NCBI GenBank assembly: GCA_002763225.1
Contig: PFAI01000052.1
Span: 1 to 11,760, forward strand
Direction: 5' to 3'
Origin: Candidatus Diapherotrites archaeon CG10_big_fil_rev_8_21_14_0_10_31_34
GTDB lineage: Archaea; Iainarchaeota; Iainarchaeia; Iainarchaeales; 1-14-0-10-31-34
Length of the DNA stretch: 11,760 nucleotides
The notes below the pieces were generated by a model, which did not search any database, was not told the DNA's origin, and saw nothing but the letters and a program-made list of their open reading frames with translations. Position numbers and translations under genes: made by a program. Of this stretch, positions 1 through 11,760 are shown one piece after another (the first letter of the stretch is position 1; every line of letters starts with the position of its first letter).

Positions 1-75
1 TTTTTTAATGTCAGTGAAAGCAAGAGTATTCCATAAATCAAAAAAAACTGCTTTAACTTTTAATTTTTTTGGCAT
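1..75 (-). CDS. HAD-superfamily hydrolase, N-terminal part (runs off the window edge)
   Basis: Manual translation from ATG 75: MPKKLKVKAVFFDLWNTLAFTDIKK. The hydrophobic strand followed by DLWNTL matches HAD motif I. Not in the ORF track. Confidence 0.8.
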   Translation of the reverse strand, partial: MPKKLKVKAVFFDLWNTLAFTDIKK

Positions 76-108
76 TAAAAAAGAGAGAAACAAAAACAAT
101 ATAAGTAG

Positions 109-423
109 TTATTCTTTTAATCTTGCAATTCTTTTATCCAGTTCATTATACAAAACAGTTCTTTTTTCTTTGCTTAAATTAAACAATTTCTTGGTAATAG
201 CTTTTTCGGTTATTGTGAAAATATAATTTGTTTTAATCACACTGTCTTTTATTGCCCCTTCTTTTTTTGCCAAAGGAATTCCCTTCATATCTAAATTGCT
301 GGTAATTCCTGCAACAACAAAATTAGTAAATTCTTTAAATAATACAACTACCGGCCTTTTTTTTGTTTCAAAAGAATCCAAAAACTGAATTTGGGCTAAA
401 ACAACATCCCCAGATTTAAGCAT
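109..423 (-). CDS. mazF: MazF/PemK-family toxin (type II toxin-antitoxin endoribonuclease), 104 aa
   Basis: GDVVLAQIQFLDSFETKKRPVVVL and VVAGITS match the PemK/MazF pattern. Start placed at ATG 423, overlapping the antitoxin stop. Confidence 0.88.
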   Translation of the reverse strand: MLKSGDVVLAQIQFLDSFETKKRPVVVLFKEFTNFVVAGITSNLDMKGIPLAKKEGAIKDSVIKTNYIFTITEKAITKKLFNLSKEKRTVLYNELDKRIARLKE

Positions 424-637
424 GTTCCCATTCCTCATCTTCCTTGTTATCCCATAATTCAGTCATCTTTTCCTGCTGAATTCTATGCAAATACTCATCA
501 TATTGTTTTCTGTGCAAACTATAGGCTTTAAGCAGATTGCTGATTAATTCAGAATACGTCTGTCTTGAATAAGTCTTTGATTTTTTCAGTTTTTTTACGA
601 CATCTTTTTCTAATTGAATTGTAGTAACTTCTGACAT
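416..637 (-). CDS. Putative cognate antitoxin (RHH-like N-terminus, acidic tail), 73 aa
   Basis: MSEVTTIQLEKDVVKKLKKSKTYSRQTYSELISNLL looks like a ribbon-helix-helix. Acidic tail ELWDNKEDEEWEHA, 8-nt overlap with the toxin, SD-like GTGAG at 646-642. Confidence 0.8.
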   Translation of the reverse strand: MSEVTTIQLEKDVVKKLKKSKTYSRQTYSELISNLLKAYSLHRKQYDEYLHRIQQEKMTELWDNKEDEEWEHA

Positions 638-655
638 ATAACTCACTATAGTTAA

Positions 656-678
656 TATATAGCAAACTATATAAAAAA
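656..678 (-). promoter_or_regulatory. TATA box overlapped by a palindromic operator for the toxin-antitoxin operon
   Basis: Perfect inverted repeat TATATAG-CAAA-CTATATA (656-673). Minus-strand TTTATATA at 675-668, 31-38 nt upstream of the antitoxin ATG. Confidence 0.55.
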
Positions 679-693
679 GTTTTGTTTTGTCCA

Positions 694-1791
694 TCAGAAA
701 GGCCTTGAATTTCTTCTTAAAGCCAAAAAAGCATTATCTCTTCCTAGTTTGTCCTGAATTTTATTAAACAATATTTCAATTTCATTTGGTTTTAATCTTG
801 CCCTTAAATCTGCTTCAATTAAAACAGAAGGATAAGCATATTCTTTGTGAAGAGAAGAAAGAGAAAGAATTACAGAAGCAATTTCATTGCAGTAATTTGT
901 TAATTCTTTTCCATTATGCAGAAACTCAATTCTTAATGGTCTGTCCAACAAAGAAGGCTTTAAATAAAATGCCTTGATTTTTGAAGCCCATTTTTCATTA
1001 AAATCATTTAAAATCGGGTGCTCTTTAATTGAAGAAGAATAATTAAAACAAAAACTTCTTTCGTTTTTTGAAAGTAAATAGTCAAGCAAACTTGAATCAA
1101 AAAAAGAATTTAATGCTTCAGACTCAATTAACTTGTTTTTTTCAAGAATTTCTTTTTGAAGAATGCTTCTAAACCTTGATCCGCGAGAATCTTCTACTGT
1201 TGCAATTAAATTACAGGAATTTTCTTCTGCAGTTTGATATAATAATTCAAATAATTTAATTAAATTAGAGTACTCTGAATACAAAGGAGAATTTTTTCCT
1301 GTTTCTGCATACTGAGGGATAATGCTTCCGTCCAAAAAACAATAAGCTGGTTTAAATTCTTTGATTACTTTAATTGAATTAGAAATTTCTTCTTTTAACC
1401 TTAAAAAAGACTGATTTGACTGAAATTCATCATTCTCTAAAGTATTAGAAGAAATAAATGGCTTTGGAAAATCAGTTGGAGAAGGGAAATAATCTGCTTT
1501 AATTAACTTGTTTTTTTTATAAGAAAAAATTGCTGAAACAGTTTTAACTAAAATAATATCAATTGAATGCATTCTTTTGCCGACAAAACCAGAGTCAGTT
1601 CCTGCAATCTTATGGTTTAATTCTGCAGGCAAAATTTCATAAAAAAAGTTTTCTTCAAGCAATTCACTTGAATTAAAATCAGCTAATTTTTGTTTTTTTA
1701 GCTGAAAAAGTTTTTCTGCAGTTGATTTCTTTTTTCCTTCATTTCCTTTAATCCGGATTACTGCATCATTAATCAAAGAATTAACATTCAT
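694..1791 (-). CDS. nurA: NurA-family DNA double-strand break repair nuclease
   Basis: Motifs IAGTDSG, FLDGSI, RPLRIEF and YAYPSVLIEADLRARL. Start ATG 1791 preferred over GTG 1842. Confidence 0.85.
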   Translation of the reverse strand: MNVNSLINDAVIRIKGNEGKKKSTAEKLFQLKKQKLADFNSSELLEENFFYEILPAELNHKIAGTDSGFVGKRMHSIDIILVKTVSAIFSYKKNKLIKADYFPSPTDFPKPFISSNTLENDEFQSNQSFLRLKEEISNSIKVIKEFKPAYCFLDGSIIPQYAETGKNSPLYSEYSNLIKLFELLYQTAEENSCNLIATVEDSRGSRFRSILQKEILEKNKLIESEALNSFFDSSLLDYLLSKNERSFCFNYSSSIKEHPILNDFNEKWASKIKAFYLKPSLLDRPLRIEFLHNGKELTNYCNEIASVILSLSSLHKEYAYPSVLIEADLRARLKPNEIEILFNKIQDKLGRDNAFLALRRNSRPF

Positions 1792-1851
1792 AATAGAATT
1801 TGTTTTTAGGGATTTAAAAAGCTTCTTGAAGTAGGTTTCCACTGAAAAAAA

Positions 1852-1859
1852 TATAAAAA
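1852..1859 (+). promoter_or_regulatory. TATA box for a probable leaderless transcript starting near ATG 1881
   Basis: TATAAAAA 22-29 nt upstream of ATG 1881, with a purine run immediately upstream. Confidence 0.4.
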
Positions 1860-1880
1860 GAAAGGAAAAGAAAAGTTATT

Positions 1881-2612
1881 ATGCCGATAAGATTTTTCAG
1901 AAGTCCTGTCATAAAAGGAGGAAAAAGAAAAACTCTGACTAAAATTGCTAATTCAAAAGCAGTTGGGCAAAAAGATCCAATTAAAATAAGCGTTATGAAC
2001 TTATAGGGCGGGAAAAATTCTCCACTAGCAATTGCAAAAAAACTTAAAATCAATCCACAAAAAGTTTTAGAAATTATTGCAAAAACAAGAACTAACCCGC
2101 AAAGTATGCCAAAAAAAATATTATAATGCTTTCAGGAGTAAACATAGAAGTTCTTCCTTTAGGAAGCATTAAAACAGAAACACAGTTTATTAATGCGCTT
2201 CCCTCTGGAATGGCAGAAACACAAAAAAAAAAGGCTTTATGAAATTTATGAAGAAAGGTTAAAGCATTCTAACAGAAAAAAGCCTGCTGAATTATTAATT
2301 TTTGCAGGATGTTTATTGCACGGAATGAAGACAAAAAGAACTATACTTCCTTTTAGCAAAGTTGAATTAGAATTAAAAAAACTATTTAATCTCAAAATTA
2401 AAACAACAGATGGAAAGTTTATAAAAGATTTAGCTGAAGAACTTAAAATTTTCTCCGAAATAGAAAAAAGAGAAATAGTAGATGCAGTAACTGGTAATAA
2501 AAAAGATTACAATTTAAAAAAAGGAATAAAACTTTGGGAAATAGAAAACAACACTAGAACAATAAACCCTCTAATCAAAGAACTCATGAAGGAAAACAGA
2601 AGAAGAAAGTAA
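1881..2612 (+). pseudogene. Disrupted ~243-aa hypothetical protein with a possible helix-turn-helix
   Basis: Reads MPIRFFRSPVIKGGKRK...SVMNL, TAG at 2004-2006, GGKNSPLAIAKKLKINPQKVLEIIAK...MPKK. A -1 shift at A8 (2111-2118) gives NIIMLSGVNIEVLPLGSIKTETQFINALPSGMAETQKK, and a +1 shift at A10 (2223-2232) joins the listed 2193..2612 ORF. Confidence 0.65.
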
Positions 2613-2640
2613 AAAATATAATAAATTCGGTTAACTAACC

Positions 2641-2655
2641 AGAAAGGTTAATAAA
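2641..2655 (+). promoter_or_regulatory. BRE-TATA-like promoter for the 2691-4561 gene run
   Basis: AGAAAGGTTAATAAA upstream of SD GAGGAG (2677-2682) and ATG 2691. Confidence 0.45.
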
Positions 2656-2690
2656 TTTGTGCGACTTTCTTTGTTTGAGGAGATGCAAAA

Positions 2691-3008
2691 ATGAAAGCAG
2701 TAATTGAAGTAAAAGAGTTAAAACAAGACTGGAGCCCGCCTTTCCAGAAAAAAACAGAATTAAGAGAAATTGAAGCAGAAGAAGGACAAAAATTTGAATC
2801 AAATGGAAACGGAGGAAATGTTTTCAGATTAGTTCAGATAGGAAAAGACAGAGTCTTAGTTGAATATGACATTACTTACACAAATAAAGGCCATGTCCAT
2901 CCAACTAACAGGCAGTTATGGGTTGGAAAAGGAGAATCAGAAAGTTTTTCTGCTTTATGGGGAAGCGACGGAGTAACAAAAACTTTAACTTTAAAAAATT
3001 TAATTTAA
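2691..3008 (+). CDS. Hypothetical protein, 105 aa, beta-rich
   Basis: Clean ORF with SD GAGGAG and host-like codon usage. No family recognised. Confidence 0.75.
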   Translation: MKAVIEVKELKQDWSPPFQKKTELREIEAEEGQKFESNGNGGNVFRLVQIGKDRVLVEYDITYTNKGHVHPTNRQLWVGKGESESFSALWGSDGVTKTLTLKNLI

Positions 3009-3030
3009 AAAAATAGGAGAGGTGAATAAA

Positions 3031-3201
3031 ATGGGATGCGGTTGTGGATGCGAACACGAAGAAGAAACAGAACATACACATAAACACTGTGGAAAACCAA
3101 TGAAATGCAAAGAAGACAAATATATTTGTGTTAAATGCGGTTTTGAAGAAGAATGTGATTGTGGACAAAAAAAAGACGATGCAGAATCACCAGATGACTA
3201 A
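3031..3201 (+). CDS. Small Cys/His-rich putative metal-binding protein, 56 aa
   Basis: Manual translation: MGCGCGCEHEEETEHTHKHCGKPMKCKEDKYICVKCGFEEECDCGQKKDDAESPDD (9 Cys, 4 His). Strong SD GGAGAGGTGA at 3016-3025. Confidence 0.8.
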   Translation: MGCGCGCEHEEETEHTHKHCGKPMKCKEDKYICVKCGFEEECDCGQKKDDAESPDD

Positions 3202-3211
3202 CTGATTCAAA

Positions 3212-3286
3212 ATGGAATTCAAACAAGTAATAATAATCAGAACTGATTTGGGAATGGGACGAGGGAAGATTGCAGCAGATTGTTAA
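3212..3286 (+). pseudogene. pth2: Orphaned 5' stub of peptidyl-tRNA hydrolase 2
   Basis: Translates as [24 protein letters not shown]. It has the canonical Pth2 N-terminal motif and is colinear with the first 22 aa of the gene at 4211. Confidence 0.88.
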
Positions 3287-4276
3287 GTATATTGGACAAA
3301 TATATTTATATGAAAATATATGATTCTAAAGAATATTTAGAAGAACAAATCAAAAATAAATCATATCTACAAATAGCCAAAGAAAACGGCATTAGTAGGT
3401 CTACAATCGGCAGAAAACTAATAAAGTTTAAATTAACAAGCCCTTCTGAATTTTGGAATGAAAAAGAAATACAAATCTTAAAAGAAAATTACTCCAACCT
3501 AGAGGGGGTACATCTTCTTTTTCCTAATCGAACAAAGTCTTCTGTTTATCATTTCGCAAATAGAATCGGGCTTAATAGATCTATAAGAAAAAGATACTAC
3601 GATACAGATGAAAACTTTTTTAAGAAATGGACAAATGAATCAAGTTACGCTTTGGGTTGGATGTTTAGTGATGGAAATGTTGCAAAAGATAGAAGAACAT
3701 TTGGTTTCCATTTACACAAAAAAGATATTAAAATATTAAAAATACTAAAAGAGCTGATGAATAGCAAACATAAAATTTTTTTGTATGGAAATGCAGCTGA
3801 ATTTAGAATACATAGTAAAAAAATGTGCGGGGATTTAATTTCTTTGGGATGTATGCCAAACAAAACTTTTAAAATAAAGTTCCCAAAAAAATTGCCTAAA
3901 AAATATTTAAATCATTTTATTAGAGGTTACTTTGATGGGGACGGCAGCATAAGTTTTAACTATCCTAATGCTATTAAAATAAAAATAGTTGGAAATAAAC
4001 AATTTATCGAAGGATTTAGAAAAAAAGTTGTTGAAATGATTAAAACAAATATGCCAAAAATGAAAAAAATGGGAAAAATCTGGCAAATAGAGTTTTATGG
4101 AGATAACGCCAGAAAGTTTTGTAGTTGGATATATAAAGACTGTGATAACTTGTTTTTAGAGAGGAAATACAAACGTTTTGAAAACCATTTGATAAAAAGA
4201 GGAGAAAAAAATGCTGTATAAACAAGCAATAGTTATTAGGACAGACCTAAGCATGAAACAAGGCAAGAGATGCAGC
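3278..4276 (+). mobile_element. Putative ~999-bp homing cassette: LAGLIDADG gene plus replacement pth2 5' end
   Basis: Removing 3278-4276 restores in-frame [31 protein letters not shown]. The exact boundaries are inferred. Confidence 0.7.
3310..4221 (+). CDS. Free-standing double-motif LAGLIDADG homing endonuclease with N-terminal DNA-binding modules
   Basis: Motifs YALGWMFSDGNV and HFIRGYFDGDGSI. HTH-like SYLQIAKENGISRSTIGRKL and Myb-like WNEKEIQILKENY...PNRT at the N-terminus. Start ATG 3310 (TTG 3280 is an alternative). No intein splicing domain. Confidence 0.9.
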   Translation: MKIYDSKEYLEEQIKNKSYLQIAKENGISRSTIGRKLIKFKLTSPSEFWNEKEIQILKENYSNLEGVHLLFPNRTKSSVYHFANRIGLNRSIRKRYYDTDENFFKKWTNESSYALGWMFSDGNVAKDRRTFGFHLHKKDIKILKILKELMNSKHKIFLYGNAAEFRIHSKKMCGDLISLGCMPNKTFKIKFPKKLPKKYLNHFIRGYFDGDGSISFNYPNAIKIKIVGNKQFIEGFRKKVVEMIKTNMPKMKKMGKIWQIEFYGDNARKFCSWIYKDCDNLFLERKYKRFENHLIKRGEKNAV

Positions 4277-4561
4277 CAAGTTGCACACGCTTCAGTTGAA
4301 GCACTGGAAAAAACCAAAACAAAGTTTCCTGACTGGGTTGAAGAATGGAGAAACACAGGAACACAAAAGGTAGTATTAAAAGTTGGTTCAGAAAAAGAAT
4401 TACTTGAATTATTTGAATCAATAAAAAAAGAAATTCCAACTGCATTAATCAGAGATGCAGGAAAAACTCAAATTCCTTCCGGAAGCAAAACATGCATTGG
4501 CATTGGGCCTGGGCCAGAAAACATAATTAACAAATACACTAAAGAGCTAAAACTACTTTAA
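4211..4561 (+). CDS. pth2: Peptidyl-tRNA hydrolase 2
   Basis: Motifs [33 protein letters not shown] and TCIGIGP. SD-like GAGGAG lies inside the end of the endonuclease gene. Confidence 0.95.
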   Translation: [116 protein letters not shown]

Positions 4562-4815
4562 TTTTTTATGAGGATACCTTTCCCATAAAGGGTTAATAAA
4601 TAAATCAATAAGATCTGGGTTGCCTTGTTTCATATAATCAAAAAATTCTGTTTTAGTTAAAAAAATTTCATGAGCATTTAATTCAGCAGTTCTTTTATAA
4701 GCAATATTTGTTGAGCTGTTTTCAATTTTTGATTCACCAAATCTTTTTCTTAACCTGCTACCATCTTTCCATTTTTTCTAAATTTGTTAACTGCTCCTGA
4801 AAATCTTTTAAACAT
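4553..4815 (-). pseudogene. Frameshifted ~87-aa hypothetical protein
   Basis: ATG 4815 gives MFKRFSGAVNKFRK. A -1 shift at the A6 run (4777-4772) continues KWKDGSRLRKRFGESKIEN...LWERYPHKKLK to TAG at 4555-4553. TATAAA lies 27-32 nt upstream. Confidence 0.5.
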
Positions 4816-4873
4816 GCAAGCTAATTAAGAAAGAAAAAGAATTTATATTGAAAGCAACAATATTCTTGCATGT
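4812..4873. promoter_or_regulatory. Probable bidirectional promoter between divergent genes
   Basis: Central TTTATA (4842-4847), flanked by the 9-bp inverted repeat ACATGCAAG / CTTGCATGT that contains both start codons. Confidence 0.4.
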
Positions 4874-5811
4874 CAATGGATTTTGAATTAATTTTAAAAA
4901 ACGGTTTTGCTTGGAGAAAAGAACAAAGAGTCTGGCTATACATTTTTTTATTGATTGTACTTGGGTTAGGGTTTCTGATTGCAAGCGCATTTTTAGTTGA
5001 AGAAGCAATAAGTGAATTCCTTGCAGCATATATTTCTTCAGGAGATATTGCAACAGCAGTTTTTTCTTTAATTGGAACAATTGTATTAATTATTTTAGCG
5101 TTTATTGGAGTTGCATTTATCCAAAGCTTTATTTACACTTTAATTTTATTGAAAGGAATGAATTTTTATAAAATGAAAACAATTTCTTTTGGCTTGATTG
5201 AATTCATTAAACTATTAGTGTTATACTTTTTTTCTTTTATTGCAGCAACAATTTCTTACTATAACAAAAAATTTTTATTGTTTTTTGTCGGATTAATTGC
5301 AGTATGGCTTTCTGGTTTTGCGGCATTATTTGTTGTTCCTGCATTAGGCGCATTATTGATGATTGTCGGAATTGTTTTATGGATCCCATATTTTTTCATT
5401 ATATTATATAATTCTTTCAGGCTTTCAATGAGCCCGTTTGTTTTTTTAGAACAAGGAAATATTTTTGGTTCATTAAAAAAATCTTATGAAATTACTGCAG
5501 GAAAAGTAATTGAAATTTTTCTTGCAATATTAATTGTAAGCGTAATCATGGGAATAATTGTTTTTATTGCAAACCAATTAGGGCAGGCAATGCTTTATGC
5601 AGTTTTCCCTGAATTAAACGGATTACAGGAAATGGCTTTACAGTCAGAAAGCAACCCATTAATGGTTTTAGGATTAATTAATTCTTTGCTTGAAAACGCA
5701 GCAGAAATGATTATTGTCGGGGGAATACTTTCAACAATAGTTAATGCAATAATGAATGCTTTTTCTGCTTACTCTTATGCAGGCATTTATTTCCAGGTAA
5801 AGAAAAAATAA
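4870..5811 (+). CDS. Polytopic membrane protein (resembles GPDPase membrane-anchor-like families)
   Basis: About 7 hydrophobic segments and the C-terminal pattern PFVFLEQGNIFGSLKKSYEITAGK. Confidence 0.75.
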   Translation: MSMDFELILKNGFAWRKEQRVWLYIFLLIVLGLGFLIASAFLVEEAISEFLAAYISSGDIATAVFSLIGTIVLIILAFIGVAFIQSFIYTLILLKGMNFYKMKTISFGLIEFIKLLVLYFFSFIAATISYYNKKFLLFFVGLIAVWLSGFAALFVVPALGALLMIVGIVLWIPYFFIILYNSFRLSMSPFVFLEQGNIFGSLKKSYEITAGKVIEIFLAILIVSVIMGIIVFIANQLGQAMLYAVFPELNGLQEMALQSESNPLMVLGLINSLLENAAEMIIVGGILSTIVNAIMNAFSAYSYAGIYFQVKKK

Positions 5812-5843
5812 GCATTTAATCATTGCTGAACACTTATTTTCTT

Positions 5844-6596
5844 ATGGTAATGAAAAAAGGTTTTTTTGACAGAGTTTATTCAATAATAGATAATTCAGAT
5901 ATATTAATTGAAGTAATTGATGCAAGGTTTCCGGAAAAAACAAGAAACAAAAACATTGAAGGATTTATTAAAAGACATGAAAAAGAACTGGTTTTAGTTT
6001 TAAATAAATCTGATTTAGTTTCAAAAAGAAACGCAGACAAAACAAAAAAAGAAATCAAAAAAGAATTTCCATGCGTGTTTATTTCTTCAACCCAAAAACA
6101 AGGAATGAAAAGATTAAGGGAAATGATTTTAATTAAAACAAAAAACACTGGAAATGTTGTGGGAGTAATCGGGTACCCTAACACAGGAAAAAGTTCTGTA
6201 ATCAATTCTTTGAGCGGAAAAAAAATCAAAACATCAATTACTGCAGGGTTTACCAGAGGAGAACAAACAGTTAATGCAGGAAAATTCAAGTTAATTGATT
6301 CTCCGGGAATAATTCCATTAGAAGAAAGAGACGAAAATGAATTAGTTTTAATTGGAGTAAAAAATCCATCTAAATTAGATTATCCGGAAGAAGCAGCAGA
6401 AACACTAATTAAATTATTAAAAGAAAAAAACCCTGAAGAACTAAAAAGGCTTGGAGGGAAATCAACGGACCCGGAAAAAATCCTGGAAGAAATTGCATTA
6501 AAAAGAAAAAGATTAATGAAAAAAGGATTACCTGATGTTAATTCTGTTTCAAAACAAATATTATTGGAATTCCAAAAAGGAAAAATCAGGCTTTAA
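5844..6596 (+). CDS. Circularly permuted YlqF/RbgA-family GTPase (ribosome biogenesis)
   Basis: EVIDARFP, then G4 NKSD before G1 GYPNTGKSS, G2 GFTRG and G3 DSPG. Start is ATG 5844 or 5850. Confidence 0.92.
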   Translation: MVMKKGFFDRVYSIIDNSDILIEVIDARFPEKTRNKNIEGFIKRHEKELVLVLNKSDLVSKRNADKTKKEIKKEFPCVFISSTQKQGMKRLREMILIKTKNTGNVVGVIGYPNTGKSSVINSLSGKKIKTSITAGFTRGEQTVNAGKFKLIDSPGIIPLEERDENELVLIGVKNPSKLDYPEEAAETLIKLLKEKNPEELKRLGGKSTDPEKILEEIALKRKRLMKKGLPDVNSVSKQILLEFQKGKIRL

Positions 6597-6672
6597 GTTC
6601 ATAAAAAAACAAAAAAAACTTTTTTAAAGTGGTTTACTCTTAATTTAATTCAATTTAATTGGAGGTAATTAA

Positions 6673-7344
6673 ATGAATAAAGCGATTTTATCAATTGTTT
6701 TTGTACTGCTTTTACTTTCTTTTGGATGCACAGGAATAACTGACGGAAAAAAAGACACTGACAACAAAAAAGCCGGCGAAACAATTCAGGAAATTCTGGC
6801 AAAAGGAAAAAGCATTGACAACATAGAATATGAAATGACAATAACCAAACCATTTGCTGTTACAGCAAAAATGTATCAAAAAGGAATTAAATACAGAGGA
6901 GAAGCAAGCATTTTAGGCCAGACTTCAATCATAATTTTTGACGGAACAAATGCATACACTTATGACTCAACAGCAGACGTTTATTATAAAAGCCCTGACA
7001 CAGGAACTGACAGCGGAGGATTTGATTTCAAAGATTTTTCTGCCCAAGCATTAGCTGACACACAAATGAATGAATTAGGCGAAGAAACAATTAATGGAAT
7101 AAACACAAAAGTAATTGAATTCAGCTACACTGGAAACGGAGCAGATGCAAGCCTTAAAACAAAAGTATGGATTTCAATTCAATACGGCATTCCGGTAAAA
7201 TTCCAATTTGAATCAAAACTAGGAGAAGTTGAAATGGAATTCAAAAACATTAAAATCGGTTCAGTTCAGGATTCAATGTTTGAAGTACCAGAAGACAAAG
7301 TTAAAGACATGGATAGCCTTATACAAGAAATTCCTGTTGAATAA
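6673..7344 (+). CDS. Secreted lipoprotein, possibly LolA/DUF4412-like fold
   Basis: Signal peptide with lipobox-like LLLSFGC, SD GGAGGT at 6661, and motifs GEETING, KVWIS..YGIPVK and DSMFEVP. Confidence 0.75.
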   Translation: MNKAILSIVFVLLLLSFGCTGITDGKKDTDNKKAGETIQEILAKGKSIDNIEYEMTITKPFAVTAKMYQKGIKYRGEASILGQTSIIIFDGTNAYTYDSTADVYYKSPDTGTDSGGFDFKDFSAQALADTQMNELGEETINGINTKVIEFSYTGNGADASLKTKVWISIQYGIPVKFQFESKLGEVEMEFKNIKIGSVQDSMFEVPEDKVKDMDSLIQEIPVE

Positions 7345-7346
7345 AC

Positions 7347-7373
7347 TTTTTCTTCTCTTTTTTTTATTTTTTT
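7347..7373 (+). terminator. Oligo-T archaeal terminator
   Basis: T-rich tract directly after the lipoprotein stop codon. Confidence 0.5.
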
Positions 7374-7421
7374 AATTAACAATATTTATTAATATAAACA
7401 ACGTTATTATTCGTGATATAA

Positions 7422-7907
7422 ATGAAAATAGGGAACGAAACCAGCATAATAGAAATAATAGAAAAAATGGTCAAAGAAGGAAGACCCCAAAAAGAAATAC
7501 TCAAAGAACTGACAAGCTTAGGAATAAAAGAAGAACAAGCAAGAAAACTGCTTTTATTAGGAGAAGCAGACACTTTTGCTTTGCTGAAAAAAGAAATACA
7601 AAAAATAGTCAAAGAAGACATGAAAGCAGAAGAAGAAATCTTCAGAAAACTGGTTGTAGAAATAGTTAAAGAAGAAGAAAAAGAAGTTGAAAAAAGATTA
7701 TCACAAAAATTAATTGAATTAAGAGAAGTGTTAGATGAAAAAATAAAAGAAGAAGAAAAAACAGAAAAAAAACAAACTAAAATGAAGGAATTAATGAAAT
7801 TATTAAGCCATCCTGAAACAACTCACGGAATCAGATTTGATTTTGAATCAGAAACACTAAAAAAAGAAAAAAAGAAAACAAACTCAATTAAAGAGGTAAA
7901 AGTTTAG
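7422..7907 (+). CDS. Hypothetical soluble coiled-coil protein, paralog of the next gene
   Basis: Shares an N-terminal ~64-aa domain with the next ORF and has an E/K-rich helical tail. Confidence 0.8.
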   Translation: MKIGNETSIIEIIEKMVKEGRPQKEILKELTSLGIKEEQARKLLLLGEADTFALLKKEIQKIVKEDMKAEEEIFRKLVVEIVKEEEKEVEKRLSQKLIELREVLDEKIKEEEKTEKKQTKMKELMKLLSHPETTHGIRFDFESETLKKEKKKTNSIKEVKV

Positions 7908-7916
7908 GTGAAAAAA

Positions 7917-8609
7917 ATGGTTCAGACAAGAGAAGCAAGCATAATTGAAACCATTTCAAAAATGGTCAGAGAAGGAAAAAACGAAAAAAAAATTGTCGCT
8001 GAACTAAAAATTTTAGGAATAAACGAAGAACAGGCAAGAAAACTGCTTTTATTGGCTGAAGCAGACACATTTGATTTGCTTAAAGCAGAAATAAAAAAAA
8101 TTGTTAGACAGGATTTAGCTGCAGAAGAACCATGGATAAAAGAATTCATTAAAACTGAAGTGGAAATAGAACAAAAAAAAGTTTCACAAGACTTAATGAG
8201 AGAAATGAGCTCTGATTTAGATGGATACAAGCAAAGAACAAACAAAGGAACAGAAGAATTCAAGGACATGCTGTTAAGCAAAATGAATATTTTTCAGACA
8301 AAAATTAATTCAAATATAATGGCTTTAACCGGAATAATAGGAAAATTAAAAGATTCAACAGTTAAAATAGATGAAAAAGTTGATTTAGCTCAACTAGATT
8401 TAACTGAACTAAGATTAAAAGGAACAGCAAAAAAACTGCAATTGCTAAGGTTTACTTTAATTGGGGCAGGAGTCATTTTTGGTTTTCTTGCATTCTGGTT
8501 TGCTTTAATTAACACTTCAGGCGGAATAACTGATACAGGAACAGTTGCAATCTTTTTCGGCATGATAATAGTTTCTTTAGCCTTACTATTTATGGCTTCA
8601 AAAACATAA
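7917..8609 (+). CDS. Hypothetical coiled-coil protein with two C-terminal transmembrane helices
   Basis: SD AGGTGA before ATG 7917, the same N-terminal domain as the upstream gene, and two hydrophobic segments at the C-terminus. Confidence 0.8.
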   Translation: MVQTREASIIETISKMVREGKNEKKIVAELKILGINEEQARKLLLLAEADTFDLLKAEIKKIVRQDLAAEEPWIKEFIKTEVEIEQKKVSQDLMREMSSDLDGYKQRTNKGTEEFKDMLLSKMNIFQTKINSNIMALTGIIGKLKDSTVKIDEKVDLAQLDLTELRLKGTAKKLQLLRFTLIGAGVIFGFLAFWFALINTSGGITDTGTVAIFFGMIIVSLALLFMASKT

Positions 8610-8643
8610 ACTTTTCTAATTAGAAAAATAAAAAAATTTTAAT

Positions 8644-8756
8644 GCTCTATCGAGCGAAGCAAAGACTCGCTTCCGTGCGAGTGTAACGGTGCACGAGTTT
8701 CACTCGTGCTAGCGCAACTTTATGTTGCGCATCGTGCTTAAACGGCGAAACGTTTA
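8644..8756. other. GC-rich multi-hairpin intergenic element (REP-like repeat cluster or structured RNA)
   Basis: Stems ACTCGC/GCGAGT (8665-8682), GCACGAG/CTCGTGC (8691-8709), GCGCAAC/GTTGCGC (8712-8730) and TAAACG/CGTTTA (8739-8756) in AT-rich surroundings. Confidence 0.65.
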
Positions 8757-8897
8757 TTCAATTAATTCGTTTTTTATTTTATGATATTCTTTTAAATTAT
8801 TTTTAGCGGTTTCTAATAAAATTCTGTTTCTGATTCCTTTTTCTTTGCTGGATAAAAAATCAATTTTATCCAAAATTTCTTCCATTACAACTTTCAT
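8754..8897 (-). CDS. Small hypothetical protein, 47 aa
   Basis: Manual translation: MKVVMEEILDKIDFLSSKEKGIRNRILLETAKNNLKEYHKIKNELIE. SD-like GTGAG upstream and host-like codons. Confidence 0.55.
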   Translation of the reverse strand: MKVVMEEILDKIDFLSSKEKGIRNRILLETAKNNLKEYHKIKNELIE

Positions 8898-8955
8898 TTT
8901 AACTCACTTTTTCCTTTAAAATTAAGTTAAAAAGTGCTTTTAAATAAATGCTTTT

Positions 8956-9363
8956 TTATTCTTTTAAAACCGCTTGTTTTCCCAGAATAACAGCTAAATT
9001 CTGGCTTTTCTTAAAAGCCTGTTTTTGATTAATTGAATAAGATTTTGCTTTTTTTGCAAAATCCTCTGGCTTTAAAAAAAGCCATCCTTTTTGAGGAATC
9101 TTCCATGCAACAAAAACTTCTGTTCCAGAGATTTCACCCCATTTAATTAATTCAGTCATCTGAGTAATAGAGACATTTAAGTAATTTGAATTCCATGCCT
9201 TGCATTCAAAAGAAATTTTTTTGTTCGGGCTTAAAGCAACAATATCAGGCGAAGGCAGAATTGTAGCACCTGAACCTGCAATTCTAACACAACCAAAACC
9301 ATTGTCATAAATTATTCTGAGCAATTCTCTTTCTGCATTAGCGCCTTTATTATAATGAGCCAT
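8956..9363 (-). CDS. hjc: Archaeal Holliday junction resolvase Hjc
   Basis: KGANAEREL, GF..VRIAGSG, PDIVA and FECK form the Hjc PD-(D/E)xK signature. Confidence 0.93.
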   Translation of the reverse strand: MAHYNKGANAERELLRIIYDNGFGCVRIAGSGATILPSPDIVALSPNKKISFECKAWNSNYLNVSITQMTELIKWGEISGTEVFVAWKIPQKGWLFLKPEDFAKKAKSYSINQKQAFKKSQNLAVILGKQAVLKE

Positions 9364-9511
9364 TTAATCACTTACAGTGCTATTGAAAATAACACTCTAA
9401 TCCCACGGATGCGGAATTAAACATAATATTTATATGCATTTGTTTTATTAAATCTTAATAGAATTAGAGTTTTAACTAAAAATTATTTTATCATTAAATT
9501 TAATGTTTTGA

Positions 9512-9775
9512 ATGAAAACAATTGATGTTCATATAAAACCCGGCTCAAAAAAATTTGAAGTACTGGGTTTTAATAAATGGACTAACTGCCTTGAAATAAA
9601 AACAAAAGAAAAGGCAGAAAAAAACAAAGCCAACAAAGAATTGGAAAAAAACTTAAAAGAAATTTTCAAAACAGAAGTAAAAATAATTCAAGGAAAAAAA
9701 TCAAAAACAAAAAAGATTTTAATTGAAAAAACAACAAAAGAAATTACAGAATTAATTAAAAAAAACAAACTCTAA
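9512..9775 (+). CDS. DUF167 / UPF0235 (YggU-like) protein
   Basis: Motifs VHIKPGSKK, KANKEL and VKIIQGKKSKTKKILI. Confidence 0.85.
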   Translation: MKTIDVHIKPGSKKFEVLGFNKWTNCLEIKTKEKAEKNKANKELEKNLKEIFKTEVKIIQGKKSKTKKILIEKTTKEITELIKKNKL

Positions 9776-9778
9776 TTC

Positions 9779-9836
9779 TGCCCTTTTCTTTTTTCCGAAA
9801 AAGAAAAGTGCAAGTTGCCCAAAAGAAAAAAGGCAA
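9779..9836. repeat. Intergenic double inverted repeat
   Basis: TGC-C-CTTTTCTTTTT-TCCG-AAAAAGAAAAG-T-GCA (9779-9812), followed by TTGCC...GGCAA (9815-9836). Confidence 0.6.
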
Positions 9837-9872
9837 TAATCCAAAAACAAAAAACATGGAAGGTGTTACTTA

Positions 9873-11267
9873 ATGGGAAAAACTTACATTAATGTAGTTA
9901 AATATAATATTAAAGCAAAATTTGAAGTCAAAGGACTAGTAGATAAACATGACATAATTGGCGCAGTTTTCGGCCAAAGCGAAGGATTAATTGGAGAAGA
10001 CCTTGATTTAAGAGAACTCCAAAAAAACGGTAAAGTAGGAAGAATAGATATTTTTCCTGAACCAAGAGACGGAAACACAATTGGAAGCTTATTGATTCCA
10101 TCTTCTTTGGATATGGTGCAGACTTCAATTCTGGCAGCAGCAATAGAGTCAATTGAAAAAGTAGGCCCATATGAATCAAAATTTGAAGTAGACCAAATTG
10201 AAGATACAAGAACAAACAAAAGAAATGAAATCAAAAACAGAGCAAAAGAATTATTAAGCAAATTCTTAAAAGACAGTACTCCTTCAACTGAAATGGCAGA
10301 CGAAGTAAGAGAAGCAACAAGAGCATCAGAAATAAGCCAATGGGGGCCGGAAAACCTGCCTTCAGGACCAGAAATAGAAAAAGAAGAAGAAATAATTTTA
10401 GTTGAAGGAAGAGCAGATGTATTAAATTTGCTTAGAAACAGCGTGAAAAATGTTGTTGGAATGAATGGCTCAAAAATACCTCATTCAATTATTGGTTTAT
10501 GCAACAGAAAAACAATTACTTTGTTTTCTGACGGAGATAGAGGAGGAGAATTAATTCAAAGACAATTAATGCAGGCAACAAAAGTTGATTTTGTTGCAAG
10601 AGCTCCTGATGGAAAAGAAGTAGAAGAACTATCAAAAAAAGAAATTACAATGGCTTTAAGGAAAAGAATTCCTACAACAGAAACAAATAGGAGAACTCCA
10701 CAAACTTTTTTGAATTCAAGAAGACCAATAAGAACAACAGAATTTCAGCCAAGAAACAACTTCAATGACAGAAATAGTTTTAATAACAGAAACAATTTCA
10801 ATGACAGAAGAACTGATATAAGGCCTCAAAGAAGTTTTGAAAACAACAGATTTAACAGAGATAATTCTTTTTCTAGACCAACTGAAAGACATTTTAGCAG
10901 AACTCCTCAAAGAGATTTTAGTAGATCAGCTCCAAGAGAAAGCTTTATCAGAGAAAACCCTAATCCAATTCTTTCAATTCCTCCAACAGAAGAAGAAAAA
11001 ACAAAATTTAATTCAGTAATGAATTCAGTTAAAGGAAAAATGGAAGCAGTAATTCTTGATTCACAAGGAAAAGAATTAAAAAGAACTAAAATAAGAGAAT
11101 TAGTTCCAGTACTAAAAGAACAAAAAGAAGTTGATTCAATAGTATTAGACGGAATAATAACCAAAAGACTTTTAGACGAAGCAAAAAACCATTCAATCAA
11201 ATTCATTATCGGAGTAAAAAAAGGCAAAATAGAAGAAACACCAGAAATAAAAACTTTGGTTATGTGA
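9873..11267 (+). CDS. dnaG: Archaeal DnaG (TOPRIM-domain, exosome-associated protein)
   Basis: DIIGAVFGQSEGLIGEDLDLRELQKNGKVGRI, TOPRIM motifs ILVEGRADV and DGDRGG, and DGIITKRL. SD GGAAGGTG. Confidence 0.96.
   Translation: MGKTYINVVKYNIKAKFEVKGLVDKHDIIGAVFGQSEGLIGEDLDLRELQKNGKVGRIDIFPEPRDGNTIGSLLIPSSLDMVQTSILAAAIESIEKVGPYESKFEVDQIEDTRTNKRNEIKNRAKELLSKFLKDSTPSTEMADEVREATRASEISQWGPENLPSGPEIEKEEEIILVEGRADVLNLLRNSVKNVVGMNGSKIPHSIIGLCNRKTITLFSDGDRGGELIQRQLMQATKVDFVARAPDGKEVEELSKKEITMALRKRIPTTETNRRTPQTFLNSRRPIRTTEFQPRNNFNDRNSFNNRNNFNDRRTDIRPQRSFENNRFNRDNSFSRPTERHFSRTPQRDFSRSAPRESFIRENPNPILSIPPTEEEKTKFNSVMNSVKGKMEAVILDSQGKELKRTKIRELVPVLKEQKEVDSIVLDGIITKRLLDEAKNHSIKFIIGVKKGKIEETPEIKTLVM
10752..10940 (+). 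repeat. Degenerate coding tandem repeats in the DnaG linker
   Basis: Three 18-nt units (RNNFND / RNSFNN / RNNFND, 10752-10805) and three 24-nt units (FSRPTERH / FSRTPQRD / FSRSAPRE, 10869-10940). Confidence 0.7.
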
Positions 11268-11284
11268 GGTTTTTAGTTCACAAC

Positions 11285-11334
11285 TGCACGGGCTTGTCCC
11301 GTGCATTTGGTTAAACCCTTTTTGGAAAGGGTTT
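11285..11334. repeat. Two perfect hairpins between dnaG and tRNA-Val
   Basis: TGCACGGG-CTTGT-CCCGTGCA (11285-11305) and AAACCCTTT-TTGG-AAAGGGTTT (11313-11334). Confidence 0.7.
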
Positions 11335-11336
11335 TC

Positions 11337-11409
11337 GGGCTCGTAGTTCAGGGGTTAGAACGCCACGTTTACAACGTGGAGGTCGAGAGTTCGATTCTCT
11401 CCGAGCCCA
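11337..11409 (+). tRNA. tRNA-Val(UAC), intronless, CCA not encoded
   Basis: Acceptor GGGCTCG/CGAGCCC, D arm GTTC/GAAC, anticodon arm CCACG-TTTACAA-CGTGG, T arm GAGAG-TTCGATT-CTCTC, discriminator A. Confidence 0.97.
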
Positions 11410-11410
11410 A

Positions 11411-11760
11411 TTATTTTAATAATTGCTCAGCTTCAGTTGCACGCAACATTATTCCTGTTTTTTTGAAGTGTTTCCATTTAACTAAATGTTTGGAATTACT
11501 GCTTCCTATTTCTTCAAAAAATTTCGTCAATTTTTTTTCGCCATAAAAATAAATATTATCTCCAGAAACACCAATAGAAAAATTTAGTTGCTTGTAAGCT
11601 CTTATTGCAGAAGACATTAATTCAGGGATAGTTATAGTCAAACAATACATTATTTTTGTATGCTGGTGCGGACAAACAGTTCCATCTGTGTCTGAAAGCC
11701 CTCTTAAACAAGCTCTAAATAATTTATTGTCATTGAAATAATAATCAGGGATCTTTGCTT
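11411..11760 (-). CDS. LAGLIDADG homing endonuclease-like protein, C-terminal part (starts beyond the window)
   Basis: Frame is open to the window edge: AKIPDYYFNDNKLFRACLRGLSDTDGTV...KFFEEIGSSNSKH. RGLSDTDG is a LAGLIDADG motif. Confidence 0.85.
   Translation of the reverse strand, partial: AKIPDYYFNDNKLFRACLRGLSDTDGTVCPHQHTKIMYCLTITIPELMSSAIRAYKQLNFSIGVSGDNIYFYGEKKLTKFFEEIGSSNSKHLVKWKHFKKTGIMLRATEAEQLLK

Follow-up and report, generated by a model that had tools for sequence, protein, structure and literature searches.

In a tiny groundwater archaeon pth2, the essential gene for peptidyl-tRNA hydrolase, holds the gene of an apparently selfish endonuclease. Within the window, i.e., the whole 11,760-nucleotide stretch of DNA analysed, a 5′ stub of pth2 with its ATG at 3212 and its stop at 3284-3286 occupies the native position of pth2, 3′ of an upstream Cys-rich ORF. 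It is followed, in a different frame, by the endonuclease ORF, for which an ORF finder gave a TTG start at 3280 and alignment of homologues favours the ATG at 3310, and then by a full-length working pth2 whose ATG at 4211 is 999 nt past that of the stub. A first-pass annotation made from the letters alone had described this succession of stub, LAGLIDADG ORF in another frame and intact pth2, and all three are indeed found, at 3212, 3310 and 4211. It had also placed a ribosome-binding site inside the endonuclease 3′ end, and an AGGAG is present there at 4200-4204, 6 nt from the pth2 ATG, with a purine-rich tract at the equivalent place in the related genomes G003, G022, G170 and G141. The stop of the endonuclease ORF, at 4219-4221, overlaps the start of pth2. 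On the other side, the 23-nt spacing between stub stop and endonuclease ATG recurs in G003 and G170, and in G187 the stop of the stub ORF abuts the endonuclease ATG. The features are as follows.

3212..3286, + strand: pth2 5′ stub of 24 codons, 22 of native type and two foreign, then the stop
3278..4276, + strand: inserted cassette relative to the uninterrupted allele, 999 nt, comprising stub tail, spacer, endonuclease gene and replacement pth2 5′ end
3287..3309, + strand: spacer of 23 nt from the stub stop to the endonuclease ATG
3310..4221, + strand: predicted free-standing double-motif LAGLIDADG endonuclease gene, 303 aa (Pfam LAGLIDADG_3, motifs, model)
4200..4204, + strand: AGGAG ribosome-binding motif of the rebuilt pth2, within the endonuclease 3′ end
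4211..4561, + strand: full-length working pth2 (Pfam PTH2)
4211..4276, + strand: replacement pth2 5′ end, 22 codons, carried by the cassette
4268..4276, + strand: recoded codons 20-22, AGA TGC AGC, i.e., RCS (T/I-A-A in native alleles), directly 5′ of the junction
4277..4561, + strand: native pth2 core, Q23 to stop (Pfam PTH2)

The left edge of the cassette is where homology of the stub stops, after codon ~21-22 in G000, G003 and G187, and its right edge is set by the sequence being host-like from Q23 onward. Aligned without gaps over the first 22 codons, stub and working copy share 12 of 22 amino acids and 38 of 66 nucleotides, with synonymous differences at each of the five IRTDL codons; a recount thus reproduces what had been counted by hand. 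At the DNA level such a match is barely over background, the runner-up 66-nt match in this window of 30% GC being 34/66. The homology of the stub to pth2 is nevertheless secure because, in comparison with four congeners lacking the endonuclease (G001, G002, G004 and G005), it shares 14-15 of 20 residues with their native N-termini, and the working copy 11-13 of 20. More generally, stubs resemble the native start of their own host lineage.

The hydrolase and the endonuclease

The downstream ORF matches the Pfam PTH2 profile (PF01981) over 115 of its 115 positions with an E value of 3.8e-40, and its core is 89% identical to that of endonuclease-free G005. Eleven Pth2 sequences, three occupied alleles among them, all have G18, K19, Q23, H26, A27 and D82. 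The Lys of the motif is reported, from work on Pth2 of S. solfataricus, to be catalytic. ‘Lys18’ matches in PMC3488237, considered as a mention of the catalytic Lys of Pth2, proved to be Lys182 of bacterial Pth1 and were discarded.

Sequence and modelled structure point to ORF 3310-4221 being a monomeric two-motif LAGLIDADG homing endonuclease, presumably active in cleavage. Its match to Pfam LAGLIDADG_3 scores 26.0 bits (cut-off 22.5; E 1.1e-5) and is confined to residues 201-271, and that to LAGLIDADG_1 is under its cut-off. The protein has both motifs, as Y.LGW..SDG and F.RG.F.GDG, and an alignment of seven homologues that are 48-78% identical to the endonuclease of the window shows no variation at D121/G122 and D211/G212. 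The modelled secondary structure is αββαββα twice over, which fits two LAGLIDADG domains, at a pLDDT of 69 and with the second motif helix poorly modelled; in the same model, of moderate quality, some 100 extra N-terminal residues form two three-helix bundles resembling helix-turn-helix domains. A Foldseek search of the PDB gave 39 matches at E<=0.001, and among the matches listed almost all are LAGLIDADG enzymes, with TM scores of only 0.2-0.36. The best of them are I-Tsp061I (2dch, E 2.7e-6) and I-DmoI (2vs7, E 9.5e-4). A sequence-profile search of the PDB returned no chain under E 0.18, the best being the endonuclease domain of an intein. The window has a second LAGLIDADG ORF at its end; it is not close kin of the endonuclease at pth2.

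Occupied, empty and decayed alleles

A close homologue of the endonuclease (at least 47% identity) is present in 9 of the 196 genomes of the order, i.e., the cassette is in 9 of the 187 with pth2, and all nine have it directly 5′ of that gene. The same is so for one contig labelled ‘Woesearchaeota’ and for all six metagenome relatives with at least 44% identity, one of these six being the organism of the window itself and another probably being G187. The total is 14 occupied alleles, from nine genomes of five families and five further public contigs, and in all 14 the junction is before the Q of GK...Q..H, so that other occupied alleles with the same junction, which the first-pass annotation had advised looking for, are at hand. 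By group, occupancy is two of six species in the genus, 4/38 in family f10, 1/3 in f3 and 1/1 in f15; G187 is the sole genome of f30 with a close homologue. Distant relatives of the enzyme (at most 37% identity; 74 metagenome and 80 viral loci) have pth2 within 2 kb in none of 154 cases, and this is so for each of the 80 viral ones (28-40% identity). The viral collections yielded three loci with the pth2 profile, all three uninterrupted and reading GKIAA/GQ, in a scan based on short peptide patterns that may miss divergent phage pth2.

Empty alleles, too, had been suggested as something to look for, and four of the six species of the genus have an uninterrupted pth2, its start resembling the stub, and read canonical GKTAA/V. 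Among contigs of four sequencing runs there is no uninterrupted allele, with no join of stub to Q23, though contigs drop rare variants. The only joint, 3013 to 5258 in run X5, was taken for noise contributed by another organism. The endonuclease is intact in G000, G170, G022, G187, G141 and G156 and decayed in three others, with an internal deletion in L065, only the C-terminal half left in L123, and stops and frameshifts in G135. Of the stubs, those of G000, G003 and G187 are still intact ORFs and that of G170 has diverged in part; what is left in G022 is a frameshifted relic, and in G156 a fragment.

The GKIAA of the stub had been called canonical and the GKRCS of the working copy atypical, and the 67 endonuclease-free alleles agree: GK is followed by IAA in 35 of them and by RCS in none, and the middle one of these three residues is Ala in 53, Cys in 8, Gly in 3, and Val, Ile and Ser in one each. 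In the 14 occupied alleles this middle residue is Cys in 10, Ser in 2, and Gly and Ala in one each, the three codons before the junction specifying xCA, RCS or LSS in place of the native xAA. Cys at this position is not exclusive to occupied alleles, since eight endonuclease-free alleles, all of other families, also have it. Those eight may be resistance alleles, or else footprints of recombination between the 66-nt repeats that deleted the endonuclease.

Origin of the insert

Have the two parts of the working gene had the same history? As 20 residues carry little tree signal, N-terminus and core were compared by identity contrasts in within-family pairs, which are not independent of one another. 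Between endonuclease-free alleles the identity is 0.74 for the N-terminus and 0.73 for the core (283 pairs), and between occupied alleles it is 0.72 for both (7 pairs). For occupied versus free, however, it is 0.60 for the N-terminus and 0.73 for the core (101 pairs), with the same sign in all four families. In a search for nearest neighbours, from which the ungapped core comparisons of G156 and L065 were left out due to distortion by indels, that of each alignable occupied core is an endonuclease-free allele of its own family. In family f10 the nearest neighbour of each of the four occupied N-termini is another of the four, whereas for the cores it is an endonuclease-free allele that differs from one core to another. 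Comparison of codons 1-22 with codons 23-116, the course suggested at the outset, thus indicates that in occupied alleles the initial ~20 residues have a history different from that of the rest. The working N-termini are at the same time lineage-like, of the type L.QYI..N in f10 and M[FY]TQV in f30, and therefore there was no simple spread of a single cassette N-terminus across families. GC-rich G022 has an AT-rich island of foreign composition, made up of the stub relic, the endonuclease and the initial ~23 codons of pth2: GC3 is 0.23-0.35 in the island and 0.61-0.66 in the flanking genes and the pth2 core, and the break in composition is within pth2, at codons ~23-39.

Could the insert be spliced out, as a group I/II intron, an archaeal bulge-helix-bulge intron or an intein, with the stub the true exon 1? 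The archaeal LAGLIDADG enzymes known to us so far are intron- or intein-encoded, and I-Tsp061I, the top structural match, is intron-encoded. However, a search for Rfam intron families at E<=1 found none, the only matches being tRNA and two chance ones. Pairing across the junctions, at -14.8 kcal, is no better than in shuffles, whose mean is -13.9 and 34% of which are equally good, and a lone crude match to a bulge-helix-bulge falls after the stub stop. Besides, the endonuclease is in another frame behind that stop, and in G022, G141, G156 and G135 the stub is frameshifted or absent with pth2 intact in all four. Since there is neither an Rfam intron nor bulge-helix-bulge pairing, and the stub has decayed or gone beside an intact pth2, splicing is unlikely, as the first-pass annotation had maintained, and a spliced element as the source of this layout is very improbable indeed. 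An assembly chimera or binning artefact, a danger that annotation had itself named, can be set aside with near certainty: the G003 copy is admittedly split across two contig ends whose overlap has mismatches, but independent Logan contigs of several other runs bridge both junctions (in run X1 a 6516-nt contig covers 2200-5400 with 0 mismatches, and in X4 one of 2182 nt covers 2225-4406 with 1), and the same layout is found in all 14 occupied genomes or contigs, which come from different projects.

That the pth2 5′ end was duplicated locally in tandem, and that an unrelated mobile endonuclease not targeting the pth2 coding sequence landed later in the spacer, would sit well with the host-lineage-like character of the N-terminal copies. 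It is difficult to square, though, with a stub-like motif being upstream of pth2 in 3 of 10 endonuclease-bearing loci and in 0 of 67 endonuclease-free ones, with a junction at the same codon in five families, and with the new 5′ end of G022 sharing the foreign composition of the endonuclease; such a succession of events merits little credence. Rather less improbable, while still unlikely, is an old immobile insertion which entered the order once and descended vertically with many losses, its endonuclease a neutral passenger or domesticated. The divergence of the endonuclease does roughly track that of the pth2 core, identities of G000 to G003, G170, G022, G187 and G141 being 76, 61, 58, 49 and 50% for the former and 78, 61, 65, 56 and 51% for the latter; the lineage-like N-termini and the want of an uninterrupted allele in the four runs are also in its favour. 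Against it are the foreign composition of the G022 cassette and the catalytic residues invariant in seven sequences. Further, in the same-family pair G141-G156 the endonucleases are 43% identical and the neighbouring GTPases 55% (for G000-G022 the figures are 58% and 43%), and an inter-repeat deletion would retain the recoded right end, yet the uninterrupted congeners have GKTAA/V. Within the genus, where flanking genes are all 71-84% identical, vertical descent of the cassette with losses is possible as an alternative to gain, because for G000-G003 the divergence of the endonucleases (76-78% identity) is about that of the flanking genes (78-79%).

The proposed cassette and known systems

The probable explanation, in which we have considerable though incomplete confidence from sequence comparison, is a non-splicing cassette with a free-standing LAGLIDADG homing endonuclease gene in the chromosomal pth2 of Iainarchaeum-like DPANN archaea. 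The suggestion that a selfish element here spares an essential gene by replacing its 5′ end has gained support from the comparison of genomes. The insertion point would be between pth2 codons 22 and 23, in the DNA of the conserved GK(I/T)AA|Q..HA motif (the bar marks it), and the cassette would consist of a frame-stopping tail, the endonuclease gene and a second set of codons 1-22 with its own ribosome-binding site. An uninterrupted pth2 would be cut by the enzyme at that motif, a target to which the insertion coordinate points. An occupied allele would then be the template for repair of the break, its homology arms being the stub on the left and the pth2 core on the right. As repair would copy the new 5′ end along with the endonuclease, the essential pth2 would never be lost. 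Cutting of the rebuilt gene would be prevented by the three recoded codons before the junction.

For expression, translation of pth2 would be coupled to that of the endonuclease ORF, the end of which overlaps it. The old pth2 start may serve as a leader ORF; its gap to the endonuclease ATG is conserved at 23 nt or 0 nt in four lineages. Where the stub is intact, ribosomes recruited at the native signal for pth2 initiation may reach the endonuclease by way of it, and would go on to the rebuilt pth2 by way of the overlapping stop of the endonuclease ORF. It is a tentative thought, and one that we regard as possible rather than probable, that the cassette is a three-cistron translational relay and, with that, a party to an arms race over an essential gene of translation.

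DPANN genomes are reduced and have few known mobile elements. The cassette would represent a route for a selfish endonuclease into an essential single-copy cellular gene with neither intron nor intein, by bringing a spare gene end and translation signals, and, as far as the literature was searched, brings the protein-coding genes of DPANN into the range of free-standing LAGLIDADG elements. The empty, occupied, decayed and possibly resistant alleles are a natural series for study of the homing cycle, and the enzyme with its helix-turn-helix-like domains is a candidate for a new meganuclease specificity. For annotation there is a risk of the stub or the pth2 start being miscalled.

A search of the literature on archaeal chromosomes found no report of a cassette of such an endonuclease with a replacement 5′ end. 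To archaeal I-Tsp061I and I-DmoI the likeness is in the fold of the enzyme, of which they are the best structural matches; they are located in spliced rRNA introns, whereas the pth2 endonuclease has no intron and ~100 extra N-terminal residues. T4-like phages have intron-less homing by free-standing endonucleases (the Seg and Mob enzymes), and in Aeromonas phage Aeh1 mobE splits nrdA. Common to these and the pth2 cassette, if correctly interpreted, are a free-standing gene, double-strand-break repair, co-conversion of flanks and tolerance in or between essential genes without splicing. However, the phage enzymes are GIY-YIG or HNH, are usually intergenic or split a gene into two working halves, and no replacement gene end is supplied. 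A counterpart is also provided by fungal mitochondria, where partial duplications of host genes lie beside free-standing endonuclease genes (PMC6279837, PMC7487136). There too a non-intronic endonuclease gene is in or beside an essential gene of which part has been duplicated, one copy being intact and the other a pseudo-fragment. Those cases are organellar, the duplication is mostly of the 3′ end, and they have been described as by-products or pseudogenes. The pth2 cassette, in contrast, is in an archaeal chromosomal gene and has a 5′ duplicate that brings its own ribosome-binding site along with an overlapping stop and start, recoded codons at the junction, and that same junction across five families.

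Anatomy of the interrupted pth2 locus

The layout described in the first-pass annotation, in which a stub of pth2, an open reading frame in another frame and an intact pth2 displaced by 999 nt follow one another, is borne out by reading of the sequence.

Parts of the locus
ATG 3212, stop 3284-3286, + strand: stub ORF of 24 codons, relic of the native pth2 5′ end (reading of sequence)
ATG 3310, ends 4221, + strand: endonuclease ORF, in a frame different from that of the stub (LAGLIDADG_3 match; homologue alignment)
starts 4211, + strand: working pth2, 116 codons (PF01981 match)

The distance from stub ATG to working ATG is exactly 999 nt, and recomputation of the gapless alignment of the two 22-codon starts returned the figures originally counted, 12/22 amino acids and 38/66 nt, with all five IRTDL codons differing, each synonymously. 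The best chance 66-nt match in this 30% GC window is 34/66, so that the DNA identity is modestly above chance and the homology of stub and working copy is secure because of comparison with relatives, not from DNA identity alone. The downstream ORF encodes a full-length Pth2 (PF01981, E 3.8e-40, 115/115 profile positions), whose start is overlapped by the endonuclease stop, and an AGGAG lies inside the endonuclease ORF 6 nt 5′ of the pth2 ATG. The middle ORF matches LAGLIDADG_3 above the Pfam cut-off; alignment with six homologues favours the ATG at 3310 as its start and reveals two LAGLIDADG motifs with invariant acidic residues, D121 and D211. In an AlphaFold model (pLDDT 69) a pair of three-helix bundles at the N-terminus is followed by αββαββα twice, and the model's top PDB matches are LAGLIDADG enzymes, the first being the archaeal intron-encoded I-Tsp061I.

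Could this be a chimeric assembly, or an intron? As to the former, contigs from separate assemblies bridge both junctions. Among the sequencing-run contig sets, X1, which may be the window's source run, has a 6516-nt contig covering 2200-5400 with no mismatch and including both junctions, X4 has a 2182-nt contig covering 2225-4406 with one mismatch and again both junctions, and X5 and X6 provide partial bridges; an assembly artefact is rejected. What might be taken for an intron signal is a single crude bulge-helix-bulge match, and it falls beyond the stub stop. The window has no Rfam intron match, pairing between the two junctions does not stand out from that of shuffles, and the stub is dispensable since it has decayed in lineages with intact pth2; an intron is very unlikely.

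The window is a complete 11.8-kb contig from a 1.04-Mb genome that is 81% complete, and it has other features. A second LAGLIDADG-like ORF (11411-11758, - strand; motif LRGLSDTDG; LAGLIDADG_3 E 0.0054, below the Pfam cut-off) is truncated by the end of the contig; 1 nt separates it from a tRNA-Val gene (11337-11409, +), and BLASTP against the pth2 endonuclease (E 0.049) shows no close relationship. A PemK/MazF-like toxin ORF (109-438, -) overlaps a small antitoxin-like ORF (416-694, -; weak DUF7557/VapB matches), directly downstream of the NurA nuclease gene (694-1842, -). The adjacent ORFs 7422-7907 (+) and 7908-8609 (+), the latter with a C-terminal membrane segment, are clearly similar in their N-terminal ~70 residues (…EEQARKLLLL.EADTF.LLK.EI.KIV…) and are tandem paralogues. 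A Toprim-domain (DnaG-like) protein (9873-11267, +) has a long Asn/Arg/Phe-rich low-complexity insert at about residues 270-340.

Occupied and empty alleles

Relatives of the endonuclease, counted at E <= 1e-15, are present in 18 of the 196 genomes of the order, and nine of these have close ones (identity at least 47%, or a fragment of such a copy). The nine, from five families, are the window's genome G000 and its congener G003, with G170, G022, G187, G141, G148, G135 and G156, and in 9/9 the endonuclease is directly 5′ of pth2; the remaining nine genomes have a distant paralogue far from pth2 or on a different contig. Further contigs share the arrangement, as a scan of genome contigs found, on one labelled 'Woesearchaeota', a copy with an internal deletion that also lies 5′ of pth2, and a metagenome scan found 6/6 relatives at identity of at least 44% (one from the window's own organism, one probably G187) 5′ of pth2. 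No pth2 lies within 2 kb of any of 154 relatives at identity of 37% or less (74 metagenome, 80 viral). The expectation of other occupied alleles with a common junction, before Q23, was thus realised. With pth2 detected in 187 of the 196 genomes, occupancy across the order is ~5% of alleles, and two of the six species in the window's genus carry an occupied allele. In G156 the endonuclease ORF (L052, 1150-2415, -) has no stop before pth2, its open frame being 421-430 aa, so that this genome may encode an endonuclease-Pth2 fusion protein.

What of alleles without the endonuclease? Empty ones had been predicted to fuse a stub-type start to the core, and a start of the working-copy type, MLYKQ...GKRCS, would have told against the proposal. 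In all four congeners with an uninterrupted pth2 the start is of the stub type, MEFKQ...GKTAA/V-Q, and in none is it of the working-copy type; their native starts are 14-15/20 identical to the window stub and 11-13/20 to the working copy. G003 has its own intact stub, MEFKQVIVIRTDLKMQLGKIAVNF*, the G187 stub agrees with the native start of its family, f30, and that of G170 with the f3 native start in the first 14 residues; in G022 the stub is a frameshifted relic, in G156 a fragment, and in G141 and G135 none was seen. A same-strand motif scan of 77 pth2 loci, outside which the G003 stub falls, being on a separate contig, found upstream stub-like sequence at 3/10 endonuclease-bearing and 0/67 endonuclease-free loci. 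Stub stop and endonuclease ATG are 23 nt apart in G000, G003 and G170, and directly abut in G187. The G003 cassette is divided between two contig ends (L032 end, L045 start) with a mismatched ~80-nt overlap, including TAG versus AAG within the endonuclease; strain heterogeneity is suggested.

Occupied alleles are recoded at the three residues that precede the junction. Of 14 such alleles, 10 have Cys at the middle position, 2 Ser, 1 Gly and 1 Ala; of 67 free alleles, 53 have Ala there, 8 Cys and 3 Gly, with Val, Ile and Ser once each. The eight free alleles with Cys, GK-x-C-A-Q (loci L077, L079, L083, L091, L098, L100, L103 and L029; genomes G133, G137, G145, G166, G181, G192, G188 and G031), have neither endonuclease remnant nor stub within ~1.3 kb upstream, and could represent resistance variants, footprints of an earlier loss, or the ancestral sequence from which the cassette 5′ end derives.

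Separate histories of the pth2 5′ end and core

The proposed comparison of codons 1-22 with 23-116 was made as identity of the 20 residues preceding Q23 against the remainder, in within-family pairs, and the histories differ. N-terminus and core are at 0.74 and 0.73 for free versus free alleles (283 pairs), 0.60 and 0.73 for occupied versus free (101 pairs; same sign in 4/4 families) and 0.72 and 0.72 for occupied versus occupied (7 pairs), contrasts that are descriptive only because pairs are not independent; the occupied-versus-free drop persists without the last three residues (0.62 vs 0.76). In each of the eight occupied alleles whose core comparison is free of indel artefacts, that core lies closest to a free allele from the same family (G000 to G005, 0.89; G135 to G146, 0.92). 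In family f10 four occupied N-termini are mutually nearest (0.85). Working N-termini are lineage-like, and therefore cross-family spread did not simply bring one N-terminus along; they may have been re-formed or homogenised locally.

In G022 the foreign island is visible in composition. GC3 is 0.61-0.66 in the GC-rich flanking genes and pth2 core, and 0.23-0.35 across the stub relic, the endonuclease and pth2 codons 1-23, so the replacement 5′ end came with the endonuclease; host composition returns somewhere in codons ~23-39, and so the right edge of the foreign block coincides with the predicted junction plus a short tract of co-conversion. Endonuclease identities do not track the neighbouring housekeeping GTPase gene: G000 and G022 are at 58% for endonuclease and 43% for GTPase, G141 and G156, of one family, at 43% and 55%. 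Decayed endonuclease copies (L065, L123, G135) coexist with intact ones, which fits the usual cycle of invasion, decay and loss, and the pattern within the window's genus may come from gain or loss alike. L123, a metagenome contig that shares its data set with L115, belongs to a different organism in a metagenome that also contains the window sequence; only the C-terminal half of its endonuclease is readable, 5′ of a pth2 with junction GKLSV-M.

A proposed homing model and its nearest counterparts

Anatomy and comparisons support the original reading of a non-splicing homing cassette with a replacement pth2 5′ end; the cutting, repair and protection steps we infer. The enzyme would cut uninterrupted pth2 at the DNA for GK(I/T)AA followed, across the junction, by Q..HA. 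An occupied allele would serve as repair template, with stub and core as homology arms, and repair would copy the endonuclease together with the new 5′ end, the rebuilt gene presumably being shielded from cutting by recoded codons 20-22. Translation of pth2 would be coupled to the endonuclease ORF, for which the stub may perhaps be a leader ORF.

Intron-less homing is known for the phage Seg and Mob enzymes. The first-pass annotation knew of no description for archaeal pth2, and a search of full-text literature (subscription journals and supplements lay outside its scope) likewise found no paper on a homing endonuclease in a peptidyl-tRNA hydrolase gene, and nothing on such a case for LAGLIDADG enzymes in DPANN, free-standing archaeal LAGLIDADG genes with duplication, or Iainarchaeota/Diapherotrites; the sole relevant-looking paper with both homing endonuclease and peptidyl-tRNA hydrolase treats them separately. 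The nearest described cases are in fungal mitochondria, where C-terminal duplicates of atp6 and cob are described as adjoining LAGLIDADG ORFs (PMC6279837).
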